A stretch of DNA of 64,000 nucleotides from Chloroflexota bacterium (GTDB taxonomy: Bacteria > Chloroflexota > Limnocylindria > Limnocylindrales > CSP1-4). Positions 1-64,000 of this stretch are shown one piece after another. The position numbers and the translations under genes are program-made. The stretch covers positions 2,014-66,013 of the forward strand of contig DAHXON010000008.1 in NCBI GenBank assembly GCA_027364875.1, read 5' to 3'. The stretch's first letter is position 1. The number at the start of each line of letters is the position of its first letter. Below the pieces are notes generated by a model, which saw only the letters and a program-made list of their open reading frames with translations, did not search any database and was not told where the DNA came from.

Positions 1-297
1 TCGGACGGATCGTCCGGGTGGTACGGCCTCGGCCCGGTGTCGGTCCTGCCGGCGTATCAGAGGCAGGGCATCGGCAAGTCGCTGATCGCCACGGGCCTGT
101 CGATGCTGAAGGACCTTGGCGGCAAGGGCTGCGCCCTCGTCGGCGATCCGGGGTATTACGAGCGGCTCGGATTCGGGCACTACCCGGAGCTGATCCTCGA
201 GGGAGTGCCCCCGGAAGTCTTCCTCGCCATGCCGTTCGCCGACGCGGTTCCGCGCGGGACGGTCACCTTCCACGATGGTTTCTGGGCCACGCACTGA
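1..297 (+). CDS. GNAT N-acetyltransferase (YhbS-like), 5'-truncated by the window edge
   Basis: Frame 1 is open from base 1 (SDGSSGWYGLGPVSVLPAYQRQGIGKSLI...LVGDPGYYERLGF); acetyl-CoA motif A (QxxGxG) and the YhbS-type GDPxYYxRxGF motif are present. Confidence 0.85.
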   Translation, partial: SDGSSGWYGLGPVSVLPAYQRQGIGKSLIATGLSMLKDLGGKGCALVGDPGYYERLGFGHYPELILEGVPPEVFLAMPFADAVPRGTVTFHDGFWATH

Positions 298-345
298 CGA
301 GCCGGCTCGCTCCGACCTCCCCCGCACGCGACGGTCGCCCGGAAA

Positions 346-524
346 TTGAACAACCTCCACCTCACGGAAGTTGTGCGACATCCCGGCGCCACGGCCATAC
401 GTTTTGGGTCGCGGCCGCGCTCGCTCGTGCGTGGGAAGCCGGCCCGAGAACCCTCCAAGGCCGCCAAGCCCGCGATTCGCGGCGCGGTTCCTCGCATAAC
501 CTCCGCCGCAGGGAAGTTGTTCAA
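346..524. repeat. Pair of 33-bp imperfect palindromes (REP/MITE-like doublet)
   Basis: 346-378 TTGAACAACCTCC-N7-GGAAGTTGTGCGA and 492-524 TCGCATAACCTCC-N7-GGAAGTTGTTCAA; outer ends are reverse complements, cores are 20/23 identical; lies between convergent genes. Confidence 0.6.
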
Positions 525-629
525 GAATCGGCCTGGCCGCGCTCTCGGGCGGCCGCTTCGGGCCTGCCTCGAACTCGACTCCAGGGTCGGAAGCAGGCAC
601 GGCGGCACGGACCGGCGAGGACGCGAGAG

Positions 630-1043
630 CTAGCTGCTCAGCGCCGTGATCGCCCGGTCGCAGTCCTCCGGCCGCACGTAGAGCACCACGCCGTAGCCGC
701 CGTTGATGTGCGCGATCCCGTACGATTCCTCGACCGAGATGCCGGCCCGGGCCAGCCTCCCGTAGATGTCCGCCAGGGCTCCCGGCCGCTCGTCGCCGAC
801 GATGAGCACGGCAGGGTGGGGTCCGTCGACCTCCAGGCCTGCCCTCGCGGCCCCGTCCATGAGCCTGGAACCGTCGATAGGGAAGAGGGTGAAACGCGTC
901 CGTGCGGCGCCGGCCGGAACGGCCTTGTAGGCGAGGAAATCGACGCCGGCACCTACGATCGTGCCGAGCATCGCGGAGCCTTCGGCGACGTGCTCCTCGA
1001 CGGTCAGGTTGTAGTAGTCGACTCGCCTGATTTCCAGCGACAT
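630..1043 (-). CDS. ACT-domain protein (tandem ACT-like)
   Basis: MSLEIRRVDYY...; second-half motif GDERPGALADIYGRLARAGISV; purine-rich RBS (AAGGGG) before the ATG at 1043. Confidence 0.75.
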   Translation of the reverse strand: MSLEIRRVDYYNLTVEEHVAEGSAMLGTIVGAGVDFLAYKAVPAGAARTRFTLFPIDGSRLMDGAARAGLEVDGPHPAVLIVGDERPGALADIYGRLARAGISVEESYGIAHINGGYGVVLYVRPEDCDRAITALSS

Positions 1044-1293
1044 TGGCTTCCCCTTCTGGTGATTCGGCACGCACGCATCATGAGCCGACCGGCGGACAGC
1101 CGTGCGAATGGCCGCGCGCCGGTTCAGGCAGCCCGGCCCGCTGCGGTCATCCATCGATATCGAAAAGGTGTTGAGGAGGTCCGCGAGTGGTTCGACGGCG
1201 GCGAGCGCGACGACTACTCCTGCCAGCTCCGAGAGCGGCCTTGTATCGTAGGTGCCGGGGGATGCAAGGCCGCCCGACTCAGCAAAGAGGACC

Positions 1294-1986
1294 ATGACCA
1301 CAATCGTTGTCACCGGCGCAGCTCGAGGGCTGGGCGCCTGCCTCGCGGAGGAATACCTGAAGCAGGGTGCAACCGTCTTCGGGCTCGATCGTGCTGAGCC
1401 GAAATCGGATTTGTCCGCATCCTACGGCGGTCGTTTCTGGGGGCTCCGGTGCGACATCACCGATGAGGATCAGGTGCGACGCGCCGCCGAGGAGGTCGGT
1501 CGCGCCGCCGGTTTCGTCGACCTCCTGATCAACAATGCCGCGATCTACCTCAAGAAGCCGTTCACCGAGGCGAACGAGTTCGACGCGGACATGGCACGCC
1601 GGACGTTCGACGTCAACGCCGTTGGACCGCTCCTCGTTACCAAGCACTTCCTGCCGCTCGTGCTCGCCGGATCGGGCAAGAAGATCATCAACATCTCATC
1701 GGAGGCAGGGAGCATCTCGCAATGCTGGCGATCGCGCGAGTACGCCTACTGCATGTCCAAGGCGGCCCTGAACATGCAGTCGGTGATCCTTCAGCACCGG
1801 GTCAAGGACGACGGCGTGAAGGTGCTGGCCATTCATCCGGGCTGGATGCGAACCGAGATGGGCGGTGCCGATGCGGACCTCGATCCGAGCGAATCGGCGA
1901 GCGGCATCGTCGAGACGATTGCCCGCAACTCCGCCATCGACGGCCCGATGTATCTGGATTACACCGGCAAGGCCTGGGAGTGGTGA
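1294..1986 (+). CDS. Short-chain dehydrogenase/reductase (C-factor/CsgA-like)
   Basis: TGAARGLG, NNAA, YCMSK, IHPGWMRTEMGG motifs; RBS GAGG. Confidence 0.9.
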   Translation: MTTIVVTGAARGLGACLAEEYLKQGATVFGLDRAEPKSDLSASYGGRFWGLRCDITDEDQVRRAAEEVGRAAGFVDLLINNAAIYLKKPFTEANEFDADMARRTFDVNAVGPLLVTKHFLPLVLAGSGKKIINISSEAGSISQCWRSREYAYCMSKAALNMQSVILQHRVKDDGVKVLAIHPGWMRTEMGGADADLDPSESASGIVETIARNSAIDGPMYLDYTGKAWEW

Positions 1987-1987
1987 A

Positions 1988-2632
1988 TTGAGCGAGAAAA
2001 GGATCCTCGTCTTCGGCGGCGAAGAGAACCCGTACCACGACTTCTCGGTCCAGGGCCCGCTGCTGGCGCGACTGGCCGAGGAGGCGGGCTACGAGGCGGA
2101 GATCACGACCGATCCGGGAGCATTCGAGCCCGCGCGGATCGCCCCTTTCGACGTGATCGCGATCCTCGCTTCCGCCGGCAGCCTGGCGCCCGAGCATGAG
2201 GAAGCGCTGCTGAACGCCGTCATCGGAAGCCCCTGGGGCGATACCGGCGCGCCGAAGGGGCTCCTGGGCATCCACGGCGCGACGGTGGTGGGGTCCGCGT
2301 CGGGTGCATACCAGCGAATGCTCGGCGCGCGTTTCCTGGCACACCCGCCGCTCGGGCCCTTATCGGTCACGGTGGACGCGCCCGACCATCCGGTGATGCG
2401 CGGCGTCGGCGACTTCGAGACCTCGGACGAGCTCTACCTGATGGAAACGCTCGCCCCGTTCGACGTACTGCTCGGCGCCGAGTTCGACGGTTTCCGCCGC
2501 CCACTCGCGTGGGTGCGCCCGTACGGCCTCGGCCGGGTCTGCTACTGCGCCCTCGGCCACGGAACGGAGCAGCTCGAGCACGAAAGCGTGCGACGGATCC
2601 TGCGCAACGCGCTCGACTGGCTGGCGCGGTGA
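1988..2632 (+). CDS. ThuA-domain (trehalose utilisation / GATase-like) protein
   Basis: GIHGA, GARFLAHP, DHPVMRGV, DELY, YGLGRVCYCALGH; TTG start 1 nt after the SDR stop. Confidence 0.85.
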   Translation: MSEKRILVFGGEENPYHDFSVQGPLLARLAEEAGYEAEITTDPGAFEPARIAPFDVIAILASAGSLAPEHEEALLNAVIGSPWGDTGAPKGLLGIHGATVVGSASGAYQRMLGARFLAHPPLGPLSVTVDAPDHPVMRGVGDFETSDELYLMETLAPFDVLLGAEFDGFRRPLAWVRPYGLGRVCYCALGHGTEQLEHESVRRILRNALDWLAR

Positions 2633-2763
2633 GACACGGCCGCGTGGGTTCGGTGGCCATTTGACGCCTGGCAATGGGAGCGCCGCGAGATCGGGCAGCG
2701 CCCGGTTGCCATCTCATCAATTGCCGACAGTCGAACGGGAGGCTCTCGTGAGGGAGGGATAGT

Positions 2764-3276
2764 GTGGGCAAGGACGCATTGAAGGAGGGGATCGAGAAAC
2801 AGATTGGCGACGCGTTCGTTTCTTGGTTCAACATCGCGCAAGGAACGTCCTATCGATTCGAGCGTCGCGGAGACGAGCCGCTCGACCTGCTGTACCGGAG
2901 CGAAGCAGGAAGCCTTCCGATCCAGGTAACGGTCGTGTATGAGAACCAGGCCTTCGCCGCCCTGACATGGCACACGATGCGGCCCAAGGCGAAGGCTCGG
3001 CGCTTCGCGTTCACACGGGACCCGGACAACGAGCTCGTTGAGAGCCTGACTCACCGGTTGCGAGCGAAGGCCCGAATGGTCTATCCCGTCGGGTCCATCC
3101 TCGTCGCCTACCTGGCAATGCCGATGACCCAACTCGAATTCGAGGGGCTCCTACCGCGAGTCAGAATCCCGTCTCCGATCACGCTTTCTGCGATCTATGT
3201 CGGCGGGACGACGTCAGCCCCGCACGAATCTGGCGATCTCGGCGATTGGTGGCTGAGGATTGCCGGAGCAGCTTGA
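2764..3276 (+). CDS. Hypothetical protein, possible PD-(D/E)xK-like fold
   Basis: 170-aa ORF with RBS GGAGGG and protein-like composition; EPLD...IQVT pattern. Confidence 0.55.
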   Translation: MGKDALKEGIEKQIGDAFVSWFNIAQGTSYRFERRGDEPLDLLYRSEAGSLPIQVTVVYENQAFAALTWHTMRPKAKARRFAFTRDPDNELVESLTHRLRAKARMVYPVGSILVAYLAMPMTQLEFEGLLPRVRIPSPITLSAIYVGGTTSAPHESGDLGDWWLRIAGAA

Positions 3277-3313
3277 CGTCTCGTTCATTGCTTCCTGCTA
3301 TCCTTCGCGAAGC

Positions 3314-3400
3314 CCTTGAGGCCGGGTCTGTGAGCCCGGTGGAAGTCAAAGATGCGGCTTGCCGGCGCTTTGACTCGCGGTCCTGAGAGGCCGGGGAGGA
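3314..3400 (+). promoter_or_regulatory. PyrR-binding attenuator leader (two binding-loop-like hairpins)
   Basis: 3368-3400 CTTTGA..GGTCCTGAGAGGCC..GAGG resembles the PyrR loop consensus (CUUUAA..AGUCCnGnGAGGCU..AAGG); second copy 3314-3345 GGGTCTGTGAGCCC; extended -10 TGCTATCCT at 3296-3304; lies upstream of carB. Confidence 0.7.
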
Positions 3401-3425
3401 GAACGTTGAGCCCGTGCAAGCTGAA

Positions 3426-3457
3426 CCACCGCGCCCGTGAGGCCGGTGGCTTTTTTG
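3426..3457 (+). terminator. Intrinsic terminator of the carB leader (attenuator)
   Basis: CCACCG...CGGTGG stem followed by CTTTTTTG, ending just before the ATG at 3459. Confidence 0.8.
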
Positions 3458-3458
3458 T

Positions 3459-7292
<3,834 letters not shown>

Positions 7293-7302
7293 CAGCCGCC
7301 GC

Positions 7303-7330
7303 GGGACGAGATCGCCAGCTGCTTCGTCAA
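7303..7330 (+). promoter_or_regulatory. Putative ECF-sigma-type promoter (possible autoregulation)
   Basis: GGGAC-N17-CGTCAA ending 7 nt before the sigma ATG. Confidence 0.35.
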
Positions 7331-7337
7331 TCTGGTC

Positions 7338-7913
7338 ATGATGGAGTTGTTGACCGACGAGAGAGGGGCTCCACAGTTGCTCGAGCGAGTAGGGGCCGGC
7401 CGCGAGGAAAGGGACGACCTCGAGGACACCTTCGAGGCCATCTACCGGCGGCGCTATCGCGACGTGTTCCGATATGCGCTGCTCATGCTGCGCCATGAGG
7501 CGGAGGCCGAAGACGCGACGGCGGAGGCTTTCGACCGCGCGTATTCGGCCTGGCGCTCGGGGCATGGGCCGTCGGGCCAGGCGCTGCCCTGGCTCCTGCT
7601 GATCACCCGACGGATCGTCATCGACAAGATGAGGCGGCGCCGACTGTTTGCCTGGCTGCCGATGGGCGCGCTCCGGCCGGCCGACGAGCCGGCCTCCGCC
7701 GGCGACACGGACCGATCCGATTTCTGGCTCTGGTTCAACTCCTTCGCCCGCGACCTTCCGCCACGCCAGCGCGAGGTGCTGATCCTGCGCTACCAGCGGG
7801 ACCTGGACGACCAATCGATCGGCGAGATCCTGGGGCTCTCGGCTTCGGGGGTTCGCTCGCTGGTGGCGCGGGCCTGCGAGGCGCTGCGCGGCAATCCGGA
7901 GATCTGGCGATGA
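7338..7913 (+). CDS. ECF RNA polymerase sigma-70 factor
   Basis: Region 2 AEDATAEAF...WLLLITRR; region 4 LPPRQREVLILRY...IGEILG. Confidence 0.92.
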   Translation: MMELLTDERGAPQLLERVGAGREERDDLEDTFEAIYRRRYRDVFRYALLMLRHEAEAEDATAEAFDRAYSAWRSGHGPSGQALPWLLLITRRIVIDKMRRRRLFAWLPMGALRPADEPASAGDTDRSDFWLWFNSFARDLPPRQREVLILRYQRDLDDQSIGEILGLSASGVRSLVARACEALRGNPEIWR

Positions 7914-9010
7914 AAGAGAACGACTCGATGCCGCGTGGCGGCGTGCCCGAAGCGACTGACGAGGAAATCCTGCGCGGCATCCGGCGGCGCATGGCCGCGA
8001 TCGAGACGCTCATACCCATGCCTCCCGTATGGACCCGCGACGAGGGTAGGGCTGCGATGTCGCGGACCAGGGTGCGCACCGGCCTGCGCCTTGCTGCGGC
8101 GCCACTGGTTCTCGTTGCCGCGTTGGTCGTAATCGTCATTGGGGCCGGCCTCGGCGCCAGGACCGCGACACTGGGCGCTTCACCATCGCCGCGCTATACG
8201 ACCCTGGTCTACGAATACGTGCTCGATGCGGGGCAGACCGTGACAGCGGCCGATCGCGAAGCCATTGCCACCATCCTGCGATCGAGGATCGAAAGCGCGG
8301 GAGTCGTGGACTCGGTCGTGACGGCCGAGAACGACAGGGTCCAGGTCAAGGTCCCGGCAGATGCGAACGTCCAGAGCATCGAGTCATTGGTCGGCCGGCA
8401 AGGCCTTCTCGAGTTCGTCCTGCTGCCCCCGGCGATCTACGGCACGAGTGACTCGCCGGGCTCGAAAGAGATCCCCGCCAACGGCTCAAAGCTCGACCCG
8501 TCGTTGCCGGCGCAGTTCACCAGTCGGGACCTCGATCGGAGCAAGACGGCAGCCAACCCGGGCGTGACCGGAGGCTGGCAGGTCGACTTCGCCTTCAACG
8601 ACAACAAGGCTGCCGAGTTCGCGACCTGGTCCGGTGAACACATCAACGACTACTTCGCGATCGCGCTGGATGGTGTCGTCCAGTCGGCGCCGTACATCCA
8701 GTCGAAGGTCGAGGGAGGGCACGGGATCATTTCCGGGGCCTTCACTGAGGAAGAGGCCAAATCGCTCGCCGCCCTGCTGAAGGCCGGCAGCCTTCCGTAC
8801 CCTCTCAGGCTCGTCAGCGTGATGGGGCCGGATGCCTCAGCCCCGGTCGAGACGACGCTCACCCCCGCGGACTCGCCCGCTTCCGTGCCCTCGTCGGCTT
8901 GCTCGATCGTGCCGTCGTCCGGCGCACCTACCGGGCTCGCGTCGCCTTGCGGTGAGGAGCCGCTTCGCTCCGGCTCTGTACCCAGCGCCGCGGCCACCAC
9001 GGGCGCGTAG
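7910..9010 (+). CDS. Single-pass membrane protein with SecD/SecDF P1-like extracytoplasmic domain; putative anti-sigma factor
   Basis: ATGA overlap with the sigma gene; one TM helix; ILRSRIESAGV..., GLLEF, AIALDGVVQSAPYIQ..ISGAFTEEEAKSLAALLKAGSLP match SecD P1; no downstream TM bundle. Confidence 0.8.
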   Translation: MKENDSMPRGGVPEATDEEILRGIRRRMAAIETLIPMPPVWTRDEGRAAMSRTRVRTGLRLAAAPLVLVAALVVIVIGAGLGARTATLGASPSPRYTTLVYEYVLDAGQTVTAADREAIATILRSRIESAGVVDSVVTAENDRVQVKVPADANVQSIESLVGRQGLLEFVLLPPAIYGTSDSPGSKEIPANGSKLDPSLPAQFTSRDLDRSKTAANPGVTGGWQVDFAFNDNKAAEFATWSGEHINDYFAIALDGVVQSAPYIQSKVEGGHGIISGAFTEEEAKSLAALLKAGSLPYPLRLVSVMGPDASAPVETTLTPADSPASVPSSACSIVPSSGAPTGLASPCGEEPLRSGSVPSAAATTGA

Positions 9011-9013
9011 CGG

Positions 9014-10324
9014 CTAGGCGCTCTCGATGGCGGTGGGGCCCTCGAGGATGTGCTCCGGCGAGACGACCGGGGTTTCCGTCCGCACGCGATCGTCGCGATG
9101 GAACCAGATCCAGAGGAGGCTGGTCGAGAGCGTGTACAGGCAGATGATCGTGATGAAGTCCACGGTGTAGCCGGCCGTGAATCCCAGTGTCGCCTGCAGC
9201 GTGCTGTAGTACATCGGAGCGATCACCCAGCCGAGAGACCACAGCGTCGTCATTCCGGCGGCAACCGTGGCGCGCTCGTCGTCGCGGACCCGATCCATCG
9301 CGAATGCGTCGAATATCGGGCTGCCGGCGTTCATGAGCGAGTTCCGGACCGTCAGGGCAACCACCACCGTCCACAACACCGGCGAGAAGCCCAGGACTAC
9401 CAGGAACGGGATGCTCATGCCCTGGACGAGCACGATCGATCCGATCCGCCCGAACCTTCGCGCCACGGCCGGTTGGGCCAGGATGGCGATGGCCGTGCCC
9501 AGGCTCGCGATGGCGAAGAAGGCGTTCACTTGCGCGAGATTCAGGTGGAACTTGTTCTCGATGAAGACGTTGAGGAAGGGGATGAGCTGGCCCGCGCCGA
9601 GGGAGGTGAGGAAGCCCGGCAGCAGAAGCTTGAAGAAGAGGCGGCGATCGTGGATCACCAGCCCGAAACGACCGGGCCGTCTGTCCCGCTCCTCGGCCGT
9701 GAGAACCGGCCGGTCGCGCGAGAGCAGGAACATGCTGGCGAGCGCCAGGACCCCGAGGGTCGCCACGCCGAGCAGGAGAAGCAGATACGGCGCCGACCTG
9801 GACGTCAGGCCCAGCTGGCCGGCGATCAGGGTCGCCGCCGCCCCGCCGACGAGCGTGGCCAGGAATCCGGTCGAGAACTGGATCGCCTGCCACATCGAGA
9901 AGTATTCGTTGCGCTGGTCCGGCGAGGTGTGCTCGGCCATGTAGGGGATCGAGACGACGCCGACGATCTGGCCGCCCGCTCCCATGGCCGCGACACCTAC
10001 GAAGAGCAGGCTCAGCTGGCCGGGCAGGAAGGCGAACAGCGCAATGGCGACGAGCGCCACTCCGGCGATCATGACCGAGCGCCGGCCGATCCGATCCGAG
10101 AGGGCGCTGGCGGGCACGGCGACGGCAACCCCTGCCAGCTGCGAGACGGCGAGCAGCCAGCCGAGCGTGGACCCGCCGATCCCGATCGACTCCACGTACA
10201 GGTTGAAGTCGGTCCAGTACAAGCTCATCGACGAGCCGTAGATGACCGTGATCAGCAGGAACAGCCGGGCGTCGCGCGAGAAGCCGGCGACGCTGCGGGC
10301 GTAATGGGCGACCGGGTTTGGCAC
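9014..10324 (-). CDS. MFS transporter
   Basis: About 12 hydrophobic segments; motif A LSDRIGRR. Confidence 0.9.
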   Translation of the reverse strand: MPNPVAHYARSVAGFSRDARLFLLITVIYGSSMSLYWTDFNLYVESIGIGGSTLGWLLAVSQLAGVAVAVPASALSDRIGRRSVMIAGVALVAIALFAFLPGQLSLLFVGVAAMGAGGQIVGVVSIPYMAEHTSPDQRNEYFSMWQAIQFSTGFLATLVGGAAATLIAGQLGLTSRSAPYLLLLLGVATLGVLALASMFLLSRDRPVLTAEERDRRPGRFGLVIHDRRLFFKLLLPGFLTSLGAGQLIPFLNVFIENKFHLNLAQVNAFFAIASLGTAIAILAQPAVARRFGRIGSIVLVQGMSIPFLVVLGFSPVLWTVVVALTVRNSLMNAGSPIFDAFAMDRVRDDERATVAAGMTTLWSLGWVIAPMYYSTLQATLGFTAGYTVDFITIICLYTLSTSLLWIWFHRDDRVRTETPVVSPEHILEGPTAIESA

Positions 10325-10386
10325 TCGGGCTACCTTGCTGGGCTACCTTGCTGAGTGGCGCCGCCCCGTTTCGGAGCGGTCAGATT

Positions 10387-10614
10387 CTAGGGGTGGACTG
10401 CCCTGGCGCTGCGAGCGTCATCTTCGCGCAGAGTCCGCCCGAACACGATCACCAGCGATCCGAGGTGGAAGTGCCTGCCTGAGACGGCGATCTGGACTTC
10501 ACCCGAATCTGCGGTCGACGACCGCGCGCGGCACTTAGCCGCTTCGGCGCGCATCTCGGCGCCCCTTGTCTTTGCTACCGTTAGCCGGTTCTCCGCCGTG
10601 TCAAGCCACCACAT
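10387..10614 (-). CDS. Small hypothetical protein (75 aa)
   Basis: RBS GGGGAG before ATG; own operator upstream; helical N-terminus and C-terminal LGSLVIVFGRTL amphipathic segment. Confidence 0.65.
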   Translation of the reverse strand: MWWLDTAENRLTVAKTRGAEMRAEAAKCRARSSTADSGEVQIAVSGRHFHLGSLVIVFGRTLREDDARSARAVHP

Positions 10615-10660
10615 CCCTAGCTCCCCAGTTCTCCCTGCTGTTAGTCGGTTGCAGACTTTA

Positions 10661-10679
10661 GTTAGCTACTCGTCTAACA
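10661..10679. promoter_or_regulatory. Palindromic operator GTTAG-N8-CTAAC (putative ArsR site)
   Basis: GTTAGCTACTCGTCTAACA; its reverse complement shares TGTTAGACGA....CTAAC with the site at 11839-11858. Confidence 0.65.
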
Positions 10680-10716
10680 AAGCGCCAGACGACTTACTGG
10701 TAGGCGTTCCATCGGG

Positions 10717-11817
10717 TCAGTGCGCCAGGAAGGCGCTGAGCTCCGGACCGGCCTCGGAGACGCGGTCGCGGCGCAGCGAGTAGTAGGTGAGGTTGCCTTC
10801 TTCGGTGACCATGACCAGGCCCGCGCTGCGAAGCTGGGCCAGGTGGTGGCTCACCGTGGGTTTGCTGAGCTCGAGCTCGTTGGCGAGCTCGGTCAGGTAG
10901 CGGTCTTGATCGACGAGCAGCCGGAGGATGCGCAGGCGCGTTTCGTCGCCCAGCGCACGGTAGAGACGTACCGTCGTGGTCGGCGGCACCGACCGGCTCT
11001 CGGGCCCCACGGACGAATCGGCGATGGGGTAACAGATCACCTGAGTGTCGCCGATACGGGTCAGCGAGTTGTAGGGCCGCCCAAAGTAGCTCGCGGCGAG
11101 GACTACTCGCCGCATCTGGCGCTCCGGCGTGAGGCGGATGCCGTTCGTGGCCCGCTCGACGAACCCGATGGGATCGCGTCCGGCTTCCTCCATCGAACGA
11201 GATGCCACGTCTCGCGCGAGCATCTTGACGACGCGGTCCTCGACCTGCTGGAAGGATGGGAGCCAGGCATGCACTACCTGGCGAGCTGCCGGTGCCAGAT
11301 CGCGGACGCCGCCGGTCAGCACGGGCCGTCCTTTGTGGCCTTGAAGCTGGTCCTTGAGCTGCTCCCAGGCGCTCGAGTCACCGATGAGGGCTCGCTTCGT
11401 GACGTCGCCGAAGTCCGGGCTGGCGACCAGCTCCGCGAGGAGGACGTCCAGCAACTCCGAATCGCTCAGCTCATCCACCGCGGCCACGAGGTCCGCCGCC
11501 GTCTCGAGTTGGGGGTTCAGGATTGCGATGCGGCCGAGCTCGGAGAGGAACTCCGCGCACTCGGCCGGGCAGGAGCCCTCGCCAAGCTGCGCGGTGACGT
11601 CGGCGCGCGCCTTCTCGACCCAGGAGCGGTCTTCCGGCAGGAGGTCCGACAGCTCGCCGCAACCCGGGCAGGCGCTGTTGAGGAAATCGAAAATCGGACG
11701 CGAATCCATCTCGACCGTCGGCAGCGGTGCCGCGGTGATGCCGGGGCGCACGAGGCCGCCAGGCCGAACGAGGCCTGATGGTCGAGACTGCCGGCCCGGA
11801 TTCTGGATCGTCACCAC
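10717..11817 (-). CDS. ArsR/SmtB-family regulator with long N-terminal domain (DUF5937-like)
   Basis: C-terminal RALGDETRLRIL...LSKPTVSHHLAQLRSAGLV HTH; GTG start at 11817 or 11814 after GGGAAAGG. Confidence 0.88.
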   Translation of the reverse strand: MVTIQNPGRQSRPSGLVRPGGLVRPGITAAPLPTVEMDSRPIFDFLNSACPGCGELSDLLPEDRSWVEKARADVTAQLGEGSCPAECAEFLSELGRIAILNPQLETAADLVAAVDELSDSELLDVLLAELVASPDFGDVTKRALIGDSSAWEQLKDQLQGHKGRPVLTGGVRDLAPAARQVVHAWLPSFQQVEDRVVKMLARDVASRSMEEAGRDPIGFVERATNGIRLTPERQMRRVVLAASYFGRPYNSLTRIGDTQVICYPIADSSVGPESRSVPPTTTVRLYRALGDETRLRILRLLVDQDRYLTELANELELSKPTVSHHLAQLRSAGLVMVTEEGNLTYYSLRRDRVSEAGPELSAFLAH

Positions 11818-11838
11818 GTCACCTTTCCCTCTTTGCCA

Positions 11839-11877
11839 TGTTAGACGAAACACTAACACGAGTTAGATGAAAGTCAA
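11839..11877 (-). promoter_or_regulatory. Sigma70 promoter overlapped by palindromic operator
   Basis: TTGACT-N16-(TGn)TAGTGT on the minus strand; TGTTAG-N8-CTAACA at 11839-11858 overlaps the -10 and start site. Confidence 0.65.
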
Positions 11878-12071
11878 GAGGTGTTGCGACGCGGGGGCCC
11901 ATCCACCGGCTCCGGCGCGCACCACCTTGCAGGACGAAAGCTCCGAATGGTTGCGGCCCGTACAATGCCGCCAGGGCTTTGCCGAGGGATCAGGCGGCCC
12001 GAGGCGGCGATCTGGCCGGAGGCTGCTGCCGGCGAGCGCCGAGCTGGCGACCACGGAGGAATTGCGCCCGG

Positions 12072-13385
12072 ATGACCGCCCCAAACGTCACCTTCACCGA
12101 CGAGCGCCTGGCGAACGGGCTTCGTCTGATCGTCTCCGAGGATCACCTGGCGCCCGTCGTGGCCGTGAACATCTGGTACAACGTCGGGTCCAAGCACGAA
12201 GTCCCCGGCAAGACCGGTTTCGCCCATCTCTTCGAGCACGTGATGTTCCAGGGCTCGCGCCACGTGGGCAAGGCCGAGCACATCGCCCTCGTCCAGGCCG
12301 CCGGTGGAACGGTCAACGGCACGACCTGGCTGGACAGAACCAACTACTTCGAGACGATGCCGAGCCACCAGCTCGAGCTGGCGCTCTGGCTCGAAGCCGA
12401 TCGGATGGGCACGCTGCTCGACGCGCTCAGCCAGGAGAACCTGGACAACCAGCGCGACGTGGTCAAGAACGAGAAGCGATCCTCGTACGACAACCGGCCC
12501 TACGGCGCCTGGTTCCACAAGATCCAGGAGCACGTCTTCCCGGAGAGTCATCCCTACCACCACCCGACGATCGGGTCCATGGACGACCTGGACGCGGCCT
12601 CGCTGGAGGACGTGAGCGAGTTCTTCCGGACCTACTACGTGCCCAACAACGCGGTTCTTTCCGTGGTGGGCGACGTGGATCCGGCCCAGGCCCGCCGCTG
12701 GGTGGAGCGGCTCTTTGGCGAGATCCCGGCAAGGCCTGTGGTTCCGGGCCCGGACGGCACGGCCCTTGAGCCCACCATCGGCGGCGAGACGCGCGAAGTC
12801 GTAGAGGATCGCGTGCCGCTGCCGAGGCTCTACTTCGGCTTCCGGACGCCTCGCTTCGGCGACGCGCGCTTCGACGCGCTCGAAGTCGCCTCGCAGATAC
12901 TCGCCGGCGGGAAGGGCAGCCGGCTGTACCGTCGACTCGTCCGCGAGGAGCGCATCGCCCAGGACGTGGCCTTCTTCACGCTCGGGCTCAAGGATGGCGG
13001 CTCGATCGCCGCGGGGCAGACGACCGTTCGGCCGGGCGTGGACACCGCCGTCCTCGAGACCGCCTACGAGGAGGAGCTCGATCGTCTGGGCCGTGAGCCC
13101 GTGACGGACGACGAGCTGGCCCGCGCCCGCGCGCTCATCGAGACCTACGAGCTCGAGGCGCTCCAGCGGGTCGACGAGCGGGCCGATCGGCTGTCGATGT
13201 ACGCCACGCTGCTCGACGACCCGGGGATGATCAACCGCCAGCTGGGCCGCTACCTGGCCGTGACCGCGGAGGACATCCGAGCCGCGGCGGCCGATTTCCT
13301 CGGGCCCGACAACAGGGCCGTAGTCACCTACGTCCCGGCCGCCCAGGCCGGCGGCGGCTCGCACGACGAGGAGAGCGCGGCATGA
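12072..13385 (+). CDS. M16 (pitrilysin) family zinc peptidase, catalytic subunit
   Basis: GFAHLFEHVMF (HxxEH), NGTTWLDRTNYFE, EADRM, HPYHHPTIG. Confidence 0.93.
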   Translation: MTAPNVTFTDERLANGLRLIVSEDHLAPVVAVNIWYNVGSKHEVPGKTGFAHLFEHVMFQGSRHVGKAEHIALVQAAGGTVNGTTWLDRTNYFETMPSHQLELALWLEADRMGTLLDALSQENLDNQRDVVKNEKRSSYDNRPYGAWFHKIQEHVFPESHPYHHPTIGSMDDLDAASLEDVSEFFRTYYVPNNAVLSVVGDVDPAQARRWVERLFGEIPARPVVPGPDGTALEPTIGGETREVVEDRVPLPRLYFGFRTPRFGDARFDALEVASQILAGGKGSRLYRRLVREERIAQDVAFFTLGLKDGGSIAAGQTTVRPGVDTAVLETAYEEELDRLGREPVTDDELARARALIETYELEALQRVDERADRLSMYATLLDDPGMINRQLGRYLAVTAEDIRAAAADFLGPDNRAVVTYVPAAQAGGGSHDEESAA

Positions 13386-14912
13386 CGCTCGAGGACGTTC
13401 TGTCGGTTCGACCTTCTCCCGGCCAGCCGCGCGACTACAGGTTCCCGGCCTTCGAGCGCATCGTCCTCGATTCCGGCCTCCAGGTTCTGACGGTCAACCT
13501 GCCGGGCCGGCCGCTCGTTTCGGCGAACCTGATCATTCGCCGCGGCGCCGCCGACGAACCGCCGGACATCGGCGGAGTGACGGGCCTGGCCGCTCGGGCC
13601 GCGACCGAGGGCACGGAGCGTTACAAGGGAGTGGAGTTGATCGAGGCCGCCGAACGGCTCGGCGCCACGCTCCACGCCGACGCAAGCTGGGATTCGTTCA
13701 TGGCGTCCGTCGACGTGGCCGCTTCCCGGCTGGGCGCGGCGCTCGAGCTGCTCGACGAGCTCGTGGAACGGCCCACGTTCCCGGAAGCGGACGTCGCCAG
13801 GCTCCGCGACGAGCGGCTCAACGACCTGCTCCAGGTCAAGGCCGATCCCCGGCGGAGGGTCGAGCGGGCCTTCACGAGCGTCATCTACGCGCCGAACTCG
13901 CCGTACTCGCGGCCCGCGGCCGGCGACGAAACCACGGTGCCCGGGCTCGATTCCGACGCGGTCCGCCAGGTCCACCGCATGCTCCTGGATCCGAGTCAGG
14001 CCGCGCTCGTGGTCGGTGGCGACCTCACGGGCCTGGACGTTCCGGCACTGGCGCGGTCCGCGTTCGCCGGACTTGCCGGGAGAGTGGCGGGCGGCGCGGA
14101 GGGATCCGAGCGCGTGGCTCGGCCCGCGCAGGCCGCCCCGGCCGCCTCGACCGCGCCGGCCGTGCCGGCCGCGACCACAGCAGTGGATCGGCCGATCGTC
14201 CGCTTCTATCACCATCCGGGCGCGGTTCAGACCGAGCTCCGGATAGGCCACGTCGGCGTCGCGCGCAAGGTCCCGGACTTCCACGCGATCCAGCTGATGG
14301 CCGCCATCCTCGGCGGCTTGTTCAACTCCCGACTCCAGATGAACCTGCGCGAGGAGAAGGGCTATACGTACGGCATCGGGGCCGGGTTCGAGATGCGGCG
14401 GGCAGCGGGTCCGTTCGCCGTGCGCACGGCAGTCCAGACTGCCGCCACGATCCCGAGCATCTCCGAGTCGCTCATCGAGCTGAACCGGATGCGGGACACG
14501 GACGTCACGGACGCCGAATTGCGGGCCGCGCGGGACTACCTCGGGCGTCTTCCCGCTCCGGTTCGAGACGCCCGAGGCGGTCGTTGCGGCTATCGGAGGT
14601 CTGTACAGCCTGGATCTCCCCGACGACGAGCTCGCGCGCTACCGCGAGCGGATCGAGGCCGTGACGGTCGGCGACATCCGCCGGTCTGCCCGGGAGCGAA
14701 TTCACACGGACAGGATCGCCATAGTGGCCGTCGGCGATGCCGACGTGCTCGGCAAGGATCTCGAGGCGGCCGGTTTCGGCGAGCTCGAGATCATCCGCGA
14801 GGAGCTGCCGGCGGCGGCAACGGCGGGATCGGCGGGCGGCTCGGGCGAAGTCGGCGACGAGGCGGGCGAGGCTGGCGATGAGTCCGGCGAGACCGGCGAG
14901 GCGGCCGAATGA
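13382..14912 (+). pseudogene. M16 peptidase non-catalytic partner subunit, frameshifted near 14543 (pseudogene or assembly error)
   Basis: ILGGLFNSRLQMNLREEKGYTYG motif; at ARDYL the homologous GVFPLRFET...IEAVT continues in another frame to the TGA at 14912, which overlaps the next ATG. Confidence 0.8.
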
Positions 14913-15631
14913 TCGTCGTGGTGGGCCTGCCGGCCTATGTCGACGAGGCCGGAGGCGGCGTTTCCGCAGGTGGCCTGGCTGTAGAGGTGGCGGCGGAAGC
15001 TCGGCGGCGCGGCGCGGTCGTGGAGCTGGCCGGCAAGGTCGGCAGCGATGGCGCCGGGGATGCCGTGGTCGTGGCCCTCGGCCGGCTCGGCATCGGGCAT
15101 GCCGCGCTGCTCCGCGATCCCGCACGCCCGACTCCACTCCTCGTCTCGGACCGGGAAGCCGCAAGCACGGCCGACCTCGCGGAGATGGCCGGCATGGACT
15201 CGGAATCGGCCGTCTCGCACCTCCTGCCTGATGACCCGAACCTCCGGCCGGCCCTCGAGGCGGGCGACGTCGAGATGGCTCTCCGCTATCTCGCAGGCCC
15301 GTCGGTAGTGGTGGTCGCCGATCTGCTCTCTTCGACGGCCCTCGCCGCCGCAGTGGATGGGGCCGCATTCTCGTCGGCGAAGCTGGTGCTCGCCACGGCC
15401 CGCCAGGCGCCCGGGTCGCAACCCACCTCGGCTGCCTCGGAGATGCCCGAGCTGCCGGAGATGCCGGAGCTGCCTGAAGGCGCGACCGTTCTGGAGATGC
15501 CGCCGGACGACGACGGGGCGTTCGCCAGGCTCCTGGGCGCCTACGCCGCCTCGCTCGACGCGGGAACGGATCCGGCCAAGGCCTTCCGCGACGGCGTCCT
15601 GGCATCGGGCTGGGAGCCGAGCACCGAGTGA
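14909..15631 (+). CDS. Degenerate PfkB/ribokinase-like protein
   Basis: N-terminal PfkB-like GG..VA..ARRG..VEL.GKVGSDGAGD; C-terminal signature degenerate (PPDDDGAF); only 240 aa. Confidence 0.65.
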   Translation: MIVVVGLPAYVDEAGGGVSAGGLAVEVAAEARRRGAVVELAGKVGSDGAGDAVVVALGRLGIGHAALLRDPARPTPLLVSDREAASTADLAEMAGMDSESAVSHLLPDDPNLRPALEAGDVEMALRYLAGPSVVVVADLLSSTALAAAVDGAAFSSAKLVLATARQAPGSQPTSAASEMPELPEMPELPEGATVLEMPPDDDGAFARLLGAYAASLDAGTDPAKAFRDGVLASGWEPSTE

Positions 15632-15670
15632 CCGCTCGCAGCCCCGGCCTCTTCCTGTACAGTCGCAAAC

Positions 15671-17005
15671 ATGGATAGAGCCTCGCTCGGATTGTCTGGC
15701 AGCGGCCGGCCGGGTCCCCGCGACGCGCTCACGGCCGGCTGGTCCGGACCATTCGATCGTGACGGGGCGATCGCCGCCGTCCAGCAGGCCGACGCCCTCA
15801 TGGAAGAGAGCGAACCGGAAAAGGCCCTGCCTCTCTATCAGATGGCCTCCGGCTTCTCGGATCGCGACGTGGCCGCCGCGGGTCTCTTCGGCATGGGAAA
15901 CGCCCTCTACAGGCTCGATCGCGAGGTCGAAGCGCGGGAGTCGTGGCAGAAGGCCACGGAGCAGGGCGAGACGCCGGTCACGTACAGGGCCTGGCGCCAG
16001 GTGGCCGCGGCTCTGGTCCGCGAGGGCGACCTCCCGGGCGCGCTCCAGGCCTACCGCCAGTGCGAGCGGCGCGCCCCCCGCGAGGATCGGCCCGAGATCG
16101 CGTCGCGGCTCGGCTGGCTCAACAAGGAAACCGGCAACACGAAAGCCGCGGGCCGCTACTTCGCCCGGAGCCGCGGCGACTCGCTCCCGGCGTTCATGAC
16201 GTACCTCGTCATCGCCGTAACCGTCGTGGTCTCACTCGCGGCAATGAGCGGAGGCCACAACACCCAGTTCGGCTACGTGCCCGGCCAGCTACTGAATCAG
16301 CTCGAGCTGCAGAAGATCGACATCGCCCACGGGGACTGGTACCGGCTTCTGTCCGTCGTTCTGGTCCACGACCCACAGGACATCTTCCATCTGCTCTTCA
16401 ACATGTACGCGCTCTGGTATGCCGGCCAGCTCGTGGAGCGCATGTACGGCTCCTGGGTGACGCTGCTTCTGTACTGCGTGTGCGGCATCGGCGGTTCGAT
16501 CGGGACGTACGTCTTCGGCGACGCTGTGGCAGGCGTCGGGGCTTCGGGTGCGATCTTCGGGCTTTTCGGAGTGATCCTTGTCGCCACCCGATTCCACCAT
16601 TCGATCCTGGATGCCCAGTCCCGCGCCATCGCCTCCCAAATCGGCTTCCTGATCGTGCTCAACCTCGTGCTGGGCTTCTCCGGGTTCTTCAACGTGGACA
16701 ACTTCGCCCACATCGGCGGGCTGGCGACCGGACTGTGGCTGGGCTGGATCTTCCCGCCAAGTCAGGTCGCGACCCTGGGATCGATCTGGCAGTCGCCGCG
16801 CTGGGGCCGAACCGCGGGCGTCACGCTCGGCGCCCGGCTCCTCGGAGTCCTGGCGCTCATCGTGGTGCTGGGCATCGGGTTGATGATCGGCAACGACAAG
16901 TGGGGGAAGTACCAGAACCCCCCGGGCCTCGGGTCGAGCTCCGCCGTGCCGCTCCCGCTGGTCGATTCGGCGAATCCGCCCGGGGTGGACCTGCGGCTCG
17001 GCTGA
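15671..17005 (+). CDS. Rhomboid intramembrane serine protease with N-terminal TPR repeats
   Basis: TPR-like helices, then WYRLLS, HLLFNM, GASG (Ser) and AHIGG (His). Confidence 0.9.
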   Translation: MDRASLGLSGSGRPGPRDALTAGWSGPFDRDGAIAAVQQADALMEESEPEKALPLYQMASGFSDRDVAAAGLFGMGNALYRLDREVEARESWQKATEQGETPVTYRAWRQVAAALVREGDLPGALQAYRQCERRAPREDRPEIASRLGWLNKETGNTKAAGRYFARSRGDSLPAFMTYLVIAVTVVVSLAAMSGGHNTQFGYVPGQLLNQLELQKIDIAHGDWYRLLSVVLVHDPQDIFHLLFNMYALWYAGQLVERMYGSWVTLLLYCVCGIGGSIGTYVFGDAVAGVGASGAIFGLFGVILVATRFHHSILDAQSRAIASQIGFLIVLNLVLGFSGFFNVDNFAHIGGLATGLWLGWIFPPSQVATLGSIWQSPRWGRTAGVTLGARLLGVLALIVVLGIGLMIGNDKWGKYQNPPGLGSSSAVPLPLVDSANPPGVDLRLG

Positions 17006-17060
17006 TCCGGACTCGGCCGCCGGCGCGGCCGCGATATGGCGTCGGCGTTCAGCCGGGCGC

Positions 17061-18173
17061 TCAGCCCAGGTCGTCGCGCCAGCCGAAGGCGTCGAGCACC
17101 CGGTACATGTTCCGCCGGTTCAACCGGGTTCGCTCCAGAGGCCACACCGTTTCGTCGCGCACCAGGGGAAGTTCGAGCGAAAGGGCCCGCCTTGGTGCCG
17201 GCAGGTCGGCCGGCTCGGGCGCCCGAGCTTCTGCCTCGCGAGCACCGGCTGAGTCGGGCTCCGCACCCGTTTCGAAGCCCTCCACGCCGTCCCGCTCTTC
17301 GTCCTCCTCGCCGAAGCCATCGGAGCCGGCCCGGAGGCGGAGCGAGAGCCACACGTCCAGCCACGCGGGCGTGACGAAGTGCTCGTCGAGCGAGCCAAGC
17401 CAGCGCAGGTCGTCGCGGCGGAACGCCAGCCAGGCGCCTTCGAGGGCGGCGACGTCGCGCTGGGCAGTTGCCGCGTCCGTCTCGGTCCCTCCGAGACGGG
17501 CGAGCGAGCCGGGCTGGAAAGGTGCGTCCGCTTCTGTCGTCAGGCCATAGCCGCCCGCGATCGCCACGTCGGGATCCTGGAGGGCCTGTGCCAGCGGCGT
17601 CAGGGCATCGCCGGTCGGCACGGCCGTGCCGTCCGCGAGCAGCACCAGCTCTCCGATCGCACGGCGCAGTCCCACGTTTAGCGCCGCCGCATACCCGAGC
17701 CGCACGGACGTGCGGATGATTTCCGGCTCGCGGCCGGCGATCGGGGAGCGACTCTGGGCACCGTCCGCGAGAGCCTGGACCTGGGCGTCGCTCGGATCGT
17801 TCTCGACCACCACGACGTGGGTTCCGGCCGGGGCATGGGCTCGGAGCGCGGCGAGGAGCCGCGAGACCCGGGCCGGTTCCTCGGATGCGAGGAGGAGGAC
17901 CGTCCAGGCCGCCGTTGCCGGCGCGTCCAGCGCCGAGGGGACGTCCGCCGCGGATCCATATCGCCGCTGGCCGTCTATCTCCACGGTCGGCGGAGCGGCA
18001 GGGTGGACGCTCGAGCGCCTGCCGCGATCCACGATCCGCCAGCCGGCGGCCTCGATGCGGGCCTTCAGCTCGTCGGCGCGGGCCCAGTCGCGGCTCGCCC
18101 GCGCCTCGGCGCGCTCTCGGACGAGTTGGGAGATCTCGGCCGGCGGGCCGGAGAGAGGGGATTGGTCGGTCAC
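17061..18173 (-). CDS. Family-2 glycosyltransferase-like protein fused to a CysRS/YqeB C-terminal-like domain
   Basis: N-terminal LVRERAEARASRDWARADELKARIEAAGWRIVD; GT2 VVVVEND, LGYAAALNVGL, DVAALEG; leaderless TATCCT-N6-GTG. Confidence 0.8.
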   Translation of the reverse strand: MTDQSPLSGPPAEISQLVRERAEARASRDWARADELKARIEAAGWRIVDRGRRSSVHPAAPPTVEIDGQRRYGSAADVPSALDAPATAAWTVLLLASEEPARVSRLLAALRAHAPAGTHVVVVENDPSDAQVQALADGAQSRSPIAGREPEIIRTSVRLGYAAALNVGLRRAIGELVLLADGTAVPTGDALTPLAQALQDPDVAIAGGYGLTTEADAPFQPGSLARLGGTETDAATAQRDVAALEGAWLAFRRDDLRWLGSLDEHFVTPAWLDVWLSLRLRAGSDGFGEEDEERDGVEGFETGAEPDSAGAREAEARAPEPADLPAPRRALSLELPLVRDETVWPLERTRLNRRNMYRVLDAFGWRDDLG

Positions 18174-18322
18174 TCGGGAAGGATAACGGGCCGCGTGAGG
18201 TCGGGCCGGCGGGGTCAGACAGGCGGGTCGGGGCGGCCGGTGGTCGTCGGCGCGCGCCGAGGGTCACCCCGCGCGGTCAGGTCGGCCACTCGCGGCGAGC
18301 CGCCGGCGTGCGGCGCCGGACG

Positions 18323-19732
18323 TCAGGCAGGGGCGGGCCCTTCGGTCGTGGCCGCCGCCACCGGCATGGCCGGGACGATCGGGAGCAGGACCGTCACCCG
18401 GGCGCCGTGAGGCGCGATGTTCTCCGCCCAGGCTTCGCCGCCGTGTGCCCGGGCCATGTCGCGGACGATCGCCAGACCCAGGCCCGAGCCCGCGCCGCTG
18501 CGCGACGGATCGGCCCGGTAGAAGCGTTCGAAGACCTTCTCGCTCGTGCCCGGCGGGAAGCCCGGCCCGTCGTCGGTCACGCTCATCGAGATGCCGGGCG
18601 CGTAGCCGGGCACCGTCAGGTGCGCGGCCCGGAGCCATACCGTCCCGCCGTTGGGAAGCACCGAGAGTGCGTTGTCGACGAGGTTCTGGAGTATCCGCTC
18701 CGCGGCCAGCCGGTCGCCCGTGAACGCCAGCGGATCGGTGCCGGGCGCCCGGCCGGCCACGTCCAGCTTGACGTTCTGAGTGGCGGCCCTCACCTCGAAG
18801 CGAGTCGCGGCCGCGGCGATCAGATCCTCGGCGTCGAGCGGCTCCGGCCGCAGTGCCGCGGGACCGCTGCGCAGCCGCTCCACCACGCCGAGCTCTCCGA
18901 CGAGGCGCTCCAGACGTTGGGCCTCTTCGGCGATGGTCCGGGCGGCGGTTACGGCCGTCGGCCCCGACGCCGTTCCGTCGGCGATGGCCTCCGCGAACCC
19001 GCCGATGCTCGTGAGCGGCGTCCGCAAGTCGTGGCGCAGGTTGGCGAGCATCTGCGCCTCCTCGTGCCGGGTCGAGGCGAGTTCTTGGGCCATCGCGTTG
19101 AACCGCTCGGTAACCACCTGGACCTCGCTCGGGCCTTCGAGCGGAAGTGGTTCGTCCCCGTTGGAGCGCGGCAGATCCCGGGCCGCGTTGGCCAGGCGTC
19201 GCATTGGCGACGTGATCGACCGAGAGAGCAGCCACGCGGCCGGGATGCCGACGATGAGCAGAACCACGATGATGACCAGCAGGGCCCGGCCCAGATCGCC
19301 GACGGCCTGCCGCGTCGACGTGTCGGGCACGGCGAAGACGAAGGTCCAGTTGCGGGTGCTCGTGGGAGCGGGCTCGAAGTAGATGTAGTTGTCGCTCGTC
19401 TTGCCCGCGCCGGTGGCGGCCGGTATCTCCTGGCTGGGCGGATTGCCCACGGCGATCCGGACCGTCCCGCCCGGCCCGCGGACGAGGATGTAGCCGCCGT
19501 CGGCGACGATCGGGGCTCCCAGCTCCTGGACGGTGGCATCCCATTGGCCTGTCGGCTCGAGGTTGACGGCATAGACGACGCTGACCGCCCGGATCCCGAT
19601 GGCCTGCTTGATCGCATCCTCGTGGAGGTTGCGCAGGACGACGAAGAGCGTCGCGGAGACCGTGATGAGCAGCGCGGCAGACAACCCGAGTAGAACCAGG
19701 ACGAGCCTGCCGGTGAGGCTGCGGGGCAGCAT
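18323..19732 (-). CDS. HAMP-domain sensor histidine kinase
   Basis: Two TM helices, HAMP, H-box HDLRTPLTSI, NLVDNA, DDGPG, GSGLGL. Confidence 0.95.
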   Translation of the reverse strand: MLPRSLTGRLVLVLLGLSAALLITVSATLFVVLRNLHEDAIKQAIGIRAVSVVYAVNLEPTGQWDATVQELGAPIVADGGYILVRGPGGTVRIAVGNPPSQEIPAATGAGKTSDNYIYFEPAPTSTRNWTFVFAVPDTSTRQAVGDLGRALLVIIVVLLIVGIPAAWLLSRSITSPMRRLANAARDLPRSNGDEPLPLEGPSEVQVVTERFNAMAQELASTRHEEAQMLANLRHDLRTPLTSIGGFAEAIADGTASGPTAVTAARTIAEEAQRLERLVGELGVVERLRSGPAALRPEPLDAEDLIAAAATRFEVRAATQNVKLDVAGRAPGTDPLAFTGDRLAAERILQNLVDNALSVLPNGGTVWLRAAHLTVPGYAPGISMSVTDDGPGFPPGTSEKVFERFYRADPSRSGAGSGLGLAIVRDMARAHGGEAWAENIAPHGARVTVLLPIVPAMPVAAATTEGPAPA

Positions 19733-19735
19733 CGT

Positions 19736-20452
19736 CTACTCCGTTCCGTTCGCTGAAGCGGTCGCTCCCGCCGCGGATCGGGGTGGGGGAACGAGCCGGT
19801 AGCCGATGCCCCGGACGGTCTCCACCTGCGGACCGTCCTCGCCGAGCTTCTTGCGGACCTCGGCCACGTGCACGTCCACGGTCCGCGTCTCGCCCGGGAA
19901 GTCCGTGCCCCAGACGTCCTCGAGCAGGGCATCGCGGCTCAGGACGACGCCGGGATCGCGCGCGAGGGCGGCAAGGAGGTCGAATTCGCGGGCTCGCAGG
20001 TCGATTCGTCTGTCGCCGATGTACGCCTCGCGCCGCCTCGGATCGATGCGCAGGCTGCCGACCTCGATCGGCCGGCCGCCCTTCGCCGTGGCGCTGGTCC
20101 GCCGCAGGATCGCCTTCACCCGGGCGACCAGAGCGCGTGGATTGAAGGGCTTGGTGACGTAGTCGTCGGCGCCCAGCTCCAGGCCGACTATCGCGTCGAC
20201 GTCCTCGGAGCGGGCCGTCAGCATCAGGATCGGCACGTCGCCGCGCCGGCGCAGCTCGCGACAGACCTCGAAGCCGTCCATCCTGGGCAGCATCAGGTCC
20301 AGGACGACAAGGTCCGGGGCGGTCCGCTCGTATTGCGTCAGGGCCTGTTCTCCGTCCCCGGCGGCGACCACGGCGAAGCCCTCCTTCTCCAGGTACAGGC
20401 GCACGAGCTCCACGATGTTCCGCTCGTCGTCCACCACGAGGATGGTCTTCAT
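19736..20452 (-). CDS. OmpR-family response regulator
   Basis: MKTILVVDD, LDLMLP, GADDYVTKPF, RTVDVHV, ETVRGIGY; leaderless TATCCT-N6-ATG. Confidence 0.95.
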   Translation of the reverse strand: MKTILVVDDERNIVELVRLYLEKEGFAVVAAGDGEQALTQYERTAPDLVVLDLMLPRMDGFEVCRELRRRGDVPILMLTARSEDVDAIVGLELGADDYVTKPFNPRALVARVKAILRRTSATAKGGRPIEVGSLRIDPRRREAYIGDRRIDLRAREFDLLAALARDPGVVLSRDALLEDVWGTDFPGETRTVDVHVAEVRKKLGEDGPQVETVRGIGYRLVPPPRSAAGATASANGTE

Positions 20453-20492
20453 TGGCGCAGGATACGATGCCCGTCCCGCGGCTCGTACGCTC

Positions 20493-20511
20493 CGTGTAAG
20501 CGGCGTGTAAG
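20493..20511. promoter_or_regulatory. Direct repeat with 11-bp period, putative OmpR-family binding site
   Basis: CGTGTAAG-cgg-CGTGTAAG between the divergent response regulator and CoxG-like gene. Confidence 0.55.
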
Positions 20512-20599
20512 AGCGATGCGTCCACGGCCGGCCCGGGCAACCGCTACGATGCTCGGCGATCCCGTTCGACCGGGGCGAAGGGCCCGCGCAGGAGGAACC

Positions 20600-21058
20600 A
20601 TGCATCTGTCCGGCGAAACCGAAATCGCTGCGAGTCGCCAGCGGGTATGGGAGGCGATCAGCGATCCATCCACGGCCGTGGCGAACGACGACAGCGGGCA
20701 GGCACGGGTCGAGAAGATCGACGATCGCCACTATCGGGTCACCGTCACGCCGGCCGGCTCGCCGATCCCGATGAACGTGACCCTGGACCTCGAGCTGACC
20801 GAGCTGTCCGAACCGTCGAGAGTGGCCGCGGCGATCTCGGGCGCGGTGATGGGTGGTCCGATCAACGGAACCGGATACATCGAGCTGTCCGAGCTGGCTC
20901 CGAAGCTGACGCGCGCCGAATGGGAGGCCGATGCCACGCTGGGCGGCCTGCTGGGCGGCTTCGAGCCGATGCTCGCCGGCCCGATCCAGGGCGGCGCCGA
21001 GCAGGGTTTCGAGTCGCTCAAGCTCCGCCTCGAGGCCGAGGAAGCGGCCGCGAGCTAA
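20600..21058 (+). CDS. CoxG/SRPBCC family protein
   Basis: MHLSGETEIAASRQRVWEAISDP; TRAEWEADATLGG; RBS GGAGG. Confidence 0.8.
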   Translation: MHLSGETEIAASRQRVWEAISDPSTAVANDDSGQARVEKIDDRHYRVTVTPAGSPIPMNVTLDLELTELSEPSRVAAAISGAVMGGPINGTGYIELSELAPKLTRAEWEADATLGGLLGGFEPMLAGPIQGGAEQGFESLKLRLEAEEAAAS

Positions 21059-21666
21059 CGCTGCCGGGTGTACAGGCCCGTCAGCTGCGTCTGGCCCAGC
21101 AGTACGGCCTTTACCGCCGTGCGAATCTCCGCGGCAGTCGGAGTACCGCTGACAGTCAACGTCCTGGAGAGGGCGTACAGCGTGAACTGGTAGTGGTGCG
21201 TGCCGCCGGGCGGACACGGGCCGCCCCATCCGGTCCGGCCAAAGTCGTTGCGACCCTGCGGCGGTTGGGCCGTCGCGGAGACGCCTTCGGGCAAACCGGT
21301 CTCGCTGCCGGGGATGTTGTAGACGACCCAATGGATGAACCCGCGGGCGTCCGGATCGTCGACGATCAGGGCGAACGCCGCTGTCCCGGCCGGAGCGCCT
21401 TGCCAGCTGAGGGCAGGTGAGACGTCGCGCCCGTCGCACGAGTGTTTGACGGGAATTGCGCCGCCGTCGGCGAAACTCGGACTTGTGAGCACGAATCCGG
21501 CCATGTCTGTCTCCCCGGGCAATGCAGCGGAATCCGAAGCGGCCCTCGCGGGCGGCGCAACCGGCGTACCGGCCGGCACCTGAGCCCCCGAACAGCCGGA
21601 ACACAGCAAAGCAGCCGCCAGTGCTCCGGCGAGCCGCAAGTCGACCAATCGCCGACCGCCGTTCAC
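21055..21666 (-). CDS. YbhB/YbcL (PEBP) family protein, probable lipoprotein
   Basis: LTSPSFADGGAIP, DDPDA, HWV, GPCPP..HHYQFTLYAL; signal peptide ending in Cys. Confidence 0.9.
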   Translation of the reverse strand: MNGGRRLVDLRLAGALAAALLCSGCSGAQVPAGTPVAPPARAASDSAALPGETDMAGFVLTSPSFADGGAIPVKHSCDGRDVSPALSWQGAPAGTAAFALIVDDPDARGFIHWVVYNIPGSETGLPEGVSATAQPPQGRNDFGRTGWGGPCPPGGTHHYQFTLYALSRTLTVSGTPTAAEIRTAVKAVLLGQTQLTGLYTRQR

Positions 21667-21765
21667 CCGCGCAGCATCGGCCCGGACCCGGAACAGGTCA
21701 AGCCGCCTGACGGCCTGACTCGGTTCCGCCCCGGACTCGATTGGCCCCGTCGGGCTCTCGCCCGG

Positions 21766-22842
21766 TCAGCCTCGATAGGTCTTGCGAGCCTGCGTGTCTT
21801 CGGAGACGTGCCGGACCATCTTCGAGAACTGTCGAGCCCTCTCGCGACGCAGCGCCGGAGGCGGCAGCTCGGCCAGCTCCGCCGTGAGCTTCTGGTAGCT
21901 GCGCAGGCGCCGACGGTCGATCCGCCCGTCTTCGATAGCTGCTCTCACCGCGCAACCCGGCTCGCGGTCGTGACGGCAGTCCGCGAACCGGCATTCGGCG
22001 GCGATTTCGGCGATGTCCGTGAACGTCGCCTCCACTCCGTCGTCCGCGTCCCACAGGCCCAGCTCTCGCATGCCCGGGGTGTCGACCATGAGCGCTCCGC
22101 CGGGCAGCCTGAACAGCTCCCGGTGGGTGGTGGTGTGGCGGCCTCGAGAGTCGTCCTCGCGGATCTCGCGCGTGAGCATCAATAGCTGGCCGGCGAGCCG
22201 ATTGAGAAGCGTCGATTTGCCCACGCCCGACGAGCCGACGAGAGCCAGAGTCCGGCCCGGCCGGAACCAGCCTTCGACGGCCTCGATGCCTTCGCCGGTG
22301 ACCGCGCTGAGGGCGACCGCGGCAATGCCGAGCTCGGCGGCAAGACGAGCTGCCGTCTCCTCTCCGTCGGGGACCAGATCCGTCTTGGTCAGGAGCAGAA
22401 CCGGCTCCACGCGGGCGTCGCGGCCCATGGCCACGTACCGTTCGAGCCGCTGGGGGTTGAGGTCGCCGTTGAGCGACGTGGCGATGAACAGCGTGTCCAC
22501 ATTGGCGGCCAGGAGCTGCGAACCGAGCTGGGTGCCCGCCGCACGTCGCCGGAACACCGACTGGCGCGGCACGATCGCGTCGATGCGGACTTCGCCGCTG
22601 TGCTGCGACGCCACGCAGCCGACCCAATCGCCGACGGCCGGCAGCTCTCCCGGGCCCGCCTGATGGCGGAACCTGCCGGTAGGGCTTGCCGGCCGCTCGC
22701 CGCCTTGTGTGATGACCACCCAGGCTCCGCGATGCTGAGCTACGACCCGGCCTGGTTCCAGGCCCACGGCCGCGTGCGGCTCGAAGGCCCGGGACCAGGT
22801 CTCGTTCCAGCCCCAATCGTCGAGGTTCAGAAGAACGTCCAT
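21766..22842 (-). CDS. rsgA: Ribosome small subunit-dependent GTPase A (long/second-paralog type)
   Basis: PAVGDWV, TKTD, GSSGVGKS, RGRHTTT, DTPGMRE, CRFADCRH..EPGC zinc finger. Confidence 0.95.
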   Translation of the reverse strand: MDVLLNLDDWGWNETWSRAFEPHAAVGLEPGRVVAQHRGAWVVITQGGERPASPTGRFRHQAGPGELPAVGDWVGCVASQHSGEVRIDAIVPRQSVFRRRAAGTQLGSQLLAANVDTLFIATSLNGDLNPQRLERYVAMGRDARVEPVLLLTKTDLVPDGEETAARLAAELGIAAVALSAVTGEGIEAVEGWFRPGRTLALVGSSGVGKSTLLNRLAGQLLMLTREIREDDSRGRHTTTHRELFRLPGGALMVDTPGMRELGLWDADDGVEATFTDIAEIAAECRFADCRHDREPGCAVRAAIEDGRIDRRRLRSYQKLTAELAELPPPALRRERARQFSKMVRHVSEDTQARKTYRG

Positions 22843-22844
22843 CG

Positions 22845-23645
22845 TCAACCCACCCTCTTGAGCTTGCCGGTTCGCTTGGCGTACTTCTCGGCCTGGCCGA
22901 AGCCCCAGAGCCCCAGCGGGATGAAGGCGACGGCCGTGATCAGCAGGGGCCAGAGATCCGGAAGGAGATCCGGGATCGACGCCCCGTCGATCAACGCGCG
23001 GCGGACGGCGTCGAGGACGTAGGTCGCCGGCGAGATTCGTGAGATCAGCTGCATCCACTCCGGCAGCACCGTGGTGGGGTAGTAGACCCCGCTCACGAGC
23101 AGCAGGCACGACTGCAGCACGAAAACCATCTGAGAGCCGCGCTCGACTGACATCATCGGCAGTATCGCCGCGAGCATGCCGATTCCGATCAGGCTCAGAG
23201 AACCGACGGCCATGAAGACGGCGGCCGCCGGGAGGTTGGCCTTGCCGAGGTCGAGCGAGAAGAACAGAGCCAGCACGATCAACAGAATGGTCGTGTGGAT
23301 CAGCCCGTAGATGACGGCGTAGAGGGCCGATCCGAGCAGCTGCACGGACCGGCGAACCGGGGCCATCATCGTGTATTCGAGGGTGCCTTCCCAGCGCTCC
23401 CAGGTGATCGTGTCGCCGATCGACTGGAAGACCACCGAGAGGTAGTTCCAGAAGACGGCGCCCACGACCAGGAGCATGAGCAGGCGCCGGTCGCCGATCG
23501 ATTGGCCGATCAGCGAGACCGACAGCGCGCCCGCGACGGCGTAGACGAGGAAGGCGGCTTCCCAGCCGATGTAGCGCTTGGTCAGGTTGAAGTTGCGCTC
23601 GACGAAGGCGTAGCTCGCCCGCGCCTCGCGCGTGAGAGAGGTCAA
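22845..23645 (-). CDS. ABC-2 type exporter permease
   Basis: Six TM helices; WERWEGTLE, SGVYYP..VLPEW..SPATY; TTG start after GAGGAG. Confidence 0.9.
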   Translation of the reverse strand: MTSLTREARASYAFVERNFNLTKRYIGWEAAFLVYAVAGALSVSLIGQSIGDRRLLMLLVVGAVFWNYLSVVFQSIGDTITWERWEGTLEYTMMAPVRRSVQLLGSALYAVIYGLIHTTILLIVLALFFSLDLGKANLPAAAVFMAVGSLSLIGIGMLAAILPMMSVERGSQMVFVLQSCLLLVSGVYYPTTVLPEWMQLISRISPATYVLDAVRRALIDGASIPDLLPDLWPLLITAVAFIPLGLWGFGQAEKYAKRTGKLKRVG

Positions 23646-23700
23646 CTGAGTACTCCTCGTGGAGTGGGGGAGTGGCCCGGCAGGGCCGCGGCCGCGAACG

Positions 23701-23946
23701 TCACCGCCGGGCCGCAAGTTCGCCGACGGAGCCGCACGGATCGCGAACGATCCGAGCGCCTCGAGCGTCGTCGGCCCCGATCGCGACGCCGAGCTTCACG
23801 ACCCCGCGACCGACTCGCTGGCGAATCGACCGCGGGGGCCGGGCCGATACGGATCGCTCGGCCAGGGCCGCTCGCCGCATGAGCCGCAGCTCGATCTCGC
23901 GCTGGCGCTCCTTGTGAATCATCTGGGCAATCTGGTACTGGAACAT
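23701..23946 (-). CDS. Small hypothetical protein (81 aa)
   Basis: RBS AAAGGA before MFQYQIAQM; lies between the ABC ATPase and permease genes. Confidence 0.65.
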   Translation of the reverse strand: MFQYQIAQMIHKERQREIELRLMRRAALAERSVSARPPRSIRQRVGRGVVKLGVAIGADDARGARIVRDPCGSVGELAARR

Positions 23947-24029
23947 TGGGTTGTCCTTTCGGAGTTGATTTCGTTTGTCGTGGGAGCGGACGTAGCGCCC
24001 GTCTCCGGTGTCGATCACGGCCATCGCCA

Positions 24030-24926
24030 CTATTCCTCCTCGGCTTCGCCCTCTTCGATGTCGTCGTCGAGGGAGCGGCCGGTGTACTGCATGAACACGC
24101 TTTCCAGCGTGGGTTGGAGTCCGTAGTCGGCGGCCACAGTGGCCTTGAGCCGGATCGGCGTGTCCTCGGCCGTCAGCTTCCCGCCGGCCAAGATTCCGAT
24201 CCGCCCGCACAGCCGTTCCGCTTCGGCCAGGTCGTGCGTCGTGAGCACGATCGTGGCGTCGTGAGTGGCCTGGAGCTCTTCGATGAACGACTGGACGTCG
24301 AGCTTGGAGCGCGGATCCAGTCCGGTGGTCGGCTCGTCGAGGAGCAGCAGCGTGGGGCTGGTCAACAGGGCTCGCGCTATGGCGACCTTCTGCTGCATGC
24401 CCCGGCTCATCTGCTCCACCGGCCGGCTCATCCGCTTCTCGCCGATGCCCAACCGGCCCATGATCCGGACCGCTTCCTTGCGGGCGGCCCGCGGGTCGAG
24501 GCCGTAAAGGCGGGCGGCGAACGAGAGGTTCTCCGCAGGCGAGAGCTTCTTGAAGAAGGCGGCGTCGACGCTGACCCGATTGATCAGCCGCTTGACCGCC
24601 ATCTCCTCGCGGACGAGGTCGTGGCCGAAGACTTCGACCCGGCCCTCGTCGAGGGTCAGAAGACCGCTGACGAGGCGGATGAACGTGGACTTGCCGCTGC
24701 CGTTGGCTCCGAGGAGCCCGTAGATCTCGCCACGCTCCAACCGGATCGAGACGTCGTCCACCGCCACTACCGGCGGTTTGCGCCGGTCGACCTTGAAGCG
24801 CTTGGTGACGCGCTCGACGAGCAGCGCCGCCGGCGACGGCAGGGGTCGCACTACCGGCTGGTGAGACGGCGCGTCAGCGTTGTTGCTGACCGGCGATTGA
24901 TTGTTGTCCAGGACCGCGATGCTCAT
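24030..24926 (-). CDS. ABC exporter ATP-binding protein (DrrA/NodI-like)
   Basis: GANGSGKS, MSRGMQQK, LLLDEPTTGLDP, TTH; RBS GGAGGTG. Confidence 0.95.
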   Translation of the reverse strand: MSIAVLDNNQSPVSNNADAPSHQPVVRPLPSPAALLVERVTKRFKVDRRKPPVVAVDDVSIRLERGEIYGLLGANGSGKSTFIRLVSGLLTLDEGRVEVFGHDLVREEMAVKRLINRVSVDAAFFKKLSPAENLSFAARLYGLDPRAARKEAVRIMGRLGIGEKRMSRPVEQMSRGMQQKVAIARALLTSPTLLLLDEPTTGLDPRSKLDVQSFIEELQATHDATIVLTTHDLAEAERLCGRIGILAGGKLTAEDTPIRLKATVAADYGLQPTLESVFMQYTGRSLDDDIEEGEAEEE

Positions 24927-25035
24927 CGGCTCACCTCCGTTTCGGAAGGTGGCTCGCGGCGAGGGAATGACCGCGAGCCGAGGTGGGAAGGGAACGGGGC
25001 TCGCGGCCGGCCCGGACACTCGGTCTACGGGCATC

Positions 25036-25068
25036 AAAAAAGCCGGGGCCCAGATCTGGCCCACGGCT
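25036..25068 (-). terminator. Intrinsic terminator within the 5' leader of the ABC-rsgA operon
   Basis: Minus strand AGCCG-T-GGGCC-agatctg-GGCCC-CGGCT followed by a T-run. Confidence 0.85.
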
Positions 25069-25103
25069 CAGAGGTTCGTCCTGGCGGTTCTACCGCCCCG
25101 GAA

Positions 25104-25193
25104 CTACTCGGTGGGCACAGATCTCCCGCACACAGCGGGGCTGCCGTTCGCGAGAACGGTCCCTGCCGTGGCCTTGAGGCGAATGCAGTTCAC
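25104..25193 (-). CDS. Leader peptide MNCIRLKATAGTVLANGSPAVCGRSVPTE (29 aa)
   Basis: RBS GAGGT 6 nt before GTG; lies between the promoter and terminator; its 3' end is complementary to the terminator 5' arm. Confidence 0.75.
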   Translation of the reverse strand: MNCIRLKATAGTVLANGSPAVCGRSVPTE

Positions 25194-25235
25194 CGAGCTA
25201 CCTCACTAGCTGCTACCGGGCGGTAAGCCCGGCGA

Positions 25236-25264
25236 AATGTACGGAAGTACGACGGACGTGTCAA
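25236..25264 (-). promoter_or_regulatory. Sigma70 promoter for the leader-ABC-rsgA operon
   Basis: TTGACA-N17-TACATT on the minus strand. Confidence 0.8.
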
Positions 25265-25305
25265 CCGTTAGTACGTCAGGTGACGTTTCTCGGATCACCC
25301 GGAGT

Positions 25306-26382
25306 TCAGATCGAGGCGGACAGACGGCTCCGGAGCTCCACCAGCCGGCTGCTGTCGCGGACGATCAGCTACGGCTCCACGACGATCTGCTCGGGGGCCG
25401 GCTCCAGGACGCGCCGGGCCTGCCTGCTCCGTTCGATCATCGCGTCGATAGTGTGCACGTCGAGCACGCCGGCATCGGCGAGCGGCTGGTTGACGGTCGT
25501 GAGCGGGGGCCAGAAGTGGGACGACTCGGCGATGTTGTCGACGCCGACCACGGCAATGTCCTCAGGGATCTGCCTGCCGACCGTGTGTGCCGCGTGCATG
25601 AGGCCCAGGGCCATCTGGTCGTTGCTGGCGAAGACGGCGTCGAGGTCGGGGCAGGTCTCGAGAAGCCGGTACAGTGCCTGCTCACCGCAGGCCACGGTCC
25701 AGTCACCCTCGACGATCAGGCAATCCTCGGCTTCGCGGCCGGTGGCCTCGATGGTTTCGCGCCAGCCGGCGAGACGCTGCCGCGCCTCCCACCAGCTCAT
25801 CGGACCGGTGACTATGCCGATATGCCGCGCGCCTCCGTCGAGCAGGTGCTGGGTCGCGAGACGCCCCATCGCGGCGTTGTCGATGCTGACGGTTGGGAAC
25901 TGGCTCCGGCCGTTCATCGGGCCGACCAGCAGCACGGGGCCGTTGCCGTCGATACCGCCGGATCGAGCCCAGCTCCGATTGTCGCCGACCTCGGGCACGG
26001 CCCAGATGATGCCGTCCACCTGCCGGGCGCGCAGCCCCGTCAGGATCGAGTCGGCGTCGACCGTCTCGGGGTCGAGGATCAGCGTGAGGGAGATGCCGTA
26101 GCCCATTTCGGCCGCTGTCCGCTCGATTGCGCCGACTATGCGTGACGGGCCGAAGTACTCGAGTCCGTACGCCACGACCCCGAGCTGATGGCTGCGGCCC
26201 TGGGTCAGCCCCCGCGCGAGCATGTTGGGGGCGTAGCCGGTCTCCCGGATCACCTCCTGGACGCGTTCGAGGGTCTCCGGCGCAACGTCAGGGCGGTTGT
26301 TGATGACGCGCGACACGGTCTGCGTCGAGACGCCGGCGGCCGCCGCGACGTCGCGGATGGTCGGACGCTTCGACTTGGCCAT
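25306..26382 (-). CDS. LacI-family regulator with an in-frame TAG at 25369-25371 near the C-terminus
   Basis: PTIRDVAAAAGVSTQTVSRVIN HTH, NDQMALG, PPLTTV; conserved LIVRDS tail follows the TAG and runs to a TGA at 25306. Confidence 0.88.
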
Positions 26383-26543
26383 GGCGCTGTGCTCCTCCCT
26401 GTGCGATCGGACGCGCTCAGATGATTCTGTCGCATCGACAGGTTCGATGCATTCGTTTTCATGCGGCTGGTCGCACGGTCCGCGACTCGCCCGGGCCGGC
26501 GCCCCGGGGAGCGGGCGCGGTGGCCGGGCCCGTCTTTCGCCTA

Positions 26544-26609
26544 TTGACTCGGCGTGCGGCCGCTGATAGCCTGTTACCGCTCCCGTTACCGTTACCGGGA
26601 ACGATAACA
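26544..26609 (+). promoter_or_regulatory. Sigma70 promoter and LacI-type operators of the arabinose operon
   Basis: TTGACT-N17-TAGCCT (26544-26572), followed by three GTTACCG units including the pseudo-palindrome GTTACCGGGAAC. Confidence 0.65.
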
Positions 26610-27121
26610 TCGGTTGGACCGTCTCGCAATGAGTAGTCCGGGGAACGGAGAAGCCCCAGGCAAAGGCTCTTATCTGCGAAGGCGGGGAAGCGGCGAACGC
26701 AACAGCAGCGGAGGCGGCTTCGAGGCGACTGCCGTGGGAGGCGGCGATCCTCGATGCGGCGGAGGACGGATAGCCGAGATCGGGTGAGGCCACCGGCCAG
26801 CCGGGAAGACAGCCAGGTGGCTGGCGGCTGATAGACCGGTCTTCGTCATACGGCACGTCCATGGCGGGTCGGAGTGCGAGTCCAGCCTTGTGGAGACCCT
26901 GGATTCGGGCCCCAGCCCTGACCGCGACCGCTTGCGAGCGTACGGCCCTGCCTGTCGCGACCGAGGAGGTGTGGATGACCCTAGGCGCCAGTTGACCCGC
27001 GATGGAGGCGAGATACCGCACGAGTCAGTGGAGAGACGGGCAGCGAGGCAGCACGGGTCTGCCTCAGCCAGATGAGTGCAGGACACCGCCACAACTGCCC
27101 CAGACACGGAGAGACCACCAG

Positions 27122-28126
27122 ATGACCAACTCTCGGACTATCCGGATCGCCGCGGCGATCGCAGTTACGGCCCTTCTGGCCGGCTGCTCGGCGAGTGCAG
27201 CCACCCCCCCAGCCACCGCCAAGACCTACACGTACAAGGACATGACGGTCGGGTTCATCCAGACCGGTTCTGAGTCCGGCTGGCGCGCGGCCAACACCTC
27301 GTCCTTCAACGAAGACGCCAAGTCCAAGGGCATCACCCTCAAGTTCTACGATTCGCAGAACAAGATCGAGAACCAGATCACGGCCTTCAACCAGTTCATC
27401 CAGGATCCCCAGGTCAACGTCATCGTTCTCGCCGCAGTCGGCACCACCGGCTACGACGACGTTCTCAAGCAGGCCAAGGCCGCCGGCAAGGTCGTCGTCC
27501 TTGAAGACCGCCGCATCGAGGCCGACTCGAGCCTGTACTACACGTACATCGGGTCCGACTTCAACGCCGAGGGCCAGAAGGGCGCCAAGGCGATGTGCGA
27601 TCTCCTGAAGAACAGCACGGGCAAGAAGGTCGTCGAGATCGGTGGCGACCAGGCTGCCTCCGCGGCGATCGACCGCGCCAAGGGCTTCCGCGAGAAGATG
27701 GGTGACTGCGGCATCACCGTCACCGCCACCCAGTCTGCCCCGGGTTGGGATCCCGTCCAGGGCAAGGCGATCATGGAAGCCTATCTGAAGAACAGCAAGG
27801 ACATCCAGGGCGTCTACGCGCACAACGACGAGCTGGCCATTGCTGCCATCCAGGCCATCGAGGCTGCCGGCCTGACGCCCGGCAAGGACATCCAGGTCGT
27901 CGGCTTCGACGCCACGGCAAACGGCTTCAAGTACCTCATCAGCGGCAAGCTCGGTGCCGACATCGAGTGCAACCCGCTTCTGGCCCCCCAGGTCTACGAA
28001 GCGGCCCTCAAGGCCCTCAACGGCGACAACAGCGTTCCGAAGTGGGTTCCCTCCCAGGAAGGCGAGTTCTTCGCCGCCCAGGGCGCGGCGACCCTTCAGT
28101 CGATCCTCGACACCCGCAAGTACTAG
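27122..28126 (+). CDS. Sugar ABC transporter substrate-binding lipoprotein (YtfQ-like; arabinose/galactofuranose)
   Basis: Lipobox LLAGC; GFIQTGSESGWRAANT, AHNDELA, IECNPLL. Confidence 0.9.
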   Translation: MTNSRTIRIAAAIAVTALLAGCSASAATPPATAKTYTYKDMTVGFIQTGSESGWRAANTSSFNEDAKSKGITLKFYDSQNKIENQITAFNQFIQDPQVNVIVLAAVGTTGYDDVLKQAKAAGKVVVLEDRRIEADSSLYYTYIGSDFNAEGQKGAKAMCDLLKNSTGKKVVEIGGDQAASAAIDRAKGFREKMGDCGITVTATQSAPGWDPVQGKAIMEAYLKNSKDIQGVYAHNDELAIAAIQAIEAAGLTPGKDIQVVGFDATANGFKYLISGKLGADIECNPLLAPQVYEAALKALNGDNSVPKWVPSQEGEFFAAQGAATLQSILDTRKY

Positions 28127-28303
28127 TCACGAATCGGGCGTCCGGCCCTCCGCCGGCGCCTGATTCCCAGGGCGATGAGGAGGAGTGGCACCAGCTTCTC
28201 CTCATCGCACCTCCAGGCGTCCTCGCCGCAGCCTCATCTACCAGACCCAGCCCTCGTTCCGGTCGCCCCCATGCCCGGGCCGACGGCTCCAGACGGTGAC
28301 TTC

Positions 28304-29824
28304 ATGCCAGACTCGAGCCGCGACATCGTAGTAATGAAGGGCATAGACAAGTCCTTCCCGGGCGTGCACGCGCTCCAGAACGTGGACTTCTCCCTGGCCA
28401 CAGGCGAGATCCATGCGCTGGTAGGGGAAAACGGAGCCGGCAAGTCCACCCTGATCAAGATCCTGACCGGTGTGGATCGGGCAGACCGCGGGACGATCGA
28501 AGTCGATGGCAAGACCGTCTCGATTCGCAACCCGCTCCACGCGCAGGAGATGGGGATCAGCACGGTCTACCAGGAAGTCAACCTGTGCCCCAACCTGACG
28601 GTTGCGGAGAACATCCTGATCGGGCGCCAGCCTTCGCGCCTCGGCAGCGTGGACTGGAATTCCCTGAACAAGCGCGCGGCGGAATACCTTCGCGAGCTGG
28701 ACGTCGACATCGACGTGACTCGAACCCTCGGCTCGTACTCCGTCGCGATCCAGCAGATGGCGGCCATCGCACGGGCGCTCGTGATATCGAACGCCAAGGT
28801 CCTGATCCTCGATGAGCCGACCTCGAGCCTGACTCAGCACGAGACCGATCAGCTGTTCAAGGTGATGCGGAAGCTCAAGAGCGAGGGCATCGCGATCGTC
28901 TTCATCACCCACTTCCTGGACCAGGTCTACGGGGTGACGGACCGGGTCACCGTTCTGCGGAACGGCACGCTGGTGGGAACGTACGAGACGAACTCGCTGT
29001 CCCGGCTCGAGCTCATCCGGTTGATGCTGGGGCGGAGCATCACCGACCTCGACGACATGACGGCCCACAAGATCGAGTCGAGCCTGCACATCTCCGCGGA
29101 GACGCTGATAGAGGCCAAAGAGCTCGGTCTGTCGAACTCAGTCGATCCGTTCGACCTGAAGCTGCACGCGGGCGAGGTGGTGGGGCTCGCCGGACTGCTC
29201 GGCTCGGGGCGGACGGAAGTCGCGAACCTGCTCTTCGGGGTCGATCGACCCGACTCGGGCCAGCTCGTGATGGACGGCAAGGTCGTGGACGACTTCTCGC
29301 CGGCCGCCTCCATCGAGCGTGGCGTGGCTCTGTGCCCGGAGGACCGCAAAGTCGAGGGCATCGTCGGCGACCTGACCGTCCGGGAGAACATCGTCCTGGC
29401 GCTGCAGGCGAGGCAGGGCTGGTTCAGGCGGATCGGCAAGAAGCGGCAGATGGAGATCGCCGACCGCTACATCAAGCTGCTGAACATCAGCACCCCCACC
29501 GCGGACCAGCAGGTCAAGAACCTGAGCGGCGGCAATCAGCAGAAGGTGATCCTGGCCCGCTGGCTGGCCGCCCACCCCAAGCTCCTGATCCTCGACGAGC
29601 CCACCAGGGGCATCGACGTGGGCACCAAGGCGGACATACAGAAGCTCGTCCTTTCTCTGGCTGAAGAAGGGACCTCTTGCGTTTTCATCTCGTCCGAGCT
29701 CGACGAGGTTCTCCGGACCAGCCATCGGATCGTCGTGATGCGTGACCGCGAGAAGGTCATGGAGTTCTCAGGGAAGGTCGACGAGAAGGAGATCATGCAG
29801 GCGATCGCGGGAAGTGAGTCATGA
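28304..29824 (+). CDS. Sugar ABC transporter ATP-binding protein (YtfR-like)
   Basis: GENGAGKS, DEPT, LSGGNQQKV, DEPTRGID; two NBDs. Confidence 0.95.
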   Translation: MPDSSRDIVVMKGIDKSFPGVHALQNVDFSLATGEIHALVGENGAGKSTLIKILTGVDRADRGTIEVDGKTVSIRNPLHAQEMGISTVYQEVNLCPNLTVAENILIGRQPSRLGSVDWNSLNKRAAEYLRELDVDIDVTRTLGSYSVAIQQMAAIARALVISNAKVLILDEPTSSLTQHETDQLFKVMRKLKSEGIAIVFITHFLDQVYGVTDRVTVLRNGTLVGTYETNSLSRLELIRLMLGRSITDLDDMTAHKIESSLHISAETLIEAKELGLSNSVDPFDLKLHAGEVVGLAGLLGSGRTEVANLLFGVDRPDSGQLVMDGKVVDDFSPAASIERGVALCPEDRKVEGIVGDLTVRENIVLALQARQGWFRRIGKKRQMEIADRYIKLLNISTPTADQQVKNLSGGNQQKVILARWLAAHPKLLILDEPTRGIDVGTKADIQKLVLSLAEEGTSCVFISSELDEVLRTSHRIVVMRDREKVMEFSGKVDEKEIMQAIAGSES

Positions 29825-30936
29825 AAGGAAATCGGAGGATCTGGGCCCGGCTCACGGACAGCATGCTGTTCCTGCCGACTGTCGCGTTGCTCCTCATGTT
29901 GCTGGTCGACGCGATCTTCCGACCGGGCTTCTTCACGCTCGAGTTCAAGGACGGCCACCTCTACGGGAACCTGATCGACATCCTGGTCCACGGGTCGCCG
30001 ACCATGATCCTGGCCATGGGCATGACTCTCGTCATCGCCACCGGCGGTGTCGACCTCTCAGTGGGCGCGGTCATGGCCATCAGCGCTTCGGTCGCCGCGA
30101 TCATGATGAACCCGACGATCGTGGGGATGAACCTCGCCGACCCCAAGCTGTTCATCAACAACCCGCAGTACACGTGGATGCCCCTGCCCCTGGTCATCAT
30201 CGTGCCGCTCATCGTCGCGACGCTCTGTGGTTTGTGGAACGGGGTGCTCGTCTCCTACGGCCGGATCCAGCCGATGGTCGCGACCCTCGTGCTGATGATC
30301 GCGGGCCGCGGCATCGCCCAGCTCATCACCAACGCCATCCAGATCATCATCTTCAACGACACGTACGCCTTCATCGGCAACGGCTACATCGTCTTTCCGT
30401 TCGCCCTGTACGTGGCCCTGGCGTTATTCGTCGTCGCGTGGCTCATAGCCTGGCGGACACCCATAGGTTTGTTCGTCCAATCGGTCGGCATCAACTTCCG
30501 TTCGAGCTACTACAGCGGTATCGACGAGAAGAAGGTCAAGCTTTTCGCCTACGCGTTCTGCGGCTTCTGCGCCGGGATCGCGGGGCTGATCGTGACCTCG
30601 AACATCAGAACGTCCGACGCGAACCAGATCGGGCTAAACAGTGAGCTCGACGCGATCCTCGCAGTCGTCATCGGCGGCACCCTGCTGGGCGCCGGCGGGC
30701 GCTTCTCACTGATGGGCAGCGCGATCGGCGCACTCGTCCTCCAGACCATGATCACGTCCACGCTGTCGTTCGGCGTGCCGGCGAGCGCGATCACGGCGGT
30801 CAAAGCCCTCGTTGTCATTGCCGTCGTCCTGCTCTACGCCGAACAGGTCAAGAACTTCACGCGCGGACTCGGGAACATCTCGATCCCAGGCTTCAGGGGC
30901 CGCGGTGGCTCCACCCTCGAGGAGGTCGCTCAATGA
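29821..30936 (+). CDS. Sugar ABC transporter permease (YtfT-like)
   Basis: VIATGGVDLSVG, IQPMVATL, ELDAILAVVIGG. Confidence 0.92.
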   Translation: MKGNRRIWARLTDSMLFLPTVALLLMLLVDAIFRPGFFTLEFKDGHLYGNLIDILVHGSPTMILAMGMTLVIATGGVDLSVGAVMAISASVAAIMMNPTIVGMNLADPKLFINNPQYTWMPLPLVIIVPLIVATLCGLWNGVLVSYGRIQPMVATLVLMIAGRGIAQLITNAIQIIIFNDTYAFIGNGYIVFPFALYVALALFVVAWLIAWRTPIGLFVQSVGINFRSSYYSGIDEKKVKLFAYAFCGFCAGIAGLIVTSNIRTSDANQIGLNSELDAILAVVIGGTLLGAGGRFSLMGSAIGALVLQTMITSTLSFGVPASAITAVKALVVIAVVLLYAEQVKNFTRGLGNISIPGFRGRGGSTLEEVAQ

Positions 30937-32576
30937 GCGCCATCGCCCCAAACCTCGAGGTGGCGCCCGCCGCCCGAGGCACGCGGCTGAGGGCCGTGCT
31001 GTCCAGGGCGGTCGACCGGAACCGCAAGTTCGTGCCGCTCGGCTCGACGATCGCGCTCTTCCTGATCGTCTACCTCTACGGCTACCTGTCCTATCCGGCG
31101 ATGCAGGATGGCCAGGCCTTCTTCAATCTCTTCGACGCGGCTCCGTTCCTGATCGTCACCGTCGTCGGCGAGAGCTTCGTGATCCTCTCCGGCGGGATCG
31201 ACCTTTCGGTCAGCGGCATCCTGGCCCTGTCCACCGTGGTCGCGGCCTCGCTGCTCTACATGGGCTGGAGCCCGTGGGTGGTATTTCCGATCGTGCTCCT
31301 GGTGGGGACCATTTTCGGCGTCGTGATGGGCTGGTTCATCACGTATCTCAAGGTTCAGCCCTTCATCGCCACTCTCGCCGGCATGTGGCTGGCGCGCGGC
31401 CTGTGCTATGTCATCAGCGACGCCGAGGTCCGCATCAACAACGCGACGTACACGACCCTTGGCCAGACCAAGATCCTGATCCCGGGGCTCGCGGATCCGG
31501 TCACCAAGCGCGGCGACTACATCACGTATCTGGTGGTTGTCGCGCTCCTCATCTTCGCCTTCGGCCTCTATCTGGCGCATTTCACGCGGTTCGGGCGCAC
31601 CGTCTACGCAATGGGCGGTGGCAACGGCGCCAACGAGGTCTCGGCCCGGATGATGGGTCTGGCGGTGAACCGCACGAAGGTTCTCGTCTACACGTTCAGC
31701 GGTTTCTGCTCGGCGGTGGCCGGGATCCTGTACAGCATCTACGTAATGTCCGGCCGCGGGACGCACGGCACCGGCTTCGAGATGACGACGATCGCCGCGG
31801 TGGTCATCGGCGGCATCGCCCTGACCGGCGGCGAGGGCTACCTGATAGGTGCGCTCGTCGGCGTGCTGATCACCTCGCTGATCCAGAGCATGATCCAGTA
31901 CAACGGCCAGCTGAGCTCGTGGTGGGTCTACATCTTCATCGGCGGCCTCATGCTCATATTCATCGGCATCCAGAGCCTCGTCGCCTCCTGGAACGCCGCG
32001 GCGCTGGCCCGGGCCAAGGCCGGGGGCCACGGCCGGCCGCGACCACGAGCTGTCTGGTACAAGCGGAAGGGCACCCGGCGGGTTGCCGCCCTGGGCGCCA
32101 TCGCAATCGCGGCAATGGCGACCGTGAACGTCGTCTTCCCGTTCGTCTTCCCCAAGCAAGCCACACTGACCTGCACTCTCCAGGACATGCGGCCTCAGCA
32201 GGCAAAATCGCTGTCCGACGGCGGTGCGGTCATCGTTCTCGAGCGCAACGGCAGCACTTCCTGCGTGGATCAGCTTTACGCCATCTACGCCGATGGCAAA
32301 GTCGTTTCCGACTTCGGCGGCGGCGACACCAAGGAGACCCAGATAGGGACGGCCAAGGTCGACACCTTGCTCAAGCAGATAAACGACCTCGGCTTCTTCA
32401 CGCCCAACTTCTACACCACCTCGCATACGCCCTGCCTGGCTTGTTATCGATACTCCACGACCGTCACGTACCAGGGGCAAACCAAGACCGTAGACGCGGT
32501 AGACGGGGGGACAGACGCACCCGCGAACTACTGGATCATGAGCGGCGCCCTTACGGCAGCCGTGGCCAGGCCTTAG
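30933..32576 (+). CDS. Sugar ABC transporter permease (YjfF-like) with extra C-terminal TM helix and extracytoplasmic domain
   Basis: VILSGGIDLS, VQPFIATL, IAAVVIGG; about 180 extra C-terminal residues. Confidence 0.9.
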   Translation: MSAIAPNLEVAPAARGTRLRAVLSRAVDRNRKFVPLGSTIALFLIVYLYGYLSYPAMQDGQAFFNLFDAAPFLIVTVVGESFVILSGGIDLSVSGILALSTVVAASLLYMGWSPWVVFPIVLLVGTIFGVVMGWFITYLKVQPFIATLAGMWLARGLCYVISDAEVRINNATYTTLGQTKILIPGLADPVTKRGDYITYLVVVALLIFAFGLYLAHFTRFGRTVYAMGGGNGANEVSARMMGLAVNRTKVLVYTFSGFCSAVAGILYSIYVMSGRGTHGTGFEMTTIAAVVIGGIALTGGEGYLIGALVGVLITSLIQSMIQYNGQLSSWWVYIFIGGLMLIFIGIQSLVASWNAAALARAKAGGHGRPRPRAVWYKRKGTRRVAALGAIAIAAMATVNVVFPFVFPKQATLTCTLQDMRPQQAKSLSDGGAVIVLERNGSTSCVDQLYAIYADGKVVSDFGGGDTKETQIGTAKVDTLLKQINDLGFFTPNFYTTSHTPCLACYRYSTTVTYQGQTKTVDAVDGGTDAPANYWIMSGALTAAVARP

Positions 32577-32582
32577 TCAGCC

Positions 32583-33533
32583 ATGAGAGACGTTGCCCTT
32601 ATGAACCTCCGCAAGGTTGCCTTTCTGGTGGCCATCCTCGGGCTGGTCGGAACCGGCTGCGACTACATAGTCCCGCCCATCGATTTCTCGACGGCCACGC
32701 CCAACGTGGCCAACGAAGGCTGGGCGGGGATCGTGACGAACGTGTCCGAGGCCAGCGGGAGCCTCCACGTCGATCTGTCGATCGTCAACAAGACCGGCGA
32801 CTGGAGCGCCATGGACGTGGCCTCCAGCAAAGCCAGCGTGACGGACTCCGCGGGCAAGAGCACTACCTGCTCCAGGGTATTCGTCGGCACGGCGGTCTTC
32901 GTCAACGACGGCGGGTGGTACCTGCCGCCCGGGTTCGTCATGAAGGGCTACACCGGCGGGACCGTGGCCAAACCTGCGGTCCAGCCCATCTACGTCGAAT
33001 GCGACGGAGTTGCCAAATCCGCGGCATCCAAGCTACGGATCGACTACAGATACATCCAGGGCCCGTTCAACTACTACACCCCGTCCAAGTACATCGGCGA
33101 CTCGATGACCCTGGACCTCGCCACGGTCGTGACCGACACCAAGTACCCGGTGGCGAGCACGGTAGACAAACTGATTACCAAGTCGGATGCGGTTCTTGCC
33201 GGCATCAACAACTGCACCGTGCAGCTGACGGACGTCAAGAGGACCGACCAGGGGATCGAGCTCTCATGGCAGAGCACGAACCCGGGCGAATACCCGGCGT
33301 ACGTCCACATCGGCCTGCCTCCCGTGATCGGCAGCGACGGGATCCTGTACGGGTTCTATCAGAGCCCGCACCTGGAGACCCCGCCGATCACGCCCTCGGG
33401 CGGCGGTAAGGCAGACTGGACGACCAAGGTTGCCGTACCGGCGGACGTCAGCGGTCTCTACGTTCTGCTGCCGCTCGAGACGAAGCAGCAGAAGTACTTC
33501 GTCGATCACGTGATCGACATCACGGACAAGTAG
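32583..33533 (+). CDS. Uncharacterised lipoprotein
   Basis: Signal ending LVGTGC; beta-rich; within the ara operon. Confidence 0.8.
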   Translation: MRDVALMNLRKVAFLVAILGLVGTGCDYIVPPIDFSTATPNVANEGWAGIVTNVSEASGSLHVDLSIVNKTGDWSAMDVASSKASVTDSAGKSTTCSRVFVGTAVFVNDGGWYLPPGFVMKGYTGGTVAKPAVQPIYVECDGVAKSAASKLRIDYRYIQGPFNYYTPSKYIGDSMTLDLATVVTDTKYPVASTVDKLITKSDAVLAGINNCTVQLTDVKRTDQGIELSWQSTNPGEYPAYVHIGLPPVIGSDGILYGFYQSPHLETPPITPSGGGKADWTTKVAVPADVSGLYVLLPLETKQQKYFVDHVIDITDK

Positions 33534-33643
33534 CCAAGCCAGTCGCCAGGCGGCTCTGAGTCGCCCTGGCCCAGTAGCGCGTGGTCTCGTGGCGGACGTC
33601 GAGAGGCAGCCGCCACGAGGTGGAAGCGATCGGAGCAAGGCGA

Positions 33644-35146
33644 GTGAAATCGTTGGGCGCGTTCGAGGTCTGGTTCCTCACCGGCAGTCAGGATCTGTAC
33701 GGCGAGGAGACGCTGCGCCAGGTTGCCGTGGATTCCGAGCGGGTCGCCGCCGCGCTCGACGCGGCCGAGGCGATGCCGGTTCGGGTCGTCTTCAAGCCTG
33801 TGGTGAAGTCCGCCGAGAGCATCCTGGCCACGTGCCGCGAGGCCAATTCCGCGGACGCCTGCGTGGGTGTCATCGCCTGGATGCACACCTTCTCGCCGGC
33901 CAAGATGTGGATAGCCGGTCTCCAGGCACTTGCCAAGCCGCTGCTGCACCTTCACACGCAGTACAACCGCGATCTCCCCTGGGGCGAGATCGACATGGAC
34001 TTCATGAACCTCAACCAGTCCGCGCACGGCGACCGTGAATTCGGGTTCATCGAGACCCGGCTGGGCGTGGCACGCAAGACCGTTGTGGGCCACTGGCAGG
34101 ACCCGTACGTGGTCGATCGGATCGCCGGCTGGACGCGTGCGGCCTGTGCCCTGCGTGAAGCTCGACACCTGAAGGTTGCCCGCCTGGGCGACAACATGCG
34201 CGACGTCGCCGTGACCGAAGGAGACAAGGTCGAAGCCCAGGTTCGGCTCGGCGCATCGATAAACGGCTACGGAGTAGGGGAGCTGGCGGCGGCCATCGCG
34301 GCCGTGCCGGAGAAGGCCGTCACGGATCTCGTGGAAACCTACCGGGCCGAGTATTCGGTGGAGCCCAAGCTCCTGCCCGGCGGCGAGTACCACTCGAGCC
34401 TGCAGGATGCGGCGCGGATCGAGGCAGGTCTGCGGGCGTTCCTCGACGCCCGTGGAGCGGGCGCCTTCACGGACACCTTCGAGGATCTCGTCGGGATCCC
34501 GCACCTGCCGGGCCTGGCCGTCCAGCGGCTCATGTCCGAGGGCTACGGTTTCGGGGCCGAGGGGGACTGGAAGAGCGCGATCCTGGTCCGGCTGGTCAAG
34601 GTGATGACGGCCGGCCTTCCGGGCGGAACCTCCTTCATGGAGGACTACACGTACCACCTCAACCCGAGCGGGCAAAAGGTGCTTGGCGCTCACATGCTCG
34701 AGGTCTGCCCGAGCATTGCCGATGGCAAGCCGCGCTGCGAGATCCACCCGCTGTCCATTGGCGGCAAACCCGACCCAGTTCGCCTGGTCTTCGACGCCGG
34801 TACCGGTCCGGCCTGGGTGGCCTGCATGGTGGACCTCGGCGATCGCTTCCGGATCCTGGCCAACCAGATCGACCTCGTCGAAGGCGAGCCGCTCCCGCGC
34901 CTGCCCGTCGCCCGGGCCGTCTGGCAGCCCCGGCCGGATCTGCGAACATCGGCCGAAGCCTGGCTGACCGCCGGCGGGGCCCATCACACCGTGCTGACCC
35001 GGGCGATCGACGTGGAGGTCATGGCTGACTTCGCCGAGATGGCAAAGCTGGAGTTCGTCCTGATCGACTCGGACACTCGCATGCGCACCTTCAAAAACGA
35101 GCTACGCTGGAACCAGGCGTATTACCGACTCGCGCGAGGCTTCTAG
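33644..35146 (+). CDS. araA: L-arabinose isomerase
   Basis: [56 protein letters not shown]. Confidence 0.97.
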
Positions 35147-35180
35147 CCAGGTGAGTCCCGCGCCGGTGCCCGAGGAATCC

Positions 35181-35897
35181 ATGCCGTCGCAATCGTTGGC
35201 CGAGCTTCGCGAGCAGGTGCTCCTGGCCAATCTCGCCCTCGTCAAGTCCGGGCTCGTAACCCTTTCATGGGGCAACGCAAGCGGGGTGGATCGCGTCGCG
35301 GGGGTGATGGTCATCAAGCCGAGCGGCGTGCCATATGACCGCCTTCGCTCGGAGGATCTCGTCGTCGTGTCCATCGAGGACGGCCGCGTGGTGGCAGGAG
35401 ACCTGCGGCCGTCCTCAGACACTCCGACCCATCTCCGCCTCTATCGAGCGTTCCCCGAGATCGGAGGGGTCGTTCACACTCATTCTCGCTGGGCAACCTC
35501 ATGGGCCCAGGCAGGCCGTTCCATACCTCCCTTCGGCACGACACACGCTGACCATTTCCATGGGGCCGTGCCGGTGACTCGTCCACTCCTTCGGGATGAA
35601 GTCGAAGGCAGCTACGAAGCCGAGACCGGGGAAGTGATCCTGGAAACCATCACTTCCCTCGGCCTCGGTCCGGTCGAGATGCCGGGCATACTCGTCGCTT
35701 CACATGGTCCTTTCACCTGGGGCCACGACGCGCCCGACGCCGCCGCCAACGCGGTCGCGCTCGAGGCCGTGGCGGCGATGGCCAGCGAGACGATCAGACT
35801 GAACCCGACCGCGAAGCCCGTGCCGGACTATCTGATCGATCGACATTACTTGCGCAAGCATGGGCCGAGCGCTTACTACGGACAGAAGGATCATTGA
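35181..35897 (+). CDS. araD: L-ribulose-5-phosphate 4-epimerase
   Basis: WGNAS, KPSGV, PSSDTPTH, HTHS, GTTHAD, HGPFTWG, RKHG..AYYGQ. Confidence 0.96.
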   Translation: MPSQSLAELREQVLLANLALVKSGLVTLSWGNASGVDRVAGVMVIKPSGVPYDRLRSEDLVVVSIEDGRVVAGDLRPSSDTPTHLRLYRAFPEIGGVVHTHSRWATSWAQAGRSIPPFGTTHADHFHGAVPVTRPLLRDEVEGSYEAETGEVILETITSLGLGPVEMPGILVASHGPFTWGHDAPDAAANAVALEAVAAMASETIRLNPTAKPVPDYLIDRHYLRKHGPSAYYGQKDH

Positions 35898-35969
35898 GGT
35901 GCGGCCGCCAGTCCCGCGCGGGAGATCGGCGACGGGCAGGCGCGGTCGGCAGACGCCGAGGAGGATGCG

Positions 35970-37574
35970 GTGAACCAGCAACAGGACCGCGCGGCAGAGC
36001 TTGTGCGGTCAGGTAACGCCGTTCTCGGAATCGAGTTCGGCTCGACTCGCATCAAGGCCTCCCTCATCGCTCCCGACACGACGCCCCTGGCTGCCGGCTC
36101 TTATGCCTGGGAGAACCAGCTCGAGGACGGCGTCTGGACGTATCACCTGGACGACGTCTGGAAGGGCCTTGCGGACTGCTACGCGTCGCTCGTGAAGGAC
36201 GTGCGGGCGCGCTATTCGGTGGAGCTGGCGACCGTTGCGGCCATCGGCTTCAGCGGCATGATGCACGGGTATGTGGCTCTGGACGCGGATGGGCAGTTGC
36301 TGGTGCCGTTCCGGACCTGGCGGAACAACATCACCGGCAGGGCCTGCGGCGAGCTGACCCCGCTCCTCGACTTTGCCGTGCCGCAGCGCTGGAGCATCGC
36401 CCACCTGTATCAGTCGATCCTCGACGAGCAGCCGCACGTGACGCAGATCGCTCACCTCACCACGCTGGCGGGCTATGTCCACTGGAGACTGACGGGCGAG
36501 CACATGATGGGCATCGGCGAAGCCTCCGGAATGTTCCCCATCGACCCGCTCAGCCGTGACTGGGACGCCGGGCGCATGGCGAAGTTCGACGCCCTCATCG
36601 CCCCGCGCAAGCTCGGTTGGCGGCTCCGGGACATACTCCCCACCGTCCTGCCTGCCGGCCGCCCGGCCGGCAAGCTCACAGCGGAAGGGGCGAAGCTGCT
36701 CGACCCATCCGGCAGGCTCCCGGCGGGAATCCCGCTCTGCCCACCCGAGGGCGACGCGGGCACCGGAATGGTCGCGACCAATGCGGTTCGGCCGCGCTCG
36801 GGCAACGTCTCCGCCGGCACCTCGGTCTTCGCCATGATCGTGCTGGAGAAGAGCCTGTCGCGCGTCCACGAGGAGATCGACATCGTGGTCACGCCCGACG
36901 GGAAGCCCGTGGCCATGGCCCACTCCAACAACGGTTCCTCCGACCTCGACGCCTGGATCGCCCTATTCGGCCAGGTGGCCAGGGCCCTCGGCGTGGATCC
37001 GAGCGTCGACGATCTGTACGGCAAGCTCCTGCCGCTGGCGGCGAAGGCAGACCCGGACGCAGGCGGTCTTCTGGCCATCAACTACATCTCCGGCGAGCAT
37101 CTGACCGGCTTCACCGAGGGTCGGCCGCTCTTCGCGCGGGACCAGAGCGGCAAGTTCACCCTGGAGAACTTCATGCGGGCGATGTACTTCGCCTCCCTCT
37201 GCGCTTTGCGAACCGGCCTGAACATCCTCACCGTCGAGGAGGGCGTGGTCGTCGAGGAGATCCGCGGCCACGGCGGCTTCTTCAAGGGCGGCGACACGGG
37301 CCAGCGGATGATGGCGGCCGCTCTCAACGTCCCCGTCAGCATCCCGGCCACCGCGGGCGAGGGCGGTGCCTGGGGGATGGCCGTGCTTGCCGCGTACATG
37401 CTTCGCGCCGACGCCGGACAGTCGCTGCCCGACTACCTGGACGGGCTCATCAACGAGAGCATCGGCAGACCCGTCCACCCCGAGCCACGGGACGTCGCGG
37501 GATTTGCGGAGTTCTTCGCCCGCCACGCCAGGGGACTCGCCATCGAGCGTGAGGCCGTCAAGGCCCTGAGTTGA
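35970..37574 (+). CDS. araB: FGGY-family L-ribulokinase (Gram-positive araB type)
   Basis: [50 protein letters not shown]; ara operon context. Confidence 0.88.
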
Positions 37575-37841
37575 GGTAGACTGAGCCGGGAGCCGTCACA
37601 GGCTTCCGGCGGTGCTCGTCTCCAACCGCTCCATCGGTCCCCATGACCGTCCCGCGTCGTGTGCTTGTTCGTCCCGATGATGACAGGCCATCGCGGTCCT
37701 CCGGAGCGGGAGATGTGCTCCCTGCCATCCCCTGTCACCAAAAGACAACGTCGCGTTAATCGCACGACGAGGCCGGGGATCCTATCCTGCCCACTCGCTC
37801 AAGTCGCGGAAATCGGGGAGCCGCGACGATCAGGAGAAACC

Positions 37842-38237
37842 ATGCAAGCTCACAAGAACATGATCGCTCTGATTGCCCATGACGGTCGCAAGGCCGACAT
37901 GGTCGCTTTTGCCACCTACAACCGCGACCGCCTCGCCACCTTCGATCTGGTCGCGACCGAAACCACCGGGACCCTGCTCATCGAGAAGGTCGGTCTCGAA
38001 TGCGAGCGCGTCCGATCCGGACCCCACGGCGGCGACGCCCAGATCGCGGCGATGGTCGCCGAGGGTCGTGTGCGTGCCGTCATCTTTCTGGTCGATCCGC
38101 TGACGTCGCACCCGCACGATCCGGACATCCAGACGGTCATGCGGGTCTGCAACGTTCACAACGTGCCGATCGCGACCAACATCGCCGGTGCGGACCTGTT
38201 CGTTGCCTCGGAGCTGTTCGACGCGGTAGCCGCCTGA
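37842..38237 (+). CDS. mgsA: Methylglyoxal synthase
   Basis: IALIAHD, SGPHGGDAQI, DPLTSHPHDPD, CNVHNVPIATN. Confidence 0.95.
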   Translation: MQAHKNMIALIAHDGRKADMVAFATYNRDRLATFDLVATETTGTLLIEKVGLECERVRSGPHGGDAQIAAMVAEGRVRAVIFLVDPLTSHPHDPDIQTVMRVCNVHNVPIATNIAGADLFVASELFDAVAA

Positions 38238-38402
38238 TCGGGCCGCCCCAATCGACCGGTGGGCCGCGGCAACGCGCGGCTCAATCTCCCCAACTTGAGG
38301 GATGAGGTGAGCGTCGGCCCGTTGCTACCATGGCCGGGAATCTCATCCCGAGGGCAGGCTACGCGAGGCTGATCAGGTGGCGCCCGACCGCCGGCGGGAT
38401 CC

Positions 38403-40811
38403 ATGGTCCTGAGCCGACGTCTCTACTTCGCGAGCATCGCGGTCATTGCCCTCAGCATGGCCGGCGGCACGTGGGGATTCCTTTCGTACTCCCCAGCTGA
38501 GCGAACACCACTCCAGATAGTGTTCGGCGTCGTCGTGCCGCTCGTCATCCTCGTCGTCGTGACTGCGAGCCGCGGGCGCCGCGGCTACCTGCTCGTAGCT
38601 GCCGTCGGCCTGATCGACCTCGAGTCCGCGCTGCTTGGAACGGGGCCTCTGATCACGCTCCCGTTCGTGATCGCCGTGCCGCTGATAGCCGTGAGTTTCG
38701 GGGCGCGCCTCGTACCTCCCAAGCAGCTGCCGATCGTCTATGCCGCGGCATGGCTCGCCGGCACGGTCGGCTTCGGCCTCGCGGTGGGTCGAATCCCGAC
38801 CCAGGGATTCGGACAGACGGCCGCGGGCATGACGGCTTTCATGGTCGTAGACGCGTTTGCACTGGCGGCCCTATGGCATCTCGAAGCAGCCCGGATGAGT
38901 GCTCTCGAAGCTCTTGCGGTTGCCGAGTCCCAGGCTCGTGACCTCATCAAGGGAGTGGAGCTGTTCGGCGTCAATGTCGGCCGCGATTCCCGGATCGACT
39001 TCATCAACGACTACGCGCTGCGGCTGACGGGCTGGACGCGAGACGAGATCATCGGCAAGGACTGGTGGGACACGTTCGCCACGCCCGAGAGGAGGGAGCA
39101 GGCCCGGGAGAACTTCCGGCACGTGGTGGCGGGCGAGCGCGAGATGGCCCATCGCCGCCAGAGCCCGATCCTCACGCGTTCGGGCGAGGTCCGGATCATG
39201 CGCTGGAGCCACGTGCATCGGCGCGGGCCGGACGGGGCATTCATCGGCCTGGCCAGCCTCGCGGAAGACATCACGGCGATGGAGGCCGCGGCGGAAGAAA
39301 GGCGGCGCAACCAGGAGCTGGTTTCCAACCTGGTCGTGGGCTCTCCGCTCGCGGCCGCGGTCCTGACGCTCGATCGCACCGTCCAGCTCTGGAACCCGGC
39401 GGCCGCGGAGCTGCTCGGCTGGACCGAGGAAGAGGTGCTCGGAAAACCCATCCCGCCGGTCTTCCTGGCTCGAGATCGCTGGACCATCGGCCGGCTGTTC
39501 GTCCGGGCCGCTCGCGGGGAGCCGCCCGAGCACCGACTCGTTCAGCTGGTGCGCAAGGACGGTCAGACAGTCCTGGCACGGTTCTACGTGGGCACGGTCC
39601 GGGACCGAGACGATCGGCCCATGGCTGTCTCCGTGCAGGCTCGCGACGTCACCGCAATCCACGCGATGGAAGAGAAGCTTCGCGAAGCCCAGCAGATGGA
39701 GGCGATCGGCCGGCTGGCGGGAGGCGTAGCCCACGACTTCAACAACAGCCTCACCGCGATCGGTGGCTTTGCTTCATTGATCGCCTCGAGCACAAGCGAG
39801 GAGGAGACGCGCGTCGGCGCGGAGACGATCCTGCAGGCTTCACGCCGCGCCGCCGACCTCACCCGGGAGCTGCTCGCGTACTCCCGCCGCTCGCTTCTCA
39901 AGCCGCAGACCATCGACGTCAACGAGCTGCTCGTTTCGGTCAAGCCGGTGGTCGTCAGCCTGCTCGGCCCCGCGGTCTCACTCGTGATCGAGGCGGACAC
40001 GCCTCAGGCTCTCGTACGCGTGGACCCGGGCGGCCTCGAGCGAGCGATCGTGAACCTGGCGACGAACGCGCGGGACGCGATGCCGGACGGTGGGATCGTC
40101 ACTATCTCGACTCGCGCCGAGCTCGCGGACGCCTCGGAGCCCGGGCAGCGATGGATCTGCATCAGCGTCGTCGACGCCGGATCGGGCATCCCGGCCGAGG
40201 CCCAGTCGAAAGTATTCGACCCGTTCTACACCACCAAGCCGGTAGGCTCGGGCACGGGCCTGGGCCTGGCCATGGTCAAGGGGTTCGTGATCCAGTCCGG
40301 GGGCCAGGTCAGCCTCAGTTCAGAGCCCGGTCGCGGCACGGCGATCGAGATCAGGCTTCCGGAGGCGGTCGCCACCTCCGGAGTCGCCGCCCAGCCTCAG
40401 GTGCTGCCGCCACCCGGCGGGAACGAGACGATCCTTCTGGTCGAGGACGACCCGGCGGTCGCCGCCCTGGGCTTCCGCATCCTCAGTCTCAACGGCTATC
40501 GAGTTCTGCTCGCGGACTCCGCCGGCGCCGCGCTGAGCCTGCTGCGCGGGCATTTCGAGCGGATAGACCTTTTCCTCGTGGACGTCATGCTGCCCGACAA
40601 GCGCGGCCCGGTGCTCGTCGATTCGGCCCGACCGATCCATCCGGAGGCAGCGGTGCTATATGCCTCCGGCTACTCGGGCGAAGCGATGTCTCGAGCTGGT
40701 GAGCTACCCCCCGGCATCGACCTGATCGAGAAACCCTACGAGCCGGAGGAGCTGCTGACCCGAGTCAGGTCGATCCTGGACCGGGCGGAGGAGGATCGGC
40801 TGGCGGGGTAG
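38403..40811 (+). CDS. Hybrid sensor histidine kinase (TM, two PAS, HisKA, HATPase, REC)
   Basis: GRLAGGVAHDFNN, NLATNARDAM, PFYTTK..GTGLGL, ILLVED receiver. Confidence 0.95.
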   Translation: MVLSRRLYFASIAVIALSMAGGTWGFLSYSPAERTPLQIVFGVVVPLVILVVVTASRGRRGYLLVAAVGLIDLESALLGTGPLITLPFVIAVPLIAVSFGARLVPPKQLPIVYAAAWLAGTVGFGLAVGRIPTQGFGQTAAGMTAFMVVDAFALAALWHLEAARMSALEALAVAESQARDLIKGVELFGVNVGRDSRIDFINDYALRLTGWTRDEIIGKDWWDTFATPERREQARENFRHVVAGEREMAHRRQSPILTRSGEVRIMRWSHVHRRGPDGAFIGLASLAEDITAMEAAAEERRRNQELVSNLVVGSPLAAAVLTLDRTVQLWNPAAAELLGWTEEEVLGKPIPPVFLARDRWTIGRLFVRAARGEPPEHRLVQLVRKDGQTVLARFYVGTVRDRDDRPMAVSVQARDVTAIHAMEEKLREAQQMEAIGRLAGGVAHDFNNSLTAIGGFASLIASSTSEEETRVGAETILQASRRAADLTRELLAYSRRSLLKPQTIDVNELLVSVKPVVVSLLGPAVSLVIEADTPQALVRVDPGGLERAIVNLATNARDAMPDGGIVTISTRAELADASEPGQRWICISVVDAGSGIPAEAQSKVFDPFYTTKPVGSGTGLGLAMVKGFVIQSGGQVSLSSEPGRGTAIEIRLPEAVATSGVAAQPQVLPPPGGNETILLVEDDPAVAALGFRILSLNGYRVLLADSAGAALSLLRGHFERIDLFLVDVMLPDKRGPVLVDSARPIHPEAAVLYASGYSGEAMSRAGELPPGIDLIEKPYEPEELLTRVRSILDRAEEDRLAG

Positions 40812-41061
40812 CCCCGGCGGCCGCCATCGGGACGGCATCAACGGGGACGATCGTGCCGGCGGGCTGCGCCACGGCCGGTTCGTTCGGTCCGACGGGCCCG
40901 CCCCGGGGCGTCCGGTCGGCGTCGCTCGAAGGTCCATGCGGCACGGCAGCCGCCCCGGCCGGACGTGTACCATGCGAGAGCCATTCCATGGACCCACTCC
41001 TGGCATCGGCCTGCGCCGCAAGGGCGAGTGTCGGAATGCCGGGCATTCAGGAGAGAATCGC

Positions 41062-42465
41062 ATGCCCCAGGTTGCCGGCTCCGTCAAGGAGCTCCTCGCC
41101 GCCCTCGACGGCATCGTCCGCGTCGACGGCGACAAGCTCGTCGTGGTCGACGAGAACGCGCTCCGCACTCGCGGCGCCTACGACCTTGCCTGGACCGCCA
41201 CGTTCAGCGAGGACGAGGCCACCGTCGAGGCCGCCCGCTGGATCGTCTGGGAAGCCAGCCAGGCCGTCGGAGCCCGTTCGGCCAGCATCCAGGAGCTCTA
41301 CAAGGCACGCTCGCGCGGCGAGTACGAGGGAATGACCGTTCCGGCGATCAACCTTCGCGCCCAGACGTTCGACATGGCCCGCGTCATCCTCGAGACGGCC
41401 AGGAAGAACGACAGCGCCGCGGTCATCTTCGAGCTCGCCCGGTCCGAGCAGACCTACACCTACCAGCGCGTCTTCGAATACGCCACGAGCGTTCTCGCGG
41501 GCGCCATCGCGGCCGGCTGGAAGGGACCCGTCTTCATCCAGGGCGACCACTACCAGTTCAACGCCAAGAAGTACGCGGCGGACGCGGAGAAGGTCACCGA
41601 AGAGATCCGCAAGGCCTGCCGCGACGCCATCGCCGCCGGGTACCGCAACATCGACATCGACAGCTCCACGCTCGTCGATCTCGGCCCGGAGACGCTCGAC
41701 GCCCAGCAGCACCAGAACTACATGCGTGCCGCCGAGTTGACGGCCCTCATCCGCTCCCTCGAGGTCGACGGCGTGACCGTCAGCGTCGGCGGCGAGATCG
41801 GCGAAGTCGGCAAGAAGAACTCCACTCCCGCCGAGCTCAAGGCCTATCTCGACGGCTACCGACGCGAGCTCGATGCACGCGCGAAGGGCGCGATCGGCCT
41901 GTCGAAGGTCTCCGTCCAGACCGGCACCAGCCACGGCGGCACCCCCCTCGCCGATGGCGGCGTCGCCGAAGTCGCCCTCGACTTCAACGTCCTGGCCGAG
42001 CTCTCCAAGGTAGCTCGCGAGTACGGACTCTCCGGCGCGGTCCAGCACGGCGCCAGCACCCTGCCGGAGGACATGTTCCACAAGTTCCCGCCCACCGGTT
42101 GCGCCGAGATCCATCTCGCCACCGGCTTCCAGAACGCCCTGTACGAGCACCCGGCCTTCCCGGCCGAGCTGCACAAGGCGATCGAGACGTGGTGCTTCGA
42201 GAACGCCGCCGACGAGCGCAAGCCCGGCCAGACGGACATCCAGTTCGTCTACACCTCGCGCAAGAAGGCCATCGGCCCGTTCAAGCGCCAGCTCTGGGAT
42301 CTGCCGACCAAGGATCAGATCCTCGCTTCGCAGGCCGTCAAGATCGACTTCCTCTTCAAGCAGCTCGGCACCCCGGGGAGCCGCGCGCTCGTCGAGAAGT
42401 ACGTCAAGCCGGTTGAGTACCACAAGCCCATGCCGGAAGCCCTCAAGGCCGCCGTCGCCAAGTAG
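41062..42465 (+). CDS. Class II fructose/tagatose-bisphosphate aldolase family, long form
   Basis: QGDH, DSS, EIGEVG, GTSHGG, QHGAS metal-ligand motifs; strong codon bias. Confidence 0.85.
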   Translation: MPQVAGSVKELLAALDGIVRVDGDKLVVVDENALRTRGAYDLAWTATFSEDEATVEAARWIVWEASQAVGARSASIQELYKARSRGEYEGMTVPAINLRAQTFDMARVILETARKNDSAAVIFELARSEQTYTYQRVFEYATSVLAGAIAAGWKGPVFIQGDHYQFNAKKYAADAEKVTEEIRKACRDAIAAGYRNIDIDSSTLVDLGPETLDAQQHQNYMRAAELTALIRSLEVDGVTVSVGGEIGEVGKKNSTPAELKAYLDGYRRELDARAKGAIGLSKVSVQTGTSHGGTPLADGGVAEVALDFNVLAELSKVAREYGLSGAVQHGASTLPEDMFHKFPPTGCAEIHLATGFQNALYEHPAFPAELHKAIETWCFENAADERKPGQTDIQFVYTSRKKAIGPFKRQLWDLPTKDQILASQAVKIDFLFKQLGTPGSRALVEKYVKPVEYHKPMPEALKAAVAK

Positions 42466-42485
42466 CTCGTTTCCTGGTAGAAGCA

Positions 42486-42513
42486 CGAAGGGCGCCCTCC
42501 GGGGCGCCTTTCG
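42486..42513. terminator. Hairpin terminator between convergent genes
   Basis: CGAAGGGCGCCC-tccg-GGGCGCCTTTCG. Confidence 0.7.
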
Positions 42514-42524
42514 ATTCGGCGCCG

Positions 42525-43733
42525 CTATGGAGCGGTCCCAGACGCTGCCTCCTGAGACTTGAGGGCCGCAACGAGCATCTGAAGGAACTGCACGTCGGAC
42601 CCTGACGGATGGCCGACGCTGGTTCGGACCAGGATCATCACGTTGTCGACGACCAGGCGCCGGTAATCCCAGCTGCCGAACGACCCGCCTTCGGTCCAGT
42701 CGACCGCTGATGGCTGCACTGCCCCGGCCACCCCTGGCTGGAGGGTCGGCAGGGCACGCGTCAGCGCTTCGGACGAAGGCAGGACAGCGGCGCCCGCGAT
42801 GGGCGACGCGTATTGAACGCCGGGCGTCATCGGAGGACACATCATCAGACCGTCCGTGGCGGAGGCTCCGCACCCCCATACATCGGACGCCGGGGCGCGA
42901 AGCCCGCTTGCGGGACTGGCCGCGCGCGTGGCGGCTATCACGTCCGCCACGGTCAGCGGGTGGGGAGCCGTAGCCGCGTCGCCGGTCCAGAGAACGTCGT
43001 CGACGACGATCATGTCGTCGCAGATCGATCTCTGATGACCGCACTCCGTGGCGCGAGGGTCGTGGATGTGGATGCGCATGATGGCCGGTCCGGTGGCCAG
43101 GTTGCCCTGGTAGAAGCGGAACGTGGTCACTCCGCTCTGAGGTGTGGGCGTCGCGCCGGCGTCGGCGCTCACGTAGTTGAACTGGCAGCCACCCCGTCGG
43201 ACCCAGGAGTCAGGAGCGCTGGGGTCCGGACCGGGATCGTTCGGGCAGGAGAAGACGCCGACCGGGACGTTCAGCCAGGCGCCCACGAGGACCGGTGTCG
43301 CGTCCTTCGCGGTCGCGCGCATCGCGAGGGCTCTATCCCAGCGAATGACGGGCTGACCGTCCCAGACCTTCGGAATGCCGTCGTCGTACCGCAGCGTCGC
43401 GTCGGCGGTGGTCGGCGTCGCGGTCGAGAGGCTGGGCGGCACGGTGGCGGTCGGGAGCACGGTCAGGCTCGCGGCGGCGGATTGAGTCGCTGAAGGCGAC
43501 GGTCCGGAAACGGCCGCCTCGCGCGCCTGCGCCAGGACCAGCCCTGCCACCACCGCGGCGATCGCCACGACCCCGCCGAGAGGCGCCCAGAGGGCGCGAC
43601 CAGCGTGACGGGGTGGCCGTGACCGCCGCGACTTGATCTCAAACGAGGCCGCGTCCGCACTCGCGAGGCTCAGCTCCTCCATGAAGACGATCCGAATTCG
43701 ACCCTCGAGCTTCGACTCGTCTCGTTCAGTCAT
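42525..43733 (-). CDS. Single-pass membrane protein, putative anti-sigma factor
   Basis: Overlaps the ECF sigma stop; short cytoplasmic N-terminus, one TM helix, S/T/P linker, Cys-containing extracellular domain. Confidence 0.7.
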   Translation of the reverse strand: MTERDESKLEGRIRIVFMEELSLASADAASFEIKSRRSRPPRHAGRALWAPLGGVVAIAAVVAGLVLAQAREAAVSGPSPSATQSAAASLTVLPTATVPPSLSTATPTTADATLRYDDGIPKVWDGQPVIRWDRALAMRATAKDATPVLVGAWLNVPVGVFSCPNDPGPDPSAPDSWVRRGGCQFNYVSADAGATPTPQSGVTTFRFYQGNLATGPAIMRIHIHDPRATECGHQRSICDDMIVVDDVLWTGDAATAPHPLTVADVIAATRAASPASGLRAPASDVWGCGASATDGLMMCPPMTPGVQYASPIAGAAVLPSSEALTRALPTLQPGVAGAVQPSAVDWTEGGSFGSWDYRRLVVDNVMILVRTSVGHPSGSDVQFLQMLVAALKSQEAASGTAP

Positions 43734-44232
43734 CTCCGAGCTCCTCGCGAAGGCGGGCCAATCCTGCCTTCAGGTGTCCCTTCGTGGTGCTATCGCTGAT
43801 CCTCATGACCCGGGCGACCTCGCCGACCGGCAGGTCGGCCAGGTAGTGGAGGACGATCGCCGTCCTGGCCCTCGGCGGAAGCTTCGCCAGGGCAATCCGC
43901 AAAGCAAGCGCGTCCGCGCTCGGTCCAGGTCCCGTAAGGATTGCTGGGTCGACGACGCCGAAGTGGATCGCTCGGTTCAACCGGCGACGAAGCCGGAACG
44001 CCTCGTGGACCTGAATCGTCAGGAGCCACGATCTGGCGGCGGTCCGGTCACGCAGGTCGCAATATCTGCGAGCGGCGATCTCGCACGTGGTCTGGACGAG
44101 GTCGCGAGCGTCCGACTCGTTGCGCATGAGCGCTCGTGCGGATGCCAGGAGCAGTGGGAGATGCTGTTCGAGCGCGACCGCGAGCTCGACGTCCGCCGAA
44201 CCGACTTCCGGCCCGCAGGTATCCGTCGGCAT
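43726..44232 (-). CDS. ECF RNA polymerase sigma-70 factor
   Basis: DARDLVQTT, WLLTI, LPPRARTAIVLHYLADL..EVARVM; start codon uncertain. Confidence 0.88.
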   Translation of the reverse strand: MPTDTCGPEVGSADVELAVALEQHLPLLLASARALMRNESDARDLVQTTCEIAARRYCDLRDRTAARSWLLTIQVHEAFRLRRRLNRAIHFGVVDPAILTGPGPSADALALRIALAKLPPRARTAIVLHYLADLPVGEVARVMRISDSTTKGHLKAGLARLREELGDD

Positions 44233-44415
44233 GCCCGCCCTCGTGTGCGATCCAAGTTCTAAGGCCACAACCATACAGAGGCGCTTCGAGGTCAAAACGG
44301 GTGGCTGCGTTGCCCGGGACGTCGATTTTCGTCGGGGCCACATGCCCGTTCCAAGGCAACGGGTTCGCTCGTCTCCATCGTGTCCATCAACCAGCGTGGC
44401 AACTGGGGAGATCCG

Positions 44416-45681
44416 ATGAGGGCGGCTTTCGCGGCAGCAGGATTGCTAACGCTCGTTCTCGTGGGTTGCGGCGCACCGGTCACGTCTCAGGCGCCGAGTC
44501 CGGCGAGCCCCACCGGCTCGGGTGCGCCCTTGCCAACCCCTCCTCCGAGCGCAAATCCGAGTCCGAGTTCGCTCGCGACGCCGGCCCACACCGCTGAGTC
44601 GTCCCCGACGTCGAACCCGCGGCCGTCGTTCGTGACGAGCGGCATCGAGCCCGGCAAGATATGGGCCTCGATCGCCTGGACAAAGCTGCCGGCGAATAGC
44701 CCCCTTTCGTCGATAAGAGGTCTGGTCCACTGGCGCGGCGGCTATGTGGCATACGGCGACGCCGGGCTGTGGACATCGACCGACGGCCGCCTCTGGAAGC
44801 CGTCGTCGGATGTGCCGGGCAACATGACCGCCGTGGCCGAAACCTCGATCGGGCTCGTCGCGCTCGTCTTCGGCTTTGCCGATTGCCCCGTCATCCCGCG
44901 GCCCTGCTACCCCTCCGCCGCGGGCACCGTCGAAGCGTGGACGACTACGGACGGCCTGAGCTGGGTCGATCGAGGTCTCGCCATCGGGGTTTCGGGATTG
45001 CAGCTGGCCGGCGTCGGCGGAAGTCCACTGGGCGCAGTCGCCTCCACGACTGACTCGAACAAACCGGGAGTTGCCTATTCGGCCGACGGGGTGACCTGGA
45101 AAGCCGTGGTCGTTCCGTCGGTTTCATCGGCCTTCTGGTGCCAGGACCCCGAGTTCGGCATGGGCTTGTTCACGATGATCTGTCCAGCGGCCCAACCGAC
45201 TGCGCTCGGCGATCTGCCTTCTCAGCCTGTGTTCTCGGCGGATGGCATCCACTGGGCCGCGGGAACAGCGCCTATGACGACGGACCGGCCGGCTGGAATG
45301 GACCGTGTCCTCGTGGGGCGCAGTGGGCTCATGGCGACCGGATACGTACCCGGGGAAGGCGGAGCGGCGCAATGGTGGCGCTCGGATAACGGCATGACGT
45401 GGCAGATGCTGAATGGTTACTCTCCGGTCGGCAGCTTCACCAGCCGCGCGATCCCGGGTGGCACCTACCCGAACGGCACCCTCGCAGCGGACGGGACAAG
45501 GATCGTCGCACTCGGCTTGGACGCCCAGGTTGCGTCACTGAGCGGTGAGACGTGGAGTTCCTGGGACGGGAAGTCCTGGTCGAAGCTGGCGAGCCATGGC
45601 GCGCCGGTCGCTGGCCCAATGGACGAAATAGTCTTTCCGACGGGAATTCTCGCTGGCGATTGGTGGGGCACGGCCGGTTGA
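44416..45681 (+). CDS. Secreted lipoprotein with Asp-box/BNR-like repeats (probable beta-propeller)
   Basis: Lipobox LVGC, S/P-rich linker, six (S/T)xD(G/N)xxW repeats. Confidence 0.8.
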   Translation: MRAAFAAAGLLTLVLVGCGAPVTSQAPSPASPTGSGAPLPTPPPSANPSPSSLATPAHTAESSPTSNPRPSFVTSGIEPGKIWASIAWTKLPANSPLSSIRGLVHWRGGYVAYGDAGLWTSTDGRLWKPSSDVPGNMTAVAETSIGLVALVFGFADCPVIPRPCYPSAAGTVEAWTTTDGLSWVDRGLAIGVSGLQLAGVGGSPLGAVASTTDSNKPGVAYSADGVTWKAVVVPSVSSAFWCQDPEFGMGLFTMICPAAQPTALGDLPSQPVFSADGIHWAAGTAPMTTDRPAGMDRVLVGRSGLMATGYVPGEGGAAQWWRSDNGMTWQMLNGYSPVGSFTSRAIPGGTYPNGTLAADGTRIVALGLDAQVASLSGETWSSWDGKSWSKLASHGAPVAGPMDEIVFPTGILAGDWWGTAG

Positions 45682-45728
45682 CCTGCCTCGGCGAGACAGG
45701 GCGTTCGCAGCCCCGCTACGATCCCCAC

Positions 45729-46547
45729 ATGAGTGAAGCGCAGGCATCAAAGGTCGAGCTTCTCCGCTGGCGCAGCGTGGCTCTGGCCATCGCCGACGAG
45801 GCCGACCGTCTCGCCATGGGTGGTTTTCGGCGGGACGTGAGGATCGAGACCAAGCGCGACAAGAGCCTGGTGACCGAGATAGACCAGGCGATCGAGCGTA
45901 TGGCCCGCGAAACGCTCCGCGCGGAATTCCCCGGATGTGGCCTGGTCGGCGAGGAGGAAGGGACCGAGGCGGCCGACGCGAGCCTGTGCTGGTACGTCGA
46001 TCCCATCGACGCGACCCACAACTTCGTCCGTGGCGTGCCCGTTTTCGCAACGCTCCTTGCCGCGTCAGTGGACGGCGAGATCCAGGTCGCGGTGGTCAGT
46101 GCCCCGGCTTTGCGCGGCCGCTGGATGGCGTGGCTCGGTGGGGGAGCCTGGCGTGCCGGAGAGGCCGGAATCCAGGATGCCACCCGGCTGCACGTGAGCG
46201 ACGTGGCCACGATCGAGGAGTCGCAGCTCGTGTACGGGAGCCGTACCGCGGACATGGCCAGCGGCGAGATGCCCGGCCTGGACCGGACCCTCGCCGAAGC
46301 GTGGCGCGAGCGCGGCTTCGGGGATTTCTGGGGCTACATGCTGGTCGCCGAAGGCGCCGCCGAGGCCATGGTGGAGACCGGCGCGCATCCATGGGATTGG
46401 GCCGCGCCGCAGCTGATCGTGGAAGAGGCCGGCGGCCGCTTCACCACTGCCCGCGGAGAGCGGCGGATCGACGGCGCTTCGGCGGTGGCCACCAACGGCC
46501 GGATCCACGACGACCTTCTTCGGCGGCTCCGAGGCCGGGGCGCGTAG
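45729..46547 (+). CDS. hisN: Histidinol-phosphatase / inositol monophosphatase family
   Basis: GEE, WYVDPIDATHNFVRGVPVFATL, RGFGDFWGYMLVAEG, WDWAA. Confidence 0.8.
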   Translation: MSEAQASKVELLRWRSVALAIADEADRLAMGGFRRDVRIETKRDKSLVTEIDQAIERMARETLRAEFPGCGLVGEEEGTEAADASLCWYVDPIDATHNFVRGVPVFATLLAASVDGEIQVAVVSAPALRGRWMAWLGGGAWRAGEAGIQDATRLHVSDVATIEESQLVYGSRTADMASGEMPGLDRTLAEAWRERGFGDFWGYMLVAEGAAEAMVETGAHPWDWAAPQLIVEEAGGRFTTARGERRIDGASAVATNGRIHDDLLRRLRGRGA

Positions 46548-46576
46548 ACCCGCTGCCGAGGCGCCGCACGGCCGGG

Positions 46577-46654
46577 GCGCCGAGTGGCCGCGGTGCCGAG
46601 TGGGCGCGGCGCGCGTGGCGCCTAGTGGCCGCGGGGGCGCCGAGTGGCCCTCGG
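46577..46654. repeat. Four degenerate ~17-bp direct repeats (consensus GCGCCGAGTGGCCGCGG)
   Basis: Copies start at 46577, 46593, 46618 and 46637. Confidence 0.65.
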
Positions 46655-46725
46655 CCCTAGACTCATACCTGCAACCACACACAATGCCCAATCCTGCCGG
46701 CGAGAAGCCGGCCGACGGAGCGTAG

Positions 46726-46983
46726 ATGGTCAAGACACGGAGATCCGCGAAGCCGGGCCTGCACAGATTCAACCGTCACCAGATCGAGCTGCCGGACGGC
46801 AGAAAGCTCGAAATGCATGAGGACGGCACCATCGTGGAGACCGGCGAGGCCGCCGAGGCGCCGAAGACCTGGCCACTCGACGACCCGGAATGGGCACGAC
46901 TCGCGCTCCGCTTCGGAGTGCTGCCTCCGTCGGAGACCACCGTCCCGGAGCGTCCCCGCCGATCCAGCCCGCGCCCGCGCTGA
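46726..46983 (+). CDS. Hypothetical protein (85 aa)
   Basis: RBS GGAG; protein-like sequence (LPDGRKLEMHEDGTI...WPLDDPEWARLALRFG). Confidence 0.65.
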   Translation: MVKTRRSAKPGLHRFNRHQIELPDGRKLEMHEDGTIVETGEAAEAPKTWPLDDPEWARLALRFGVLPPSETTVPERPRRSSPRPR

Positions 46984-47068
46984 CGCCGGCATCCGAGACG
47001 GACCACGGCTCCTGCCCGGACGGGTCGGGTAGGATCTAGGGGTTACGCCCGTCTGCCTGGAGGACAAG

Positions 47069-48319
47069 ATGCCCGCACCGATTCGTCCCTCGGTTCTGGT
47101 GGGTGCGCGCTTGCTCGACGGTCGCTCTCCGGACGTCGCCATCGGCTCAGTGGCCATTGGCGCCGACGGCCGGATCGCCTCCGCGGGTCCCCAGGCGGCA
47201 GCCGACGCAGCCGAGGGCGCGCGGCGGGTCGATCTCACCGGCCTGACGCTCCTGCCCGGAATCATCGACTGCCACGTCCACTTGAGCCTCCGCCTGGAAC
47301 CCGTGGCCGACCAGGTCCAGCGCTCCGCGACCGACCTCGTGGTTCGGGCCCTTCAGAGCGGCCGCGAATTCCTCGAAGCGGGCGTCACGACCGTCCGCGA
47401 CGCCGGCTACACACCCGCGGGCGTCAAGCGCGCCTTTGCCAGCGGCGCATTCCCTGGTCCACGCACGCAGGTAAGCTGCCGGCCGCTCTCCCAGACCGGC
47501 GGCCACGGCGACGGCTGGACCCCGTCCGGCGCGATCCTGGACACGGATGTCAGCGATCTGCCGCCGGGCGTCGCCGATGGCGTGGACCAGGTCCGCAAGG
47601 CGACGCGGCTGCAGATACGCGCCGGCGCGGACTGGATCAAGGTCATGGCCAGCGGCGGTGTCCTCTCCGCCGCGGACTCGCCGGACGCGAGCCAGTTCAC
47701 GGTCGAGGAGATCCGGGCGATCGTGGAAGAGGCGAAGGCGGCCGGCATCAAGGGAACGCTCGCTCACGCAGAAGGCACCACGGGGATCAAGAATGCCCTG
47801 CGCGCGGGCATCACCAGCATCGAGCACGGCGACCTGATCGACGAGGAAGGCCTCGACCTGATGCTCGAACGCGACGTGCCGCTCGTTCCGACGTTCAACA
47901 TCAACTTCGTCCTCATGGACGAGGAACGCGTCGCTCGCGGCGATGTCCCGCCCTGGGCGATCGAGAAGATGCGCTACCTCTTCGACAAGCAGCAGGCGAA
48001 CTTCCGGCATGCCGTCGACCGCGGCGTCAGGGTCGTCATGGGCACGGACAGCTTCAACGGCCTCTATCCGCCGGCAGAGCTCGCCTACATGTCTGAGTTC
48101 GGGCTGGGGCCTTTCCGGGCCATCCAGGCGGCCACGACCGAAGCAGCCAGGCTTCTGGGCATCGCCGACCAGGTCGGCACGCTCGAGCCCGGCAAGCAGG
48201 CCGACCTGATCGCGGTCTCCGGCGACCCGCTCGCGGAGCCGGGCCTGTGGCGCGATCCGGCGCGGATCGTCCTGGTCATCCAGGGCGGCCGAATCGTCGC
48301 GGATCGGCTGAGGGCGTAG
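47069..48319 (+). CDS. Amidohydrolase superfamily (Xaa-Pro dipeptidase-like)
   Basis: PGIIDCHVH, GVTTVRD, TGGHGD, IKVMASGG, AH, IEHG, GTD, GKQADL. Confidence 0.93.
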   Translation: MPAPIRPSVLVGARLLDGRSPDVAIGSVAIGADGRIASAGPQAAADAAEGARRVDLTGLTLLPGIIDCHVHLSLRLEPVADQVQRSATDLVVRALQSGREFLEAGVTTVRDAGYTPAGVKRAFASGAFPGPRTQVSCRPLSQTGGHGDGWTPSGAILDTDVSDLPPGVADGVDQVRKATRLQIRAGADWIKVMASGGVLSAADSPDASQFTVEEIRAIVEEAKAAGIKGTLAHAEGTTGIKNALRAGITSIEHGDLIDEEGLDLMLERDVPLVPTFNINFVLMDEERVARGDVPPWAIEKMRYLFDKQQANFRHAVDRGVRVVMGTDSFNGLYPPAELAYMSEFGLGPFRAIQAATTEAARLLGIADQVGTLEPGKQADLIAVSGDPLAEPGLWRDPARIVLVIQGGRIVADRLRA

Positions 48320-48321
48320 CC

Positions 48322-48663
48322 ATGATCGCGAGGACGTGGCGCGGCACGGTCCGAACGGCGGACGGCGATCGCTATGTCCGCTACATCGAGGACACTGGGA
48401 TCGCCGAGTACAAGGCCTGCGCCGGCAATCGGGGAGCGTGGCTGCTGAGCCGCGACCTGGGCGACGGCCGGACCGAGATCGTCACCCTGAGCTTCTGGGT
48501 CGATCGGGATTCGATCCGCGAGTTCGCCGGCGACGACATCGAACGCGCGGTCTTCTACCCCGACGACGACGCATATCTGCTCGAGCGCGACCTCACGGTC
48601 ACGCACTACGAGATCGCCGATCCCGAAGCGCGCGGTCCGATCCCGACGGCAGACCGGGCGTGA
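48322..48663 (+). CDS. Antibiotic biosynthesis monooxygenase-like (dimeric alpha/beta barrel) protein
   Basis: MIARTWRG, GNRGA, SFW...IREFAGDDIERAVFYP..VTHYE. Confidence 0.85.
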   Translation: MIARTWRGTVRTADGDRYVRYIEDTGIAEYKACAGNRGAWLLSRDLGDGRTEIVTLSFWVDRDSIREFAGDDIERAVFYPDDDAYLLERDLTVTHYEIADPEARGPIPTADRA

Positions 48664-49178
48664 TATTCCGCGGGCCGGCTGCGCTCATCGACGCCTGGCT
48701 CGCGATCGCCGCGCGGCTTCGATCGTGGGCGGCCCGGCCCACCAGGCCGCGTGACTGGTGGCGGGCTCTGCCGGGCGACCTGCTCGGTCGGACGGTGATG
48801 CTCGGCCTGGGCATCCGCGAGCACAACCGAGTGCACGACGCGGGCGACGTGCGTGCCTTCGTGGTCGAGGACGAGCGGATCGACCGCTACTTCCGCATCC
48901 ACCTAATCCCGACGAGAGCCCAGACGCTCGGCCACTACGTCCTATGCCGCGGCCCCCTGGATGCCGAAACGATGGCCCACGAGTGCGAGCACATCCGCCA
49001 GTGGGAGTGGCTCGGGCCGCTGTATCTGCCCGCCTACTTCGTCTCGTCCGCGTTCGCCTTCCTTAGCGGCCGGCGACCTTACTGGGACAACCACTTCGAA
49101 ACGGCCGCTCGAGTCCGCGCCCGGCGCGAGGTGGCGTCAGGCCTCGATCATCCTGCCGCCGAACGCGACGCGACGTAG
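48660..49178 (+). CDS. Hypothetical HExxH protein (putative zinc metallopeptidase)
   Basis: GTGA overlap with the upstream gene; AQTLGH, AHECEHIRQW..LGPLYLPAY, NHFE. Confidence 0.75.
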   Translation: MIFRGPAALIDAWLAIAARLRSWAARPTRPRDWWRALPGDLLGRTVMLGLGIREHNRVHDAGDVRAFVVEDERIDRYFRIHLIPTRAQTLGHYVLCRGPLDAETMAHECEHIRQWEWLGPLYLPAYFVSSAFAFLSGRRPYWDNHFETAARVRARREVASGLDHPAAERDAT

Positions 49179-49252
49179 GGCCGGCGTGGTGGAGTGCGGC
49201 ATAGTGGGATGCTCTAGGTAGATCCGTTCGTCTCGTCTTGAGGTCTCCAGCG

Positions 49253-49690
49253 ATGGCCACGTCGTTCCAGGTCACTTTCGACTGCCATGACCCCGCCGGG
49301 CAGGCCGAGTTCTGGGCGGCCGCTCTGCACTACGTGGTCGAGCCTCCTCCGGACGGGTACTCGAGCTGGGACGACTGGGCGCGGGCGCAGGGGATACCGG
49401 AGGAGCACTGGAACGACGCCGCCTCGGCCCAGGACCCGGGCGGTCTGGGCCCGCGGCTCTTCTTTCAGAGAGTCCCGGAGGGCAAGGTCGCCAAGAACCG
49501 CGTCCACATGGATCTCAACGTCAGCGGCGGGCGGAACGTTTCAGTGGAGATGCGCAAGCAGCAGATCGTCGCCGAGGTGGAGCGTCTCAAGAAGCTCGGC
49601 GCCGACGACAGCCGCGGTCCCGTCGACCAGGGCGGCGAGTTCTGGGTCCGGATGAACGACCCGGAGGGTAACGAGTTCTGCGTCCAGTGA
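49253..49690 (+). CDS. VOC/glyoxalase-like family protein
   Basis: QVTFDCHDP, FFQRVPEGKVAKNRVHMD, DPEGNEFC. Confidence 0.92.
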   Translation: MATSFQVTFDCHDPAGQAEFWAAALHYVVEPPPDGYSSWDDWARAQGIPEEHWNDAASAQDPGGLGPRLFFQRVPEGKVAKNRVHMDLNVSGGRNVSVEMRKQQIVAEVERLKKLGADDSRGPVDQGGEFWVRMNDPEGNEFCVQ

Positions 49691-49832
49691 GGGGCGAAGG
49701 CCGCGCGATCGATCGCTAGCGGCGCGTCGCGGCCCCCTCGACGCGTATCTCCGACCAATCTCGTAGGATATTGACGAACCGCCGCGCAACAGACCGCGAG
49801 CCTCTCTGCCGCAATCGAGGAACGAGCCCACG

Positions 49833-50903
49833 ATGCCGACCCTGACCCAAGATGCCGTCCTCAAGGCCCTGGCCACAGTTCAGGAGCCCGAGCTCGGGGG
49901 AAACCTCATCGCCCGGAACATGGTCAAGGACCTCGTTCTCGACGGCTCGAAGGTCTCCTTCACCATCGAGCTGACCACGCCCGCTTGCCCGCTCAAGGAT
50001 GAGATCGAGGCGCGAGTGCAGGCCGCCCTCAAGCCGATCGGCGCGACCGAGATCGAGGTCGGCTGGGGCGCCACCGTCCGCCGCTCCACGCCGGCCGGCC
50101 CCCAGATGCTGCCCGGCGTCAAGAACATCGTGGCCGTGGCATCCGGCAAGGGCGGCGTCGGCAAGACCACCATCAGCGTCAACCTGGCCGTGGCTCTGGC
50201 CAAAGCGGGCGCGTCGGTAGGACTTCTCGACGCGGACATCACGGGTCCCAACATTCCGATGATGATCGGCGCCGAGGGCGCGCCCGTCGCCAGCGCGAAC
50301 GGCAAGATCACGCCGATCGAGGCCAACGGCGTGAAGGTAATCTCGATCCAGTTCTTCCTGCCGGAGGGCCAGCCGGTGGTCTGGCGCGGGCCTCTCGTAG
50401 GCGGCGCCATACAGCAGTTCCTGCGCGACGTGGAGTGGGGCGATCTCGACTACCTCGTGGTGGACCTGCCGCCCGGAACCTCCGACGCGCAGCTGACGCT
50501 CGCCCAATCCGTGCCACTGACCGGGGCCGTGCTGGTGACCACGCCTCAGGAAGTCGCCCTCTCCGACGTGGCCAAGGCAATGGCGATGTTCAAGCGTGTC
50601 AGCGTGCCGATACTCGGCCTCGTGGAGAACATGTCCGGTTTCGTCTGCGCCCACTGTGGCGAAGTCACAGACATCTTCGGGCGCGGCGGCGGCGAACGCT
50701 ACGCCGCAGAGAACGGCATCGACTTCCTCGGAGGCGTACCGCTCGACATCACGGTTCGCCAGGGTGCCGACGTGGGTGTTCCGGCGGTGGCCCAATCGCA
50801 GCCCGGCCCCGCGGCCGCGGCGTTGGAGCACGTGGCCCGCGCAATTGCGGGCAAGGTGAGCGTGCAGGCCGCCCGTCAGCAGCCGGTCCTGACCGTCAGC
50901 TGA
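49833..50903 (+). CDS. mrp: Mrp/NBP35 (ApbC) Fe-S cluster carrier ATPase
   Basis: LTTPACP, ASGKGGVGKT, WRGP, DLPPGTSD, ENMS..CAHC. Confidence 0.95.
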   Translation: MPTLTQDAVLKALATVQEPELGGNLIARNMVKDLVLDGSKVSFTIELTTPACPLKDEIEARVQAALKPIGATEIEVGWGATVRRSTPAGPQMLPGVKNIVAVASGKGGVGKTTISVNLAVALAKAGASVGLLDADITGPNIPMMIGAEGAPVASANGKITPIEANGVKVISIQFFLPEGQPVVWRGPLVGGAIQQFLRDVEWGDLDYLVVDLPPGTSDAQLTLAQSVPLTGAVLVTTPQEVALSDVAKAMAMFKRVSVPILGLVENMSGFVCAHCGEVTDIFGRGGGERYAAENGIDFLGGVPLDITVRQGADVGVPAVAQSQPGPAAAALEHVARAIAGKVSVQAARQQPVLTVS

Positions 50904-51018
50904 CCTCCGCTGGAGCCGCGCCGCCTGGACCGCGTCACACGCGGTGCGTCGCCTCGGAGTGTCGGGTCCAGTCGAATTTGACCGGCGCGACGTCGTACCA
51001 TTCGGGCAGGAGGTTCCC

Positions 51019-53085
51019 GTGCCTTGTCCCGACTGTGGTACGACGCGGACCGCAGGTGCCCGCTTCTGCCACTACTGCGGCCGCCGCTTCGAAGGCCTGT
51101 CCGAGGGGCTTCGGATCGGTGATCGCCGCGTCGTCACCGCGCTCTTCGCCGACATGGTGGGCTACACCAGGCTGGTGGACGAGCTCGACCCGGAGGAAGT
51201 CCGGGCGCGGGTAGACGGGGCGCTGGCACTCATTGGCGATGCCGTTCTCCGATTCGGCGGATCCCTGGAGAAGTTCATAGGCGACGCGGTGCTCGCGGTC
51301 TTCGGCACTCCCGTTGCCCACGACGACGACGCTCTCCGCGCCTGCCTGTGCGCGCTGGAGATGCAGTCGTGCCTGAGCAGGTATGTGACCGCGGACTCGC
51401 AACCGCTGGTCCTCAGAATCGGGATCGCCACGGGTGAAGTCGTGGCCGCTCTCCGCGACGTGGCGGGGAATCGATCGGTGGCGCTCACCGGCGAGCCGAT
51501 GACAACGGCCGCGCGCCTCCAGCAGCTCGCCGAGCCCAACGAGATACTGCTCGACGACGCGACGGTCCTCGCCGCGGAGCCTCGCATCGGAGTTGACCAC
51601 CTGGGCGAGAAGATCCTCCGGGGCCAGCGCAGACCGGTCGTGACGCACAGGCTCCGGAGCGAGCGCCGGCTCGTGACCCAGGCCGGCCGGCGGATGGCGC
51701 CGCTCGTGGGCCGGGCTGGCGAGCAGGCCCGCCTGCGCGAGGTCCTCGATAGGGCCGCGGCGACGGGCAAAGGCGCGGCGGTCCTGGTTCGCGGCGAGGC
51801 GGGGGTCGGCAAGTCGCGATTGCTCAGCGAGATGGAGCAGGACGCTCGCAATGCCGGGTTCGGCTGGATGTGGCTCGACAACGCGCCTCACGGCATGAGC
51901 TCGCCCTACAGCGCCGTGCGCAACATGGCGGACTGGGTCGCCGACGAGCAGGGTGTGACCGCCGGGATAGCCGGCCGGCAGATGCTCTTCGGGCCGGACG
52001 TTCCCGCGATCGACGCCAATTCCGTCCGGCTGATGCTCGGCGCCGTCGCCGTCCTGGCTCGCGACTCGAACATGCTGCTCCTGCCCGAAGAGGGCTGGGG
52101 ATCCGGGCTCCTGAACCTGGTTCAGCCCAATGAGATCCAGCTCGGCCTGCGGCTCGCCACAGAGGTCTGGGTGAACCAGCTAGTGGCCCGCCAGCCACGT
52201 TGCATCGTCGTGGACGACTACCACTGGATCGATCCTTCGAGCCGGCAACTCCTCGAGCTCATGATCCGGCTGGCCGCCGACCTGCCGCTCGTCGTTCTCA
52301 CCGGTTCGCGCTACCCCGCGGAGCCCGAATGGCTCGGCCTGCCGCACGTCGAGGCGATCGATCTGGCCGGGCTTGATGCGGCCGCAACGGAGGAACTGGG
52401 TTCGGCGGTGGCCGGCGCCGGCCTCGTGTCGGAGTCGGCGCGCTGGCTCTACCAGCGCACCTCGGGCAACGCGCTCTTCGTCGGGGAGATCATGCGCACG
52501 CTCCGCGACGCGGGCCACCTCGAGAAGAACGGGGACCAGCTCCGAATCGAGTCCGGCGCGGCTCGCCGAAGCGTGCCGCTCAGCCTTCGAGCCCTCCTCG
52601 GCGCGAGGATTGACGCCCTGCCCGGCGCGGAGAGAGCCATCCTCGAGGCTGCGTCGGTGGTCGGCCTGTCCTTCACGGTGGATCTTCTCTGCGTGCTGCA
52701 GGGCGAATGTCCGGAGGAGGGTCACCTGGAATCGCTGGCCGAGGCGGGCTTCATCTCAAGGGTCGAGGATCCCGCCAGGCCCGAGGAGGTTTGGCGGTTC
52801 CGCCACCAGCTTTTCCTCGACGCCGCATACGGCCGGCTGTTGAACGACAGGCGGCACCAGCTTCACGGCACGCTGGCGGATTGGTACGAAAGAACCGGAA
52901 CGCATATCGAACCGGCCGAGCTCGGGCGCCATAGAGCGGCCGCCGGCGACGCCGAGCGCGCCCTGCCGCTGCTCGAGCGCGCCCTCGGCGACGCGCTGGC
53001 CGTCGGCGCGGACGAAGAGGCCGACGGCCTGCGCAAGTTGATCGAGACCCTGACGAGCGCTCCGGGTCAGGCCGCCGCGCGCTGA
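51019..53085 (+). CDS. Zinc-ribbon, class III nucleotide cyclase and AAA ATPase protein
   Basis: CPDC..FCHYC; LFADMVG, KFIGDAV, GIATG, AARL; Walker A GEAGVGKS; DDYHWID; GNALF; RBS AGGAGG. Confidence 0.9.
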   Translation: MPCPDCGTTRTAGARFCHYCGRRFEGLSEGLRIGDRRVVTALFADMVGYTRLVDELDPEEVRARVDGALALIGDAVLRFGGSLEKFIGDAVLAVFGTPVAHDDDALRACLCALEMQSCLSRYVTADSQPLVLRIGIATGEVVAALRDVAGNRSVALTGEPMTTAARLQQLAEPNEILLDDATVLAAEPRIGVDHLGEKILRGQRRPVVTHRLRSERRLVTQAGRRMAPLVGRAGEQARLREVLDRAAATGKGAAVLVRGEAGVGKSRLLSEMEQDARNAGFGWMWLDNAPHGMSSPYSAVRNMADWVADEQGVTAGIAGRQMLFGPDVPAIDANSVRLMLGAVAVLARDSNMLLLPEEGWGSGLLNLVQPNEIQLGLRLATEVWVNQLVARQPRCIVVDDYHWIDPSSRQLLELMIRLAADLPLVVLTGSRYPAEPEWLGLPHVEAIDLAGLDAAATEELGSAVAGAGLVSESARWLYQRTSGNALFVGEIMRTLRDAGHLEKNGDQLRIESGAARRSVPLSLRALLGARIDALPGAERAILEAASVVGLSFTVDLLCVLQGECPEEGHLESLAEAGFISRVEDPARPEEVWRFRHQLFLDAAYGRLLNDRRHQLHGTLADWYERTGTHIEPAELGRHRAAAGDAERALPLLERALGDALAVGADEEADGLRKLIETLTSAPGQAAAR

Positions 53086-54302
53086 CGAGCCTGACGGGCG
53101 GGGCGCCGCCGCCGTCTCGCCAACACGGCCGGCAGCACGGCAACGGGACCCAGTGCGGCCGGGGCGAGTCCGCGAGGCCCTCTCTCGCCGGTACCGGCCA
53201 GCTGATCCGATCTGGCGGAGCTCGAAACGCCATTGGCCCACGCGTCCGCCTTCCAGGCGTCGGCGGCGAACTTGGCCTGCCCGGTGAGGGACGGGTGGAA
53301 GTAGTCGACGGTGCTCAGATCCTTGAGGACGAAGTCGCGACCGGACAGGAGGGCCTGGTTGTACGTGCAGTGCAGGTTCGCCAGCGCCCCGGTCACGGCG
53401 TTTTCCTCGTCGCAGATCGTCTCGAGGGCGGCGTTGTACGAGGCGAGGATGGCCTCCGCGTCCGGGATCGAGGCGGGGCTGTTCGAGCCCAGGAACGGCG
53501 CGCAGCGGGTCGAGTTCTTGGGCTGCAGCAGGGCGGTCCGGGCGGTTGGATCGGCCTGAGTGATTGCCCGGAAGTGGCTGAAGTCGGGCACCGGCATCAT
53601 CAGCAGGCGGCTGCCCGGCGGCAGGTTGACGCGAAGAGTCTCGACCGCCGCTCGGGCCTGGGCGGTGAAGTCCGCCAACGGGGTCTTCGGGTCGTCGCAC
53701 AGATCGTTGGTGCCGAGCATGAAGGTCACGTATGCCGTCTGGCCGTGCTGCAGGTTCGCCGCCGCCGCGACGACCTGTTCGACCTGGCGCTGGGCATCGA
53801 TCATCTTGCGCCCGGAAGTGGCGGCGTCGACCACGCCGGGCGTCGCCCCCAGGGCCTTGAACCGCTCGAGCAAGCTGGTCACGCCGTCGTTCCTGGCCGT
53901 CCCCACGACCCACGAGTACTGAGGATGGTCGCGAAGGTTGGCCGGCGAAACGCTGTACGCCTGGCTGTAGGAATCGCCGATCGCGGCGAGCATCGCCGGC
54001 AGCGGCGGAGTGGCCGTCGGTAAAGGCTGCACGGTCGGAGTGGCGGTCGGAGTCGGCGAGGGGAGGTCCGACGCCGAGGCAGCCAGGGTCGGGCTCGGGG
54101 TGACGCCCGCGGTCGCCGAGGCCGTGGCTGTTGGCGTGGTGGCGGCAATCAAGGACGGCTTCGAGGGGCCGGCGGCGAGCGTGAGGGCGAGCCAGCCGAC
54201 CCCGAACCCGCCGACGACTGCCGCAACAAGGATCGCGCCGACCAGAAGACCACCGCGGTGCGAGCGCGCCGACTCGGGCCGCCTCTCTGTCGTGTATGGC
54301 AT
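53067..54302 (-). CDS. SGNH/GDSL hydrolase, membrane-anchored or secreted
   Basis: GDSYS, GTND, DYFHP blocks; N-terminal TM helix and T/P linker. Confidence 0.9.
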   Translation of the reverse strand: MPYTTERRPESARSHRGGLLVGAILVAAVVGGFGVGWLALTLAAGPSKPSLIAATTPTATASATAGVTPSPTLAASASDLPSPTPTATPTVQPLPTATPPLPAMLAAIGDSYSQAYSVSPANLRDHPQYSWVVGTARNDGVTSLLERFKALGATPGVVDAATSGRKMIDAQRQVEQVVAAAANLQHGQTAYVTFMLGTNDLCDDPKTPLADFTAQARAAVETLRVNLPPGSRLLMMPVPDFSHFRAITQADPTARTALLQPKNSTRCAPFLGSNSPASIPDAEAILASYNAALETICDEENAVTGALANLHCTYNQALLSGRDFVLKDLSTVDYFHPSLTGQAKFAADAWKADAWANGVSSSARSDQLAGTGERGPRGLAPAALGPVAVLPAVLARRRRRPARQARQRAAA

Positions 54303-54461
54303 TGGCCAATCCTAGAACGGCGAAGCCGGATCCCGCGCGGCGGCCCGGCCCCGCGCTCCATTCGGCTGCCAGTGCCCGGGCTCGGTGGATTCCGTCCGAG
54401 CAGTCCGCTCCGCTCGAATCACCGGCTCCGCCCGGTCGGGCTCGGCTACGATGGGGGCGTC

Positions 54462-55157
54462 ATGCAAGGCTCATTCGCAATCGACGCTCTCCGCCGCGGC
54501 CGGCTCTTCGCCGGCATGGCCCCCGCGTCGCTCGAGGCCATTTCCCGGACGCTTCGATCCCGCAAGTTCCGTCGCGGCGAGGTTCTCTTCCACGAAGGCG
54601 ACCCCGGCGATTCCCTCTTCATCGTCGCGTCGGGCTCGGTCAAGGTCGTCGTGCCGTCCGACGACGGCGACGAAGCAATCCTCGCGACGCTGGGTCGCGG
54701 CGACTCGCTCGGCGAGCTTTCCCTTCTCGACGGCGCGCCCCGTTCGGCCAGCGCGATCGCGATCGAACCGGTGGAAGCTCTGACGCTGCCGCGCGTTCAG
54801 TTCAAGTCCCTGCTGGCCACGGATGGCGACCTCCGCGACGCCTTGCTCGCTCAGCTGGCACGGGAATTGCGGCGCCTGACGACTCACGTCTCGGATCTCC
54901 ATTTCCTGGATCTCACGGGCCGATTGGCGGCGCGGCTTGCCCGCCTTGCGGAGGAGCGCGGCGAACGGCTCGCGGACGGTTCCTACCGTCTGGAGGCTCC
55001 GCCAACGCAGGGCGACCTCGCGTCGATGATCGGCGCCACCAGGCAGAGCGTGAACAAGCTCCTCGGCGAGTTTGCCGACGAGAAGCTCCTGCGTCTCGAG
55101 CCCGACGGGATAGTGATCCCGGACCTGGCGCTGCTGGCGGCTCGGGCGCGGCGTTAG
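54462..55157 (+). CDS. Crp/Fnr family transcriptional regulator
   Basis: GELSLLDGAPRSA cNMP pocket; TQGDLASMIGATRQSVNK HTH. Confidence 0.93.
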   Translation: MQGSFAIDALRRGRLFAGMAPASLEAISRTLRSRKFRRGEVLFHEGDPGDSLFIVASGSVKVVVPSDDGDEAILATLGRGDSLGELSLLDGAPRSASAIAIEPVEALTLPRVQFKSLLATDGDLRDALLAQLARELRRLTTHVSDLHFLDLTGRLAARLARLAEERGERLADGSYRLEAPPTQGDLASMIGATRQSVNKLLGEFADEKLLRLEPDGIVIPDLALLAARARR

Positions 55158-55212
55158 GCGGTCCGGCGCGGCGTCGGGGCTCGGCGCGGACGAGCGCGCG
55201 CGACGTCGAGGA

Positions 55213-55695
55213 TCAGCCCGCGGAGATGACGCCCTCGCGGCCGAGCTGGAGAACCTGCGCCCGGCTCTCGTCCAGATGCTGAGTGGCGAAACCGAACAAC
55301 CTGCGAAGCAGCAGCTCCGAGCGGGCCGATCCGCCGGTGAGCAGGGTGAGCAGCTCACTCGCGGGCACGGAAACCAGGGTCGCCGGTCCGATGGCGCGAG
55401 CGGTGGACAGCGCCGTCGGCTCCTCTCGCAGCGCCGACCAGCCGAGCAGGTCGCCGGCGTGGAGCGTGGAGACGAGGACCCAGCGATGGTCGTGCTGGAC
55501 GCGCAGGCCCAGCTGCCCGTGTTCGAGCCAGTGGACCTCGGAGATAGGGGAGCCCATCTCGACGAGCGTCTCGCCGTCGGCAAGGTGGCGACGCACGGAG
55601 GCGGCCGCCAGCGAATCGAGGCCGGCGCGGTCCAGACCAGCGAACAGCGGCAGACGAGCCAGTTCGTCCGGGCTCACCTTCTCGGTCGTGGCCAT
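55213..55695 (-). CDS. Stand-alone cyclic nucleotide-binding domain protein
   Basis: LPLFAGL, GETLVEMG, GDLLGWSAL, STARA; no HTH; RBS GGAGGAG. Confidence 0.85.
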   Translation of the reverse strand: MATTEKVSPDELARLPLFAGLDRAGLDSLAAASVRRHLADGETLVEMGSPISEVHWLEHGQLGLRVQHDHRWVLVSTLHAGDLLGWSALREEPTALSTARAIGPATLVSVPASELLTLLTGGSARSELLLRRLFGFATQHLDESRAQVLQLGREGVISAG

Positions 55696-55758
55696 CAGCT
55701 GCTCCTCCGACACCGCTCTATGTGAGATCCCATTCTCCCCCCGCGCCCCGCGCCGTGC

Positions 55759-56982
55759 TCACCCTTTCGCCTTCGTCGCCTCGCCGGCGAGCCGAAACAG
55801 GAACGCGGCCGCGGAAATGCCCGCTCGCCGCCGGCCCTCCGCGCCGCCCTGAAACGTGGCTCGGCCCGCCTCGACCTGACCGAAGGGCCCAACCGCAGCC
55901 ATCTCGACGATCGTGTCTTCGTTCGCGTCCGCGGCCCGGACGGCCAGCCCGACTTCGGCGCCCGACTCGCGGCGTTCAGCCTCGGCCAGCTCGACTAGCG
56001 CCTGTGCCGCGCTCGCTGTCAGGAGTCTGGCGGATCGGAGCCACGGGGCGTCTCCGAACAGCTGAGCCGCGGTTCCACCGGTGCCGAGCTCGACGATGGC
56101 CGCGCTCCATCCCAGCGCCTCGAGTTCACGACGGACGGCGACGGGCCAGGTGTCCTCATCGCGGCCCCAGACGTACCTTCCCACCGCCGCGAGCACGATC
56201 GCCTCGGCCTCCTCGACGAGGTCCCCCGGCGTCCGGCCGTCTTCCGCAACGGCGGAGATGCGAACGTCCACCGCATCGGCCCTGGCGTAGGTGGCCACCA
56301 CGGGGTTTGTCTTGCGAAGTAGAGGCTCGCCGAGGGCGGCCGCCACCGCCGACTCTCCGATGCCGGTCAGCCGGTAGGTTCGGGTCACGCGCTCCTGGCC
56401 CAGGCCCCGATCGCGGAGACGCGGCTGGACTTCCTGCTGCCACATCGCCGTCATCTCGCGCGGCGGCCCGGGCAGGGCCACGATGAGCCGCCCATCGGGC
56501 CGCTCGACCCACCACCCGGGTGCCGTCCCGCGCTCGTTCGGTATCGCCTGCGACGACGGGATGAGCCACGCCTGCTTGATGTTGGTTTCGTGGAATGGCC
56601 ATCCGCGCCGTTCGAACAGGCGGTGGAGCCACCGCTCCAGGTCCGGGTCCACGGAGGTCTCCTCGCCGCACACCGCGGCGATCGATTCGCGGGTCAGGTC
56701 GTCCGGCGTCGGTCCGAGTCCACCTGTCGTGACCACCAGATCCGCGTCCTCGAGAGCGCGGCGCAGGGTTGCCACCACTGTTGCGAGCACGTCGGGCAAG
56801 GCCGCCGTCCAGGCGACGGTCACGCCGGCCTGGCTGAGAATTCGAGCCAGGTCGCCGCTGTTGGTGTCTCTGGTCTCGCCCGTCGTTAGCTCGGAGCCGA
56901 CGGCGAGGAGCACGGCCGTCCGGATAGCGCGGGGCGCGGAGTCTTCCGCCTGTCGGGCGCCGGTGGATCGTGAGAGGCTCAT
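55759..56982 (-). CDS. cinA: Competence/damage-inducible protein A (MoCF-like domain plus degenerate PncC-like domain)
   Basis: AVGSEL..DTNS, TGGLGPTPDDLT, GTAPG, LPGPPREM; C-terminal ELGTGG is degenerate. Confidence 0.88.
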   Translation of the reverse strand: MSLSRSTGARQAEDSAPRAIRTAVLLAVGSELTTGETRDTNSGDLARILSQAGVTVAWTAALPDVLATVVATLRRALEDADLVVTTGGLGPTPDDLTRESIAAVCGEETSVDPDLERWLHRLFERRGWPFHETNIKQAWLIPSSQAIPNERGTAPGWWVERPDGRLIVALPGPPREMTAMWQQEVQPRLRDRGLGQERVTRTYRLTGIGESAVAAALGEPLLRKTNPVVATYARADAVDVRISAVAEDGRTPGDLVEEAEAIVLAAVGRYVWGRDEDTWPVAVRRELEALGWSAAIVELGTGGTAAQLFGDAPWLRSARLLTASAAQALVELAEAERRESGAEVGLAVRAADANEDTIVEMAAVGPFGQVEAGRATFQGGAEGRRRAGISAAAFLFRLAGEATKAKG

Positions 56983-57105
56983 TGACGGAGTGTAGGGGAA
57001 GCACCGCCGCCGGTCGTCGAGCGCCGTCTGGGAAGCTTCGTGTCACTACGGCGCTCGCCGCTGCTATCATCGCCGTGCTGTCAGACCCTACCCGAAGGAG
57101 GTCCC

Positions 57106-57945
57106 TTGGCTGACCGGTCCTCCTCTCTGCCGCCGTCCGAGCCCGGATCGGATGGCGCCGGCTCCAATCCTGGCGACGCCGCACCCGGTCTGGGAGAACA
57201 GATCGGCCGGACGCGCAAGGCTCTCTTCGGCCTGATCGGATCTCACATTGCCCTGGCCAGGGCCGAGTTCTCCGAGATTGCCGACGAAGTCAAGCGGATC
57301 GCCGGCCTCGTGGGAGCGGCCCTCTTCCTGCTCTTCATCACGGCAATCCTGATCTTCGTGGGCGTGTTGCTCTTCGCCGGAGAGGCGATCTTCGGCTCGA
57401 TGGGCTGGGGCGTGCTTCTCGGCTCGGAGCTGCTGATCGCGGTGTCGGTCATCTTGCTCCTCGGCGTCCTGGAGCTCGGCTTCAGCCGGACGAGCGGGTC
57501 GTTCCTGGTGGCACTAGGCGTGGCGCTCGTCATCGGCGGCCTCCTGGCCAACGATTGGGCCGCCGTCAGCCGGAACAACACGAGCCTGCCCGGTCAGCCG
57601 TGGCTGGCCGTCGCCTCGGGCGCGGTCCTGCTGGGCATCCTCTTCGCCCTGCTCGGGGCCAGCTTCGGTCGAGGCGCGGCGAGTGGCGCCGCGATCGGCG
57701 GGATCGTCGTCGGCGGCCTGCTCGGTTTGCTCGCCTCCGCCGGGCCGGGCCTACGGGTCGCTTCGGCGATCGGAGTGGCAGTCCTGCTGCTGATGTGGCC
57801 GATCACCGCCGCCGTGCTGCTCTTCCGGCACGGCATAGATACGGGCCGGCTCAAGGAGCGGTTCTACCCCAGCCAGACAATCGAGACCACCAAGGAGACC
57901 ATCGAGTGGGTGCGCGCGCAGTTGCCGCTCGGGCCGAAGTCGTAG
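57106..57945 (+). CDS. Membrane protein of the 'phage holin family'/DUF1469 type
   Basis: HIALARAE N-terminal helix, multiple TM helices, C-terminal PSQTIETTKETIEW; TTG after GGAGG. Confidence 0.7.
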   Translation: MADRSSSLPPSEPGSDGAGSNPGDAAPGLGEQIGRTRKALFGLIGSHIALARAEFSEIADEVKRIAGLVGAALFLLFITAILIFVGVLLFAGEAIFGSMGWGVLLGSELLIAVSVILLLGVLELGFSRTSGSFLVALGVALVIGGLLANDWAAVSRNNTSLPGQPWLAVASGAVLLGILFALLGASFGRGAASGAAIGGIVVGGLLGLLASAGPGLRVASAIGVAVLLLMWPITAAVLLFRHGIDTGRLKERFYPSQTIETTKETIEWVRAQLPLGPKS

Positions 57946-58457
57946 CCAGCCGGCAGGCCCTCCTCGACGAGGTCACCCGCCTGGAGGCCGCCGGCCGTTC
58001 CGCCGTGGACATCAAAGCCAAGGTCAGGCGTTCGCCGGGCAAGACCGCGGCGCTCGCCGCCGGGACGGTCTTCCTCGCCGCGGGTGGGCCGAAGAGGACG
58101 TATCGAGCCGTTCGAAAGGCGATCTTCGGACCTCAGGCCGAGCTCCCCAAGTCCATGTTGCCCAACCAGATCGACAAGGCGCTTCGAGCCCTCGGATCCG
58201 ACGGCGATCGAGTCCGGGGCGTGATCGAGCGCGAGTTTGCCGACTATCTGGAGAAGAGCAAGCCGGTCCGAGACGCCCGCGACCTGCGCGGGACGGTGTC
58301 CGAGCTGGGCGGCAACCTGCTCAAGCCCGTCACCGCCGAGGCCGGCAAGCGCCTGGCCAGGGAGCTCTTCAAGCCGGAAGGCAGCAGCTTCAACGAGGTG
58401 ATGGTCAGGATCCAGAACCGGCGGGAAGCCCGCCGGAAGGGCGAGGCGAAGGGCTAG
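57906..58457 (+). CDS. Hypothetical protein (DUF3618-like partner)
   Basis: GTG after AAGGAG; ARAEVVASRQAL...; overlaps the upstream gene. Confidence 0.65.
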   Translation: MGARAVAARAEVVASRQALLDEVTRLEAAGRSAVDIKAKVRRSPGKTAALAAGTVFLAAGGPKRTYRAVRKAIFGPQAELPKSMLPNQIDKALRALGSDGDRVRGVIEREFADYLEKSKPVRDARDLRGTVSELGGNLLKPVTAEAGKRLARELFKPEGSSFNEVMVRIQNRREARRKGEAKG

Positions 58458-58528
58458 CGAGACCCGAGCGGATGGTGCGTCGACGCACCGGTCGCAGAGC
58501 CGCGAGCGCGGCTACACTCTTGGGCCGC

Positions 58529-58614
58529 GGGCGAGTGGCGGAATGGCAGACGCGCCAGCCTTAGGAGCTGGTGCCGGTCACGGCATGCGGGTTCGAGTCC
58601 CGCCTCGCCCACCA
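58529..58614 (+). tRNA. tRNA-Leu (anticodon TAG)
   Basis: GGGCGAG/CTCGCCC acceptor stem, anticodon arm CCAGC-CTTAGGA-GCTGG, long variable arm, GTTCGA T-loop, encoded CCA; -10 TACACT at 58513. Confidence 0.96.
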
Positions 58615-58765
58615 ACATCGCGCTGGGGGCCGCGCCCGGGGGCTGGAGCTGCACCCGAGGAGCTGGCCCCGCGTTCCGGGCCGCGGGAGCCGCAGTCGGT
58701 AGCCCCGGCTCGCATCGCGCCGCTTACCGGCCCGGCGAGGCCTCGGCCCCTATAATCCACGGGCG

Positions 58766-60196
58766 ATGCAGACGACCAACACCCCCCTTCCCAAGTCACG
58801 CCTCCAGCTCGAGCTCGAGCTTCCCCCCGAACGCCTGACACGCGCGATCGACCAGGCGGTGAGCCGCCTGTCGCGCCAGACTCGAGTTCCCGGCTTCCGG
58901 CCCGGCAAGGCTCCCCGGTTCATGCTCGAGCGGATGCTCGGCCAGACGGCGATCCTGGACGACGCCGTGGATCACCTCGTCGAGGACGCGTTCCGTGAGG
59001 CGATGAAGGAGCAGGACATCGTCCCGCTCACGACCCCCGAGGTCGAAGTCACCCAGTCCGAAGAAGGCAAGCCGGTCCTCTTCAAGGCGACGATCCAGGT
59101 TCGGCCGGAGGTCAAGCTCGGCGATTACGACCACTTCGGCTTCGCGCCTGAGGTCAAGCCCGTCGACGACGAGATGGTCGCCAAAGTCATCGAGGAGCTC
59201 CAGGACGCCCACTCGGAGCTCAAGCCCGTCGAGGGGCGCGCGGCCCAGAACGGCGACTACGCCGTCATCGGCTTTCGGGGCACGCGCGACGGCGTCGAGT
59301 TCCCGGGCGGATCGTCGGAGCGTATGCCGCTCATCATCGGCGAAGACCGCCTCATCCCCGGTTTCGAGGAGAACCTCGTCGGGGCGATGAAGGGCGACGA
59401 GCGCGAGTTCGACATCACCTTCCCGGACGACTACCAGGAGGAGACGCTGCGCGGCCAGGTCGCGCACTTCTCGGTCACGGTCAAGGAGCTGCGGCACAAG
59501 CAGCTGCCCGAGGCCGACGACGACTTCGCCAGGCTCGTCGGAAAGTTCAACGACATGGCCGAGCTCCGGGCCGAGCTGCGCGAGCGGCTGGGCGCCAACG
59601 CCCTCGACCACGCCCGCCACGAATTCGCCGACAAGATCATCGAGTACGCCACGGCCAACGCCACGGTGGATCTGCCCGACGTGCTGATCGACCAGGAAGT
59701 CGAGGTCATGCACGACGAGCTGCGCTCCGCGCTGGCCCGCCAGGGCATTACCGAAGACGCCTACCTCAATGTCGTCGGCAAGACGGACGAGGACATCCAC
59801 ACCGAGTTCCGGCCGCAGGCCGAGAAGCGGGTCAAGACGCTTCTCGTCCTGACCGAGATCGCCAGGGCCAAGGGAGTGGAAGTTCCGGAGTCGGACGTCC
59901 AGGGCGAAATCGATCGAGCCCGGTCCCGCTACGCGGACAGCCCCAACCTGATCCGCTACTTCGAATCGGAGCGCGGCCGAAACTACATCAGGAGCACCTT
60001 CCGGCGATCGCGGACCGTCGAGCAGCTCATCGACGAGTGGCTCGCCGCACACCCGGAGGCACCCCGGCTGCCGCATCTCGAGGAATCGGACGACCACTCG
60101 CCGGTGGCGAGCTCAACCGCGGAAGCCTCCGCTTCCATCGGCGCCACCGACGTCGAGGCTCTCACGCCGGAATCAGCTTCTGCCGGCGGCGCGTAA
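58766..60196 (+). CDS. tig: Trigger factor
   Basis: VPGFRPGKAP ribosome-binding motif; FKBP domain LIPGFEE, FPDDY; TATAAT at 58751. Confidence 0.96.
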   Translation: MQTTNTPLPKSRLQLELELPPERLTRAIDQAVSRLSRQTRVPGFRPGKAPRFMLERMLGQTAILDDAVDHLVEDAFREAMKEQDIVPLTTPEVEVTQSEEGKPVLFKATIQVRPEVKLGDYDHFGFAPEVKPVDDEMVAKVIEELQDAHSELKPVEGRAAQNGDYAVIGFRGTRDGVEFPGGSSERMPLIIGEDRLIPGFEENLVGAMKGDEREFDITFPDDYQEETLRGQVAHFSVTVKELRHKQLPEADDDFARLVGKFNDMAELRAELRERLGANALDHARHEFADKIIEYATANATVDLPDVLIDQEVEVMHDELRSALARQGITEDAYLNVVGKTDEDIHTEFRPQAEKRVKTLLVLTEIARAKGVEVPESDVQGEIDRARSRYADSPNLIRYFESERGRNYIRSTFRRSRTVEQLIDEWLAAHPEAPRLPHLEESDDHSPVASSTAEASASIGATDVEALTPESASAGGA

Positions 60197-60235
60197 CCGG
60201 CGCGTATCCAGGGTAAGTACAGAGGAGACGATCAG

Positions 60236-60919
60236 ATGCTCGTGCCAATGGTGATCGAGTCCTCGAGCCGTGGCGAGCGCGCCTACGACATCTACTCGCG
60301 GCTTCTCCGCGAGCGGATCATCTTCCTTGGCGACGCCATCGAAGACAACGTCGCCAACCTCGTGATCGCCCAGCTGCTCTTCCTCGACGCAGAGGATCCG
60401 GAGCGGGACATCAGCCTCTACATCAACTCCCCCGGTGGCGTGATCACCTCCGGGCTGGCCATCTACGACACCATGCAGTACGTCCGAGCGCCGGTCAGCA
60501 CGATCTGCATCGGCATGGCGGCCAGTATGGCGGCCGTGCTGCTTGCGGCCGGGGCTCCGGGCAAGCGGTTCGCCCTGCCCCACAGCCGGATCATGATCCA
60601 CCAGGGTTCGGGCGGCTTCCGGGGCAACACCCCCGACGTCTTCATCCAGGTCAAGGAGATGGAGACTCTTGTCAACACCAATCACGAGATCCTGAGCCGC
60701 CACTCGGGCCAGCCGATCGAGAAGATAGTCGCCGATACCTCTCGGGACTACTTTATGTCTCCAATCGAGGCGAAGGATTACGGCATAATCGACTCGGTAT
60801 ACTCTGCGACCGGCCAGCCGCTCAGCGGCAAGAACGGGTCGGCCGGCGACGGTGAAACGGGCGGAAGCTCTGATGGGCAGTCGGCAGCAGCTGGCGAGCC
60901 AGCGGCAGCTGCCGAGTAA
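60236..60919 (+). CDS. clpP: ATP-dependent Clp protease proteolytic subunit
   Basis: [26 protein letters not shown] (Ser), MIHQ (His). Confidence 0.97.
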
Positions 60920-60958
60920 GCGGGTAGTGGCGCAGGCGCGAAGGATGGGTCAAGGCGC

Positions 60959-62263
60959 GTGACGACGACCAAGAGCGGCCCCAAGGTTCCATATCGCTGC
61001 AGCTTTTGCGGCAAGAGCCAGGAGCAGGTCCGCAAGCTCATTGCGGGCCAGGGCGTCTATATCTGCGACGAGTGCATCAACCTCTGCCAGGAAATCATCG
61101 AAGAGGAGATGCTCGAGGCGCCGCGGGCCAAGCCCCAGGTTGCGAAGCTGCCGAATCCTCGCGCCATCAAGCTGGCCCTCGATCAGTACGTCATCAGCCA
61201 GGACAAGCCCAAGAAGGTTCTGTCCGTCGCCGTCCACAACCACTACAAGCGAGTGAACGCCGGCCACCAGATCGATGAGGTCGAGCTCCAGAAGTCCAAC
61301 ATCCTCCTGGTCGGGCCCACCGGGTCGGGCAAGACGCTTCTTGCCCAGACGCTGGCCAAGATCCTGGACGTGCCCTTCTGCATCGCCGATGCCACCTCGC
61401 TCACCGAGGCCGGCTACGTCGGCGAAGACGTCGAGAACATCCTTCTGCGCCTCATCCAGTCGGCCGATTTCGACGTCGCGAGGGCGCAGCGCGGCATCAT
61501 CTACATCGACGAAATAGACAAGATCGCCCGCAAGGCGGACAACCCATCGATCACCCGCGACGTGTCCGGCGAGGGCGTCCAGCAGGCACTCCTCAAGATC
61601 CTGGAGGGCACGCTGGCCAACGTGCCGCCACAGGGTGGCCGCAAGCACCCGCACCAGGACTTCATCCAGATAGACACGACGAACATCCTGTTCATCTGCG
61701 GCGGGGCGTTCGACGGGCTGGACAGGATCGTCGAGGAGCGGGTCGGCAAGCGCTCGATGGGCTTCGGAGCCGAGAACCACATGCCCATCATGGACCGCGA
61801 GCGGATCCTGGAGCGGCTCATGCCGGAGGACCTGCTCAAGTACGGGCTCATCCCCGAGTTCGTCGGCCGGCTGCCGGTCGTCGTGACGCTCCAGTCACTT
61901 ACCGCGGACGACCTCGTCCGGGTCCTGACCGAGCCCAAGAACGCGATCACCCGCCAGTTCCAGAAGTTCCTCTCGCTGGACAAGGTGGAGCTCGTCTTCA
62001 CCGAAGCGGCGCTTCGGGCCGCGGCCGAGCTTGCGATCACCCGCAAGACCGGTGCCCGCGCTCTCCGCTCGATCGTCGAGGAATCGCTCCTGGAAGTGAT
62101 GTACGACGTTCCGGACCACACCGAGATCCGGAAATGCATCATCACAGAAGAGACCATCCGCGAAGGCCGTCTGCCGCTCCTGCTCTCCAAGAGCCAGGTG
62201 GACTCGGGCGTGGACGAGACCAACTACGAGAAACTTCTCGCGGAACACGGCCAAAGCGCGTAG
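60959..62263 (+). CDS. clpX: ATP-dependent Clp protease ATP-binding subunit
   Basis: CSFCGK..ICDEC zinc domain, [19 protein letters not shown] loop, MGF loop. Confidence 0.97.
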
Positions 62264-62447
62264 CCACGAGCCGGGGGGTGAGAGGCAAAGGGCGGTGCTT
62301 CGGCCCGCTGAGGGGATCCGCCGTCGGCTAGTACCTCCTGCTCGCCTGGTAGGGATAGGCGGCCACACCGCGACGAGACCGATTGGCCCAGAATGAGGCC
62401 GTGACTCGCTGGCGGCGAGTGAGCTCTGCAGCCGGAGGCGCATCGGA

Positions 62448-63146
62448 ATGACTCTCAAGTGGTCCGACGAGAAGGCTCGACGCGGGGGCCCCGGACCACA
62501 CCGTGAGCTGGATGCGGACAAGCCGCGCAGGCTGAGGGGCAGCGAACGGCCCGGTCACGAGCACGAGAACACGCTGGTGATCGGGATGCTTGTCGCCGTC
62601 GCCGCTCTCGCGGCGCTCGCCTTCGCCTGGTGGGTCGCGCCCTACCAGCCGGGTGGTGGGGACGGACTGACTCCGGAACAGCTCGCAGTGTTCCTGTTCG
62701 CCATTGCCGTGCTGCTGCTCGTGGCTATGGCCCTGTGGCTGTTCTTCGATTTCCGGACGCCGATCCTGATCATGAGCGGCCCGATCGTGGTTGGGCTGGT
62801 CCTGGGCTCGGCGGGTTCGCCTCTGGTGCTCGTGATCCTGCCGGCGGGCCTCTGCTTCGCCTGGGCGGGTCTGGCGGCCCTGGGCAGGCACCCGATCGAT
62901 CGCTGGGTCGCCGTCGTGGTCGCCGTCGTCCTCACGATCGCCTTCGGATCGTTCGGCATCCTCGCGTTCAGCCCGGTCGCGATCGTGGCGGCCCTGGTGC
63001 CGATGCTCCGTTTCGGTCCGGAGGAAGAAGCGGCCGAATCGGACGCCGCCGGAACCGACGCTGCCGAATCCGGCGCTGCCGAGCCCGAGGCCGCCGAATC
63101 CGAAGCTGCCGAGCCCGACGTCCCAGGGGACGATCAGCGAGGCTGA
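62448..63146 (+). CDS. Hypothetical membrane protein with acidic repeat tail
   Basis: Several TM helices; RBS GGAGG; C-terminal pentapeptide repeats. Confidence 0.65.
   Translation: MTLKWSDEKARRGGPGPHRELDADKPRRLRGSERPGHEHENTLVIGMLVAVAALAALAFAWWVAPYQPGGGDGLTPEQLAVFLFAIAVLLLVAMALWLFFDFRTPILIMSGPIVVGLVLGSAGSPLVLVILPAGLCFAWAGLAALGRHPIDRWVAVVVAVVLTIAFGSFGILAFSPVAIVAALVPMLRFGPEEEAAESDAAGTDAAESGAAEPEAAESEAAEPDVPGDDQRG
63030..63119 (+). repeat. Six tandem degenerate 15-bp coding repeats
   Basis: Encodes AAESD AAGTD AAESG AAEPE AAESE AAEPD. Confidence 0.8.
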
Positions 63147-64000
63147 AGGGCCATCTCCAGGACCTCGGCGAGGTGCAGAGGTCGCCTGCCGGTCGATTGA
63201 GATATCTGCTCCCTGCAGCTGAAGCCGCTGGCGATCAGCAGCGCGTCGTCCGCCGCAGAACGGACGGCCGGCAGGAGCGCACGCTCGCCGATCGCCATGG
63301 AGAGCTCGAAATGCTCGCCCCGCTCGAACCCGAACGCGCCGGCCATGCCGCAGCATCCGGGTTCCGGCTGGGCCGGCACGAGGCCGATCGCCCGCAGGAC
63401 CGTCTCGTCGTCGGTCGTTCCGACCAGCGCCTTCTGATGGCAGTGGCCGTGCATGACGGCCGGGACGGAGAGGCGGCCCGAAAGTGGCCCGCGAAACTCG
63501 TCCGGATGGCTCGCCACGAACCTGCCCAGCCCCATGGCCAGCCGGTCGAGCCGCCGGGCTCTCGAGTCGCGGGGCAGAAGCGCCGGCAGCTCGTCGTGGA
63601 AGACCGCCTCGCATGAGGGCTCCAGGACGACCACCGGGACGCCGGCCTCGATCGACGGCCCCAGGTCGTCGAGGACGCGCCTGAGGAGCCGGCGGCCCTG
63701 GCGGAGGAAGCCGCGGTCGTAGAGCGGCCGGCCGCAGCAGAGGTCCGAGCGCGGGACTTCGACCGCGAACCCGGCGGCTCGTAGGACTCGCAGGGCGGCC
63801 AGACCCTGGGACGGCGCGAACGACTCGGTGAACGTGTCCGCGAACAGGACGACGCGCCCCGCGGAGTCGGCGCCGCCGGACGAAGCGGCCACGTCCGGCA
63901 GGCCGGCCACGTCGGGAACGTCCTTCGGCAGCGAGGCCCGGAACGTCCGCTCGGCAAGGCGTGGGAGTTGCCGGCGACCGTCGACACCCGCGACCAGCTT
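63134..64000 (-). CDS. FAD-linked / (Fe-S)-binding oxidoreductase, C-terminal CCG domains (GlcF/YdiJ-like), 5'-truncated by the window edge
   Basis: LFADTF, CCGRP, LEPSC, HGHCHQKA, CCGMAGAFG, GFSCREQI, HLAE. Confidence 0.9.
   Translation of the reverse strand, partial: KLVAGVDGRRQLPRLAERTFRASLPKDVPDVAGLPDVAASSGGADSAGRVVLFADTFTESFAPSQGLAALRVLRAAGFAVEVPRSDLCCGRPLYDRGFLRQGRRLLRRVLDDLGPSIEAGVPVVVLEPSCEAVFHDELPALLPRDSRARRLDRLAMGLGRFVASHPDEFRGPLSGRLSVPAVMHGHCHQKALVGTTDDETVLRAIGLVPAQPEPGCCGMAGAFGFERGEHFELSMAIGERALLPAVRSAADDALLIASGFSCREQISQSTGRRPLHLAEVLEMALQPR

Follow-up and report, generated by a model that had tools for sequence, protein, structure and literature searches.

What controls the DrrAB-like ABC exporter operon on the minus strand of a 64,000-nt stretch of Chloroflexota DNA (contig DAHXON010000008.1 of assembly GCA_027364875.1, hereafter the window), and to what signal might its unannotated leader respond? 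The host class, Ca. Limnocylindria, is widespread in soil and freshwater, and to our knowledge has no cultured representative. An earlier note on this locus had proposed a ribosome-stalling attenuator that senses macrolides through its leader peptide and controls the exporter together with rsgA. Our comparative sequence analyses indicate that the leader is probably a ribosome-position-dependent leader-peptide transcription attenuator of the exporter operon; in this family the operon further includes the one rsgA of the cell. All features of the earlier note were found on the minus strand at its coordinates, both by reading of the sequence and by script, and with those added here the leader comprises the following parts.

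25236 to 25264, minus strand: sigma-70-type promoter (TTGACA 25264-25259, 17-nt spacer, TACATT 25241-25236)
25215 to 25233, minus strand: 5' hairpin just past the predicted transcription start, from the MFE fold
25200 to 25204, minus strand: SD sequence of the uORF, GAGGT, which pairs with ACCUC 25075-25071 in the terminated fold
25104 to 25193, minus strand: uORF encoding the putative leader peptide, GTG start at 25193, 29 codons, TAG 25106-25104
25176 to 25198, minus strand: region 1, the predicted anti-antiterminator strand, comprising the start codon and first codons, from the fold of the window's leader
25133 to 25167, minus strand: central hairpin inside the uORF, from the MFE fold and compensatory changes
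25111 to 25124, minus strand: region 2, the antiterminator 5' strand, uORF codons 24-28, from complementarity and compensatory changes
25083 to 25099, minus strand: hairpin between the uORF stop and the terminator, 97.5% paired, the apical part of the antiterminator structure
25036 to 25068, minus strand: intrinsic terminator, a GC-rich stem-loop at 25068-25041 and five T at 25040-25036, in agreement with a promoter/terminator scan
25064-25052, minus strand: region 3, the terminator 5' arm and loop, the alternative partner of region 2
25051-25041, minus strand: terminator 3' arm
24932 to 25008, minus strand: second structured segment, located between the terminator and the ABC start (fold -50.6 kcal/mol, z = -2.46)

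The promoter was the only promoter-like site found in a scan of positions 21000-27000, where shuffled sequences give 0.3 ± 0.5, and its TTGACA column is invariant or nearly so in 28 loci of the genus. The SD sequence and the intrinsic terminator were also present as the earlier note had described them, the latter being recovered by the scan as well and lying after the leader ORF but ahead of the first gene of the operon. The length and place assigned to the uORF held, but its start codon, six bases past GAGGT, is GTG and not ATG. The complementarity that the earlier note had seen between regions 2 and 3 proved exact, extending over 13 bp with one bulged base. A strand that it had left unmentioned, region 1, emerged from the MFE fold, in which 25198-25191 pairs with 25113-25106 and more of the following bases pair with region 2. 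The MFE fold of 25240-25020 has an energy of -99.9 kcal/mol (z = -2.37), and the pairing of the SD with ACCUC that it contains is likewise absent from the earlier note. Past the terminator, the second structured segment contains a hairpin formed by 25008-24998 and 24979-24969, the arm sequence once more, in its third copy, at 24960-24951, and a hairpin at 24951-24932 that is predicted to sequester the SD of the ABC gene. Upstream of the leader, a LacI-family gene on the minus strand ends near 25369.

Multiple searches revealed that the leader is common to two families of the class. It was found by DNA search in all 24 genomes of the same genus and in none of 16 genomes (roughly 1.1 Mb each) of the sister family. 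In the window's own family, a covariance model (R1) built from 27 genus sequences recovered it from 96 of 108 genomes, representing 23 of the 26 genera sampled, and a class-level covariance model search recovered it from 42 of the 50 genomes of a second family, which belongs to another order of the same class (39 of 47 without the three unpublished genomes G224, G230 and G248). In covariance model searches of two further families of the class, the leader was found in none of the 49 genomes of one and was absent from the single genome of the other, and only weak matches were obtained in the sister family (1 of 42 genomes, 31 bits, 78 nt) and in a phylum-wide draw outside the class (4 of 136 genomes, 26-31 bits), all of which we take for terminator-like or chance similarities. 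Among the best 80 loci with an orthologue of the ABC gene, every one has the leader upstream on the same strand. The leader is more than a product of chance, since it has been kept to such an extent in the genus, in the family and at the orthologous loci. It has no counterpart among the families of Rfam 15 at either gathering or permissive thresholds, the best match being terminator-like and scoring 23 bits versus a gathering threshold of 45, and the only Rfam match in the whole window is a tRNA at 58529-58611.

An open frame in high-G+C DNA is little evidence of translation, and preservation of the frame is for that reason the more telling test. We surveyed the uORF at 112 loci, namely the 80 ABC-orthologue loci, 31 fetched genus representatives and the window. 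A uORF occupies the same place in 111 of them, in 103 distinct nucleotide sequences, and in the second family it is present at all 14 loci. Among the 103 sequences the start codon is ATG in 79, GTG in 23 and TTG in one, mostly with a GGAGG-like SD upstream, the stop codon is TAG in 64, TGA in 34 and TAA in five, and the length is 19-34 codons with a single exception of 46. At the 28 genus loci, 25 have a frame of 27-33 codons whose start lies 10-14 nt downstream of the first GAGGT base and whose end closely follows a conserved CCCACC; the ORF is broken at two others, by a +1 frameshift in L004 and by the lack of a stop in L028, which is a second copy, and one locus went unscored by the anchor. 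The leaders differ in how far the start codon lies from GCCC, an invariant element of region 2, and of the 15 spacings seen, 13 agree modulo 3. The remaining two are confined to a clade of eight sequences in which the frame over these conserved nucleotides is shifted by one base and the stop comes 8 nt after GCCC instead of 13 nt. The frame kept in 13 length classes and the stop shifted in the other two therefore point to selection, as far as sequences can reveal it, for translation through region 2 and for a stop a few bases past it, and not for the C-terminal peptide itself.

These findings bear on two readings in which the uORF would not act as a ribosome-positioning device. Possibly, the leader could be a riboregulator that binds a ligand or protein, with an incidental ORF and an antiterminator/terminator switch that is set without ribosomes. 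Its RNA is indeed highly structured, with several covarying helices and a 3' half that is very strongly conserved at the nucleotide level, and the clade that reads region 2 in another frame is in keeping with such a role. However, SD, start, ORF length and stop position are kept throughout all but one of the 112 loci, the stop codon alternates among its three forms, the frame is preserved or its shift compensated at the stop as described above, and the Rfam score falls far below gathering; we consider this reading very improbable. A second reading, which we find barely credible, holds that the small ORF encodes a functional peptide, for instance one exported or modified via the ABC system and the GNAT acetyltransferases of the cluster (see below), and that the hairpin is a partial terminator setting stoichiometry. 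Peptide-export loci are commonly laid out as a small peptide gene, a terminator and an ABC exporter, and the order of elements recalls that layout. The peptide, however, is poorly conserved save where the RNA is constrained, its N-terminal and middle parts varying freely among relatives; the out-of-frame clade translates the conserved nucleotides into something else; and covarying alternative helices would be unneeded by a simple terminator. The apparent C-terminal motif G-R-S-x-P-x-S-S/R of the peptide thus reflects the conservation of the RNA. We had also considered G-R-S-x-P-x-S-S as an arrest sequence and rejected it, as the out-of-frame clade translates these nucleotides differently.

The preferred reading, an attenuator governed by the position of the ribosome, requires mutually exclusive helices, and our alignments provide evidence for each of them. 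The terminated fold reaches 92.7% pairing in the genus alignment (A1); the antiterminator, with 12 pairs, reaches 98.8% and has compensatory changes at two of them. A 63-sequence alignment over both families was fitted to the terminated structure and so carries no bias toward the antiterminator; in it the antiterminator is 90.1% paired versus 22-51% with the partner slid by 1-3 columns, and four of its 12 pairs have changed on both sides, in 17 cells, a number of cells that none of 500 shuffles reaches. The clearest case is a position with A-U in 33 sequences that is reversed to U-A in 10. The terminator is paired in 99.3% of cells in the genus and in 95.6% over both families, and is mostly invariant. 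When partners were swapped among 98 leaders, cognate duplexes of regions 2 and 3 averaged -19.2 kcal/mol versus -16.5 for foreign arms, and ten lineages with deviant sequences ranked in the best 2%. The terminator hairpins span -15 to -23 kcal/mol, and the duplex energies fall inside this span, as would be expected for a switch.

The upstream helices are conserved as well. The anti-antiterminator helix between regions 1 and 2 is 86.4% paired in the genus, with two compensatory pairs. Folding of the 103 leaders as far as a point shortly beyond the uORF stop placed about 64% of the upstream pairing probability of region 2 at -12 to +23, counted from the first base of the start codon, a zone that by this model would lie under an initiating or early-elongating ribosome. 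In the central hairpin, pair 105-112 varies between UA (19 sequences) and CG (eight), and pair 104-113 between CG (21) and UA (five). The 5' hairpin is 95.6% paired in the genus alignment, with a compensatory change at one pair in six sequences, and the helix between the SD and its complement is 94.8% paired in the genus and shows no covariation. Taken together, the four structural marks of leader-peptide attenuators are all present, namely a maintained ORF with SD and start codon, a terminator, an antiterminator and a competing region 1.

From these parts we infer the following switch. The transcript would begin a few bases past the -10 box, and the 29-codon uORF would be translated from the GTG behind the GAGGT SD. 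Region 2 would have two possible partners, forming the anti-antiterminator with region 1 or the antiterminator with region 3. On a transcript without a ribosome, helix 1:2 would form first, allowing the terminator to form and transcription to stop near 25036. A ribosome that has reached the stop codon would cover region 2, and the terminator would again form. Only if the ribosome were halted early, within about the initial third to half of the uORF, would helix 1:2 be opened and region 2 at the same time be free to pair with region 3, so that RNA polymerase could read into the operon. This masking logic had been put forward in the earlier note, and it is well served by the present data: the frame is kept, the antiterminator has compensatory changes, and the geometry fits, as a ribosome that has finished would mask the antiterminator strand and one stalled early would leave it free.

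Equilibrium calculations in which ribosome-covered positions were masked do not bear this logic out neatly, and we gave them no weight as to the direction of the switch. With the full terminator present, the terminator dominates for most ribosome positions (in the window, for all except codons 1-2), and a transcript truncated ahead of the 3' arm folds into the antiterminator whether or not a ribosome is present. Since equilibrium favours the antiterminator once region 3 exists and the terminator once the 3' arm exists, the outcome depends on the order of folding. An OFF state without translation would rest on helix 1:2 acting as a kinetic trap, which we assume.

Transcription was assessed from assembled Logan contigs, which show neither ends, strand nor abundance. 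Two RNA libraries of the same study as the DNA hold short contigs that match the region. A 165-nt contig, which is essentially the leader, agrees with 25058-25221 at every base; this is at most a weak hint that the leader is transcribed. A second, from another related strain (8 mismatches), spans the promoter (25208-25435), possibly as a result of read-through from upstream or of DNA carry-over. Further RNA contigs match the ABC, rsgA and PEBP genes, and gaps in contig coverage along the operon carry no information.

The genes that the leader is predicted to regulate in the window are as follows.

24030 to 24926, minus strand: ABC transporter ATP-binding protein, DrrA-like, below the curated cut-off
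23701 to 24024, minus strand: small basic ORF of 107 codons, located between the genes for ATPase and permease, its ATG at 24024 preceded by AGGAGG
22845 to 23717, minus strand: ABC-2 type permease, DrrB-like, its start probably downstream of 23717
21766 to 22845, minus strand: RsgA, the 30S-subunit biogenesis GTPase, its start overlapping the permease stop by one base

The exporter genes contain the Pfam domains ABC_tran and ABC2_membrane, and among NCBIfam models they score highest with drrA (222.6 bits, below its cut-off of 312) and drrB (57.6 bits, below its cut-off of 223). An ORF of at least 40 codons occurs in the gap between ATPase and permease genes at 38 of 45 loci, and a C-terminal motif was noticed by eye in this small ORF. 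RsgA is the single match to its family in an assembly that is 90% complete. A PEBP-family gene comes next after rsgA.

Cluster architecture, as determined by tblastn within about 4.5 kb downstream of the leader, differs between the two families. At the 32 loci of the window's family we identified the ABC-permease pair at 31, RsgA on the same strand at 26 and a two-domain GNAT acetyltransferase, located before or after RsgA, at 25. In one genome (locus L067) rsgA and the GNAT gene come straight after the leader, and the exporter genes are absent. In the second family, all 14 loci have the ABC-permease pair and then one to four GNAT paralogues, and within the same distance RsgA was found at none of them. 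The GNATs matched generic family domains and two uncharacterised solved structures, nothing more specific. On the basis of these counts, the conserved core consists of the leader and the exporter, usually with GNATs, and rsgA, which the earlier note had placed among the core outputs, is a family-specific passenger.

What, then, would hold a ribosome early in the uORF? The earlier note had favored a macrolide or ketolide sensor, in which a drug-bound ribosome would arrest at the +X+ motif R5-L6-K7 and induce the operon. The +X+ motif is a macrolide arrest motif, and the erm-type leaders ErmDL and ErmCL are drug-dependent arrest peptides. Like those, the window would have a short leader peptide in which an early arrest, with R-L-K at residues 5-7, remodels the RNA downstream, and a ribosome at this site would, from the geometry, cover region 1 and leave region 2 free. 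The three closest relatives have R-F-R or R-F-K in the same place, and overall +X+ occurs ahead of the last nine residues in 23 of the 103 peptides, a mild excess over residue shuffles (15.1 ± 3.1) that takes no account of relatedness. Unlike in the erm leaders, however, the motif is not conserved. It is present in only three of the 23 distinct peptides of the genus, the other 20 mostly beginning with V-R-N-L-x-K, and its position varies from residues 3 to 25 overall, being 10-14 in other genera, while the leader RNA is kept across two families whether or not +X+ is present. A comparison of leaders of the kind that the earlier note had recommended thus yielded the expected conservation of the uORF and covariation of the helices, but not of the motif. 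In addition, none of the genes downstream is of the erm, msr or ABC-F type, their products being the DrrAB-like exporter together with GNATs and RsgA, and the predicted output is antitermination of an exporter operon where that of the erm leaders is an rRNA methylase. We therefore judge a macrolide sensor to be quite unlikely as an account of the leader, although a macrolide-specific response in the window's own lineage is possible.

An attenuator of the trp, his or leu type, which responds to an amino acid or its charged tRNA, would be another means of positioning the ribosome. Trp-type attenuators have exclusive 1:2, 2:3 and 3:4 helices, a leader ORF over regions 1 and 2 and a U-tract terminator, and the layout of exclusive helices, ORF overlap and U-tract is the same here. 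It differs in that region 1 takes in the start codon and SD-proximal bases, in the extra hairpin between regions 2 and 3 and in having no regulatory codon runs. The N-terminal part of the peptides is richest in Ala, Arg, Leu, Thr and Pro, but there is no codon run or cluster and no conserved residue outside the RNA-constrained parts, and the exporter, acetyltransferases and RsgA of the operon are accompanied by no biosynthetic genes. The earlier note too had set a biosynthetic attenuator aside, on the lack of a run of one amino acid, and we attach a very low probability to this explanation.

Our preferred attenuator would respond instead to a more general cue. No conserved stalling determinant was identified among the 103 distinct leader peptides. 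Because the N-terminal half is poorly conserved, with neither amino-acid runs nor a conserved arrest motif, the signal is most likely, as our guess, slowed or arrested translation in general, brought about by ribosome-targeting compounds or other translation stress, and not one drug or amino acid.

Such a signal matches the reports on two known systems, bmrB-bmrCD and toiL. In Bacillus subtilis, the multidrug ABC transporter BmrCD is under ribosome-mediated transcriptional attenuation, and its induction by protein-synthesis inhibitors depends on translation of the leader bmrB (PMC4191407). Thus the pairing of sensor and output, for which the earlier note knew of no description, has a published precedent in an ABC multidrug exporter behind a ribosome-mediated attenuator. 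In both systems the ABC exporter genes are preceded by a leader ORF, translated in B. subtilis and predicted to be so here, together with alternative stem-loops and an intrinsic terminator; the terminator of the B. subtilis system is located within the bmrB coding region (PMC4191407), and here it lies 36-68 nt past the uORF stop. The two leaders have no sequence relationship and come from different phyla, and the operon here also includes GNATs and/or rsgA and, unlike BmrCD, a separate ATPase and ABC-2 permease. BmrCD is reportedly a heterodimer of fused half-transporters.

For toiL, a multipurpose sensory uORF upstream of topAI-yjhQP in Escherichia coli, several antibiotic classes stall ribosomes at various positions, and stalling remodels RNA structure and de-represses the genes downstream (PMC12121999). 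It reportedly acts via occlusion of the ribosome binding site and Rho-dependent termination in the downstream ORF. The leader in the window has in contrast an intrinsic terminator with a U-tract and an explicit antiterminator. We take yjhQ to encode a GNAT, as in the relatives of this cluster.

The whiB7/wblC leaders of Actinobacteria, in which a uORF and a terminator sense translation stress, served the earlier note as a frame of reference. They offer an analogy only, as the host here is a member of the Chloroflexota (class Ca. Limnocylindria, order Limnocylindrales), the downstream gene encodes no WhiB-like regulator, and there is no sequence or Rfam relationship.

A ribosome-associated GTPase gene behind an antibiotic-responsive attenuator is known from Listeria, where hflXr (lmo0762) is reportedly regulated in this way (PMC6310831). 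A ribosome-associated GTPase gene stands behind the leader here too, but it encodes RsgA, a 30S assembly factor present in a single copy and no HflX paralogue, and it is tied to the leader in one of the two families only. Potentially, the leader could be the general translation-stress sensor of a "ribosome-defence" regulon made up of the exporter, one to four two-domain GNATs and, in one family only, RsgA, which would be induced on ribosome stalling; we regard this as unlikely. Inducible RsgA would then provide homeostatic feedback on 30S maturation or protection against 30S-targeting compounds. If true, RsgA would be more than a constitutive 30S assembly factor and comparable to the inducible HflXr. 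The layout of locus L067 is one that fits a ribosome-defence regulon.

We found no earlier description of the leader in literature searches on attenuation and leader peptides in Limnocylindria, or among the top ten results of a broader one. It reveals no new regulatory principle, as the kind of switch is familiar, yet it is a new instance for the Chloroflexota class Ca. Limnocylindria. For that class our results provide a well-supported cis-regulatory element, and the 103 distinct leaders suffice to define the switch by covariation alone. They also flag the exporter/GNAT/RsgA cluster as probably responsive to translation stress, which is a lead on how these bacteria may cope with ribosome-targeting compounds, and on a 30S assembly GTPase as a factor that may be inducible.

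The same leader was found on contigs whose labels are Zixiibacteriota, Binatia and Methylomirabilota (loci L114, L134 and L171). The ABC genes on these contigs have 71–78% identity to the ABC gene of the window, and the contigs themselves are probably mis-binned Limnocylindria sequences. In several genomes (including G008, G013, G005, G126, G120 and G124) there are two copies of the leader locus, those at L026, L027, L028 and L089 being among them, and the copy at L028 is a second copy in which the stop codon of the uORF has been lost. Some of these second copies may be duplicates created during assembly.

A contig from an RNA library covers positions 25208–25435 and takes in the promoter, flanked by the end of the upstream LacI-family gene on one side and by the leader's first bases on the other. 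This contig belongs to a related strain, as it has eight differences from the window, and could represent either read-through from upstream or DNA present in the RNA library.

In most relatives, a two-domain GNAT acetyltransferase of ~340 residues is encoded after the exporter, in one to four tandem paralogues (loci L061, L075, L085 and L172–L185, among others); the genus of the window has no such paralogues there. The matches of this protein are to generic GNAT domains, with no assignment to a specific family. At locus L067 (genome G064), rsgA and a GNAT gene directly follow the leader with no ABC genes between, and the gap from leader to rsgA is ~450 nt. Within the exporter operon, the gap between the ATPase and permease genes holds an ORF of at least 40 codons in 38 of 45 loci, and most of these small ORFs have in common a basic C-terminal motif, ending near "...ARSR", as judged by eye. 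The small ORF in this gap of the window, and the sole match in the window at the Rfam gathering level, are as follows:

24024–23701, minus strand, small, very basic ORF
58529–58611, plus strand, tRNA with a long variable arm

A second conserved structure was identified between the leader terminator and the start of the ABC gene:

25008–24932, minus strand, conserved structure, also noted at loci L059–L090

The first part, a long hairpin, is GC-rich, and its arm sequence has a third occurrence in the genus of the window, often with a T-rich stretch after it; 3' of this hairpin lies another, which buries the SD of the ABC gene. A comparable long hairpin, with arms GAGCCGCG.../...CGCGGCTC, is found in other genera. 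The structure could be a second terminator or a means of translational control.
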